Part shown: in pieces, positions 1-64,000 of the stretch
Layout of the letters: every line of letters begins with the position of its first letter
Position numbering within the stretch: position 1 is the stretch's first letter
Source of the DNA: Macrostomum lignano
Taxonomy: Eukaryota
Length of the DNA stretch: 64,000 nucleotides
Assembly: GCA_002269645.1 (NCBI GenBank)
Contig: NIVC01000102.1
Span: forward strand, 910,951 to 974,950
Direction of reading: 5' to 3'
The notes under the pieces: generated by a model
What the model was told of the DNA's origin: nothing
Databases searched by the model: none
Seen by the model: the letters and a program-made list of their open reading frames with translations, nothing else
Made by a program: the position numbers and the translations under genes

Positions 1-357
1 TCACCTTGGCTCAGATTGGGTCAGATTGGATCAGATTGGGTCAACCTTGGCTCAGATTGGGTCAGATTGGGTCAGATTGGGTCAGATGGGGTCACCTTGG
101 CTCAGATTGGGTCAGATTGGGTCAGATTGGGTCAGATGGGGTCACCTTGGCTCAGATTGGGTCAGATTGGGTCAGATTGGGTCAGATTGGGTCAGATGAG
201 GTCAGCTTGGGTCATATTGGGTCAGATTAGGTCAGATTGGGTCAGATTTGGTCAGATTGGGTCAGATGAGGTCAGCTTGGGTCATATTGGGTCAGATTAG
301 GTCAGATTAGGTCAGATTTGGTCAGATTGGGTCAGATTGGGTCATACTGGGTCACTG
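1..357. repeat. 10-bp minisatellite (GGTCAGATTG)n, truncated by the window edge
   Basis: Tandem copies are directly visible; ORFs 6..230 and 16..300 are translations of the repeat. Confidence 0.95.
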
Positions 358-1264
358 GGCGGCAAGTGAGGTGTTCAGTGGGTCATTTGGTTTCATAAGT
401 AGGGACGGTCATTCTGTTGAATCGCAGTTGACTATCAGGGGTCATTTTCGACTGCCATTTGTAAAGTTTATGCTGTGAAGGTCAAATGAGAATAAAAATT
501 GATTTTTATTGCTCAACGCTTCGAATACGAGTAATACAGTACTACTGAATACAACTTGGCTAATAATTTGAGTGTAATGTAAAACATTAACAAATAAAAT
601 CATATTTAAATACATGTAGCATTCAATATTTGTTTGAAACAAGCTATCATAAACAGGAAGTTTTTTGTTAAACTGTTTAATTGCTGTTTATCAAAAAACT
701 GTTTTCACTTGGTAATTTTCAAACAATTACTGTAGCGATATTTGTTTTACTGTTTTTTTCGTGTCAAGTATACGAAATTCAAAGACAAACCGTTATTAAA
801 CAATCAGAGCAGTTTTGCGCTCTTGAAAAAATGATTAATAAATAAACAGTCTGCTAATTCAACGGTTAATTTATAGAGAAATTATCTGAGCTATCGTATA
901 TATTTTTTGTTAAAATGAAGTTTTAAAATATCAAGATATAAATATTTAAAATCAGCTTTCTTCAAACTTTCAGTGCTATTGAAAATTTAACCAAGTTTAA
1001 ACGAATTAAAGAGTTTTAAAATACAGCTCATTAGCAAATTGTGTGCAGGTTTCATTAAGAGGTCACACCGATTTATTAATGAAAATAATAAATAAAAAAA
1101 TAAATAAGCCACTATAATATAATAAACGTTGGACCCAAAATGAGCTTTGACGGCAATTCTGCGCATTCCTCTGAATCCTGAGCGCATACCAGCTTGTACA
1201 CTCGCTGGGCCTTGTGGGGTCCATGTCCATGGAAGCCACCCGCCCTTCTCAGCACAGTCAGCCA

Positions 1265-3201
1265 TCAGCTGAGCGACACGACATTGGCTGGCATCGGCTT
1301 GCCCGGCGGCTCCCGCTTCTTGACATTGCCCTCCCGCTTGGTGGCTTTCCGGTGGCTGTGCGGGATGACGCTGGGAGTCTGGCCAGACCGGCCCCGGCTG
1401 TTGCTGCTGGATGCCGACTGGATTTCCGGCAGCACCGAGTAGCGCTTCATCTCGCCGGCGCTGGATGCCGAACCAGAGTCCGGTGGTGGAGCGACTTCGT
1501 CCCAGGCCCGGGTGACGGCCGCCGAGCGTTGCGGCGGCTGCGGAGGCGGCGACAGGGCAGCGGCTGGCGATTCGGCAGGTCTTGTCGTCAGGCTGGCGAT
1601 CCGACGGTCGCGTTCGGCCAGTTGACGCCGAAGTGACTCAACAGCTGCCACCAGCTCGTCGGTTGCATCTGACGTCGTCGGCTGAACGCTGCCACCCTCG
1701 AGCACCTTCAGCAGGAGGCGGTGCCGAGCGGTCAGCATGGCGTTCTCCTCGGCTTGACCTGCCACAAGCCGGGACAGCTCCTCAGCCAGAGGCTGCTGCG
1801 GGTCGAAGTCGCCGCTGCCACCATCTGTGGAACTCGCCAACCTCTCTGCCAGCTGCACCACCTGGCGCCGCTCCTCAAGCAGAGCGCGACAGGTCGCCAG
1901 GAATCGTCCAGCGAACTCCGATTGAAACGACGCTAATCGATGACTGTCGTCCAGCTCCTGACGAAGGTTCTCAACGAAGCCGCCTTCTGTAGCGTCGCCA
2001 TCGGTTAAAATCGACGGCACCTGGTCGGCGGCTTCGGCTTGGAACTGTCGAGCTTCCGCTAGCACAAAATCAAAGGCGGCGCTGTAGGCTTCCAGACGGG
2101 CCGTCGCTCGCTGGGCCTGGCTCTCGCTGGCTGCCTGGTGACGCCGAGACACTTCTAGCTGACTGCGGAGCTCGCTGACATCATCCGCGGCTCCTGCCGC
2201 TGCGGCCAGTGTTGAGAGGCGCGACTCCAGCTGGGCGATGGTCTGGTCTCGCTCGGTAACGGCAGCTTGAGCTTGGGTCAGCTGCATCAGTTCAGAGTTG
2301 GGAGTTGGGTGTAGTTTGGTGTCTGTGAGAGCAATGACTGTACATGCAGCAGTGATCAGTGACTGTACATGCAGCAGTGATGTGACTAGTACATGCAGCA
2401 GTGATCAGTGACTGTACATGCAGCAGTGATCAGTGACTGTACATGCAGCAGTGATCAGTGACTGTACATGCAACAGTGATCAGTGACTGTACATGCAGCA
2501 GTGATCAGTGACTGTACATGCAGCAGTGATCAGTGACTGTACATGCAGCAGTGATCAGTGACTGTACATGCAGCAGTGATCAGTGACTGTACATGCAGCA
2601 GTGATCAGTGACTGTACAATGTACATGAAGCAGTGATCAGTGACTAAATGAAGCAGTGATCAGTGACTGTACTTGCAGCAGCAGTAATCAGTGACTGTAC
2701 ATGCAGCAGTGATCAGTGACTGTACATGTGAATCGAACTCACCTCAGCTTGCAGCTCAGCCATAGCAGCGGTCTTCTCTCGCACATCTCTAGCAGCTCGC
2801 CAGGACTCCTCAGCGTGCTGACGCCGCAGGCTCATGACGTCAGCACCAGCTGGGTCAAACAGGGACTCCCGGCACCAGGTCAGCAGCCGCCTCTCTGACA
2901 GGAACTCGGCGAGATCCGACTGAGCTTCGGGCGAGTCTACGAGACGATCGGCGACAGACTGAGGCAGGCGGTTGGATGTACCGAATAGCAGCGAGTTCGT
3001 GTGCTCGGCTGCGCTGGGGTCCTTGGAGTCCCAGGACGTCACTGCATGTGGCACAGGGGGTGGCGCCGTTAAAGGCTTCTTTAAAATCATGCCAGGTCGA
3101 GAAAGAAAAACATGCAAAAAGGAGAGGAGAGGAGAGAAAGAAATATGAGAACTTCTCTTCTGCTCTGCTTCCCGTCTCTTCACTGCTGCTGCTGCTTTCA
3201 T
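1265..3201 (-). CDS. Uncharacterised coiled-coil protein, at least 2 exons (about 3201-2743 and 2281-1265); 5' end unresolved
   Basis: Two GC-rich ORFs join in phase 0 across a GTGAGT...CAG intron (2742-2282) as AMAELQAE|LTQAQAAV. The protein is heptad-like and rich in E/Q/L/R/A. No family recognised. Confidence 0.7.
2330..2730. repeat. 25-bp intronic minisatellite (GTGATCAGTGACTGTACATGCAGCA)n
   Basis: Period 25 (units at 2401, 2426, etc.); fills the 2282-2742 intron. Confidence 0.95.
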
Positions 3202-3279
3202 GGACCGCTGGATTAGCCATCCGGACTGGGATAAACTGTCGCCTCAGTGGCACCATAGGAAGTTCAAGACTCATCTTTC

Positions 3280-3680
3280 ACAAGAACAGAGATTCACAAG
3301 ACCAACAATTTACAAGAACAAACATTCACAAGAACAGAGATTCACAAGAAGAGAGATTCACAACAACAGAGATTCACAAGAACAGAGATTCACAAGAACA
3401 GAGATTCACAAGAACAGAGATTCACAAGAACAGAGATTCACAAGAACAGAGATTCACAAGAACAGATATTCACAATAGATTCACAAGACCAGAAACTCAC
3501 AAGACTCGAAATTCACAATACTCGAAATTCAAAAGACCAGAGATTCACAAGACCAGACATTCACAAGATCAGACATTCACAAGACCAGACATTCACAAGA
3601 TCAGACATTCACAAGATCAGACATTCACAAGACTAGAAATTTACAAGCTTCAAAATTCAAAAGACTCGAAATTCAAAAGA
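3280..3680. repeat. 16-bp minisatellite (AGATTCACAAGAACAG)n, degenerate at its 3' end
   Basis: Tandem copies are visible; they explain the repetitive ORFs 2976..3737 and 3200..3478. Confidence 0.9.
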
Positions 3681-3764
3681 CAAGAGCCGAAGGCTTTAAA
3701 GGGCTTCAACCTCCGTTCCAGTCCAGGTGTCTCGTAGGGGGAAGTCCCTGACACTGAGCAAACA

Positions 3765-3971
3765 CTATTTTTCTATATAGAACAAAAGCTGCTCAAGTTC
3801 TTGATAAAAGCTCCCGTGCCCAAGCACTGCATGCGCAGGCACAGGGACCAAAAGCAGATTGAAGTGTCCGCAATAACCTGTCTGCAGCAGCAGCTCCGCC
3901 ATCAGGGGATGGCCGGCAATTCTCAGGCAGTGGGCCAGCTGGTGAAGTCGATCCGGTTCCAACGTTGCCAT
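3765..3971 (-). CDS. Possible coding exon (MATLEPDRLHQLAHCLR...), perhaps an upstream part of the coiled-coil gene
   Basis: 68-codon GC-rich ORF with protein-like composition between two repeats. A second minus frame is also open, so the frame is ambiguous. Confidence 0.3.
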   Translation of the reverse strand: MATLEPDRLHQLAHCLRIAGHPLMAELLLQTGYCGHFNLLLVPVPAHAVLGHGSFYQELEQLLFYIEK

Positions 3972-4099
3972 GGAGACAAACAGATTCGGATCGGATTGCC
4001 GACGGGTTAGAGGGGCTGCTGCGACTCTCTGAAGGAATTGCAGAGCGACGTTTGATCAGCTTGAATGGACTTGATTGGTTGGGTTTGGTAGGCTGCTGG

Positions 4100-4182
4100 C
4101 AAATATAGTGTGTTTCTGTGTTTGCATGTCTGTGTGTCTGCATGTCTGTATCAGTGTATCTGTCTGCCTGCATGCCTCTGCA

Positions 4183-4221
<39 letters not shown>

Positions 4222-4420
4222 GTGTCTGTCTGCCTGCATGTCTCTGCATGTCTGTCTGTCTGTCTGTCTGTCTGTGTGTGTGTCTGTTTGTCTGTGTCTG
4301 TTGTCAGTGTCTGTGTGTGTGTGTCTGCATGTCTGTCTTCTTGTCTGCATGTTAGTGTTAGTGTTGATCTGTATGTGTATCGGTATGTCTGTGCCAATAT
4401 TTCTGTATGTCTGTGTCTGC
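4100..4420. repeat. Compound (TGTC)/(TG) microsatellite
   Basis: Directly visible. Confidence 0.9.
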
Positions 4421-5269
4421 AGGTTTGTATCGGTTTAATTGATATGTCTATCTGTCTGTATATCTGCGTCTGTACATGCATATGTATGTCCTTGTGATTG
4501 TGCCAAAATATCTGCATAAAATTAATCATGTGCTGTATTCTATTTTTCAGTATTTTTACGCACATGTACATGTATCTATGCACTAGCTCCGACAAACTTA
4601 CAGAAGACTTAGGGGTTAAGCATCGCAATTCCATTCCAAGTCCTAAATCAATCTCTCTCCATCTCTCTTCCTGTCTGTCTCTGTGCTGTATATATATATA
4701 TATATGTTGTCGCATCAGTACATGATCTGAAATCCCACAAAACCAAAAGAATAGTGCTAATTTCGCCTCATGCTTGCCTTTAAAGCATGGCTCACTATAA
4801 AGTCACAGAGGTCCTACTAAGGTGTTTAATTAGTCTAGTGTTAGCTGCTTTACGTTCTCCGGGGTCTCCGGGGTTCCGGGGGTCTCCCCCCGGAAGTCAC
4901 AAGCTAGGTTGAAACATCCTGCCGAAAAAACTAAGGTTTGCTTTGAGATACGAGCTATCCGGATTGTGATGTCCGGGTCAAAGAACAATAATGTACTAAA
5001 ATGATTTTTTGGAACAAAAAGGCTAAGTGAAAGTGTTTCAAGGATGTAAAATTACTGAGTTAGGAAAGTTTTAAATGTTTCCTAATACTATATAATTTGG
5101 TGAATGAAAGGCCCTGGTTATTGGTCATTGTTCTTTGTTGGTCACTCCCCTTTCGACCCCCAAAAACTTTTATATACCTAATTTTCAATAGACCCCCATG
5201 CCTCTATCGAAGTTTAGGTACATGAATAAAAATCGATCCCCCATGAAGAATCTCCACACCCTAAAACCT

Positions 5270-5420
5270 CCCGTTACTTTTCGTTGTAAAATCGCGCGGT
5301 AAAGAGGCCAATGGTGCTCTACATTCCCATTTAACATGACTCGACATGCAGTGTTTTGATCTTTTCCCTGACTTCATCCTCCGTAAAGAGCAACACGCCG
5401 CTGCTGTTCCTTTTCTTGCG
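5270..5420 (-). mobile_element. Possible degenerate integrase zinc-binding (HHCC-like) remnant, Gypsy/Ginger type
   Basis: The minus frame reads RNRKKRNSSGVLLFTEDEVREKIKTLHVESC*MGM*STIGLFTARFY, resembling the E..I..LH...H.G...T...RFY integrase N-terminal motif. It contains stops, and the match is by eye only. Confidence 0.3.
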
Positions 5421-6020
5421 GTTTCTCACTTGTGACAGTGTAATTCGTAGAATCATCTGATCGTATTTCCTTATCTCGCATGCATACCCTACCACTTGTA
5501 TTCTTTAATTTATTTTAACAATATTCTATACGCATTATTATTGCGCTAATGTTACAGTTAATTGCGTTGTTTTTGTAGCCTCGTATGTATTTATTCTATT
5601 ATTTGTATTTCATTCATATCGTTTTATTTCTCGTAAAGTAGTTCTACCTATGTACATGTACTGGCGTATGTTATTCTTACACGATATAATTTATCGATTA
5701 ATTTGTACATCTACATTGCGCGCCGCGTGGGGGGTTTGTCTGGGTTTTGGATTAGGGGTGTTGTTGTTTGTTATCTGTTTACCTACCAATTAAATATACG
5801 CTTGCAGTCTCTCTCTTCTCTTCTGGGTTTTCGCTCCGCTTCTCGCGGGCCCTTAGCCGTCGCATTCAATTGCTTTTGTCGCACTAAAATTAAGCAGCTA
5901 CCAATCCAAACCTAACCTTCAATTCAATATACCAAATCTGCAATTTACGCTAAGGGAAGTCGGCTGCTAGCTCTAGATAATCAAACTTAACCGCTACACA
6001 AACCGTACGTCTTCCCGCCT

Positions 6021-7910
6021 TTATTCGTCACAAAAGACTTTACTTTTCTCTCCAATTTTGCGCTTCAAATTGTCCCTAACTTTGGCCGGCAAGTCTCCGG
6101 GAATTTCGACGTACTCCTTCAATACGAGCTCGCAAAAGAACACTTGGTTTAGACTCGCCTTTGCCATGTCTGTCTCCATTTGAAACTGCAAGTACCTCAG
6201 TCACACTTGCAGCCTTCTAAATTCTTAATAATTTAGCTTCTAAATAGCTATTAAAATACACTGAGCATCTAGAGCTCACCTCTGCTAGGTACAGATGTAT
6301 ACTCAGCAACAGTCAAAAGTTCCACCCTCCAAATTGCGAAAACTTCACACTCACAATTCAACCCTCAAGTTACGCAACTATAAAGCCGCCGCGAGGAAGG
6401 GAAAGTTGATTGAATATCATTACTCGTAGTAAACGTCAGTCGCACAAAATCATAAATTTTGTATGCAATATTCAGTTAGAATTGCGATGTGTGTAGGACC
6501 CCCTCGCACGCAGAAGTGCGGCGACTCTGCGGGGCATCCCAAGGATGAGGCGGCGCAGAAAGTCCTGGGGAAGCTGCTCCGAAGCATGTTCACGTTTCAA
6601 TAGCATGACGCAGAGCTCTCCGCAAAATACATGGTGGATTCTATTTTCGAATGTTGCGTTTTAGGAAGTCCCCAGACATGCTCGATGGGATTCTTGTCTG
6701 GGGACCGGGAAGGCCAGCGCAGAGTGCGCAGCTGTAGCTGTTCTTTCGGTTGACTGACAGCATCGGCTTGGTGTGGCGGCGCGTTGTCCTCCTGGACCAT
6801 TAAGCAGACCCAAGCCACCCCCAAGTGGCAATAAGCTTTGCGCGTGCCGTAAGTTGCGTCACTCGCAATATCTCGCTTAGTGGGGTGGAACTTTTGACTG
6901 TTGCTGAGTATATTAGCTGTTTGCATATAAAGGCTGTGTGAGTTCCTGCACATGCAACCAATAATTATTTGGCAGAGTTTTAGCCCCGAGGTTGTACACC
7001 GCTCACGTACATCTTTACCCCCAGAGATCTCAAATTCCTTTGTTATGCTTTGCGTTGTCCGGGACTCGAGATTGCAAAGCAGAGTCACATTTGTCTTGCG
7101 ATCTCCGGCCGGAGACTGCAAACGCACGGAGATTGCTAAGCCTAACACTGGTATAGATAAAACCCGCAACTCACCGATTTCACTCCATTCTGCTGCGATA
7201 TCAACTGAGATTCCTCCAACTGCTCAAGCAGCTGATCTGTCACTGGTACATTCTTTGACAGAATGGTCAAACATTTCTCAAGCCTCTGTCGACCCTCGTC
7301 TGAAGGCGGTTCGTCCATGCCCAGGTGTATCTACGCTGAGACAGCTCTCTATAGACTAAAGCATTCGAAATAGCCAAAGCAGTTTAAATGAGCGATTAAA
7401 TATACTGTACAGTGTTGCCCCTTATTCTTCATATAGCTACCCCCGTGTCAGAGCAGGGTCTGTTCTTATCTGCTGAGGTAAGAGAAGCTAGATTCACGCC
7501 TGACCCCTCTGCCCCTGGGTCAGTCCCCACCTCAGGTCTGCAATTAACAGGCCGCAGCAGACAACAGACTAAAAAAACCTGAACAATCGTTACATTTAAC
7601 AAGCCGCGCACTTTGAGAACACTCGGTCTAACTCAATTTCTATGTCTATTTCCATTGTAGACAAAGAAATTTTTATTTCTGTTTTCTCTTCAAAAAAATT
7701 CATCTCGGTTGAAATGATTCCACTTTTACTTAAGTCTGTCTTGGCTTATGGTATAACAGCGGCATTTATATATAGCTCGTAATTCTTTTTTGTAGCTCTG
7801 TAAGGGCGGGTCTAGTGTCTGTTCTTCATCATCAGAGAGAGGTTCTGGTCCATACTTTAGCAGTCTATATAAACATTTTTGAGCTTTAGGAGTTGCATTG
7901 AAGCTGCGAC
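6021..7910 (-). pseudogene. Multi-exon gene with a CARD/death-fold-like segment; one exon is interrupted by a Tc1 element
   Basis: Phase-consistent exons 7910-7730, 7537-7441, 7330-7175, 7115-7019, [6945-6911 + 6297-6280] and 6185-6021 (TAA). The translation includes RQRLEKCLTILSKNVPVTDQLLEQLEESQLISQQ...DRKTNVTLLCNLE. The 7440 donor (GTAGCT) is weak, and the CARD call is by eye. Confidence 0.55.
6300..6910 (-). mobile_element. Internally deleted Tc1/mariner element (611 bp) with intact TIRs and TA target-site duplication
   Basis: The TIR TACTCAGCAACAGTCAAAAGTTCCACCC at 6300 recurs as its reverse complement ending at 6910, with TA at 6298-6299 and 6911-6912. The interior encodes QEDNAPPHQ...LRWPSRSPDKNPIEHVW, the C-terminal half of the Tc1 DDE domain. 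Confidence 0.9.
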
Positions 7911-8019
7911 CTGCATCAAAATGCAATTACCTCTCACTTGAGAAGAAATTACTTTAACCCTTACGAGCTACATGTATATGATTAATCTTCATGATTGCCC
8001 TCTCCGAAATGCTCTCTCT

Positions 8020-8300
8020 CCCTAATGGCCTCTCCCTAATTCCCTCTCCTAATGCCCTCTTCTAATGCCCCCTCCCTAATGGCCTCTCCCTAATGGCCTC
8101 TCCCTAATGGCCTCTCCCTAATGGCCTCTCCCTAATGGCCTCTCCCTAATGGCCTCTCCCTAATTCCCTCTCCCTAATGGCCTCTCCCTAATTCCCTCTC
8201 CCTAATGGCCTCACCCTATTGCCCTCTCCCTAATGGTCTCTTTTAATGCCCTCTTCTAATGCCCTCTTCTTAATGCCCCCTCCCTAATGCCTCTCCCTAA
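8020..8300. repeat. 14-bp minisatellite (CCCTAATGGCCTCT)n
   Basis: Period 14 (8102, 8116, etc.). Confidence 0.9.
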
Positions 8301-9079
8301 TATACCACACTCCTTAAACTCCCAATACCTAATCTCCCACTATCTAAATAATCAGTCAGTTTTTTTAGAAAAATTTCTATAATCACAAATACGAGCCATC
8401 TATTAAAAACACCTTCATTTGTCTAGTGGCTACTAAAAGTAGACTGTAAGCGAATCCAAAAAATTAAAAAATTAACAAATAACAAATTCACAAACAAATC
8501 ATTGAATCTTTCTTCTCTGCTAAAATTCAGTAAAAAACAAAAATCAAAAGTCATATATACATATTTTTATATATTTTTATTCATTTTAAAAAAAATGTGT
8601 GCTCCCGTGTTTTCAAGTTTGTAAAACAATGCGACAAACCAGCTGAATATATGCAAAGAAAGCGATAGGACTCATGATAATACAGCAGAAGACAAACAAA
8701 CGATAAAACGTGTTTAACACAGACAAATTTTAAACAAATAAATATTTACAACTTCTTAAATCTATTAGCTGCTGCAGAGAAGTGCACTCGTTAAATAAAA
8801 AATTAACTTAATTTATAACGATAAACATTTCAAATGAAACGTTGATTCTGAAACATTAAAAAACATTTGATTGACTTTATTTTTCAAAAGTAAGACAATA
8901 AAAAGTTTTGTACAAAAAAGCAGTGCCAAGATTGCTGCTAATCATCTGTTCTGCTAATTGCTTAAAAATTTAACAAGCTTCATCAATAAATTGTTAAATC
9001 TTTGAGAGATTTTTAAAATTAGTATTATGAAAATAAATGAAATACACGATATATTAAAGACGAGAAAGTGCAGAAAATG

Positions 9080-9340
9080 GGAAGTAGATAAGGGTGGGAA
9101 GAGAAGTAGATAAGGGTGAGAAGAGAAGTAGATAAGGGTGAGAAGAGAAGTAGATAAGGAAGAGAAGTAGATAAGGGAGATGAGAGGTAGATAAGGAAGA
9201 GAAGAGAAGTAGATAAGGAAGAGAAGTAGATAAGGGAGATGAGAAGTAGATAAGGAAGAGAAAAAAGTCGATAAGGGAGATAAAAAAATGATAAGGGTGA
9301 GAGGAAAAGTATTGTAGATAAGGGAGGGGAGAGAAGTAGA
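9080..9340. repeat. Purine-rich repeat (GAGAAGTAGATAAGG)-like
   Basis: Directly visible; ORF 8954..9526 (-) is its low-complexity antisense translation. Confidence 0.85.
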
Positions 9341-9547
9341 CAAGAGAGCTAAAACATTATATTGAATGAGAGACGAGACAGTACATGAGACGAGTGGCTG
9401 AGACAGCTGATCCATAGCAAAATAAATCACAGAAATGCCAGACCTATTACAAGAAAATTGCCCAAAAAGAAATTCGATCAAAAAAGAGATTAAAAGCAGA
9501 GCTGCAGAATCACGCGATAACAGCATCCCACATGGTAAAAGCCTGCA

Positions 9548-12500
9548 TCATTCGCAAGCCAGTTTGCTGTCAAACGAGGACAGAGCAATGCCAAAGGCTT
9601 GCAGAGGGCACAGCGGATAAGCAAAGTCCATGGTGAACAAGTCGTCTGATATTCGGCCGAACTGCATCACGATTTGGTCCACTGCGAATTTTAATGAGAG
9701 GCTATTTGAGTTCAAAGATTGTAAATAAATTCTTGTGGTAAAAGTAAAGTTGCTTCATAAAAATGTCATAAATTTGCGTGTCGCAACTAAATTTGTCCAC
9801 TGTCTCATTTTTATGAAGGTCATTGAGTCTCTAAAACGGTCATTGGATTGATCATAAAGCTTTGATGAAGGTCATTGGGTTGGTCATTGAGATTCTATGA
9901 AGGTCATAAGGTTGGTCATTGAACCTCTATGAAGGTCATTGAATTGATCATAAAGCTTCTATGAAGGTCATTGGGTTGCTCATTCAGTCATGAACTTTAT
10001 TAGTTGGTCATAAGCTCATGAAGGTCATTATGGTTGGTCATAAACTCATAAAGGTCATTATAGTTGGTCATTAGCTCATGAAGGTCATTAGTTGGTCATT
10101 AACTCATGAATGTCATTAACTCATGAATGTCATTAGTTGGTCATTAGCTCATAAAGGTCATTAGTTGGTCATTAACTCATGAATGTTATTAACTCATGAA
10201 TGTCATTAGTTGGTCATTAGCTCATGAAGGTCATTAGTTGGTCATTAACTCATGAATGTCATTAACTCATGAATGTCATTAGTTGGTCATTAGCTCATGA
10301 AGGTCATTAGTTGGTCATTAACTCATGAATGTCATTAACTCATGAATGTCATTAGTTGGTCATTAGCTCATGAAGGTCATTAGTTGGTCATTAGCTCATG
10401 AAGGTCATTAGTTGGTCATTAACTCATGAATGTCATTAACTCATGAATGTCATTAGTTGGTCATTAGCTCATGAAGGTCATTATAGTTGGTCATTAACTC
10501 ATGAATGTCATTAACTCATGAAATTCAATAGTTGGTCATTAGCTCATGAAGGTCATTATAGTTGGTCATTAGCTCATGAAGGTCATTATAGTTGGTCATT
10601 AGCTCATGAAGGTCATTAGTTGGTCAATAACTCAAAGGTCATTAGCTGGTTACCCAAATGGACTCACCATCGTTGTCGCGAACGATTTGAAAATTTTTAA
10701 CCGACGCTTGAGTCACCCGACCATGAAAGTTGAGCACATAGGACTGGGTCTCTGTAAAGGTTCATACGACAATACAATCAGACTGGGCATTGTGATTCAA
10801 GGCTTGAAATTGAGTCTGCAGGTTAACTTAACTGCGACAAAGCACTCAATCATTTCAAAAATGGATGCATCCGATTACTATAATAAAGTATGATAGTTCT
10901 TGTATGTTCCACCCGAAGGCATTATAAATCATATTTATTTAATAAGCTTAAGCTTATACAATGAATGGGAGTATACATGTACTGGGCATAGGGTGTAATA
11001 AAACTGTAGAGGGTATAATTTATCAACTTTTGAATAGCTACAGAGATGCGGAAGAAAGCGTTAGACTTGGATCTTGATAAATACATGAAGCAAAGTTAAA
11101 GAGCTTTAACTGTCTCAACTGAAAGTGTCCACTGTCTCAACTGAAAGTGTCCACTGTCTCAACTGAATGTGTCCTCACTGTCTCAACTGAATGTGTCCAC
11201 TGTCTCAACTGAAAGTGTCCACTGTCTCAACTGAATGTGTCCTCACTGTCTCAACTGAATGTGTCCACTGTCTCAACTGAAAGTGTCCACTGTCTCAACT
11301 GAATGTGTCCTCACTGTCTCAACTGAATGTGTCCACTGTCTCAATTGAATGTGTCCACTGTCTCAACTGAATGTGCCCACTGTCTCAACTGAATGTGTCC
11401 TCACTGTCTCAACTGAAAGTGTCCACTGTCTCAACTGAAAGTGTCCACTGTCTCAACTGAAAGTGTCCACTGTCTCAACTGAATGTGTCCACTGTCTCAA
11501 CTGAATGTGTCCTCACTGTCTCAACTGAATGTGTCCTCACTGTCTCAACTGAATGTGTCCTCACTGTCTCAATTGAATGTGTCCACTGTCTCAACTGAAT
11601 GTGTCCTCACTGTCTCAACTGAATGTGTCCACTGTCTCAACTGAATGTGTCCTCACTGTCTCAACTGAATGTGTCCTCACTGTCTCAACTGAATGTGTCC
11701 TCACTGTCTCAACTGAATGTGTCCTCACTGTCTCAACTGAATGTGTCCTCACTGTCTCAATTGAATGTGTCCACTGTCTCAAGTGAATGTGTCCTCACTG
11801 TCTCAATTAAATGTGTACACTGTCTCAATTAAATGTGTCCACTGTCTCAATTAAATGTGTCCACTGTCTCAATTAAATGTGTCCACTGTCTCAATTGAAT
11901 GTGTCCTCACTGTCTCAATTGAATGTGTCCTCACTGTCTCAATTGAATGTGTCCACTGTCTCAATTGAATGTGTCCACTGTCTCAATTGAATGTGTCCAC
12001 TGTCTCAATTGAATGTGTCCACTGTCTCAATTAAATGTGTCCACTGTCTCAATTGAATGTGTCCTCACTGTCTCAATTGAATGTGTCCACTGTCTCAATT
12101 GAATGTGTCCACTGTCTCAATTGAATGTGTCCACTGTCTCAATTAAATGTGTCCACTGTCTCAATTGAATGTGTCCTCACTGTCTCAATTGAATGTGTCC
12201 ACTGTCTCAATTGAATGTGTCCACTGTCTCAATTGAATGTGTCCACTGTCTCAATTGAATGTGTCCACTGTCTCAATTGAATGTGTCCTCACTGTCTCAA
12301 CTGAATGTGTCCTCACTGTCTCAACTGAATGTGTCCTCACTGTCTCAACTGAATGTGTCCTCACTGTCTCAACTGAATGTGTCCTCACTGTCTCAATTGA
12401 ATGTGTCCACTGTCTCAAGTGAATGTGTCCTCACTGTCTCAATTAAATGTGTACACTGTCTCAATTAAATGTGTCCACTGTCTCAATTAAATGTGTCCAC

Positions 12501-15500
12501 TGTCTCAACTGAATGTGTCCTCACTGTCTCAACTGAATGTGTCCTCACTGTCTCAATTGAATGTGTCCACTGTCTCAATTGAATGTGTCCACTGTCTCAA
12601 TTGAATGTGTCCACTGTCTCAATTGAATGTGTCCACTGTCTCAATTGAATGTGTCCACTGTCTCAATTAAATGTGTCCACTGTCTCAATTGAATGTGTCC
12701 TCACTGTCTCAATTGAATGTGTCCACTGTCTCAATTGAATGTGTCCACTGTCTCAATTGAATGTGTCCACTGTCTCAATTAAATGTGTCCACTGTCTCAA
12801 TTGAATGTGTCCTCACTGTCTCAATTGAATGTGTCCACTGTCTCAATTGAATGTGTCCACTGTCTCAATTGAATGTGTCCACTGTCTCAATTGAATGTGT
12901 CCACTGTCTCAATTGAATGTGTCCACTGTCTCAATTGAATGTGTCCACTGTCTCAATTGAATGTGTCCACTGTCTCAATTGAATGTGTCCACTGTCTCAA
13001 TTGAATGTGTCCTCACTGTCTCAATTGAATGTGTCCACTGTCTCAATTGAATGTGTCCACTGTCTCAATTGAATGTGTCCACTGTCTCAATTAAATGTGT
13101 CCACTGTCTCAATTGAATGTGTCCTCACTGTCTCAATTGAATGTGTCCTCACTGTCTCAATTGAATGTGTCCACTGTCTCAATTGAATGTGTCCACTGTC
13201 TCAATTAAATGTGTCCACTGTCTCAATTGAATGTGTCCTCACTGTCTCAATTGAATGTGTCCACTGTCTCAATTGAATGTGTCCACTGTCTCAATTGAAT
13301 GTGTCCACTGTCTCAATTGAATGTGTCCACTGTCTCAATTGAATGTGTCCACTGTCTCAATTGAATGTGTCCTCACTGTCTCAATTGAATGTTTCCACTG
13401 TCTCAATTGAATGTGTCCACTGTCTCAATTGAATGTGTCCACTGTCTCAATTAAATGTGTCCACTGTCTCAAGTGAATGTGTCCTCACTGTCTCAATTGA
13501 ATGTGTCCACTGTCTCAATTGAATGTGTCCACTGTCTCAATTGAATGTGTCCACTGTCTCAATTAAATGTGTCCACTGTCTCAATTGAATGTGTCCTCAC
13601 TGTCTCAATTGAATGTGTCCACTGTCTCAATTGAATGTGTCCACTGTCTCAATTGAATGTGTCCACTGTCTCAATTGAATGTGTCCACTGTCTCAATTGA
13701 ATGTGTCCACTGTCTCAATTGAATGTGTCCTCACTGTCTCAATTGAATGTGTCCACTGTCTCAATTGAATGTGTCCACTGTCTCAATTAAATGTGCCCAC
13801 TGTCTCAATTGAATGTGTCCTCACTGTCTCAATTGAATGTGTCCACTGTCTCAATTGAATGTGTCCACTGTCTCAATTAAATGTGTCCACTGTCTCAATT
13901 AAATGTGTCCACTGTCTCAATTAAATGTGTCCACTGTCTCAATTAAATGTGTCCACTGTCTCAATTAAATGTGTCCACTGTCTCAATTAAATGTGTCCAC
14001 TGTCTCAATTAAATGTGTCCACTGTCTCAATTAAATGTGCCCACTGTCTCAGCCATCACTTTAGCCACCCACGGGAAATTTGCAGCAAAAAAATTATTTC
14101 CAAAAGAATAATTCAGTCAGGTCAGTCAAAGATTTGCGATAAACATTAATCCATAGCACACCCAGGATCAGGCGGCCCCGCCCCCGTCAGTCTCCAGACA
14201 CACTCAACTCTGCCCATAACGACCCCGAAGCTTAGGTTAGGGAGCTAAACTTCGCATGAGCGAGCAGAGAGAGAGAGAAAATTCTCGAAACTCGCTCAAA
14301 TCCTCTAAGCAGGCAAATTTATTCAAATCTCATTTCGCACAGATAATACAGTAATACGGCAATATATGTATAGATATAATATTTATAAGCCATGCATAAT
14401 GCTGATGCAAAATAGTTGCTTCTGTGTGATTGGCTGCTGAAATTATGAGATAAAATAAAAAGCCAGCTAACGAGATTGCACATACTCACTGAATCACAAA
14501 ACCTCAAGAAATCCCAACAATCAGTTCTAGATCCCAACAATCAGTCCCAAATCCCAACAATCAGTTCTAGATCCCAACAATCAGTCCCAGATCCCAACAA
14601 CCAGTCCCAAATCCCAACAATCAGTTCTAGATCCCAACAATCAGTCCCAGATCCCAACAATCAGTCCCAAATCCCAACAACCAGTCCCAAATCCCAACAA
14701 TCAGTTCTAGATCCCAACAATCAGTCCCAGATCCCAACAAGCAGTCCCAAATCCCAACAACCAGTCCCAAATCCCAACAATCAGTTCTAGATCCTAACAA
14801 TCAGTCCCAGATCCCAACAAGCAGTCCCAGATCTCAACAGTTAGTCCCAGATCCCAATAGTTAGTCCCAGATCCCAATAGTCAGTCCCAGATTTCAACAG
14901 TTAGTCCCAGATCTCAACAGTTAGTCCCAGATCTCAACAGTTAGTCCCAGATCTCAACAGTTAGTCCCAGATCCCAACAGTTAGTCCCAGACCCCAATAG
15001 TCAGTCCCAGATCCCAACAATCAGTCCCAGATCCCAATAGTCAGTCCCAGATCCCAGCAACTCACCCTCATTCCAAACCGGAGTTCGGTTATGCAGCTCC
15101 ATCAGATGCGACATCTCCCTCCGTTTCAGCCTCTCAACCAGCCCCTCCTCCTCAGAATTCGGTCTGATGTCCACCCTGACGCAGTCACCCTCCTCAGCCT
15201 CCAACATCGCTGGCAGGACCACAGTCATTTTCCTGGGGCCGCGAAATCCCAGCACGTTAGTCTCGTAGGTGATCCCAGCCAGCTCCCTCCTACCAGCCTC
15301 CGGTGACTTGGCCGCAGTGAGCTTCTTCGGCGACAATCCTGAATCAAACACGGTGAACGCTGTCCCAAGAAAATTTGCTCTCAACTTTCCAACGTAGCCC
15401 TCGCCGCGTCGACTTAAATCGGTGGGATCGCAGGAGATCAAGTAGTTTGATGTTGACGAACGTTTGCGCTTTCTGGCAGCCAGCAAGAAGCTTCGTTTGC

Positions 15501-18500
15501 CATCGTCGCGTTCCAGATGCAGATAGTAGGTCGGGTAGCGGGACCCGTCCATGCCGCGGGAGTGTCGGCTGATGCGACACTTCAGCGATCCGGCCGCGTC
15601 TCTGCCCGCTGGTTGAAGGGCGAAGTCGCCCAGATCCGGGATGTCGGTCTGGTGAAAAGGCTGAAGCCGTAGCGACTGCGGGTTGGTGGGCAGATAGGGG
15701 GAGGTTTGTTTGAAGTTTGAGCACTGCATTGGAATCTGTGCTGTAAGAGTGTGCGGCTGAGTCTGTTTTTATTGCTGACTGGCAAAATTACTGCTCAGAA
15801 GTTTTTCTGACCGCTTTTAAAAATTTCTATATACTTTTCTTATCTGCGTCTGTCTACTGCAATCGTTCTCTTCTCTTGTTATCTACCTACATTCTCGTTT
15901 CTACCCCTCCTCTCTATCTACCCCTCCTCTCTATCTACCCCTCCTCTCTATCTACCCCTCCTCTCTATCTACCCCTCCTCTCTATCTACCCCTCCTCTCT
16001 ATCTACCCCTCCTCTCTATCTACCCCTCCTCTCTATCTACCCCTCCTCCTCTCTATCTACCCCTCCTCTCTATCTATCCCTCCTCTCTATCTACCCCTCC
16101 TCTCTCTATCTACCCCTCCTCTCTATCTACCCCTCCTCTCTATCTACCCCTCCTCTCTCTATCTATCCCTCCTCTCTATCTACCCCTCCTCTCTCTATCT
16201 ACCCCTCCTCCTCTCTATCTACCCCTCCTCCTCTCTATCTACCCCTCCTCCTCTCTATCTACCCCTCCTCCTCTCTATCTACCCCTCCTTGCCTATCTAC
16301 CCCTCCTCTCTATCTACCCCTCCTCTCTCTATCTACCCCTCCTCTCTCTATCTACCCCTCCTCTCTATCTACCCCTCCTCTCTATCTATCCCTCCTCTCT
16401 ATCTACCCCTCCTCTCTCTATCTACCCCTCCTCTCTCTATCTACCCCTCCTCTCTATCTACCCCTCCTCTCTATCTACTTCTCGTCTCTATCTACCCCTC
16501 CTCCTCTCTATCTACCCCTCCTCTCTATCTACCCCTCCTCTCTATCTACCCCTCCTCTCTATCTACCCCTCCTCCTCTCTATCTACCCCTCCTCTCTCTA
16601 TCTACCCCTCCTCTCTCTATCTACCCCTCCTCCTCTCTATCTACCCCTCCTCTCTATCTACCCCTCCTCTCTATCTATCCCTCCTCTCTATCTACCCCTC
16701 CTCTCTATCTACCCCTCCTCTCTATCTACTCCTCCTCTCTATCTACCCCTCGTCTCTATCTACCCCTCCTCTCTATCTACCCCTCCTCTCTATCTACCCC
16801 TCCTCTCTATCTACCCCTCCTCTCTATCTACCCCTCCTCCTCTCTATCTACCCTCCTCCTCTCTATCTACCCCTCCTCCTCTCTATCTACCCCTCCTCCT
16901 CTCTATCTACCCTCCTCCTCTCTATCTACCCCTCTCCTCTCTATCTACCCCTCCTCCTCTCTATCTACCCCTCCTCCTCTCTATCTACCCCTCTCCTCTC
17001 TATCTACCCCTCCTCCTCTCTATCTACCCCTCCTCCTCTCTATCTACCCCTCCTCCTCTCTATCTACCCTCCTCCTCTCTATCTACCCCTCCTCCTCTCT
17101 ATCTACCCCTCCTCCTCTCTATCTACCCCTCCTCCTCTCTATCTACCCCTCCTCCTCTCTATCTACCCCTCTCCTCTCTATCTACCCCTCCTCCTCTCTA
17201 TCTACCCCTCCTCCTCTCTATCTACCCCTCCTCCTCTCTATCTACCCTCCTCCTCTCTATCTACCCCTCCTCCTCTCTATCTACCCTCCTCCTCTCTATC
17301 TACCCCTCCTCTCTATCTACCCCTCCCCTCTCTATCGCTCTTCTCTCTCAATCTAACCCTCTCCTCTCTCTCTTTATCTACCTTTCTTATCTCTATCTAG
17401 GCCTCTCTTCTTTCTCTAGCTACCTCTTTTATCTAACTATCTACCTTTCTATCTACTTAATCAGTAGTTATCCGTCCCACTTTTTCCGCTCAATCGCAGG
17501 ACCAAGAAAAGATGTTAGATTTCAGTTAACATATCTAGCTAGTCTCTGCAGCAGTCTCTCACACTCAAGCCAGTACTGCAGTGCCTTCACAGCTGCCACC
17601 AGCATCAAGCAGGCAAACAGTTAGCAAACAGAAGATAGAGAAAAAATATTAGGTACAAAGTATGCCACCAATTAAGGTTGATCAAGTTAAGCTGTAAACA
17701 TAATCTACAAATGTTAAGCCTTCATAGTGATAAATTTTGAAAATTTCATTTCCTATAGCTTATTAAGATAAGTCGTTGAATTAGATTGTACTTATTTACC
17801 TCTTTATATAATGTATACAAAATAGTTAGAATTTGTTAGAATGTTAGGGAACGCAAAGTAAGTGAAGTAATATGAGAACTAAATTAGAAAATTTTGATTA
17901 TAAACAACATCAGGGGCGTCGCCACCAAGGGGGGGGGGAGACAGGGGGCACATCTGCCACCAGCCCCCCAGTAAAAGCTATGGGGGGGACATGGCAATGC
18001 TTTGTTCCCCCCCACTTCACCTTATGACCCGTTGTGTAAAGCAATAATTTTGTTTCAGGGCGCTAAAATGAGTGCCTGCGGCGCTAAAATGAGTGCCTGC
18101 GGCGCTAAAATGAGTGCCTGCGGCGCTAAAATGACTGCCTGCGACGCTAAAATGAGTTCCTGCGGCGCTAAAATGAGTGCCTGCGGCGCTAAAATGAGTG
18201 CCTGCGGCGCTAAAATGAGTGCCTGCGGCGCTAAAATGACTGCCTGCGACGCTAAAATGAGTTCCTGCGGCGCTAAAATGAGTGCCTGCGGCGCTAAAAT
18301 GAGTGCCTGCGGCGCTAAAATGAGTGCCTCTTGCGCTAAAATGACTGCCTGCGGCGCTTAAATGAGTGCCTCTTGCGCTAAATTGACTGCCTGCGGCGCT
18401 AAAATGACTGCCTGCGGCGCTAAAATGAGTGCCTGCGGCGCTAAAATGAGTGCCTGCGGCGCTAAAATGAGTGCCTGCGGCGCTTAAATGAGTGCCGGCG

Positions 18501-21500
18501 GCGCTAAAATGAGTGCCTGCGGCGCTAAAATGACTGCCTGCGGCGCTAAAAATGAGTGCCTGTGGCGCTAAACTGAGTGTCTGCGGCGCTATAATGAGCG
18601 CTGACAACACCGATCTTAAAAAAATTTACATGTAGAAATTTAGTCATGTACATGTACATGTAAAATTCATTGCTTTGTCCCCCCACCATAAAATCCATGG
18701 CGACGACCCGGAACACCACTAAACTTGGGCTATTTTAGTTACTATATATAAAAATGAAAAGAAACTCCACGAAAGCAAAAGTTTCAAGTTAAAAAGTTAA
18801 ACACGACACCTTATTTAGCGACGTGAGGGAAGCAGAAGGTAGTCTGTGTGCGCGATTAAAAAATCAGAGTAAAGTGACACAAAGACATCAACTAGGAAGA
18901 GACCTCAATATTGCTGGCATCGTTCACTACCGCTGAATCTTCATTGTGCAGCTCCAACAGCTGCTGGGAGCGGTTTTTTCTGCCGTGGTGGACGTCTTCA
19001 GCTTGCGGCGTCTCTTGTGAGCCAGCTTAGGTGCGGTTGCGCAGCTCATTGGGCGGCTGCTACTGCTGCTTTTGTTTTGCTTCCTTTAGCTGCTCCTGCT
19101 GCTCCCGGTGCTCATTCTGCTGTTCATTTTGCTGCTCCTGGTGCTCATTCTGCTGCTTTTGCCGATTTTGCTGCTCCTGATGCTTATTCTGCTGCTTTTG
19201 CTGCTTTTGCCGTTTTTGCTGCTCTGATGCTAATTCTGCTGCTTTTGCTGCTTTTGCCATTTTTGCTGCTCTGATGCTCATTCTGCTGCTTTGCTACTTT
19301 TGCCATTTTTGCTGCTCCTGATGCTCAGTCTGCTGCTTTTGCCGTTTTTGCTGCTTTTGATGCTCATTCTGCTGCTTTGCTGCGTTTGCCGTTTTTGCTG
19401 CTTCTGGTGCTCGTTCTGCTGCTTTGCTGCTTTTGCCGTTTTTGCTGCTTCTGGTGCTCATTCTGGTGCTTTTGCTGCTTCTGGTGCTCATTCTGCTGCT
19501 TTTGCTGCTCCTGGTGCTCATTCTGCTGCTTTTGCTGCTTTTGTTGTTTTTGCTGCTCTGATGCTCATTCTGCTGCTTTGCTGCTTCTGCCATTTTTTGC
19601 CACCTACCTCTCTTCTATAACTATATACCTCTCTTATCTCTTATCTACCTCTCTTCTTCCTGCTCATTCTCTTTCATTCTACCTCTCTTCTCTTTCGCCC
19701 AAAAATGCTTAAAATTTAGTTGATATATTTATTTTGCTGCTCCTACCGCCCATTCTGCTGCTTTTAGTGCTGGTTGTGCTGCTTCTGCTGCTGCTCTTGC
19801 TGCTTTTGCTTCTGCTGTTCATTTTGTTGCTCATTCTGCTGCTCTTGCTGCTTTTGCTTCTGCTGTTCATTTTGTTGCTCATTCTGCTGCTCTTGCTGCT
19901 TCTGCTGCTCATTTAGTTGCTCTTGCTGCTTCTGCTGCTTATTCTGCTGCTCTTGCTGCTTCTGCTGCTCATTCTGCTGCTCATTCAGTTGCTCTTGCTG
20001 CTTCTGATGCTCATTCTGCTGCTCTTTTTGCTCATTTTGCTGCTTCAGCTGCTCTTGCTGCTTCTGCTGCTCTTGCTGTTTCTGCTGCTCTTGCTGTTTC
20101 TGCTGCTCATTCGGTTGCTTTTGCTGCTTCTGCTGCTCATTCGGTTGCTTTTGCTGCTTCTGCTGCTCATTCTGCTGCTCATTCAGTTGCTCTTGCTGCT
20201 TCTGCTGCTCATTCTGCTGCTCTTGTTGCTCATTTTGCTGCTTCTGCTGCTCTTGTTGCTCATTTTGCTGCTTCTGCTGCTCTTGTTGCTCATTTTGCTG
20301 CTTCTGCTGCTCTTGTTGCTCATTTTGCTGCTTCTGCTGCTCTTGTTGCTCATTTTTCTGCTTCTGCTGCTCTTGTTGCTCATTTTGCTGCTTCTGCTGC
20401 TCTTGTTGCTCATTTTGCTGCTTCTGCTGCTCTTGTTGCTCATTTTGCTGCTTCTGCTGCTCTTGTTGCTCATTTTGCTGCTTCTGCTGCTCATTTTGTC
20501 GCTCATTCTGCTGCTTCTGCTGCTCATTTTGTCGCTCATTCTGCTGCTCATGCTGCTTCTGCTGCTCTTGCTGCTCACTCTGCTGATCCCGCTGCTGCAC
20601 AACAATCCATTTTGTCTTGCCTGGCACTCTATTTTCAGCATTCACCTCCAGCAACTGCTGCTCGCGCAGAAAATCCGCACGGGTGGAAGTTTTTAACTTG
20701 CAGCGTCTCATGTGCGCCATCTTGGCCAGATTGCCCGACTCACTCACCGGCATTCTGCTCTGCCGCACCGATGACTGCTCATGCTTTAAAGTTTTGTAAG
20801 AAATGAAAGTCTGTTTATGAAGTGTTCCGTTTATTGAATTCATTGACTAAGATGGTTCGTACGCTAATTGAATCACAACATTGACCTCAAAATTTACTGG
20901 TACCCCTGACCCACTACACCCGACCCTGACCCACTACACCCGACCCTGACCCACTAGACCCGACCCTGACCCACTACACCCGACCTTGACCCCCTACACC
21001 CGACCCTGACCCACTACACCCGACCCTGACCCACTACACCCGACCCTGACCCACTACACCCGACCCTGACCCACTACACCCAACGCTGACTTACTACACC
21101 CGACCCTGACCCAGTAGACCCGACTCTGACCCACTAGACCCGACCCTGTCCCACTACACCCGACCCTGTCCCACTACACCCGACCCTGTCCCACTACACC
21201 CGACCCTGACCCACTACACCCGACCCTGACCCACTACACCCGACCCTGTCCCACTACACCCGACCCTGTCCCACTACACCCGACCCTGACCCACTACACC
21301 CGACCCTGACCCACTAAACCCAACCCTGACCCACAATCAAGTAACTAACAAACTTAGCCAGTGAAATATTTACACGCAAGCATAAATCAATATAAACACA
21401 AGAAGCACTAATAGAGGCTTTCAATCTAAATAAAGATTTTCAACTCCAATATAACAAAATACATTCATTTTTCACTATCGAAATTCTAGATAGTCATTCA

Positions 21501-23400
21501 TGCAGTCAAGCAGATAAAACAAGAGTTGCTACAAATGTTGAAACAAAAAACTATACTTTAAGCATACTATACATGCAATCTTAGATTCGGGCTTTGAAGT
21601 TTTGAATTGTGAAGATTCGAATTTGTGAATAGTCGAATTTGTGAATAGTTGAGTTTGTGAATAGTCAAATTTGTGAATAGTTGAGCTTGTGAATAGTCAA
21701 ATTCGTGAATAGTCGACTTTGTGAATAGTCGAATTTGTGAATAGTCGAATTTGTGAATAGTCAAGTTTGTGAATAGTCTAATTTGTGAATATTCATATTT
21801 GTGAATAGTCAAGTTTGTGAATAGTCAAGTTTGTGAATAGTCGAGTTTTTGAAGAGTCGAGTTTGTGAATATTTAAGTTTTCATATTTGAGGTTGTGAAT
21901 AATCTAATTAGTGAATATTCGAATTTATGGACTTTCAAGTTTGTGTGAAGATTCGAGCTTTGCATAATGCCCCTACCGGAGTACACAGACAGGCAATTAT
22001 TAAAGTGAGCTCACACTTCTCGGAGTTCCATTCGCACTGCTAGCATTTGAGCTGCTGAGCATTCGATGCTGCGGACTGTTAAAGTTGCTGTCAGCACCGC
22101 TAAGTGCTGGCTTGTTGATGACGCTGTTTGAGCAGGAAGCTGCATTAGGGCTGGTGGAAAGCTCCAGTGAGCTCATTTTCGCTGCCACGGCTTCCAGTTG
22201 GTGCGTTGGCGATGGACCGTCAGGATTTTGAAATGCTTGGGGACCGTCGTAGGCTGGAAGGCGATAATGGGGATTTGGGAAGTTTAGTTTTCTGATTGCG
22301 TAATCACTGCTGATGGCTCGGATAGGAAATTGGGATCAGGGAGATTTAATTAAAGAGGATATTGGGAATGAGGGAGACTGTGTTGAAGTGGTGAGGAAAG
22401 GGGAGTAGAGAGATAAGGAAAGGTGAGTAAAGAGATGGGAAAAGCGATTAGAGAGATGGAGAAAGGCGATTAGAGAGATGGGGAAAGGGGATTAGAAAGA
22501 TAGGAAAGGGGATTAGAGAGATGGGGAAAGGGGATTAGAGAGATGGGGAAAGGGGAAGAGATTAGAGAGATGGTAAACGGGTTTATGAAGATGAAGAAAG
22601 GGGAATAGAGAGATAGGGAAAGGAGATTAGAGCGATAAAGAAAGGGGAAGGAATTAGAGAGGTGGGGAAACGGGTTTTGAAGATGGAGAAAGGGGATTAG
22701 AGAGATGGGGAAGGGGACTAGAGGGAAGGGGAAGGGAATTAGAAGGATTAGGTAAGGGGATTAGAGAGATGGATGGAAAAGAAATGAGGGATAAGGGACA
22801 TCGAATATGGGATTTGGGATATCAAACAGGAGATTAGGGATATCGAATAGAGGATTAGGTATGTCGAATAGGGGATTAAAGATATCTAAAAGGGGATTAG
22901 AGAAACCTAATGGATAGATTAGCAATCCACTATGATTACTAGTAGGATGATTATATAAGCGATAGATTAGCAATCCATTCTAATTATTAGTAGGATTATT
23001 ATTATATATAATTCCTAGATAAGGCCTAGGAAGATTACAGCAACAAGATAGTGAACTAAAGACAGGAGAAGAAAAATGGTAATTGGAGTAAAACAACAAA
23101 TTCTCACCAAAGTGGCAAGCCCGCTCTCCAGCATTCAGGCCCAGAATCGGCAATAGCAGAGGCGACCTTTCGTTCTCTTTGCCAGCCGTGGCGCTGCCGG
23201 GGCGCGAGCCCTGCATGCTGGCAGCGGAGCTGTTGCGCTGAACAATTGCTGTAGACATTGCGATACGTTTCTGTGCTTTCTGCTGGGCCAGGTCGAGCTG
23301 ACGCTGATTGAGCTGCTGCCTCAGCTGGGGGTCTGACATGTCACTGATCTGGGATTTGCTACTGCTGGGCAGCTCAGGAGTTCGGATTTGAGGGAGTGGA
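9548..23400 (-). CDS. TUB: Tubby/TULP family protein (king-tubby-like). Exons: about 23400-23108, 22253-22015, 20783-20744, 15740-15066, 10751-10668, 9681-9548
   Basis: The N-terminal Tubby-type segment is [21 protein letters not shown], followed by a spliced CHF|AYDGP motif. The Tubby domain runs [24 protein letters not shown]...FLLAARKRK...[14 protein letters not shown]...PVWNE|[22 protein letters not shown]|...[39 protein letters not shown]. All introns are GT-AG with matching phases. The first acceptor and start codon are unresolved. Confidence 0.93.
9860..10640. repeat. Composite intronic minisatellite built from GGTCATT / AGTT / AACTCATGAA modules
   Basis: Directly visible; fills the last Tubby intron. 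Confidence 0.9.
11108..14050. repeat. About 2.9-kb satellite of 22/24-bp units (ACTGTCTCAATTGAATGTGTCC[TC])
   Basis: Period 22 (12841, 12863), with a 24-bp variant carrying an extra TC; lies in a Tubby intron. Confidence 0.97.
14510..15058. repeat. 20-bp minisatellite (TCAGTCCCAGATCCCAACAA)n abutting a Tubby splice donor
   Basis: Directly visible; it ends next to the donor at 15065. Confidence 0.92.
15890..17340. repeat. About 1.45-kb pyrimidine-rich minisatellite (TCTATCTACCCCTCCTC)n, variable length
   Basis: Directly visible; it produces the spurious 582-aa and 355-aa ORFs. Confidence 0.95.
17911..18711. mobile_element. hAT-like non-autonomous element with an internal 21-bp tandem array
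   Basis: The left end CAGGGGCGTCGCCA matches the reverse complement of the right end (CCGGGTCGTCGCCA) at 12/14 positions. The flanks AACAACAT and AACACCAC match at 6/8, consistent with a degenerate 8-bp TSD. Confidence 0.6.
18058..18600. repeat. 21-bp minisatellite (GGCGCTAAAATGAGTGCCTGC)n
   Basis: Directly visible; translates as CGAKMSA repeats. Confidence 0.95.
19050..20590 (-). repeat. CAG/CAA-rich low-complexity tract (Q/E/N/K codons on the minus strand), interrupted at about 19600-19740
   Basis: Higher-order units such as [10 protein letters not shown] are visible in ORF 19764..20843. Confidence 0.9.
19764..20783 (-). CDS. Candidate Gln-rich alternative terminal exon of the Tubby gene
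   Basis: The frame is open from the phase-0 acceptor at 20784 to a stop at 19764, with AATAAA on the minus strand at 19733-19728. It may instead be an incidental repeat ORF. Confidence 0.4.
   Translation of the reverse strand, partial: HEQSSVRQSRMPVSESGNLAKMAHMRRCKLKTSTRADFLREQQLLEVNAENRVPGKTKWIVVQQRDQQSEQQEQQKQHEQQNERQNEQQKQQNERQNEQQKQQNEQQEQQKQQNEQQEQQKQQNEQQEQQKQQNEQQEQQKQKNEQQEQQKQQNEQQEQQKQQNEQQEQQKQQNEQQEQQKQQNEQQEQQNEQQKQQEQLNEQQNEQQKQQKQPNEQQKQQKQPNEQQKQQEQQKQQEQQKQQEQLKQQNEQKEQQNEHQKQQEQLNEQQNEQQKQQEQQNKQQKQQEQLNEQQKQQEQQNEQQNEQQKQKQQEQQNEQQNEQQKQKQQEQQQKQHNQH
20905..21335. repeat. 20-bp minisatellite (CCCTGACCCACTACACCCGA)n
   Basis: Directly visible. Confidence 0.95.
21610..21950. 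repeat. 16-bp minisatellite (TTTGTGAATAGTCGAA)n
   Basis: Directly visible, degenerate. Confidence 0.85.
22400..22900. repeat. Purine-rich repeat (GGGATTAGAGAGATGGGGAAA)-like
   Basis: Directly visible in the Tubby intron 23107-22254. Confidence 0.8.
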
Positions 23401-23877
23401 TTGCTAATCTATTGCTTATAATAATAATCCTACTAATAGTTAGAATGGATTGCTAATCTATCGCTTATAATAATAATTTTAGTAATAATTAGAATGGATA
23501 GCTAATCTGACCCAGTCGAACCAGACTCATCAAATATCTTATCAAAACAAAAAAGCAATCAGGAGAAACTGCTTCTCCAATAACGAGTACAGATTTTAAT
23601 TACCAGATACAAAGGTAAGATTATAAAAAGGCTGCATCTAAATCTGGGTGATTATATTATAAATACTACAGAGACTAAAGGCAGTACAATGAGATTTGCT
23701 AGATAAATTCACAAGGACAAAAGGCCTCAATTGATGAATTTAAATCTTGTCAAAACAAGCTCTTCTTTTGAAACACTGAATTAAGGAATCGATTGAAGTT
23801 GAATAAGACTGCTGAATCGCTGAAATCTGAAATTGGTTTTGATAAAATCTTCAACAACTTCAATCCTGAATTCTGCC

Positions 23878-24075
23878 AATTGCGCCGACTCTCCAAGGAC
23901 TGGGGGGGTCGCCAGACACAGCCTCAATTACCCCAGCTAATGCTGGCACCCATTTTACAGCTGGGTGGACTGAAGCAATGCAGAGTTAAGTGTTTTGCAC
24001 AAGGACACAAATTGTTCCAGTGGGATCGGGAATCGAACCCCCGGCCTTCAAGTCGTGATTCTAAGCCTCCATGAG
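23878..24075 (-). mobile_element. tRNA-headed SINE with a CORE-like central domain
   Basis: The minus strand has a Pol III B-box GGTTCGATTCC (24039-24029), followed by GTGTCCTTGTGCAAAACACTTAACTCTGC...CAGCTGTAAAATGGG, which resembles the MIR/CORE block. A second copy lies at 36880-37010. Confidence 0.65.
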
Positions 24076-26912
24076 TCAAGATACAGACCTCTTCATACAG
24101 CAGAAATCGCCCAAGTATAATTAGTGAAAGCAAATATCTTATCAATAGGCTCAATAGATCGGGTTGGGGCTCAAATTTAATACGCATACGGCTACACAGA
24201 TGCCTATATCGATCATATGGCAATTAGTAATACAACACGGTACTGATTAGTAATACAAGACAGTTTGCATATGTCTACACTGATAATGCATAGAAGTGAA
24301 GCAGGCATAGGGAGACACAGGGAACATGTGTTTGCATAGCAACTTGTCCTCAATACTTCTTTTATTCTGATTCTGGACACTCTCCAAGGCAGCCTTGAAT
24401 TCTAATATTTGCTCTGCTATAGCTGGGTAGGTTAGCCTAAAAACAACTTGCTCCAGCACGCGCGCCCAGTTCTCCTGATTTTATGCAACATTAATAAATC
24501 ATCGTTTCTCGTTATAACCAACCCTTCCTTTCAGTGGCTCAGGCGGGACGGCACACATGCAAGCAAACTGTGGCTGTCTCAAGAACTCGCGCCACATGCG
24601 ACACCATGTTTTGATTTTGTGCAGGGTGGCTACATTAATTTGGGACTTGTGCATGATAACTTGGCCCAAAGGGGGTGACACGGTTCTGGAAAGTCAAAGG
24701 GCTGCTGCACACCCTCTGTGAGCATGTGCATGCATCGGAATTGCCTCAGCGCTCTGGTTGTGAGACAATGTCGCCAAACGCATTGCACCAGGGTGTCCCA
24801 GCATCCTTCCTGTAATTATTATCATTAGTAATGAGCCCAAAAAACATGGGCATCGAAGTGGGGTCCTCTAGCTAAAATACAGAAGGGCTGAGTGGTTGCA
24901 GGTCATGCCAAGAAGTTCACAAATTCAGTCTGGCGGTGAATGAGTTCTGATATGCTTTTGAGATGTAATTCACAATGATGTCCCTAAGGCATAGGATGTA
25001 ATGAGTATATACATATATGAGAGATTTTAAGGCATATATACCCTATTTAACCATTGATTTATATCCATATAAAGCATTCTTGTTATCTTTAGGTATCAAT
25101 GAGATAAATAACAATTTGCCTCTTTAGAGCTATATACAATAATCAATATGCTTGAAATAGCTTATAGTTCAAGAAACTTTTACAGAGATTTTTATTAAAT
25201 TGAGAAACATTTTTCTCCTGGCATTAAGATAGGATATTTAAGGAAATAAATTAAAATGAAAACCTTAATGAAAATATTACAATGAAGGTGAACAATGGTC
25301 AATTTCCTAAATAGCAAAGTAAATTTCAGCATTAAATTGTTACTAAAAGTTTCAATTTCAAATGGAAAATCAAACAATATAATTTGTTAATAGCTTAATA
25401 TTATTTCTTAACCAATCTTATCCTAATCCTGATGGGCTAAAGATTACCTACATTTTCTAAGAAATTAGTATTTAAAAAGAAATTTAAATGTCTACATTAA
25501 TCCTTAAATTTTATTAGCTATTTATGGAATAAGTTTTTATATTAAATAGATTTTAATTAATAAAACATAAGTCTGATCATTAATACTATAATGCAAAACA
25601 ATTTTTATAATATTTATTTGATTTTAAGCATTAGAAAATAGACTCTAGATCTCTAGATCTCTCTAGATCTCTAGATCTCTAGACCCTAGATTTTAATCAT
25701 TAACAGAAATATTAATTAAAAAGATTTTAATGATAACAATATTGATATGATAAAATAGCTCCAGCTCTAGGAAAAAGCCAAGGTAACACTTAGGAGCATA
25801 TCGAATATGATATACTCGATAGCAAGTAGTTTAGCTGGCATAATGATAGTATGTTCTATTTTTAAAACAAAAAGTCTTTTGCGATTTTTAAACATAGCCG
25901 CCAGTCAGACGGAGCGATAAAAACCAACTGTCTAAATAATTGTCAATAGCAAAAAACGTAATGTACTTAAAATAGAGACGGTTGCTCATAAAGTTTTTTA
26001 GCCACTAAGAAATAAAAAATGGCGGCACTGTACTACATGCTAAGATAAATATAATAAAGGCTAAGTTTGCTTTTAAATAAGTTATAAAACAATCTTCACC
26101 GCAGTCTGCAGAGCGCGATATTTCAAAGAGTTTTCGTGGAAACAATAGATCATTTAAAAATGCGCTCTGCTTGAAGTCTACCCATTAAATCAAATTACTG
26201 GTAAATGCTACCAAAGTTGTTTTGTTAAATAAAGGCAGTTATTAGACTTACAAACATATTGCTTTATAGTTTAAATGAAGACTTACTAGTACGTTAAATA
26301 GATTTTATTATAGCGTAGTCGCGCTTCCTCAATATTTAGAATTGCCAGAAATATTCCTGTTTATGCCGACATGCCCAGTTGGAACTGACCGCTTTCCTCA
26401 ATTTTAGACACACAGTGTTAGACACGAGCGAAGCATTCAGCTTTAGTAAATCATGCATTTTTATACGTATTAATATTAAGAAAAATCCTAACTAAAAGAT
26501 ATTCTGGATTCAGGTTGAAAAGATTTCTGCATTTTTTTCCTTTTTTATTCAATGGAAAAAAACAAATGTCTAGATTTTTCAATGAAATTAACCATCCATT
26601 CAGAAGCAAAGCTAAAAACAGCTATTGATAGATTTCAACTCTAATTTTCCTTTGCATATTAATTTTAAATTTGTTACGCGTCTAGTCCTAACAGAAATAT
26701 GTTTAGATACTTGTAAAAATTACTGTTTAAAATATGACAACATTAAGAGAAAATTATGGATTTAGTAGTTGGCCTTATATAATAAGAAGGTTATTTCTCT
26801 GGTAATGTCTGAAATATTTTAGATTTTAAATAAATATTTTATTGTAATTTTTTTCCATTTCAGCGATTTCAAATCAAAGTTCTTTTTAATAGTAAATCAA
26901 TCAGCAGACAGA

Positions 26913-27508
26913 ATGCACTCGGGTAGAAGTTCTTCCATGAGCAACAGAACCAGCAGCACTGTCAGGTTCAACCCCATAACGGTGAATTGATTTTACTGTC
27001 TGCAATGCTGCTTTGAGTGCGTTTCAACCATTTTAAATTTCATCCAGTCTTCTGAAATTGTTTTTATAGGGCGAAGAGAAAGTTTTTGAGCCGCCTCCAG
27101 CCGACCAGCAGGGCCCGATTTCTCGCCCCAGCACCCGCCCAAAAGGTGTCCCGCCTTTGCCCATCGGCTCTCAGGATAACAACAGCGTCGTGGATTATCG
27201 TCGTACGAAATCCGGCTTCCAGAGGCACCAGCAGCACCAACAGACTCCTCCGGACAATGCGAGCTCCATCAGCTGGGGTTCGGGCAGCGAAGCCGATGTC
27301 CTCTCAGTCAAGAGCAACGAATTCGGCGAGAGAGCCGCCGCTCCTAGGGGTGTCCCGCAGCTAGAGGTTCGAACCTACGGCCATCAGGCGCAACGCCACC
27401 ACGACCAGCAGCAGCAGCAACGTTTCCGTGGGACAGGAGCCGTGAATAGGGGAATAAAAATTGTGAGAGCAAAATTGCATGCTTAAAATTGCAATTTATT
27501 TATGCATC

Positions 27509-27603
<95 letters not shown>

Positions 27604-30600
27604 AATCTGCCTTTATTTGAATTCAATATCGTTTTATTAAGCCTCATATCGAGAGCTAAAAACCAGTTAATAAGAAGTTTAAGCCCCAGCTAGCACACCA
27701 GTCTGTCTGCCCCACAATGCAGCAGAGTAGTAAAATACAAGCCCAATGCAGAATCGCCAATATTGATTTAGTCGCGACAAAGTCAGTTGAGCTTCAATCT
27801 ACAAAAGGCTCATGTGCGGCAACCCCACAACGCAGTTGAAGTATATTAAGCTTGGTAAAAAATCATATTGATCGAGCTGCAGTCGCTAACACTGGATATG
27901 AGATATGAGTCAGCGCTCGGGGCAAATGCTAGTGGCGGGCTTCTGGTCTTCAATGGGATACCATATTGTTTTTATTCAATTCATTCACTAGTGAGCTTCC
28001 GAAGGGGTTAGCAGTACTTCACTCTTCAATGGAGGGTACACGTATTCTGGAGACGGAGTGCTGTGCCCAGGGAAAAATAGATCGAGTGAGCTCAAGGAAC
28101 GAGACTCGTATACTGACAATACTTGTTGTGAAAACTTCAACATATCTCGGTATTTGATTGCTCAAAGTAGGAAAAAAAATTAAATTCTATTGACGATATT
28201 TCGAAGTGCATCGAAGTATACTACAATTTGTTGAATTAAAATCATAAATAATTATTTATAAGATTTTGTCAAAGTTTAAAACTTTTAAATTCCGAGAATG
28301 AGCGTATTTTAACAAACATTTTGCTATTTTTTGAATCTTTGACAAATCGTTTTTAATCAGTACCCTTTAACTGTACACTTCTATGATTCCAGGAAATGAA
28401 TTCAATTAAACAAATTTAAACTCTACACTCCAATTTGCAGTTTTTAAAATGTATTTTAAAAGTAATTTAGCTATTTTCCTGTTTTAGAAATTCTTAGAAA
28501 TCAGTGCACTTTAACTGCACTCCCATGTATGATTCTGAGAAACGAGTTCAATAAAACAAATACAATCTTCACGAATCTCCAATTTCAACAGGGCCCATAC
28601 GAAGATGACGACTTGGCCTCTTTGGCGTCAGGCCGGTCAGCAATGTCCAGCTATTCAAGCACATCGTCCAGAACCAGTCAGACATCATCTGGTCAGTCGC
28701 CATCATTTGACGATGTGAGCAGCTGTCGTGGTGAAATATTTATGATTTATTGATTTCTTAACTATAGATTTTTATTAAATTTTTTCTCTTAATATCATCT
28801 CCCGCAGTCCGCGAGTACAGTGAGCTCTTTCAGATCGCTGAGCTTGTCAAACAGGCCGCCGGCCTCTGAGGACGCCATGAACGAGGCGTCGAAAAAAGTT
28901 GAGATTTTCGAACGACTCTGGGCGTCTCGACAGGATAAGAGCAACAATGAGTTGCTGAGGCGACTCAACAAGGTGATTGATCAGTCTCTACGGCGTATTA
29001 TCCCACGTCTCTATCCATTATCGCACTGTCTCTATCGATTGGCTCACTGTCTCTATCCATTATCCAACTGTCTCTATCCATTATCCCACTGTCTCTATCG
29101 ATTATCTCACTGTCTCTATCCATTACCCCACTGTCTCTATCCATTATCCCACTATCCTTTCTCTCCCATCCCCAGGAGGAGGAACTGGAGGCCCGCCGTC
29201 GCGAGTCCATCCTGGACGCGGTGATGGTGGACCAGCTGTCGCGAGCCCCGATGTGTGACCCTGAGCAGGAGACCAATCGATCAGATGTGTCAGTCAACCA
29301 GGCCCTGCAGCACGTGCCTGGCATGCCTCGAGGCAGCATCCGTCATCTGCATCATTCGAAAATTCGAACAGCCAATTCGGCTACCGAACAGTTGCTGAGC
29401 GATCGAGTTCGATTCACAGTTCGAATAATCACTGCCAGCGGCAACCAGGACGCCATCCGGGAGCTCACGGGATTCTTCTTTGCTCTGGACAGCACTTTTA
29501 CTGTCTACGAGTTTAAAACATTTGGTAAAACGTAGGTCCTATATACACTACTTTATTTTAAGTAGTAGGCATGTAGCGCCTTTTCCAACTGAAAAATGGG
29601 AAATCTAGTGAAAACTTAAATTCATGATTTTTTTAATTTGGACTTTTACTCTGCTAATATTGGTCCTGTATTTTTCAATATGATTTATATAGTTTTATGA
29701 GTTTTTATAGAATCAGGGATTTGGAATCAGAGATTTGGGATTTGGGATCTGGGATTTGGGATTCGGGATTTGGGGTTTTGGATCTGTGATTTGGGATATG
29801 GGGTTTAAAATCTGAAGTTTGGAATCCGGGATTTGGGATCTGGAATTTAGAATCTGGGATTTGGGATCTGGGATTCGGGATTTAGGATTTGGAATTTGGG
29901 ACTTGGGATCTGGGATTAGGGATTTAGGGTTTGAAATCAGTGATTTGAAATCTGGGTTTGAAATCTGCAGGCATTTGGGATTTAAGATATGGGATCTGGG
30001 ATTTTGGATCTGGGATTTGGGATTTGGGAATTGGGATCTGGATTCCGGATCTGGAATTTGAAGTCTGGGATTGAAATCTGGGATTTGAAATCTGGGATTT
30101 GAAATCTGGGATTTGAAATCTGGGATTTGAAATCTGGGATTTGAGATCTGCAGGCATTTGGGATTTGGGATTAAATATCGATGATGATATAGGCGGTTTT
30201 TAGTATCATAAAACTACACTACTGCAAGTAGTTAGAATCTCAATCAATTCAAAAGAAAACCCACCGCAAAATAACCCCTCAATCCACAGGTCCAAAGCGC
30301 TACCATTTGTGAAACGCGGTCACTACCGAGCCGCTTGGGGTCGCAAGCGAGGCCAGCCCTACACAGTGTTTGACCTGTGGCCGGGGAACACGCTTTACAT
30401 TGCCACTGATGACCAGCCCGGACTGCCGAAGTCCACTCGAGCCTGCGCCGTGCTCAAGCTCAGGGTCTCGGAGGTTGACGATCCTGTCAGGAAAAAACTC
30501 ATGTGAGATTTTCGAGAATGGGAGAAGGAAGGAATAGTAGGTTTGAGAAGGGTGTGAAGGGCTGAGATGGAAATGAAGGGTTGAGAGGGAGGGAGTGAAG

Positions 30601-33588
30601 GGTTGAGAAGGAGGGAGTGAAGGGTTGAGAAGGAGGGAGTGAAGGGTTGAGAAGGAGGGAGTGAAGAGTTGAGAGGGAAGGAGTGAAGAGTTGAGAGGGA
30701 AGGAGTGAAGGGTTGAGAGAAGAGAAGTGAAGGGCTAAGAAGGAGGGAGTGAAGGGTTGAGATGGAGGGAGTGAAGGGTTGAGAAGGAAGGTGTGAAGGG
30801 TTGAGAGGGAGGGAATGAAGGGTTATGATTTCAAGGAATGAATGAGATAAATGTGAGACCTGATTTATAAGCTGAATTTTAGAAATAAAAGTAAAAAACG
30901 CCATGAAAACTTGTTTTTGTTTTGAATTAAAGGCAAAAGTACGGCTTGCTACAAGGCTGGGAAATGGAGAAGTAAATGAGTGCATCTAATTTGTTTTTCT
31001 ATTGGGTTAATTTCAGTTTTCATCGGATTCATTTGGATTGCTGCTTTATTCAGAAATTTTCAATACCGGGTGACTGCGGCCTATTTTTATCAACAAACAG
31101 AAAAAACCGGATTCATTCGCATTTCCTCTACTAACAGTAGTATGACTTAGTAAAAGTAATAGAAAAAATCGTTTATAATTTTTTAAATATTGCAGAGAGA
31201 CTCTGTACATGTCGGGCAAGGACCTCACTGCCAGCCAGTACGCCAGACTGCACGTGCCCACCGATTCGGACGAGCTGAATCAGGTTGTGCAACTCGAGCA
31301 GGTGCAAAAACACGCAAGGTCGTTGGTTCGACGCCGAGCGGTTGCCACCCTGACTGGCCTGTTCTCGCACTGTCGCCGGATGGACGAGGAGGGCCGCGAC
31401 CAGCTGCCCAGGCACGAGTTGGAACTCGCGTTGAAGAAGTTCCGCATGCACGGACTCACGGATGAGCAGCTGGACAGAGTGTGGGACGCGTGCGACCCGG
31501 AGATGACGTCATTCGCTGATTATTACGCCTACCTGTGCGCTGTGTTCGGTGAAATGGATGAAACGGTTAAACGGCTGGTGATGAAGGTGATTCTATCAAT
31601 AGTTGACCTGCTTTACCACTATCTACCTGCTCAAGCTAAAAGAAGGACGTTGTGCACCTTGTTAAGGCTACGGTTCAGAAGTTAATACTTCAGGATGCCA
31701 TGACTCAATGCGGGGAGTTGTTGAGATGCCATGACTCAATCGGGGAGTTGCTGAGATGCCAATTGGCTCAATCGGGGAGTTGCTGAGATGACATGGCTCA
31801 ATGAGGAGTTGCTGAGATGCCATAGCTCAATCGGGGAGTTGCTGAGATGCCAATTGGCTCAATCGGGGAGTTGCTGAGATGACATGGCTCAATGAGGAGT
31901 TGCTGAGATGCCTTGGCTCAATGGGGGGAGTTGTTGAGATGCCATAGCTCAATCGGGGAGTTGCTGAGATGCCAATTGGCTCAATCGGGGAGTTGCTGAG
32001 ATGACATGGCTCAATGAGGAGTTGCTGAGATGCCTTGGCTCAATGGGGGGAGTTGCTGAGATGCCAATTGGCTTTTTTTTTAGTTGCTGAGATGCCATGG
32101 CTTAAAGTGGGGGGGGGTTGCTGAGATGCCAATTGGCTCAATTTGGAGTTGCTGAGATGCAATGGCTTAAAGGGGGAGTTGCTGAGATGCCAATTGGCTC
32201 AATGAGGAGTTGCTGAGATGCCTTGGCTCAATGGGGGGAGTTGTTGAGATGCCATAGCTCAATCGGGGAGTTGCTGAGATGCCAATTGGCTCAATCGGGG
32301 AGTTGCTGAGATGCCAATTGGCTCAATTTGGAGTTGCTGAGATGCAATGGCTTAAAGGGGGAGTTGCTGAGATGCCAATTGGCTCAATTTGGAGTTGCTG
32401 AGATGCCAATTGGCTCAATGGGGAGTTGTTGAAATGCCATAGCTCAATCGGGGAGTTGCTGAGATGCCAATTGGCTCAATCGGGGAGTTGCTGAGATGCC
32501 AATTGGCTCAATCGGGGAGTTGTTGAGATGCCATGGCTCAATCGGGGAGTTGCTGAGATGCCAATTGGCTCAATTTGGAGTTGCTGAGATGCCATGGCTT
32601 AAAGGGGGAGTTGCTGAGATGCCAATTGGCTCAATTTGGAGTTGCTGAGGTGCCAATTGGCTCAATGGGGGAGTTGCTGAGATGCCAATTGGCTCAATGG
32701 GGAGCTGCTGAGATGCCAATTGGCTCAATGGGGGAGTTGCTGAGATGCCAATTGGCTCAATGGGGAGTTGCTGAGATGCTCAAACATGAGCTAAACCACG
32801 CTGAAACATCTAAATGCGTGATGAAGTGTTGAATTTGTGATGAATTGTGATGAAATTGTGATGAATTTGTTAAAATATTCTCAACCCATACCAACTTTAG
32901 GCCTTCCTAAAAATGGACACGGCAAAGTCTGGTGCGGTGTCCTTCGCAGACATTGGTCGTTTCTATCGAGCAACCAGCCACCCATCGGTGCTGCAAGGTG
33001 AGGTTTTCTCAGCTACAGTGATACAGCTCAAATTGTAATCATTTACAGTAAATTTAACTGATAATTTGTATTTTTCCCCGCCTTGAAAAAACAACAGCCT
33101 ATCATTTCACGTCAGGTAAAATTGTTTCTGTTGGACCCAACAGTTCAAAGTATTGCGATTCGAAAATAATTTATTATCAAATTACCTACAAAGAATTCTC
33201 AGATTCTCAGAAAGTTTTTTCCTTAATCAAACACAGTCAGTGCTACTTTTTAACCGTTGATATATAAAGTAGTATAGTGCGCGTAAAATGACTAAAATTG
33301 GACAGAAAAAACTTTCAGCCAAATTCTGAGCATTAAATTCTGAAACGACTACTTACTATCTCTTTATTAAGTAGTCTAATTTGAAAATTTTCTACGAAAC
33401 TCTTTAAAACAGGCGAAAGTTCGCAAGCCAACGTGTTGAAAAATTTTCTAGACGGTTTTTCCAACTTCATCCAGCGCAAGGAGACTGTTTCAGCAATAGA
33501 GTTCATCGTGTACTACGAAGGCCTTGGGATTCAGTTGGACGATGACGTCACACTGGCCGAAATTGTCCGAAACTGTTGGAACGTTTGA
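26913..33588 (+). CDS. CAPS2: Calcyphosin-2 (EF-hand protein), 9 exons, 653 aa
   Basis: Exons 26913-26981, 27070-27441, 28592-28714, 28808-28972, 29176-29531, 30290-30502, 31196-31586, 32901-32997 and 33413-33588 are phase-consistent (1962 nt). The motifs VMVDQLSRA..DPEQ, RELTGFFFALDSTFTVYEFKTFGK, ALPFVKRGHY..WGRKRGQPY and the calcyphosin-type end EFIVYYEGLGIQLDDD...IVRNCWNV* are recognisable. Confidence 0.9.
27510..27603. repeat. (TCTA)n microsatellite
   Basis: Directly visible. Confidence 0.97.
29005..29160. repeat. 21-bp intronic minisatellite (CACTGTCTCTATCCATTATCC)n
   Basis: Directly visible in CAPS2 intron 4. Confidence 0.9.
29710..30180. repeat. G/T-rich repeat (GGGATTTGGGATCT / GGGATTTGAAATCT)n
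   Basis: Directly visible in CAPS2 intron 5. Confidence 0.88.
30545..30830. repeat. 22-bp purine-rich minisatellite (GAAGGGTTGAGAAGGAGGGAGT)n
   Basis: Directly visible in CAPS2 intron 6. Confidence 0.88.
31690..32780. repeat. About 30-bp minisatellite (GGAGTTGCTGAGATGCCAATTGGCTCAATG)n
   Basis: Directly visible in CAPS2 intron 7. Confidence 0.93.
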
Positions 33589-33829
33589 TGACCTCAAATT
33601 CACTTTAAACCAACCAAAACTAATGCAGCAAAGAGTTATTATTTACTGATAGTTTGGTTTCTGCCGAAGCCGGTATGGGGCAGATTTTTATGGCTGATAT
33701 CACTGAGGTCATTGCTCTCCTATCTTCCTCGGCCACTGGTAGTTACGCTCGTTTATTGACTCGGTTTTTACTGAATTGCATGCTCGTAAAAAAGCATAAT
33801 TGTTACTGGCGACTTTGATTCAAAGATCT

Positions 33830-35210
33830 TTGACCCACTTGATCCCTGACCCACTTGATCCCTGACCCACTTGATCCCTGACTGACCCACTTGATCCCTG
33901 ACTGATCCTCTTGATCCCTGACTCTCTTGATCCCTGACCCTCTTGATCCCTGACTGACCCACTTGATCCCTGAATGACCCACTTGATCCCTGAATGACAC
34001 ACTTGATCCCTGACCCTCTTTATCCCTGACTGACCCTCTTGATTCCTGACTGACCCTCTTGATCCCTGACTGACCCTCTTGATCCCTGACCCTCTTGATC
34101 CCTGACTGACCCTCTTGATCCCTAACCCTCTTGATCCCTGACTGACCCTCTTGATCCCTGACCCTCTTGATCCCTGACTGACCCTCTTGATCCCTGACCC
34201 TCTTGATCCCTGACTGACCCTCTTGATCCCTGACCCTCTTGATCCCTGACCCTCTTGATCCCTGACCCTCTTGATCCCTGACCCTCTTGATCCCTGACTG
34301 ACCCTCTTGATCCCTGACCCACTTGATCCCTGACTGATCCTCTTGATCCCTGACCCTCTTGATCCCTAACCCTCTTGATACCTGACTGACCCACTTGATC
34401 CCTAACCCTCTTGATCCCTGACCCTCTTGATCCCTGACTGACCCACTTGATCTCTGAATGACCCACTTGATCCCTAACCCTCTTGATCCCTGACTGACCC
34501 ACTTGATCCCTGAATGACCCACTTGATCCCTAACCCTCTTGATCCCTGACTGACCCTCTTGATCCCTGACCCTTTTGATCCCTGACTGACCCTCTTGATC
34601 CCTGATCCACTTGATCCCTGACCCACTTGATCCCCGACCCACTTGATCCCTGACCCACTTGATCCCTGACCCACTTGACCCCTGACCCACTCGATCCCTG
34701 ACCCACTTGATCCCTGACCCACTCGATCCCTGACCCACTTGATCCCTGACCCACTTGACCCCTGACCCACTTGATCCCCGACCCACTTGATCCCTGACCC
34801 ACTTGATCCCTGACCCACTTGACCCCTGACCCACTCGATCCCTGACCCACTTGATCCCTGACCCACTCGATCCCTGACCCACTTGATCCCTGACCCACTT
34901 GACCCCTGACCCACTCGATCCCTGACCCACTTGATCCCTGACCCACTCGATCCCTGACCCACTTGATGCCTGACCCACTCGATCCCTGACCCACTTGATC
35001 CCTGACCCACTCGATCCCTGACCCACTTGATGCCTGACCCACTCGATCCCTGACCCACTTGATCCCTGACCCACTCGATCCCTGACCCACTCGATCCCTG
35101 ACCCACTTGATCCCTGACCCACCCGATCCCTGACCCGCTTGACCCCTGACCCACCCGATCCCTGACCCACTTGATCCCTGACCCACCCGATCCCTGACCC
35201 GCTTGACCTA
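33830..35210. repeat. 16/20-bp minisatellite (CACTTGATCCCTGACC)n
   Basis: Directly visible; it explains the GS-rich ORFs 33803..35233 and others. Confidence 0.95.
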
Positions 35211-35699
35211 GACTCAATCGATATTTCCAACAAGATCAGCTGCTGTGCGGCAGGAATTCTGACTGTTTATTTCAACATGACTACTTTTCATTAATTAGTT
35301 AACAATCATTCATTGTTGGCACGATTATAAAACTGTTTTCAAATCTTTTTAAAAAAATTACTCTAATCTTCTCTGGTGAGTGCAGTTTACTCAATATTTA
35401 TGCAAAGATTTAATTTCCGTACTTGTATCCAAAATCCAAAAAATTAATCGTAACTCATGTTTTGACTGGATTGAATTGAGTTAAAATACTTTTTGACACT
35501 TTAACCAAAGTTTTAATGTTAATTTGCTTAATGCTCTACTGTAAAGCACTTTAATTGCATTTTTCTATCATTTTGAAAAAAGCATGAAATATAACGGCTC
35601 GCATTGGGATGGATAGTTGTGTTTATCCGATGAAATTGGCTGGAACAGGTAATTCAGTCTGAAATCTGTAATTAACTATGATAGCTTTTGCTTTTCCAT

Positions 35700-36020
35700 G
35701 TGTCAGATGAGGTACAGCAAGTACAGGTAAGATGTGTCAGATGAGGTGCAGCAAGTACAGGTAAGATGTGTCAGATGAGGTGCAGCAAGTACAGGTAAGA
35801 TGTTTCAGATGAGGTGCAGCAAGTACAGGTAAGATGTGTCAGATGAGGTGCAGCAAGTACAGGTAAGATGTTTCAGATGAAGTGCAGTAAGTACAGGTAA
35901 GATGTGTCAGATGAGGTGCAGTAAGTACAGTTAAGATGTGTCAGATGAGGTACAGCAAGTACAGGTAAGATGTGTCAGATGAAGTGCAGTTAGTACAGGT
36001 GAGATGTGTCAGATGAGACG
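35700..36020. repeat. 34-bp minisatellite (GATGTGTCAGATGAGGTGCAGCAAGTACAGGTAA)n
   Basis: Period 34 (35701, 35735, etc.). Confidence 0.93.
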
Positions 36021-36281
36021 TAATTGCACTGAAATTAGGAGCAATTATCGATTTACCGTTTATGTAGCGAGAGACGTGTCGGATGCATTCAAACAAAAAT
36101 TTTCACTCTGCATATATTTCCACAAAATCGCATGCACAGGTGAACAGTGTCACAGGTAAAAGTACTTTAAAATTCGCTAACCTTGCATGCAACTTTTCAA
36201 TAATCTAGAGATTTATTAGTAAGCGATTCAGATTGCTTGTACGTTGTCCATGTTATTGACTCCACACAACATTGAGCACAA

Positions 36282-39208
36282 CTATCCAGCTCGCTCTTCA
36301 TAGCCAGAGTCCACAGCTTCAACCGTGCGATTAACAGATCTGGAAGCGTCGACGCACATCAAACAAGCCGGCACAATCATGGCCATCATGATGACCAGGA
36401 TAGCCACATAGGTCATGGTCGAGGCCAGCTCAGAGTCCTTTAGTGGCAGTGGCAAGTGGCAAGTGGCAAGCATGAACAGGAGTAAAAGGGCAAACACAAA
36501 CAATAAGCCCAAAATTTCAATCTTAGCAAAGAAATAAATCCCCAAAATGCTGCCCCGAATCCGACGGGCCGCTCGCTTCCGCATTGCTGCCTCAAGGAAC
36601 GCCTCAGACACCGCGCGGAATCCGCGGCGTCTCGACCGCTTTGCCAGCGAGATCAGCAGCGACAGGGAGAAACAGGTGAGCAACTTCACCAAGCTTGAAT
36701 TTGCTGCCGGTTCTTCATCAGCTCTCCCATCGAGACAGTCGGGATCTGCTACGGTAGAAGCCAGGGCTTGCACAGTCCTTTGTGAGCTTTTTTCAGCCAG
36801 TGATGGCTGTAAAGCATTGGGTAAATGATAGTTGCTAGGCTAGGTATTACAACACTCACACTCAATTTAAATTTTACCCGTTTTACAGCTGGGAGAACGG
36901 AAGCAATGCAAGAGTTTTAAGTGTCTTGCTCAAGGACACAGATTTTTTCCGATTGGGTCGAGAATCGAACCCCCGCCTCCGATCTTTCAATCGCGTACAA
37001 CCTCTTGCAAATGTATAGTTTCATAATCTTTATTTGGTTTGCTGTGACTATAGAGCAGATACTATCTCCTACACAAATACATCTTACCATGGGGTTCTGC
37101 CTACAACCAAATGTTCAATATAATAGTAAATACCATTCGAATTTCGTGGACCTTAGTGACAAGCCCAATGGGTTGATTTGTTGTCAACCTCTCTTAGCAA
37201 AGATGTTACTTTGATGTTACCTGCTACTCAAATTACAGAGATTTTTTAACTGGACCTGGTGGGTGGAGTCAAGGTACCTGTAAGTACAGAACTAACTGGC
37301 ACAAATTTTGAAATTTCCGCAAAACAGGATCACTTACCAATCGCTGCATCAGCTCTTCAGCCTTCTGTCTCGTCTCCTGATGGCCGCAAACTAATGTCCG
37401 ATGCTTGTGAATCAGTCGGACAAGAATTTCGTCATCATTGCAAAGTTCCAGCGTCACAAGCAGCTCCTGAACGTCAAGTCTGGCGCGTCGAAGGTTGTCT
37501 TCGAACCAAAGCTCCAAGTCGACGTCGTAGTCTAACCAGATGCTCAGGTTTTTGAGCAGCGCATCAAAGTTCACATAGTACCAGTCAAACTGACCAGAGC
37601 TCAGCGAGACAAAATCTTTTAACCTGTCTGGCAGGAAGTCGAAAGCCAAAGGCTTGTCAGATTGAATCAGGAGCTTCCAAATGGAGCTGACCCCTTCCAA
37701 GTGCTCCCACACCGCCAGTTCCGCATCTGCATCAGTCACTTGCTCACGCAAGCGGGGCAGAACTCGGCTAACCTGATGATATCGACACGAGTGCAGCACC
37801 CTTCGCGCTGCGTACAGCTTGCCGAACTTCAAGTAAATCAACGCAATCAGCGAATATTTTGCAGAGCGAGCGTACTCCGGAATTCTCCTCGCCAACTTCA
37901 GCATCTCGTGTTTGTCCTCCAGCAGGCAGCGTCCGAGATTGAGCTTCAATAAAATTGACCGGATCGCATCGTAGACGTCGTGGAACTGCAGCCTGGAAGA
38001 CAGCGGCACGGGCCTCGGGTTCAGGATTGGCAGCACCAGGAACGGGTGAAAATTAAAAATTTTGTCCTGCACTAAAGGCGACAGAACTCTTTCGTATTGC
38101 GAGACAATTTCTGGGAGATGATCGACTACGTTACGTACCGCGAGCGCAATGGCTTCCTTCTCATCGTGATGTTTCTTCAGATAAACCCAAGCGTCTTTGA
38201 GAAAGAAGTGTCTCATGCATTTACGCGGATCTGGTGTGTCTCTCAATGAGTTCAACAGCATGAGCAGTGCCCTTCTCGCTAACTGGATTAGAAGGCTACT
38301 GTGCCAGTCCACTGCGGGCGTTTCACCCAGCAGCTGGAAGATCAGAGTCTTGGCAATGTAGGTCTTCAGTCCACTCACGCGAGCTGCAATCACCTTCTTA
38401 ATGATGAACTTGATGAGCAGGAACACGTGTCCCTGTTCGATTGTGAGGCTTCTGAGCAGCCTTCGCTCCAGAAAGGTGGTGCTGACCCTCAGCTGTTGTC
38501 CGTCCTTGCCAGGTGGAGCCGCCGACACCAGGTGACAGGGAGACTCCAGCATCTCCTGCCTCAGGCTCTGCAGCACTGATGGAGCAATGCAAGTTTTGTA
38601 CCCTGGCTGCAGCACCTCGATTCTTGGATAGCAACAGCAGCGGAAGGTCCAAACCAGATCCACTGCCGGTCTCTCGTCAGATCCGGCCCACCGCTGCGAC
38701 GGATTTGAAGCTGCAGTGAAGGTTTTAGGCATTCGTTATGCAAACTCTCTGGCAACGCTAAACCGAAAATATTGTAAATTTGCTTACGCGATTCGCCCCA
38801 TTTGACGTGACCGTTCTCATACTCCACTTCAGCGTGACGTTCTCCAAAAAATGAACAGTTGATGCAGCTGCAGCTGCCTTTGATATGAAACAGCATGCCT
38901 ATCGCTATGAGGCAGACGTCGATGTCGGAGTCTGCGTCAGTTTGACCGTCCAGTCGAACCAGGCTGTTGGACCAGCCGTCACTGTAGCTCCCGACGATGT
39001 ACACTTGGTAGTCCTTGTACTCATCTGCGTCCAGTCGCTTTCTAACAATATGCTGCAAAGCATCCGAGCACGCAGATTGCAGCTTGACTCGGTTCAGAAC
39101 AAAACCGCAATCTTTCAGTGCTTTGTGCAGCTTAGTGCTGCTCTCTTGACACGCTGGGAAGCCGTCGTCTTCTGGTTCGACTTCGATTAGATGCTCGTCG
39201 TCGCGCAT
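36282..39208 (-). CDS. Mab-21/cGAS-like nucleotidyltransferase (cGLR) with C-terminal hydrophobic helices; exons 39208-38788, 38710-37338, 36806-36282; 772 aa
   Basis: The NTase motif is VGSYSDGWSNSL...DADSDIDV, with a third acidic position in PAVDLVWTF. The Mab-21 C-terminal lobe reads LRVSTTFLERRLL...FLLIKFIIKK...LKTYIAKTLIF...W...LLNSL...MRHFFL. Introns are GTAAGC..CAG (77 bp, phase 1) and GTAAGT..CAG (531 bp, phase 0). The total is 2319 nt, in frame. Confidence 0.88.
36880..37010 (-). mobile_element. Second, degenerate copy of the tRNA/CORE-like SINE, inside cGLR intron 2
   Basis: It shares TTTTACAGCTGGG...GAAGCAATGCA...TTAAGTG.CTTGC.CAAGGACAC...GAATCGAACCCC with 23950-24045. Confidence 0.65.
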
Positions 39209-39253
39209 GCTGTCAGCTTCCTGCTCGCTTCTGTGAAACAGGAAATCGGCATT

Positions 39254-40204
39254 TCAAAAATGATTAACATAAATTTGAGTCAAACAAGATTTACGAGCTC
39301 CCAACCTCTCATCGAATGCAGACGACCTGAGCGACAGTCTATGAGCTCGAGGTTCAATGATAAGACGATCATAAATCAGCTGCTGCAGCCGTCTATTTGC
39401 TCCTTCGTGCCGGATTCCGAGCTCTCTGGCGTGAGTCGCATGCTTGAGCAGCAGCTGCAAGACCTCGCGATGTCCGAAGCGACAGGCGATGGCAGCGGGG
39501 CTGAGCCCGTCTTTGTTGAGGTCGCCGAGCCCGCAGCCGAGCTGCAGCAGAGTCTGGGCAGCGGCCTCGTGCCCCATCGCTGCCGCAGCGTGCAGCGTCG
39601 TCGACCCGTCGCAGGCCAGCGAGTCGGCGGCGACTCCCGCCCGGACGAGCAGCTCAATGGCGGCCCGCTGGCCGTGGAGAGCCGCGGAGTGCAGCGGGGT
39701 CTGGCCACGCGCATTCCTGGCGCTCGGATCCGCGGCTGCCAGCAGCAGAGCAGCGAGCACGAGCTGCTGCCTGAGCTGAGCAGCCAGGTGCACCGGCGAG
39801 TCTCCGTCTGCGAGCTGCTGGTCGCAGTCGGCCTGCCGGCTCAGCAGCTGCACGACTTCGAGGTGGCCGTTTCGCGAGGCGAGGTGCAGCGCCGAGGAGC
39901 TGGACTTCGTCACCAGGCTGGTGTCGGCCTCGGACTCGAGCAGCAGCCGGACCGCATCCCGGTGACCGTGCATCGAGGCCAGGTGCAGAGCGGTCGCCCC
40001 GCTGCTGTCCTGAGCGTCCAGCTGAGCTCCGGCCTCGATGAGAAGCCTCGCCACCCTGGACTGGCCTCGCTCGGCTGCCCAGTGCAGCGCCGTCCGCTGC
40101 CGGTCGTCAGCGACGTCCGGACTGACGCTGCTCCGTAGAAACTGCCGCACCTTGCCGACTCTGCCGTCCATGGCGGCGCTCTTCAGCTCCGGGAGCAGGT
40201 TCAT
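39254..40204 (-). CDS. Ankyrin-repeat protein (about 8 repeats, 316 aa if standalone); possibly the first exon of the cGLR gene
   Basis: Repeats include TALHWAAERGQ, TALHLASMHGH, SALHLASRNGH, SPVHLAAQLRQ, TPLHSAALHGQ, TTLHAAAAMGH and SPAAIACRFGH. The first ATG is at 40204; the ORF track starts at a TTG. Confidence 0.9.
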   Translation of the reverse strand: MNLLPELKSAAMDGRVGKVRQFLRSSVSPDVADDRQRTALHWAAERGQSRVARLLIEAGAQLDAQDSSGATALHLASMHGHRDAVRLLLESEADTSLVTKSSSSALHLASRNGHLEVVQLLSRQADCDQQLADGDSPVHLAAQLRQQLVLAALLLAAADPSARNARGQTPLHSAALHGQRAAIELLVRAGVAADSLACDGSTTLHAAAAMGHEAAAQTLLQLGCGLGDLNKDGLSPAAIACRFGHREVLQLLLKHATHARELGIRHEGANRRLQQLIYDRLIIEPRAHRLSLRSSAFDERLGARKSCLTQIYVNHF

Positions 40205-40957
40205 TTCTCTGGCAATGCCGAGCCTTACCAACCTCGGGCTGACAGTTATTCGTCTTTCACTTTAAGAAAGCTAGAAAAAGTTCTTCAGAACAAAACTTTG
40301 AACATTGTATATTCACGCATTAGGAATGACACAGTGGCAGAACGTTTGAAAGCGCTATGTTCGTTGAGATAAGAAAATTGATAAGACCATTGCAGTGCAA
40401 GGCGTCAGAGCAGCCCGCGGTGCGCGGATGTCACAGATTTATCACAGGTTGACAGCCACGTGGGATCCTCGTGAAAATAAGGTTTAACGATGAATTAATT
40501 AGTTTAAACGATGCAAGTTAGCCCAGCTAATGAAATTTTAAGCGCTTGCTATTTCCGGTGTCATTGTGCAGCATGCAGGGCCTGTGTATTGCAGCCCAGG
40601 ACTATCGCATCATCGAATGCTATGTGCTGTGTGCGAAGGCGCCAATGGGATAGCCGGGGCATCTCAGCAACTTCCAATTTAGCCTTGGAATCTTTGAAAT
40701 ACCCTACGTTGAGATGCGAACAGAATCTTTGAATAAAGTATTTTAAGACATTAGTGTTTTATTTTGCACACGTGTACAGAAAATTATTTAGTTTAAACAA
40801 AAAGCACAGAAAAGTTATGCTAATTAAACTTTAAGGGCATGTGTACTTTTAAATTGAAGTTGCAAGCATTATTATTCGGCCTCAAAAATAATTATTTTAT
40901 CAATAAAATTTTGCTTTCTGTAAATAAATTTAAAAATTCCAACAGTACGCTAGTATC

Positions 40958-41593
40958 CTACTCATAGTAGAGTGCATGAAGAGTAGCGTGGCCTCTGGCC
41001 GTTGGCCCCGCCACCTCCGCCTCGATGCAATTGTCGGCGCATTCGCCAGGCGACCAGAGCGCTCTGCTGGCAAGACAGGCTCCGCCGGCATCGCCCGGGT
41101 TCTTCGGGCACTGCAGCAGCAGGACGAACACGACGAACTTGTACCGCTCAAAGCCGGCCTCCTTCACTCGGTTCCGGATCATCTGGGAGATGTCGCAGGC
41201 TCTGCGGCCGGCGGTTGCGGGGTCGTACTGGTAGCTGGCCAGGGCCTCCGTCAGGGTGTCGGTCAGAATCGGCTTGAGTCGGAAGCCGCGGAGGCGCTCC
41301 TCCTGTTTGGGCTGCATCCGGTAGGTGTTTTCCAGGCGGATTTCCTGCGCCTTGCTCCGACGGCTATTGGCAAGGTTGCCCAGCGACATCAGGGCGGTCC
41401 GGCCCAGCAGGCCGCCAACAATCGAGCGCCGAGGTCCGAGAGCTCCGGACGTCATGGTTCCGCGACGTCCGGTGACCGGCGGCTGCGAGTTTGACGACGC
41501 CGTGGCAGCGGAAGGCTTCCCGGTGCCCACAGAACCGACTGTCTGCATTGGTGGCAGGGTGTCCTCGTTGCTCTCCGGCTCGCGGTCTGCCAT
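40958..41593 (-). CDS. Tctex1-domain dynein light chain (TCTEX1D1/DYNLT5-like), single exon, 211 aa
   Basis: It reads LENTYRMQP...L...L.SYQYDP...ACDISQMIRNRVKE.GFERYKFVVFV...SRALWS...DN...A..HALYYE, which is the Tctex-1 fold with a low-complexity N-terminal extension. Confidence 0.9.
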   Translation of the reverse strand: MADREPESNEDTLPPMQTVGSVGTGKPSAATASSNSQPPVTGRRGTMTSGALGPRRSIVGGLLGRTALMSLGNLANSRRSKAQEIRLENTYRMQPKQEERLRGFRLKPILTDTLTEALASYQYDPATAGRRACDISQMIRNRVKEAGFERYKFVVFVLLLQCPKNPGDAGGACLASRALWSPGECADNCIEAEVAGPTARGHATLHALYYE

Positions 41594-42944
41594 GGCTCAC
41601 TGTGTCTGGTCTGTCGGTCTGGGGAAAAAGAGTTGTGGGCAGTCTGCATAGCGGTAACATCCTCCACGATCCCATAACCAGCGCTGGGGCGTCAATTCTG
41701 CTCATTCCGTTGACTTCCACGGACCTTGTAACTTTTTAATCGTCAGGCATGTGCTTTGGGGCTGGTCCTCACGGGTGTGAATGGCATGACCACCCACCGG
41801 GATGCCATTTTTGTGTTACAATTCAATCCTCAAATGAAGAGAGCTTTGCTGCACGGAATCAATCCATGGGGTCGCTTTGTCCCATTTAGTGCTATTCATG
41901 TCTTTTGGGCCCTAATTTGTAGATGCCACTGACAAAACTGCTTGAAGCTCTTTGAAATTCCATTCTGATTGATTTTGTTCGCACGTGCAGTCACTAAAAA
42001 AATCTTTGCCTCGAATATTCCTGGACTTACCTTTAAACTTAGATGCCTTTGTGTCTTGCCTTCTCCGAAATTGTGGTAAGCAACTGGCTTGCCGTAAATT
42101 TTTTGTTGCTTATCTGCTTAAAAGCAGAAACAGAACGCAGTAGAATTTATCGTGTTGAAATGATGTGGAGGGAGACAAGAGCACTGCCTAGCAACTGCCG
42201 GCTGCTGTGTCCCTGCCCCTGCATCTTTCAGAGACTCATCCAGAGAGTTGATATAGTTTGCTCTCAGCGGGAGAGCGCGAACCTGTGCCTCCCCAGAGCA
42301 GTTTAACTACAAGGGAAGATATTCATCATGTCTAATCGTGAGTAGAGAGCAGTATGAGCTCAGCTATCATTAGTAAGTGTCAGTACTGCATTGCACATTC
42401 AGGTTAACTAAGAGCCTGAGAAGCAGATCACCTGCTGAGATGTTTCCTTAAGAGTCTCTTAAGCATCGCAGTTTTTCTTACCAGTTCTTCAAGTAACTAA
42501 CAATCTGCTTGTCCCTGCAATCTACAGAAACAAAGAACTTGCGAACTACTCTACTCGTAGCTTTATTAAGTAGCATTTACAGCGTTTTCTCTCGCGTAGT
42601 AAGAGAAAATCTAAAATTCTACGTGCGTGAAGCTGAAATGTACATTGAAACTGGGGAGAGGTTAGCAGCTGCGTCAGCTAGAGGTCTGGCCTGGCCCTCT
42701 CTCTCTCTCCCCCATTCTTTCCACCTGCTGCCCCGAAACTTGTACAGTGCATAGTAATCGGAGAGTACAGACTGCCAAGTGTACTGCAGTGTCGGCCTCA
42801 CTTTGGTAAGCCTTCCTCTTGCTCAGACCGTTACCAGTGACAACAAATTCAAATTCCACCGACCGACCCAAGCTAACTTAATATCGCCTTGCTCCTTAAT
42901 GCATTGAATTCTCTGAATTTGCTCACCTCAACTCCCTGACAGAG

Positions 42945-44520
42945 ATGAACCGAAATCAAGCAGCCAGCAGGATCCAGCGAGCCTGGCTTGGCTACAAAAA
43001 CCGGCAGGTGTTTCGCTTGCTCAAATGCACCGTCGCGGCTGCCGAGCACTCCCTGACTCACGAGATTCTCAGAAAACTCGCCCCGAAAGAGGCCGATTTC
43101 TTTAGCAAAGATCAAAACCTTTTGCAGTTGAAGATTCGATTCAGATTCGGTGGCACCGAATTTCCGCCAAGGATATTGTACAAGATCTACCTGGACACCG
43201 GCTGTCGGGTGAAGTACGTCACTGGCAAGGGCACGATTCGGGCAGAGACCGATGCGGCTGCTCAGTCTGCCAAGCTGATGGGCAACAGAAAGTACTATGA
43301 TCTGATGCTGCAGGACGAGTTGATGAGACTGCAGCATCAAGTGGCTGATGAGACTGACGTTGTCACTGTGAAGGACTTCATGAGACTGTTGGCTGTCACG
43401 GATGAGACCGGAGCTGACATGGGAGGAAAGGTAAGTGATGCGTTCTCAAGACAGTCCATTGTGAAAGGAGTGATTGGTATGATATTGTAGACGGATTGTA
43501 GTATTGTAGTCAGATGTGTCTCAAATTTGGTCAGATGTGTCTTTAAATTGGTCAGATCTGTCTTTAAATTGGTCAGATGTGTCTTTAAATTGGTCAGATG
43601 AGTATTTAATTTGGTCAGATGTGTCTTTAAATTGGTCAAACGTGTCTTAAATTGGTCAGATGTGTCTCTAAATTGAACAGATGTGTCTTAAACTGGTCAG
43701 ATGTGTCTTTAATTTGGTCAGATGTGTCTTCAGTTGTTCAGATGTGTCTTCAGTTGGTCTGATGTGTCTTCAGTTGGTCTGATGTGTCTTCAGTTGGTCT
43801 GATGTGTCATCAGTTGGTCAGATGTGTCTTCAGTTGGTCTGATGTGTCATCAGTTGGTCTGATGTGTCATCAGTTGGTCAGATGTGTCATCAGTTGGTCA
43901 GATGTGTCATTCATTCGGCAGATCCCCCCTCCCCGCAGGCCAACACCTGGCGCCAGCTGACAAGTCAGGCGGCACCGCGGCACACGGTCTTCCGAGACGT
44001 CTTCGACTTTTTGGCCACTCGTCGAATGACGCAGCGACTTCAACGTCATCTGCCGCTGCTGACCGCCCTGCCGTCCAGTCAGGAGGTTCGCAGGGAGCAG
44101 CTGCGGGTCCTGGCTGAGGTCGAGGCTCCGAGGCTGACTGCGGAGGACCGGCAGCGGATGGCGGCTCGCAAGCAGAAATGGCAGGCAGCCGAAGGCGGTG
44201 GCATGGCGGGCGGCACCAGCCGCAGGTCCAGCAGGGCGGTGTCCCGCGCCAACAAGATGCGAGATTTGTACCTGCTCAGCGGCAGCGACTCCAGCCAACC
44301 TGCTGGTGACAATCATCGCCATGACAACAACAACTATGATGAGGACAGCTGGCTCAGGCGGGATGGACCCGGGGGCGAAGTTCGCGGCGAAGAAGGCCGC
44401 GAGAGCCTGTTTGAGGACGATGGAGATGAGGAGGAATGGGATGAAGCTGAGGCTGAGATGCTGTACGAGTGGACCAAGGAGCTCACGGAGGGTGAACTGG
44501 GCTCGCCCAGGCTTGCCTGA
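42945..44520 (+). CDS. CXorf58: CXorf58-like protein (C11orf65/MFI-related family) with an N-terminal IQ-like motif; exons 42945-43430 and 43939-44520
   Basis: The motifs AASRIQRAW, FRLLK..V.AAE..LTHEIL, KIRFRFGG.EFPP.I.YKI, AKLMG.RK and DVVT.KD...GGK|ANTWR match CXorf58 as recalled. The intron is GTAAGT..CAG, phase 0. Non-coding 5' exons may exist (donors near 42076 and 42807). Confidence 0.8.
43510..43905. repeat. About 20-bp intronic minisatellite (TTGGTCAGATGTGTCTTCAG)n
   Basis: Directly visible. Confidence 0.9.
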
Positions 44521-44699
44521 CTGAGAGTTAATAACTAGAAGAGCCACTCGATAAGTTGCATTTATTGGTTTATATTTGATTGACACTCTTCAGTGTAGCC
44601 GAAGGTACATGCTTTTTATTAACTCGAATATATCAATAAGAATTTTTTGTGCATGTTTTTTGCGTAAAATATGCATAAGCTGCAGAAAATATGTTCTGC

Positions 44700-45545
44700 A
44701 GTTGGTCAGGTTGGTCAGGAATTAGTGGGGTCGGTCAGAATTTGGTCAGATGAGTCAAGATTTCGTCAGATAAGTCATAAGTTTATCGGATAGGTCAGGA
44801 GTTGTTGGTCAGAAAGGTCAGTCAGGAGTTGGTCAGAAAGGTCAGTCAGGAGTTGGTCAGAGAGGTCAGTCAGGAGTTGGTCAGATAGGTCAGTCAGGAG
44901 TTGGTCAGAAAGGTCAGTCAGGAGTTGGTCAAATACGCACGTAGAATACTGAAAATATAAAAATCAAAGATAGGTCAGTCAGGAGTTGGTCAGTTAGGTC
45001 AGTCAGGAATTAGTCAGAGAGGTCAGTCAGGAGTTGGTCAGATAGGTCAGTCAGGAGTTGGTCAGAAAGGTCAGTCAGGAGTTGGTCAGATAGGTCAGTC
45101 AGGAGTTGGTCAGATAGGTCAGTCAGGAGTTGGTCAGATAGGTCAGTCAGGAGTTGGTCAGATAGGTCAGTCAGGAGTTGGTCAGAAAGGTCAGTCAGGA
45201 GTTGGTCAGAGAGGTCAGTCAGGAGTTGGTCAGATAGGTCAGTCAGGAGTTGATCAGATAGGTCAGTCAGGAGTTGATCAGATAGGTCAGTCAGGAGTTG
45301 GTCAGAAAGGTCAGTCAGGAGTTGGTCAGAAAGGTCAGTCAGGAGTTGGTCAGAGAGGTCAGTCAGGAGTTGGTCAGAGAGGTCAGTCAGGAGTTGGTCA
45401 GATAGGTCAGTCAGGAGTTGGTCAGAAAGGTCAGTCAGGAGTTGGTCAGATAGGTCAGTCAGGAGTTGGTCAGATAGGTCAGTCAGGAGTTGGTCAAAGA
45501 GGTCAGTCAGGAGTTGGTCAGATAGGTCAGTCAGGAGTTGGTTAA
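44700..45545. repeat. 24-bp minisatellite (GGTCAGTCAGGAGTTGGTCAGATA)n
   Basis: Directly visible; translates as LLTDLSDQ repeats on the minus strand. Confidence 0.95.
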
Positions 45546-45984
45546 ATACGCTCGTAGAATACTGAAAAATTAAAATGAAAGAATATAATTTAGAGTGTTT
45601 ATTAGTAGTATATCCACGGAGATTATACTCGTACGTTAGTAAATTCAATCGAAGAAAATATTTTACACGAATTTTAATGCTTTCTTCAAAAGTTGTTTTG
45701 TTTAATTGTAACCAATAACCCAACCTGCCTTCTCGTTCTACTGCTGACAAACAAATCGACATGAAGTCAATATTTTATAATTTTTGTAAATTTAATGCTC
45801 GTTTGTTTTGGTGTTTCTACAAGTAGACATTTCTGTGATATGGCATCCCAGTATTTGACTCTGTTGACGGCAAAAAACTGTAATGATCAAAAGAATAAAC
45901 TACAGACGATTTTTAAATTATAAAATTTTGGCCATTTATTAAATTTAGCCATTTGACAACATATCTCCTGGTTTTATTCGACAT

Positions 45985-46530
45985 TCATGTCGTAACAGAC
46001 ACTGTAACAGACACTAACAGACACTGTAACAGACACTGTAACAGACACTGCAACAGACACTGTAACAGACACTGTAGCAGACACTGTAACAGACACTGTA
46101 ACAGACACTGTAACAGACACTGTAACAGACACTGTAACAGACACTGTAACAGACACTGTAACAGACACTGTAACAGACACTGTAACAGACACTGTAATAG
46201 ACACTGTAGCAGACACTGTAGCAGACACTGTAGCAGACACTGTAACAGACACTGTAACAGACACTGTAACAGACACTGTAATAGACACTGTAGCAGACAC
46301 TGTAGCAGACACTGTAACAGACACTGTAACAGACACTGTAACAGACACTGTAATAGACACTGTAGCAGACACTGTAGCAGACACTGTAACAGACACTGTA
46401 ACAGACACTGTAAAACCCACTGTAACAGACACTGTAACACACACTGTAACACACAGACACTGTAACAGACACTGTAACAGACACTGTAACAGACACTGTA
46501 ACAGACACTGTAACACACAGACACTGTAAT
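45985..46530. repeat. 12-bp minisatellite (ACAGACACTGTA)n
   Basis: Directly visible. Confidence 0.95.
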
Positions 46531-47171
46531 GAATGCCATACAGACACTATCGGATCTGTAAAACTTTTTGCTTTCAGTCTTGTCTTTTAATTGTAAATTG
46601 TGATAGTGAATGAAACTAATTTTTCACCTTGATAAAGATACAGACAACTTGACCCGATTCAACTTAGAGCTGAAGTCTGAATTTTATTAACTGCATGCAT
46701 AAACAGTATCAAGAAGAGAGTGTGTGTGAGTAATCGAGTGAGCATATTTAGGGCTTATTTGCTGAATTGCAGAGAGCTACATTTAGACCAGCGATTACAG
46801 CTAATGCCATGTGCGCACAGAACTGCGTAGCCCCCCCCCCACCCAGTTACAAGCAGGGGTCAGAGAGTGAGTGGGTCTCGTAGCTGGTGGGTTTTGGTCC
46901 GGCTTTCGGACAGCAGAGCTAAACTGAGCAGAGAGAAAAGACTTGAAAAAAATTGCTGGAGGTAAGAAAGGAAGAGAAAAGCAGATCTTGGCATTTCTAA
47001 TTCAAATAGTAGCCGCACAGAGCGCAGGTTAATATTGTTAGTAGAACACCACCCAGCCCTTAAATTTTCTATTTCTACTCAGCTTAGCCCAGGTTGGCAA
47101 GTTCGGAATCCTCTGCTGCATTCTTCAAATATTCTTGTGGAAAAAAATAAAGAAATCAGACAGCACTCAAG

Positions 47172-50100
47172 ATGGCGATGGCGGATTTGAAAAATCGAGT
47201 ACAGGCGATGCGAAATGAGTTCGAGGATAAAACGGCTGAAATTGAGGAGGTTCGAACTAAACTCAAGGTGAGCTGCTTTCGTCTGGAGCTGACTTTGAGG
47301 TTGCTCCTTTTCAGTATTTTGGTTCACGAGCTTACAAATTGCTTTTTTCTCCGCTTCCATTACCAACTCTCTCTCTCCGTCACCAACTCTCTCTCCGTCA
47401 CCAACTCTCTCTCTCCGTCACCAACTCTCTCTCTCCGTCACCAACTCTCTCTCTCCGTCACCAACTCTCTCTCCGTCACCAACTCTCCCTCTCCGGCACC
47501 AACTCTCTCCCTCTCCGTCACCAACTCTCTCTCCGTCACCAACTCTCTCTCCGTCACCAACTCTCTCCCTCTCCGGCACCAACTCTCTCCCTCTCCGTCA
47601 CCAACTCTCTCTCCGTCACCAACTCTCTCTCTCCGTCACCAACTCTCTCTCTCCGTCACCAACTCTCTCTCCGTCACCAACTCTCTCTCTCCGTCACCAA
47701 CTCTCTCCCTCTCCGGCACCAACTCTCTCCCTCTCCGTCATCAACTCTCTCTCCGTCACCAACTCTCTCTCCGTCACCAACTCTCTCTCTCCGTCACCAA
47801 CTCTCTCCCTCTCCGGCACCAACTCTCTCTCTCTCCGTCACCAACTCTCTCCCTCTCCGTCACCAACTCTCTCCCTCTCCGTCATCAACTCTCTCTCCGT
47901 CACCAACTCTCTCCCTCTCCGTCATCAACTCTCTCTCCGTCACCAACTCTCTCTCCGTCACCAACTCTCTCTCTCTCCGTCACCAACTCTCTCCCTCTCC
48001 GTCACCAACTCTCTCCCTCTCCGTCATCAACTCTCTCTCTCTCCGTCACCAACTCTCTCCCTCTCCGTCACCAACTCTCTCTCTCTCCGTCACCAACTCT
48101 CTCCCTCTCCGTCACCAACTCTCTCCCTCTCCGTCACCAACTCTCTCTCTGTCTGTCTCCTAAAAATGACATTAATATAGAAGCTCATCACGCCATCTCT
48201 CTAACAAAGGAGGAACGATCGAAACGCGAGGTGCTGGATGCGGAGCGAGAGGACCAGGAGAGGCGGGTGGCGGTGCTGGAGCGAGAGATCGATACGGCCT
48301 CCAGGCGGTTGGCCGAGGCGGAGCAGCAGCTGGTTGATACTCAGGATCAGGCTGAGCTCACCGAGACTGAGCGGAACTCCAGGGAGAAGACGAGCAATGA
48401 GCAGGTAAGCGATTCTCTGGGAGAGAGTAGGGCGATTCTCTAGGGGAGATTAGGGCTATTCTTTAGGAGAGATTAGTGCGATTCTCTATGGAAGAGTAGG
48501 GCGATTCTCAATGGGAGAGTAGGGTGATTCTCTATGGAAGAGTAGGGCGATTCTCAATGGGAGAGTAGGGTGATTCTCTAAGGAAGAGTAGGGCGATTCT
48601 CAATGGGAGAGTAGGGTGATTCTCTAAGGAAGAGTAGGGCGATTCTCAATGGGAGAGTAGGGTGATTCTCTGAGGAAGAGTAGGGCGATTCTCAATGGGA
48701 GAGTAGGGTGATTCTCTAAGGAAGAGTAGGGCGATTCTCAATGGGAGAGTAGGGTGATTCTCTAAGGAAGAGTAGGGCGATTCTCAATGGGAGAGTAGGG
48801 TGATTCTCTAAGGAAGAGTAGGGCGATTCTCAATGGGAGAGTAGGGTGATTCTCTAAGGAAGAGTAGGGCGATTCTCTATGGGAGAGTAGGGTGATTCTC
48901 TAGGTGAGATTAGGGCAATTCTCTAGTGAAGATTAGGGCGATTATCTAGGGGAGATTAGGGCGATTCTCTAGGAGAAATTAGGGTGATTCTCTAGGTGTG
49001 ATTAGGGTGATTCTTTAAGAGAGATTAGGGTGATTCTCTAAGTGAGGTTAGGTCTATTCTCTAAGTGAGATTAGGGCGATTCTCTAGGTGAGATTAGGGC
49101 GATTCTCTAAGTGAGATTAGGGCGATTCTTTAGGTGAGATTAGGGCGATTCTCTAAGTAAGATTAGGGCAATTATCTAGTGGAGATAAAGGCGATTATCT
49201 AGGGGAGATTAGGGTGATTCTTACCGGGAGTTTAGACACCCGGTGGGAAAAAAATGGTCGCCGCGACGGCTTCTGTTTGTTGCGTTTACGACGGCGGAAA
49301 CTCCGTTCGAGTGAACGCCGAGTTTCCGTCGCCACAACGGTCGCTGCGACGGCGGTCGGAAGACCCATTAGCGACTCTTATATGCGTACGATACTACTTG
49401 TATCGTGTAGTAGTGTAGATGGACCATGATATATCCCACGAATTTTTTTTTTTTCGGAATAAAAAAGAAACGAAATATAGATGCAGTCCTTTTCAACAAA
49501 TAAACATTATGTTGCTATGGGAAATGCTTTTTAGCATTATATTTATAGAATTACCTGATTATTCAGTTCCTGCTAGAGAAGAAAAAATTCACCCATAGAC
49601 ATACTTCAAAAAAGTACAATAATATCAAACTGTTGTTTATTAAGCATACACGAAGCGTACAAGAAAGCAATCGTTCACAATATTAAGTACAATAAAGTAC
49701 AATAAGGTATAAATGGCCTATAGGGTCCATTGTACCCCACAGACAAATAAGCAGTCATCAATAGAAATATGGCGTGCATTAGCTAACTAATTTTCTGATT
49801 ATGAACATTGAGCAACTACTCCAGATCAGAGCAGTACTCGAGTTCGAGCTCTTGCTCAACTCAGAGTTTGAGGTGAAACTTGCCAGTTATTGCTCACTTT
49901 ATTCATACGGCCAAATGACTAATTCAATGGGCTTTCTATGCACATAAAGTAATAACACTGTTATGTACAGAAGCTGCAATAATAGTCGATTTATGGGGTC
50001 AAAAAACTCATTATTTTTTAAACGTTTGGGGTTTAGAGTAAAAGATCAGCTGTATCATTTAACATATAAGGACACCTAATTTAGCGCCCCAAGGACATCT

Positions 50101-53100
50101 AGTTTGATCCCCTAAGGACACCTAATTTATCGCCCCAAGTACATCTAGTTTATCGCCCCAAGGACACCTAATTTAGCGCCCCAAGGACATCTAGTTTGAT
50201 CCCCTAAGGACACCTAATTTATCGCCCCAAGTACATCTAGTTTAGCGTCCCAAGGACACCTAATTTATCGCCCCAAGGACACCTAATTTAGTGCCCCAAG
50301 GACATCTAGTTTAACGCCCCAAGGACACCTAATTTAGCGCCTCAAGGACATCTAGTTTAGCGTCCCAAGGACACCTAATTTATCGCCCCAAGGACACCTA
50401 ATTTAGCGCCCCAAGGACATCTAGTTTAGCGTCCCAAGGACACCTAATTTATCGCCCCAAGGACACCTAGTTTAGCGTCCCAAGGACACCTAATTTATCG
50501 CCCCAAGGACACCTAGTTTAGCGTCCCAAGGACACCTAATTTATCGCCCCAAGAACACCTAGTTTAGCGTCCCAAGAACATCTAGTTTGACCCCCTAAGG
50601 ACACCTAATTTATCGCCCCAAGGACACCTAATTTAGCGCCCCAAGGACATCTAGTTTAGCGTCCCAAGAACACCTAATTTATCACCCCAAGGACACCTAA
50701 TTTATCGCCCCAAAACATCTAGTTTGACCCCCTAAGGACACCTAATTTATCGCCCCAAGGACACCTAATTTAGCGCCTCAAGGACATCTAGTTTAGCGTC
50801 CCAAGGACACCTAATTTATCGCCCCAAGGACACCTAGTTTAGCGTCCCAAGGACACCTAATTTATCGCCCCAAGGACACCTAGTTTAGCGTCCCAAGGAC
50901 ACCTAATTTATCGCCCCAAGAACACCTAGTTTAGCGTCCCAAGTACATCTAGTTTGACCCCCACAGAGAATCGCTCGCTGTGAGAAGCGCCAATTGACAA
51001 CTGCTTTCAGAAATTTTTCTTTGAGACTCACTGTATGAGAATCTCTTTCATGCGAGAATTGTCCCTTGCGAAGAACCTTGCAAAAATCGATTCGCAGAGA
51101 CCCTAACCTGACGTTTTAATAACTCAAATCTCCAATCCATAGGCGCGTATGGTAATTATAAAGCTTCCTCTCTGGCTCAATGGCCTCCATAAAATTTAGA
51201 AAATGCTGTGGAAAAATTTCGGCATGCAGTTGGCTTTTGCGAATTTTCTTCTTGATGAATAGCTATTTGCATATGCCATTTTCTAACGCCCTATAAAACA
51301 TTTTACAATCGGCTTTCGCGTGGCTATATCTGAGAATAAACATATTTTCAAGACAGCTAATTATGGAGGTGGGAACAGTAAAATGGGGCATCTTTGTGAG
51401 AAGGGCAACTGAACCACAAAAGGGAAATTCTTAGCTTACTATATGCACCTAAAAATGAGGCATAGAAATGAGATTTTGAGATTGGGGGATTTTTGCGTCA
51501 CCGATTGTCGGGGGATTTTCCGGAGAATTCCCAGGGGGGCTTTGTTTTGACGGGAGGGTGATAGTTGTGCACATATGATGGTTAAGGCGATGGAGACTCG
51601 TCAGATAAGTCCTGCGAATCAGGATAGTGCCGCTTTCCGCTGCCCTGCTCGGGTGCACTTGGGCGCTTCTTCGCCTTCTTGCGCAGGTTGTCCCCCGCAT
51701 GCTTAAGAGCCGAGATGACGTGTTTTTCTACATCTCGCTCAGATGGCCTCTCATGAGGCTTGTCGTCTTTGTACATCGTGGAAACGGCTCCTGGAATTGG
51801 ATTGGTGGTTTTATTCTGTCAAATTTATTCTACTCTATGCTCCATAGTCCCTACTTTAAGTAGACATTATTCACTTGAATTTGTCTAAATGTTTCATTCT
51901 GAACCAGTTTCATTGAAGAAACTATACTATAAAATTAGGCAAAATGATTCTGATTCTAGATTTACAATTACACACTTTCGGATTTCTGTAAACTTACGCT
52001 TCAGAAGAGGAAGCAGTGTTGTCTGGAAGCCAAGGCTGTCATCTGTTCCCGCGCCGCCGGACCTCTCGGCCAAGCCTCGACCGCAATAGTTTAGCTGGGC
52101 CATCATTTCAGGGGTGATACACTTTAGCAGCATCCGTCGGATGGTGCTCGCAACACTGTCACCCCGGCAGCGTGCCAGTTGCGTGCGCAGAACTTTCTGT
52201 GCCTCCTTATCTGATGCCAGCTTTAGATAGCCCGCCCACGAAGCAGCTGGTTGCCATTCAGCTTCGGGCAGCTCGATGATAGTGCCGCCAACAGTCGAGT
52301 TGCCCTGCCTGTTGAGGGCCGCCAGAATCTCCCGCTGCTGCTGTTGTATTGTTGCGTCTCGCTGCTCTTGGAGCTGCTGGCCGCGCAACACCAGCAACAT
52401 CAGCTGCGAGATACCCTTCAGACTCGCCAAGTCACCGAACTTGGCTGTTAAGTCCATCATCAGCCTGCGAGCGGCTTGGTTCTCCAGTTGTAGGCCCACG
52501 CTTTCCCTGTTGCGGCTCTGGGTGCTTGAGCTAGCAGCTGTGATAGCAGCAGCAGCAGCAGCAGCAGTGAAACTCTGGTCATGTTGAGGCCCTGGTGTCG
52601 ATGTAGCCGTAGCGGTATCTGTTGGCTGAATAGAATAGGGGTGGGGGACAAATCATTACACTCATTACTCCGGATCTGCGAATACATTTATGTCATTTTC
52701 TTGTATAAAGCATATACACCTTATACTTTCATAGTCTCGAATTCGTACTTAAAATTTAATGCGAACATAGCATAGCATTTATCAATCACAATTACTAATC
52801 TTGCACACTCATTTATTTATTACTTTGAAGTTGCTGCTGTCGAGACTATAGTGACTAAAATGATGTGCAAAGATGACCAGGGGACCGGATTAACCTTTCC
52901 AAGAATTAAACATGTCAATGTCAAGGCGCTCACTATAGTATAAATATACCGTACCCACGGCCAAGCGCCTGAGCGTTATAAATATTTTGTTGTACTTTTT
53001 ATTTGCGACTCAGTTGTCATGATTTACCATAGAAAATTTCCTTTTACAGTTCTTTCTCGCAGTTAAGTTTCTCGCTTCATATCTTCTCATCGTTTAACTC

Positions 53101-55114
53101 ATAATATATATACTTGAATTCAGCCCAAGTTGACCTATAATTTCACTACAGCGTAAATCTAAAAATTGGTCTGCCATGACATTTTCATCGTCAGGTAGTG
53201 AGACACAAGGTGTGCTATGCTTACCCGCACCGAACGATGCAAATCCGACGGAGAAGCGGCTGCTGCTGAAGGTGAAGCTCGGTTCTGCATGGGTAGTAGT
53301 TGAGCCGCCTCCATACTCGGCTTAGGTACCACAGAAGCTCCATGTGGATGGCTCGCGGATGCTGCTGGCTGCCCGGAACCGACATCAGCCTCTGAATCCA
53401 TCGTGCCATGATCCGATTGGAGTGCCTGCACAGATAGATCGCATAGTATGGGAATGGATTATATAGTTTATCCAGGTGTATGATTATTTCAAAGCCCGAA
53501 ATTATCTCACGTTATGCTTAGACTATAACGACGCAACAGTGAAGGGAAAGGCCCGAATTATACTCATTTTTCTAAGCTAGCAGAATTATATTTTACCTGA
53601 TGGCTTGTGGATAACTCCGTTAAAGCAGCCCTTGGCCTTAGCTTAGAGTTTATTCTTAGAAACGTACAAACAAAAATAGGAGTAAAATCATTCTCCTTCC
53701 CTGTCCGCAACCGTTGTTTTTACCCATAATCCGCTCATTCCTTTCCACTCTGCCCTCCGACCACTCCCACACTTCCATTTGTATTTCTAAGAACGAATTC
53801 TTTCTACTGCACTGCAAAAAGACAGTCAAAAAGCTTTTTCGACGGCGTGATTTTTGGCTCCTGTTCTGATCGATAGACACCTGGTTTCTTAATAATTTAG
53901 TTTGGTAAATTATCTTTTACATACCTGCACGGGCTTCAGCAGCAGCCGCTTCTTCACTCCGGGACAAATAACGCGTGGCGAAACCTGAAGGAACATTCGC
54001 TTCGGGCGAAAGTCTTTTTCAAGCCGGCACCTGCGGCAGTACTGTATGACTCTTGTAAGATCATACCCGTCATCAAGCGATACCTGAGAAGTAAGGATTG
54101 GGTGTAAATCTAAATTGTATGGTATAAGTCGTCCCCGACTCCATTTTATTTGTATGCATTATATAGATGAAGGTAGCAGGCTGCAGGTCTTGATAAAGTG
54201 CGGACGGTTTTTATATTTACGGAATACCTGCGGAATGGTGTAAAATATTTATGATGCGGACATTGTTTTGGCTCCAATGGCTTCCTCATCAAACGATGCA
54301 ATATTTCCCCGCATTCAGCTACATGCTATACCATCGTGGCCCTTGTTATATGCACTTTTCAATTTCCGAAAAATGTGCACTGCTCTATTTCCAGTAGTGT
54401 AGTCGGGCATAGGAATCATAACAATCAAAGTGGAAAAACTGGTAGAAATTTCTGCTTCTTGACACGGTACGGTGGACTCAATTTAAACATTGTTATTGCC
54501 TAAAGAGTCTGTTGTGGCAGTAACAGGCTTTGAAAGCCCAGGAAAAGCAATTATATTAAGGAATTTATTCTATTCCGCATTCCGGTTCCGCAGTTTATAA
54601 AGAGCCGCAGGCTGCAGCTGACCAAACAATAGAAATAAGATAAAAAAGTCAATATCATTTGCTTACCAATATAACTGTTGCTTCGTAGAAGGCGTCTCCG
54701 TAGATGGCGCTGCAACGGATCCGCTCCGTCTCATGATCATCACTTTGAGCAAAGCCTATCCAGTCATTGTGACTGTCAAACGTAGCGAATCGCCCTTGAA
54801 GCCTTATTTGTTCAAAAGGTACTTCAACTACTTCCAGGTCGCAACTAAAAATTACTACGAAGCGCATTGCCATATACGAGCGTACTAGAGCTGAGAGATA
54901 ACTACAGAAACGATCAGATAGATATGTCAGATGCTCATAGGAATTGTTCTACGAAGTGAATAGTATCTGACTCAGAAAGTCGTAGTCTGTTCTTAAATGC
55001 CACTTAATTCTTTTGTGAACCAATGAGAAAGCTACTGCTCTTTTTATCCTCTCTCTCGTTTGCATTCTTTTAGTCCTCATGTTCAGCGACAGCCAATGGG
55101 AGATCTTAGTGCAT

Positions 55115-55159
<45 letters not shown>

Positions 55160-55485
55160 TCTGTCTTCGTCTGTTTGATTAGACTTCAGGTTTCTATATT
55201 ATTGCCTATATTTTAGAGAAGGGGACAGAATATAGAATTTTGCACCCAGTTTATAATTGTGTCTCTGTCTCTCTGTGGGGCTCTGGGGGCTTCCCCTACT
55301 TTTCCTCTCCTCTCCTTTACCCCTTTCTCTCCCTGTCTCTCTCTCCCTCCCTCTCTCACCCTCTCACAGTCTTCCTCTCAGTCTCACTCACTTTATCTCC
55401 TCCTCTCCGTCTCTCCCTCATCCCTATCTCTCTCTCCCTCTGTATGTGTCTCTGTCTCTTCTCTCTGTCCCCTCTCTTTTCTCTC

Positions 55486-55536
<51 letters not shown>

Positions 55537-55570
55537 GTGTCTCTGTCTCTTCTCTCTGTCCCCTCTCTTT

Positions 55571-55653
<83 letters not shown>

Positions 55654-58600
55654 GTCTATCCCTCATCCTCTCTCTCCCTCTGTGTGTCTGTCTCTCTCTT
55701 CCCACCTCTCTCTCTCTTTCTCTCTGTTATCTTGCCTATGAGATACATTGTGATGGTGGGTAGGAGGGTATGCTGTGCTATGTGGCGCCACTCTGTCTGT
55801 AACGATGAGACTTTATCGGTACACCCACATTCCGGCTGGCCATGAATATGGAACTGAGTGTTCGCAAAAAGGCCCTCAAACCCCCACTACCCCTATCTTT
55901 TACATTTCTAAGTTTGAAAATCGGAAATGAAGAGCGTGGGAAAATTACTTGAATTGGCTTAGAATGTTAAGATTTAGTATATTTGGATTGCTCTTTGTTT
56001 GCCGGGGCTTCAGCCATAGAATTCTAGATAACTAACTGGAAGCGAAGGCTTTTTTGGGGGGCGGACACAACCGCGGCCGAGTGGGAGCCTGCATGTTTTC
56101 TGGCTGCCTTATTCAACACTAATGTTTTCACTAATAATTGGCTGCTGTTATTAAGAGTAACATTTAATTCTTTAAGTTTATTTTTTTAATTAACAAGTCA
56201 GTGCTTATTAAGAGTCACTAAAGGTATTTGTGACATATCTTAACAAAACTAATATTTTTGCAAAGCCGCAAAGTAAACACATAGGATCAGTAAAAAATCA
56301 TAGTATGAACATAAATTAGCTGCTTAATCTAATCTATGAAGAAGATGCATCGCGGTACCATCGCCACTGCATCGCGGTACTTTCCGGCGATCGATTTCAC
56401 CTGATGCATCGCGGTCAAACTCGACGATTTCGTCGAGTCTCTTCCTGCCGACCGTCGAACGCGCCCAGCGCCAGCTGGACCAGCTTGTGAGCGTTGCTGC
56501 AAGCGTCGGCCTGGGGGTCAACACGCAGAAGACCGTCGTGCTTCGAATACCGAGACGCTGACAGGCAGGTGTCGAAGCTTCCGCACTGTCAGCAGTTCGT
56601 CTGCCTCGGCGGTCTGCAGACCATGGTGCTTGATGTTCCAGAGGACCTAGCACGTCGCCGTGGACTTGCTTGGGTTGCCTTCCGTTTCGTGAGGGCTGTC
56701 CTGCAGTCCGAGGCCCTGCCTGACGGCCAGAGGGCGGCGTTGTTCAAGGCGGTGATCGAGACCGTCCTGTTGTACAACACCGAGACCTGGACACTGACGG
56801 ATTCGCTCGAACAGCAGGTCAATGCGGCGCACGCTGGCCTGTCTTTAAGATCGGCTGCGAGCACGTCACCAATGCGGGCTCTATCGCCGCACTGGCCTGT
56901 CCCTTCCCAGCAAACTTTTGCGCCGTCCACGACTCCAGCTGGCAGGCCACATCATCCGAGCCGAGTCCTAAAGTCCACAGCCGGTGCAGGAAGTGCTGCT
57001 GCTGTCGCTGCAGGCACCCTACCGGCGGGGACAGGCGCGCAGTCTGTGTTTCGTCGACTTGCCGGCTAATGCCGGCGCCCCGGACTCTGCCGGCGGTGCG
57101 GCCGGCGGTTCGCGCCCAGGCCCTGAAACGTGTGACGTTGTCCTTGTCTCTCATGACCATGACTCGCTGGAATGGCTGACAGCGCATTTTGTTGTTGTAT
57201 GGAGGGCACACCGGCACACCATCATTCCTTATTCAGAGTGTCGCTGTTTCTCCTGCGCTCACTAAGAATCCTTGTGACGTTGTGTGAAAATCGGTGGCAA
57301 TAAAGTGCAACAGTTGAGATTCTGTCCTGGGTTGGTAGTTTACCCTTCGAATTCGTTGCGACCACTCTTCAAATAGTTGAAAATCATGCAAAGGAAGCAC
57401 ATGAGAAAATATTCTGCTTTCTGCTCCTGAAGATTGAACCGCTGGATTTTTATTTGTAGTTGCATATCCAGATCCAGACCTGTAGTTGTAAGCTGCGTAT
57501 TTATAAACAATTCTTTTTCTCTGACTCTGATATAGCATGCATCATATCGAATCTTTATAAATTTTTCATTTAGGGTGAAGTGGAGAAGGCATCCTCAAAA
57601 GCATGCGAGCAAATGTACACCCAATGTGCATGCGTTCAGCTTTCAAGTGGGGGGCCTGTTACCCCGTGTGCATCACAGACAAAAAAACAGCACTGATTTA
57701 CCGGGGATCTTCCTTCCCCTCCGAAGGGTTTTTCTCCTGTCTAGGACAAAAAAACTTCCAAGCCTTGTGAAGAGCCTGCCCACCTCAAACCCCGCTTAGT
57801 CAGTGGGACTGAGATAGGGCAGGGAATACTCTACATACTCTCATACTCTATGTAGAGTATTCCCTGGATAGGGAAAGGCAGGCCGTTTAAACAAGCTAAA
57901 ATGACTCGGCCCGGTTGTGTCCGCTTTCGACCCACGAAAAAGTGAGCCTTCTCTTCCAGTTAGTTATCTAGAATTCTATGCTTCAGCACACACCCTCCAT
58001 CTTGCACCCTGCCTTTTCCGGATCCACCAAAATACGCAACAGACTGAGTGTTGTGATCTGTACCCTGGCCCCTCCCCTTCCTTTGATGCAGGCTCCTGCT
58101 TGATTTCCCTGCTTGATTAGTTGCTAAAATGCTATTGCTAAAATTTGTGATTCAAAGGTAACGATAAAAATAAATTCTAAAAAAAACATTTGTATTTGTA
58201 TTTACTAATACAGCTTTACAGCTATTTGTATTCATTTCTCCGCCTTCGAGTATCTGGAAAGCTGATTAGGCTAGAGATCGATTCTTTCTGCAAAAGACAC
58301 CGACTGGGTGCTCTAATTATCTGTAGAGTCTCATATCTGAATCTACAGATACAGCTTGGCAGTTGCTGATTGATTTTTTTGGCTTTCCCTATTAAAATAC
58401 ATTAGAATTTCTAGGAATCTCCGCTTTTGAATATCTGGAAAGCTGATTAGGCTAGAGATCCGATTCTTTCTGCAAAAGACACCGACTGGGGTGCTCTAAT
58501 TATCTGTAGAGTCTCATATCTGAATCTACAGATACAGCTTGGCAGTTGCTGATTGATTTTTTGGCTTTCCCTATTAAAATACATTAGAATTTCTAGGAAT

Positions 58601-61600
58601 CTCCGCTTTTGAATATCTGGAAAGCTGATTAGGCTAGAGATCCGATTCTTTCTGCAAAAGACACCGACTGGGGTGCTCTAATTATCTGTAGAGTCTCATA
58701 TCTGAATCTACAGATACAGCTTGGCAGTTGCTGATTGATTTTTTTGGCTTTCCCTATTAAAATACATTAGAATTTCTAGGAATCTCCGCTTTTGAATATC
58801 TGGAAAGCTGATTAGGCTAGAGATCCGATTCCTTCTGCAAAAGACACCGACTGGGGTGCTCTAATTATCTGTAGAGTCTCATATCTGAATCTACAGATAC
58901 AGCTTGGCAGTTGCTGATTGATTTTTTTGGCTTTCCCTATTAAAATACATTAGAATTTCTAGGAATCTCCGCTTTTGAATATCTGGAAAGCTGATTAGGC
59001 TAGAGATCCGATTCTTTCTGCAAAAGACACCGACTGGGGTGCTCTAATTATCTGTAGAGTCTCATATCTGAATCTACAGATACAGCTTGGCAGTTGCTGA
59101 TTGATTTTTTTGGCTTTCCCTATTAAAATACATTAGAATTTCTAGGAATCTCCGCTTTTGATCTATGACATCGACAATTAGAGCGCGCCATTGAATTTCT
59201 CGTAAAATTGTGATTGAATGCTAATGCAAATAAAGTAATTTTAATTCAGCTCATATTTAATTTAAATAACTTAATTTCAAAGCAAACGTTCTTCCTATTT
59301 GTCGTGTAATTTGCGGCCGCTTTGAGGCTTTGTCATTGGAGGATTCATCATGCGGCGGGGATGAGGTGGGAACAGTTAAGGGTGTGGGGAACGAATAAAA
59401 TTAATGAGCTATGTTAGACTGTGTTAGATTTCCGCGGGGGATCTAATCAGACCAATAAGTCGACATCACAGACCAATGAGTGTTCTGTAAATCTAAAAGA
59501 TTGCTTGCTTCTTCCCGTGGCCCCAAGTGTTACTTGCATACATTCGTATTGGTGCAGTGAAGTAAAGGTCTTACAAAGCTGTTTGCTCATAGAGTAGTGT
59601 CCTATGCCCTACTTATAGTAGGCACAAGACAACACGTTTAAACTTCGGAAGACTAATAATGCATTATAATGTACAACAAAATTCCAAGTCTGATTTTTAC
59701 ACGATGAAGAAGTCGATATTTCAACACCCTTGATTAAACCAGGACTCAAATTTCCCTATTTGCATCCCAGCTGCATAGCAACATATTTCCCTTGGATACC
59801 ATTGTTTCTATCACCTCAGCTGTTCCCATTAAGGATTATGATGTCCCAGATTGCACATTAAAGCGAACTGACTACATTTTAAGCAAAGAAACGTATTCGT
59901 TATGCCATAATCGGCAAAATGCAATCAATAGATTTATCCATGACAAAGATCAATATCCTTAGTCAAGCATTTGATTAACGAGTTCAAAATTTTAACAGCA
60001 GACAAGACGTTAAATTTCTATGCAACACTTTAAAATTTGCACTTTAAACAGCCAGTGCAGAAATAGTCGTATACAAGAAAAAATAATTTGTTACTATGCG
60101 GTTGGACTGCTAGGGTAACAAATTCACAAGGAGTCTGTTCGCCTGCAAGCCAAAATTAAATAAGGTTGGGGACTTTAGAGGTTTAATTTGGCCTAGACCG
60201 TTGTATTAAGAAGATACCTATTAGTAGGTAAAACATCATGAAATGAAATGACATAAAATGACCATTTATCTAAAAAGTACCGATTCCAAAGCTCTATAAG
60301 TCTTTGAAGGCGACTCAAGTTACGCTTTTATAAGCCATATAAAATTTATTTGCCTGAGAAAGGCTAATGCGCAGTTCATACTACTGAGTAGTATTCTGCA
60401 TACATGTGGGTCGCCAATTAGGCTAACAGTCGAGTGCTTGGCGACCCGGAGGTTAGCCGACCCATTTTAGTACGCGGCGCGACCAGGCGCATAACCTCTG
60501 ATCAAGCGACCCTTTGGCGACCATGTCAAATTATTGATATTTCACTTCCTTAACCCGAACTAACCTCAAACAGCCCGTTTTGAGTCATTTGGAGTACATT
60601 AGTAGCAGAAAAAAAAATTCGACCCGAAATACGACGGACAGCCGTCGCAACTCCGTCGCCGCGACCATTTTTTTCCCATCGGGCAATTCTTTTAGTTTAG
60701 GTTTTAGTTTATTTTAGGTTGCGATTTTCGTAAAGGAATGATATATAAATCGACGAGTTGCCACCCCCATCCACAACAATCGACAAGGAAGCAACGGTAG
60801 ACGAACTGGAGATCAAGCTCAAGGAAGCCAAGAATCGCCTGGACGAGTCTAGTCGTCTTCTAGAAGAAGAATCTCGACGATTAAAAGCCACGGAAGCAGA
60901 AGCGGACAGAGTGGAAGCGAAGGCTGACGCGGCGGAGGCCACCCTGGCTGAGCTGACCAGAACCCTGGCCGATGAGCAGGAGCAGGTCAAGGAGTTTGAG
61001 CAGCGTTGCTCAAAAGCTTCGGAGGCTGAGGATGAGCAGGACACAGCTGCTGCTCAGCTGAAGGTGAAGTTTGAGATTAGATAGGGCCAGTAATTTGGGG
61101 AGTTTTTAAAGAGAAAAAGGATGAGTAATCCTAGGAAAATTGGAGCCGCCAGTTTCTTAGAAAAAGAATTGGAGACAGATTCTTAGAAAAAGAGTCAAAG
61201 GCAACTTCTCAGAAACGAAGCGGTAGACTCCTAGAAAGTACTCAGAGGCGGATTCTTAGAAACGTAGCGGGGAGGCAGATTCTTAGAAACAAAACGGCAG
61301 ATTCTCAGAAAGGAATCGGAGGCGGATTCTTAGAAAACAACCGCAGAGGAAGATTCTAAAAAATTAGCGGAGAAGCAGATTCTTAGAAACGTATCAGAGA
61401 GGCAGATTCTTAGAAACGTATCAGAGAAACGAATTCTTAGAAACTAAGAAAGGCAGATTCTTAAAAATGAATCAGGGGAGGTTTTTAAAATCGGCATTTA
61501 AGCTGTTTAGAAACGGAGCGGGGAGGCAGGTTTCTCAGAAAATTTGGACAGTTTTTAGAAATACAGATTTGTCTCAGGCCTTCTGTGAAAGCAAGACGGA

Positions 61601-61852
61601 TTCTCAGAAAGTCAGTCAGATTCCTAGAAAAGCCAGATTCAAATCAAAGCAATTTTCCAAATTTCCAAACCTGCCTCTCAGACCCGCTTTGCGGAAGCCC
61701 TGGAGCGGGCGGAGGCAGCTGAGACGGAATTGGCCAGGCGAGATCGCGAGCTCGAACGCCTGCAAGAGGACTGCCGCAAGCAGGACGCGATGGCAGCTGA
61801 TATTGAGTCAGAGCTGCAGGCGGGGCTGCAGGTGCTGGAGGAGATTAAGTGA
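47172..61852 (+). CDS. Divergent tropomyosin-like coiled-coil protein, 245 aa; exons 47172-47267, 48210-48404, 60788-61063, 61682-61852
   Basis: All introns are phase-0 GT-AG. The protein has a tropomyosin-like N-terminus (MADLKNRVQAMRNE), middle (VDELEIKLKEAK...EESRRLKATEAEADRVE) and C-terminus (TRFAEALERAEAAE...LERLQED...IESEL). The length is near that of short 248-aa tropomyosins. Confidence 0.8.
47365..48150. repeat. Intronic minisatellite (CCGTCACCAACTCTCTCT[CT]n)
   Basis: Directly visible; it keeps ORF 47172..48443 open through intron 1. Confidence 0.95.
48405..49236. repeat. About 21/42-bp minisatellite (GGAGAGTAGGGCGATTCTCTA)n starting at the splice donor
   Basis: Directly visible; it begins at GTAAGCGATTCTCT and is cut by the CACTA-like insertion. 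Confidence 0.92.
50070..50960. repeat. 23-bp minisatellite (GGACACCTAATTTATCGCCCCAA)n inside the transposon
   Basis: Directly visible, with alternating variants. Confidence 0.93.
51582..54873 (-). CDS. Transposon-borne DUF4806-like protein; exons 54873-54667, 54083-53925, 53425-53225, about 52615-51998, 51790-51582
   Basis: The C-terminal signature reads VLRTQLARCRGDSVASTIRRMLLKCITPEMMAQLNYCGRG...F...LLK|RAV...SERDVEKHVISALKHAGD. The N-terminus RFVVIFSCDLEVVEVP is typical of such proteins. Phases match except at the exon 3 to 4 junction, where a micro-exon near 52675 may be needed. Confidence 0.7.
55100..55740. repeat. (CT)n-rich microsatellite region
   Basis: Directly visible. Confidence 0.93.
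56455..57140 (+). mobile_element. 5'-truncated, frameshifted non-LTR retrotransposon (RTE-like) RT C-terminal fragment
   Basis: It reads QQFVCLGG...EDLARRRGLAWVAFR.VRAVLQSEALPD.QRAALFKAVIETVLLYNTETWTLTDSLEQQV.AAHAGL...QEVLLLSLQAPYRRGQAR, a LINE post-RT motif set (LLY..ETW). Confidence 0.85.
58238..59162. repeat. Five near-identical tandem units of about 182 bp
   Basis: TATCTGGAAAGCTG recurs at 58251, 58432, 58614, 58797 and 58980. Confidence 0.95.
61130..61640. repeat. Degenerate intronic repeat (GGCAGATTCTTAGAAAC)n
   Basis: Directly visible in tropomyosin intron 3. Confidence 0.75.
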
Positions 61853-62059
61853 GCAGCTAAAAATAGCCATCTCAATTGTTCGAACATGAAAGTCACGTGA
61901 CCAAACTGCAGACTCCGGACTGATTTCGATTTCTAATTGAGACATCTTTAAAAATGCTGAGAGGAAGCACTGACTGACTCCATCAGCCTTGGGGAAATTT
62001 ATTGATGAATGAAGTTATATATGGATACATAAATACCTTTGAACCCAGATGTGTGGCAT

Positions 62060-62530
62060 GTCCACCACCTGAGAACCCAATTAAATAATGTCCCTCAACT
62101 GAGAACCCAATTAAATAATGTCCCTCACCTGAGAACCCAATTCAATAATGTCCCTAACCTGTAAACCCAATTCAATAATGTCCCTCACCTGTGAACCCAA
62201 TTCAATAATGTCTCTCACCTGTGAACCCAATTCAATAATGTCCCTCACCTGGGAACCCAATTCAATAATGTCCCTCACCTGTGAACCCAATTCAATAATG
62301 CCCACCACCTGAGAACCCAATTCAATAATGCCCACCACCTGAGAACCCAATTCAATAATGTCCCTTACCTGAGAACTCAATTCAATAATGTCCACCACCT
62401 GAGAACCCAATTCAATAATGCCCACCACCTGAGACCCAATTCAATAATGCCCACCACCTGAGAACCCAATTCAATAATGCCCACCACCTGAGAACCCAGT
62501 TCAATAATGTCCACCACCTGTAAACCCCAT
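62060..62530. repeat. 30-bp minisatellite (ACCTGAGAACCCAATTCAATAATGTCCCTC)n
   Basis: Directly visible. Confidence 0.93.
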
Positions 62531-63435
62531 GATGTCAATCACCTGCGAATCCAAGATGTCCACCATATGTGAACAATGTCCACCACTAGTAAACAACAAA
62601 AATGTCCACAAGGAACCAGAATGACATGCACTCTTACATCAAGTACCACCCCTAATAATGGTGCAAGCAGTTAAATTATTAATAATCCATTTGTCAGTCA
62701 TTGGCGATTCGCTACAAGGCAAAACACAGGTTCATCACTGCAACTAATCAGACAAATCGTTTACTCATGTAATTTCGTACACACGCAACCCTTCGTGAAT
62801 GTGCTGTGAATTCCGTTTTTTACTTGGAACTGTTTTCGACATTAACATAATATAATCAGTGACATTTATAATTAACATATAGTTGAATATTTCCTTATAC
62901 AATTTGTTCATAAATATTTGCTCAATAAATCATTTAATACAACCAAGAAATCAATGACATCAAAACTTATCACTAATTGGTTTTTATTTATGTACCTAAT
63001 AAATAATACTATTAGTAAAATATGCCTGTAAAAAATAAGCACTATTGTGTGTATATTTAATCCGAAAACAAATAGAAGGGAAAAACATGATTTATCAAAT
63101 AGGATCTTCATTGCAACAGATTAGGAAATCAGGTATTAGTATTAAAAAACAATTAATAAGATTTACCAAATAATTTTAGAATATGACTGAAACGATATTT
63201 TAATGTTAATATTTGATACACAGAACTAAAAAATTTAAGCAACGATCCGTCTAAGAGAAAGCTTCGCTTGCTACTATTCCGAGTGAGTTAGTAGCACAAT
63301 CGAAAATCTGCGCCTGAATTCTAAAAATAAATATTATCTTAGCAGCAGGCATCCAACGGACGGTCTGAAATACACGCGTAAAATAGAAACTAACCTTGAA
63401 GTAACCGCAAACTGAACGATTGAGACCCAGGCATT

Positions 63436-63629
63436 GGGCCGTATGCAGAAAGCTCTGTCTAGGGTAGTCCGGTCTTGAAAAGCTAGTCTTTAGACTAGGA
63501 TTTGGTATGCAGAAACACAAAGTTAGACCGGTCTACTATAGACAGAACTAGGTAGCTAGACCATAGACTATAGACTGAACTACCAAGTCCGGACTAGCTA
63601 GTCTGGACTAAGCTTTCTGCATACGGCCC
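63436..63629. mobile_element. 194-bp PIF/Harbinger (Tourist-like) MITE
   Basis: A perfect 19-bp TIR, GGGCCGTATGCAGAAAGCT / AGCTTTCTGCATACGGCCC, is flanked by a 3-bp ATT duplication (63433-35, 63630-32). Confidence 0.8.
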
Positions 63630-63639
63630 ATTGTATCTG

Positions 63640-63790
63640 AGTCTATTCTCAAATCACCTATTTACCAGAGTCTATTCTCAAATCTCACCTGAGATTGTAT
63701 CTGAGTCTATTCTCAAATCTTACCTGAGATTTATCTAGTCTATTCTCAAATCTCGACTGAGATTAATCTGAGTCTATATCTTAAATCTCA
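63640..63790. repeat. About 35-bp degenerate tandem repeat (GAGTCTATTCTCAAATCTCACCTGAGATTGTATCT)
   Basis: About four visible copies. Confidence 0.75.
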
Positions 63791-64000
63791 ACTGAGTTCT
63801 AATCCATCAACTACGTACAATAACAAAACTGTGGTGAGGTGTGGTGTATTATATGCTGAGGTGTTCGTGTGTGGCCAAGCAATCTAAAGTTTCTCTAGGC
63901 GGTCGCGTGTATTATAAGAGTTAAATACTCTATGGTACAAACATAGAGAAATGAAAATGAACAGTCAGTCTGGGATACCACATCCCTCCACCTTTAGTAA

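Follow-up and report, generated by a model that had tools for sequence, protein, structure and literature searches.

On the minus strand of a 64-kb stretch of Macrostomum lignano DNA (the whole stretch that was analysed, here called the window) lies a gene for a cGAS-like enzyme, the last exon of which encodes hydrophobic segments. The usual description of cGLRs is that of soluble sensors in the cytosol, and for cGAS the site of ligand encounter and the way in which localisation keeps the enzyme from self-activation are actively studied. The locus raises the question which protein is encoded by this gene and whether such an enzyme could be held at a membrane by its own C-terminus.

Gene structure

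Four exons on the minus strand (40204..36282) give a predicted spliced product of 1079 aa. Exon 1 (39306..40204) starts with the ATG at 40204-40202 (MNLLPELK...), an N-terminus common to the database models P0001-P0004, and encodes about eight ankyrin repeats (Pfam Ank_2 3.1e-44, Ank 1.3e-35) together with the first part of an acidic, disordered linker. It is followed by an intron of 75 nt (39231..39305, GTTGGG...CACAG, phase 2). Splicing across this intron yields '...SSAFDERSEQEADSMRDD...', the same sequence as in P0001 and P0003, and the junction between the ankyrin part and the core, '...SSAFDERSEQEADSMRDDEH...', is present in database models of the locus and its paralogues (P0001, P0003, P0004). 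Exon 2 (38788..39230) encodes acidic linker and the N-lobe of the nucleotidyltransferase (NTase), with G380/S381 at 38992-38987 and D402/D404 at 38926-38918. The second intron (38711..38787, 77 nt, GTAAGC...TGCAG, phase 1) yields 'GESPSNPSQRWAGSDERPAVDLVW' when spliced, as in P0003 and P0004. Exon 3 (37338..38710) contributes D465 (38660-38658) and the Mab-21 helical lobe. It also encodes a C-terminal domain specific to the family, about 200 aa long, with helices and a few short strands.

The third intron (36807..37337, 531 nt, GTAAGT...TTACAG, phase 0) contains a SINE-like repeat; tRNA and Rfam scans of this intron gave no match, and its retention would lead to a stop codon at 37271-37269, 23 codons in. 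Exon 4 (36282..36806) is an orphan tail of 174 codons plus a TAG stop codon, and a polyadenylation signal (AATAAA, 36212..36217, minus strand) is located 65 nt past the stop. Only a fraction of 5e-5 of shuffles had 174 open codons past the acceptor, and frame 0 of the exon had the top codon-usage score among the three frames. The junction between exons 3 and 4 recurs in database models, in P0001 and P0002 for near-identical copies and in P0004 and P0036 for a paralogue with 68% identity; all gene models used as support stem from an annotation in which frameshift and gene-fusion errors are evident. Assignment of exon 4 to a plus-strand gene was rejected, as a 93-aa ORF is all that the plus strand offers in this region.

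A previous sequence-only reading of this DNA had proposed three phase-matched exons and a product of 772 aa. The exons (39208..38788, 38710..37338 and 36806..36282), their phases and the length of 772 aa were reproduced, but they do not represent the full-length gene. The start assumed at 39208 is an internal ATG (Met308); the frame is open from the acceptor at 39231/39230, and the ankyrin exon joins in phase. Taken as the whole protein, the 772-aa product lacks the N-terminal ankyrin repeats, which amount to about 300 aa and give the 1079-aa protein the known ANK-cGLR architecture.

Active site and fold of the enzyme core

The active site of the 1079-aa protein comprises G380-S381, D402-I-D404-V and, after 58 residues, V-D465-L-V. 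According to the definition of cGLRs by the motif GS ... [DE]h[DE]h X50-90 h[DE]h (Li et al. 2023, PMC9980059), the spacing of D402/D404 and D465 lies within the range of this enzyme class. All three motifs pointed out in the sequence-only reading (GS, DSDIDV and (A)VDLV) were thus recovered, and its description of the catalytic motifs as intact holds, since GS / DxD / D is complete. In the family alignment the columns of GS, DxD and the third Asp are conserved throughout the family. The third Asp, within the VDLV strand, aligns with the 'IDIA' strand of mollusc cGLRs in HHalign, and GS and DxD align with mollusc GSxSEGF...SDxD across a 10-aa insertion, although this match is weak (E 0.011).

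Searches with the 1079-aa protein gave no match to the Pfam Mab-21 models (PF03281 / PF20266), at either E<=1 or E<=0.01, and no Mab-21 or cGAS match among PDB sequences. PF20266 (Mab-21_C) was matched by 14 of the 24 paralogues (best E 6.6e-8), and P0025 reached 30.8 bits with the Mab-21 Pfam model, the cut-off being 24.1. When the family profile was compared to PDB the best 14 matches were all cGAS (E 2e-4), and the family profile, to which the 1079-aa protein contributes, matched mollusc cGLRs in HHalign with a probability of 98.6% (E 5.7e-16, 209 columns).

For structural comparison two paralogues, P0004 (68% identical) and P0008 (41% identical), were modelled in place of the 1079-aa protein. 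The AF2 model of P0008, which lacks ankyrin repeats, had a pLDDT of 85.3 and a pTM of 0.88, and its best 41 Foldseek matches were all members of the Mab-21 family, with Cv-cGLR1 at the top (3e-6) and cGAS, MB21D2, MAB21L1, MiD51 and MiD49 also included. Characterised cGLRs and cGAS were matched with E values of 3e-6 to 4e-5, a TM-score of about 0.5 on the target and 12-16% identity. The AF2 model of P0004, which is 95% identical to the 1079-aa protein in the ankyrin region, shows eight helix pairs; its Foldseek result was dominated by ankyrin/DARPin matches and is silent on the core. As the profile and fold tests pass, we read the missing direct Pfam match as sequence divergence. At the level of the family a bilobed NTase core with a Mab-21 helical lobe is predicted, and the placement in the Mab-21/cGLR fold is based on this family-level evidence, i.e. 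on profiles and predicted structure.

The family profile, HHalign and Foldseek agree with the previous view of a cGAS-like nucleotidyltransferase (Mab-21 fold) of an invertebrate, and all relatives carrying a source name are from Macrostomum lignano. The proposed Mab-21 helical lobe stood the comparison of profiles and structures but not the direct Pfam and PDB sequence searches of the 1079-aa protein. Likewise, HMMER with Mab-21 models, which had been suggested as a check, succeeded for 14 of the 24 paralogues but not for the protein itself, while the suggested AlphaFold/Foldseek comparison, run on P0008, did return Cv-cGLR1 and cGAS. Cv-cGLR1 (8gjw), Sp-cGLR1 (8gjy) and human and mouse cGAS have the Mab-21/NTase fold in common with the P0008 model, share the active-site motif and its spacing and are homologous at the profile level. 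Unlike these proteins, the family has the 10-aa insertion between GS and DxD, the C-terminal domain of about 200 aa and the ankyrin repeats, and the 1079-aa protein additionally has a predicted membrane tail.

A family of ANK-cGLRs in Macrostomum lignano

The family comprises at least 104 clusters in Macrostomum lignano after filtering with a core-only HMM. The unfiltered search had counted 19,102, a number inflated by generic ankyrin proteins because one ankyrin repeat had remained in the representative profile used for searching. Ank domains were found in 20 of 24 family members, and in the protein studied here the in-phase Ank_2 exon (3e-44) places ankyrin repeats and cGLR core on one polypeptide.

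The cGLRs of Macrostomum lignano including ankyrin fusions are already catalogued (Li et al. 2023; bioRxiv 10.1101/2023.02.22.529553 / PMC9980059), with PAA accessions with Ank_2 domains given in Table S2. These proteins are of the same species, family and architecture and share the signature GSxSEGWGNSL...SDIDV...RPAVDxV...FHPF with the 1079-aa protein. Five Macrostomum lignano relatives were part of the biochemical screen in the same study (Table S3 rows 89-93); their Note column is empty, which we take to mean that no activity was reported for them. Thus, the ANK-cGLR family itself is not new. Transmembrane segments of cGLRs are not mentioned in the domain tables of that study (PMC9980059), and we found no earlier report of a membrane tail in this enzyme class; the novelty of the locus is its last exon with the predicted membrane tail.

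The hydrophobic tail encoded by exon 4

Two to three strongly hydrophobic stretches had been announced for the last exon. All three were located, but only two are strong. The first, H1 (36692-36642), is a weakly hydrophobic helix with a borderline Kyte-Doolittle (KD) value of 1.78, for which insertion is not predicted. It is followed by an Arg-rich linker (36641-36549) with 13 K/R and a net charge of +10. Hydropathy scores confirmed strongly hydrophobic helices behind this linker: H2 (36548-36465, core 36515-36465; residues 1003-1021) and H3 (36413-36351; residues 1039-1057) both have a KD value of 2.86, and their Hessa-type sums, calculated with manually entered scale values, are -5.0 and -2.2, compared to a protein-wide median of +19. 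By these scores both H2 and H3 are predicted to insert as hydrophobic helices of about 19-21 residues, and one such helix is enough for an integral membrane protein. Segments with KD >=2.8 occur at 0.23 per 1000 codons in the six frames of the window, and two of them lie within 60 codons in the tail. The loop between H2 and H3 has 18 aa and a net charge of -1, and its coding sequence contains a 7-bp microsatellite, (AGTGGCA)x4.3. After H3 an acidic C-terminus of 22 aa follows.

No signal peptide was found in the 1079-aa protein. Like classical tail-anchored (GET/TRC40) proteins it has a large cytosolic N-terminal domain according to prediction, no signal peptide and a hydrophobic C-terminus, and its hydrophobic part ends 22 aa before the stop. 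Tail-anchored proteins, however, have one helix at the extreme C-terminus, whereas here two strong helices and a weak one are predicted over about 115 aa. The two strong helices suggest a hairpin and not a classical tail anchor as considered before, and the charge of the linker (+10) versus that of the H2-H3 loop (-1) fits the positive-inside rule for a hairpin.

Base composition differs between the two helices. The DNA coding for H2 has 50% T, and part of its hydrophobicity is therefore compositional. For H3 the proportion of T at codon position 2 is 0.62, the signature of genuine transmembrane coding, without overall T-richness.

Between the 1079-aa protein and P0036 the identity is 47% (z about 19.6) over residues 907-1013, a region that takes in H1, the linker and the beginning of H2; the H1-equivalent of P0036 is strongly hydrophobic (KD 2.53). 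P0036 is the sole tail-sharing paralogue, and it has no counterpart of H2 and H3. The expectation of paralogues with the same transmembrane tail was thus borne out for H1 and the linker in one 68% identical paralogue but not for H2 and H3. The P0004 model ends before H1. Among the family members examined, a hydrophobic C-terminal tail is present only in the near-identical copies, the one 68% paralogue and a merged model: of the 55 members reaching the end of the core only P0044 has another hydrophobic segment, and P0044 was rejected as a merged gene model with a Delta-like gene. P0127 was likewise rejected, as a merged model with a Pecanex gene. Neither a paralogue nor another copy of the tail occurs in the window, and the tail gave no match in Pfam or PADLOC. 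Homologue searches with the tail returned nothing; P0001 and P0002, with about 80 identical tail residues, were also missed, so that this negative result carries no weight.

Discussion

On balance we favour the view that the locus is a four-exon ANK-cGLR gene and encodes a 1079-aa Mab-21-fold nucleotidyltransferase of a lineage-specific family with a predicted hairpin membrane tail, a reading that we hold to be somewhat more probable than its negation. The order of domains is about eight ankyrin repeats, an acidic disordered linker, the NTase core, the Mab-21 lobe, the C-terminal domain and the tail of 174 aa, which in the family appears uniquely in a small subfamily. In such a protein the ankyrin, enzyme and C-terminal domains would remain cytosolic because there is no signal peptide. 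H2 and H3 would insert into the membrane as a hairpin, leaving the Arg-rich stretch and the short C-terminus on the cytosolic face. An enzyme that is activated by a ligand and produces a nucleotide second messenger would thereby be held at the membrane of an organelle or at the plasma membrane, with the ankyrin repeats as a putative protein- or ligand-binding module.

The hydrophobic end could alternatively be a young, possibly neutral extension or belong to a minor isoform, the functional product being a soluble ANK-cGLR like the approximately 100 paralogues. H2 and H3 would then have arisen from T-rich, microsatellite-bearing sequence that newly came into frame. The 50% T of the H2 DNA and the (AGTGGCA)x4.3 repeat within the coding sequence are in line with this, as are the absence of H2 and H3 from P0036, the end of P0004 before H1, the finding that the only other hydrophobic segment among the 55 members is that of the merged P0044, and the lack of Pfam and PADLOC matches of the tail; furthermore, the read-through stop 23 codons into the 531-nt intron would give a soluble isoform. 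However, the frame stays open for 115 more codons past the conserved part (P about 0.009), frame 0 scores best in the transmembrane part too, the H3 signature is found without T-richness, and a polyadenylation signal follows shortly past the exon 4 stop. In addition, the paralogue has a hydrophobic helix elsewhere in the tail, suggesting retained membrane affinity. We regard a soluble functional product as rather unlikely. If P0036 does keep membrane affinity by means of a different helix, this would imply selection for membrane localisation.

A membrane-tethered protein need not be an enzyme. Known non-catalytic Mab-21 proteins generally lack part of the GS / DxD / D motif, and the MiD proteins, which have a single N-terminal anchor, are not known to be nucleotidyltransferases. 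A pseudo-enzyme or scaffold, an adaptor of Mab-21 fold that resembles MiD49/MiD51 or MAB21L1 and binds nucleotides or partners without making a second messenger, seems unlikely here, given that the complete motif is retained throughout the expanded family and that active cGLRs and cGAS rank first in the structure and profile comparisons, ahead of the MiD proteins. MiD51, MiD49 and MAB21L1 do occur among the structural matches, the MiD49/MiD51 matches of the P0008 model with E values of 3e-3 to 2e-2. As membrane-tethered Mab-21 folds facing the cytosol, MiD49/MiD51 (MIEF2/MIEF1) of the mitochondrial outer membrane resemble the arrangement proposed here, but the 1079-aa protein differs from them by its predicted C-terminal two-helix hairpin and its intact catalytic motif. 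The empty Note column for the five relatives screened by Li et al. could also speak for a pseudo-enzyme, but missing activity in a screen that lacks the right ligand does not show a protein to be inactive.

A fusion of sensor and effector, as had also been considered, would make the tail a membrane-disrupting effector under control of the NTase, as in bacterial CBASS operons, where a CD-NTase, which belongs to the same superfamily, acts through effectors with membrane-spanning helices. The sole point in its favour is that NTase and transmembrane helices are joined in one polypeptide, an architecture that a simple anchor would produce identically. In CBASS the nucleotide-sensing domain resides in the effector, which is a protein of its own, whereas the tail has no such domain, and no cyclic-nucleotide-binding domain (SAVED, STING) lies between enzyme and helices. 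Moreover, the tail is poorly conserved, and in PADLOC the core matched neither a CD-NTase nor an effector, its only hit being an unrelated family (E 0.051), while the tail had no hit. We consider such a fusion highly improbable.

The preferred reading of a hairpin-tailed ANK-cGLR can be carried one step further, to a membrane-integrated and catalytically active cGLR whose hairpin holds an ankyrin-guided sensor at an organelle or at the plasma membrane, in a phylum that is said mostly to have lost cGLR signalling. This stronger version is possible but doubtful at present. With more than 100 ANK-cGLR clusters Macrostomum lignano is an exception among platyhelminths. The practical weight of the finding is limited, as the tail is confined to one small subfamily and poorly conserved. 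If a natural cGLR does carry an anchor of its own, however, evolution would be able to build localisation directly into receptors of this class, and for flatworms a ligand close to the membrane or a downstream receptor bound to it would be indicated.

Gene structure and genomic surroundings

Six-frame translation and a splice-signal search exactly reproduced the three minus-strand exons of the sequence-only reading (39208..38788, 38710..37338 and 36806..36282). Their spliced product has the expected 772 aa and contains VGSYSDG, DSDIDV and AVDLV as well as all three hydrophobic stretches quoted there. The exons are separated by introns of 77 nt (between 38788 and 38710; GTAAGC..CAG, phase 1) and 531 nt (intron 2, between 37338 and 36806; GTAAGT..ACAG, phase 0), and the last exon ends in TAG. 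This product is not the whole gene, which encodes a longer protein of 1079 aa. 5′ of the proposed ATG (Met308 of the longer protein) the frame remains open as far as a splice acceptor at 39231/39230 (TTTCACAG|A), and the first of the three exons is part of a longer exon, 39230-38788. An ankyrin-repeat ORF (40261-39257; Pfam Ank_2, 3.1e-44) is located on the same strand. Two phase-compatible donors could join it, and the donor after 39306 yields the spliced sequence '...SSAFDERSEQEADSMRDDEH...', which is also present in the database proteins P0001 and P0003 (like P0002, error-laden models of near-identical copies). The full minus-strand model has four exons (40204-39306, 39230-38788, 38710-37338, 36806-36282), and no signal peptide was found in the 1079-aa protein. 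Its 5′ end is plausible, because farther upstream on this strand the first ORF that matches a known family is one of the Tctex-1 dynein light chain family (40958-41593, 6e-13). Retention of intron 2 would give a soluble product stopping at 37269.

Chance does not explain the open frame of the last exon. Its 174 open codons were kept by only 5e-5 of shuffles, the codon-usage log-odds of frame 0 were the highest of the three frames and far above those of the intron and the 3′ flank, and an AATAAA is located 65 nt 3′ of the TAG stop.

Intron 2 carries a SINE-like dispersed repeat (36876-36975) with another copy, about 83% identical, at 23948-24043. The repeat has a tRNA T-arm-like box, GGTTCGATTC (gene strand), and no tRNA was found at it by ARAGORN or Rfam. 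Directly downstream of the gene are two satellite arrays with units of 34 bp (x9.4, 35698-36017) and 16 bp (x80.8, 33831-35206); an apparent ORF of 476 aa (33803-35233) is nothing but satellite sequence. Differing minisatellites form a dense block (15906-17457, 18059-18598, 19127-20584, 20904-21334, 21607-21926, 22395-22900), in which a CT-rich 17-20-bp array accounts for an extreme GC skew (-0.76 at 16-18 kb). Two long ORFs without a Pfam match (15876-17624, 19764-20843) are probably artefacts of the repeats. The Tctex-1 ORF and two other neighbouring minus-strand ORFs, of the Tub family (15001-15729, 8e-47) and with a weak NAAA-beta match (45010-45762, 2.4e-7), appear unrelated to the cGLR gene.

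Assignment to the cGLR family

For the window protein itself, a direct Pfam scan found no Mab-21 match and a direct PDB sequence search found no match. The Mab-21 relationship proposed earlier emerged at the family level, where 14 of 24 members matched PF20266 (Mab-21_C) and two an MTPAP-like palm domain. The best 14 PDB matches of a 12-sequence core profile were cGAS (E 2e-4 to 1.6e-3), followed by Sp-cGLR1. HHalign of the core profile with five mollusc cGLRs from Table S3 of Li et al. (2023) gave 98.6% probability (E 5.7e-16, 209 columns), the third-Asp strand lying inside the alignment with family VDLV opposite mollusc IDIA. In the N-lobe a weak alignment (E 0.011) placed GSYSDGW...SDIDV against GSKSEGF...SDMDM with a 10-residue insertion. 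For the paralogue P0008, which lacks ankyrin repeats, an AlphaFold model (pLDDT 85.3, pTM 0.88) retrieved Cv-cGLR1 (3e-6), cGAS, MB21D2, Sp-cGLR1, MAB21L1 and MiD51/49 in Foldseek, the 41 best matches being Mab-21-family proteins throughout. The catalytic residues G380/S381, D402/D404 and D465 are kept across the family alignment. Since 58 residues separate the acidic motifs, the protein falls within the cGLR definition quoted by Li et al. (2023; PMC9980059), [DE]h[DE]h X50-90 h[DE]h. Profile and fold matches together with these residues point to a cGAS-like enzyme with intact motifs, as was first read, and we regard the assignment to the cGLR family as secure, with little doubt left.

A C-terminal domain of ~200 aa behind the Mab-21 lobe (window residues about 700-905; 37338-37950) is common to all family members. 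It has helices, a few short strands and conserved motifs, among them FHPF and NFDALL, and gave no Pfam match. The Foldseek alignments to Mab-21 proteins span 350-415 columns of the 604-residue model and appear to stop short of this domain.

In Li et al. (PMC9980059), Table S2 contains PAA accessions with N-terminal Ank_2 domains, PAA being the prefix of the M. lignano BOX15 proteins met in this analysis, and rows 89-93 of Table S3 are five M. lignano proteins with the family signature, purified to enter the biochemical screen. These rows have no Note entry, from which we infer that no activity was reported for the five proteins. Hence neither the family nor its assignment to the cGLRs nor the fusion with ankyrin repeats is new, and the ANK-cGLR architecture, which is secure, has been published before. 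A transmembrane-anchored cGLR was not found in the literature searched, including the text supplements of that paper.

Hydrophobic tail

Exon 4 encodes 174 residues and begins with an acidic spacer. The hydrophobic stretch H1 (residues 944-960, Kyte-Doolittle score (KD) 1.78), for which insertion is not predicted, is followed by a linker with 13 K/R (net charge +10), the strongly hydrophobic helices H2 (1003-1021; KD 2.86, Hessa-type sum -5.0) and H3 (1039-1057; KD 2.86, Hessa-type sum -2.2), separated by an 18-aa loop, and an acidic C-terminus of 22 residues. The 900-aa N-terminus, lacking a signal peptide, would be cytosolic, H1 may be peripheral, and H2/H3 may form a membrane hairpin with both ends cytosolic, which is the simplest topology because of the charge distribution in the tail. 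Such a hairpin is a reasonable, unproven prediction, towards which we lean slightly. The alternative proposal of a sensor-effector fusion gained no backing for an effector role of the tail, which matched neither Pfam nor PADLOC.

Among 55 members with a match reaching the core end, a hydrophobic tail was present in only three: P0001 and P0002, which represent copies of the window locus and are both truncated after H1, and P0044, a merged model. P0036, a merged model that includes the paralogue with 68% identity in the core, is 47% identical to the window tail (101 aligned residues; z of the alignment score about 19.6). Its H1 equivalent is strongly hydrophobic (KD 2.53), and H2/H3 are not recognisable. 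P0004, a second model of this paralogue, stops just before H1 with an ending that looks like a frameshifted version of that of P0036. The exon 3-exon 4 junction and the first ~100 tail residues are therefore conserved as protein between two diverged paralogues, in gene models of an annotation in which frameshifts and fused genes are evident. The paralogue with the same tail that had been sought was thus found for this part and not for H2/H3, which as strong helices are so far unique to the window locus. With queries that were the tail alone or had it as their last part, the word-indexed homologue search gave no hits and missed even the long identical stretches of P0001/P0002, so its nulls for short or hydrophobic queries are not trustworthy.

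The DNA encoding H2 is 50% T; that of H3 is not T-rich, with T enriched at codon position 2. The coding H2-H3 loop harbours a microsatellite (AGTGGCA x4.3, 36442-36470), slippage of which would shift the H3 frame because the 7-bp unit is not a multiple of three. Strongly hydrophobic segments also occur N-terminal to the ankyrin repeats of the family protein P0030 (residues 120-138) and farther downstream in P0036 (2750-2775); these proteins may be further members with membrane association, or the models may be merged ones.

Expansion of the family in M. lignano

The family is a large lineage-specific expansion. The 29 homologues, mostly annotated just as ankyrin-repeat proteins, are from M. 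lignano except P0018, a metagenome-contig protein. When the hits of an exhaustive profile search were filtered again with an HMM of the core alone, at least 104 of the proteins fetched were members, and the ten sampled were from M. lignano save one record without organism name. Identity to the paralogue P0004/P0036 is uneven along the gene, with 95% in the ankyrin part (39306-40204), 68% in the core (37338-39230) and 47% in the tail (36282-36806). This suggests a chimeric database model, gene conversion of the ankyrin exon, or fast diversification of the enzyme core.
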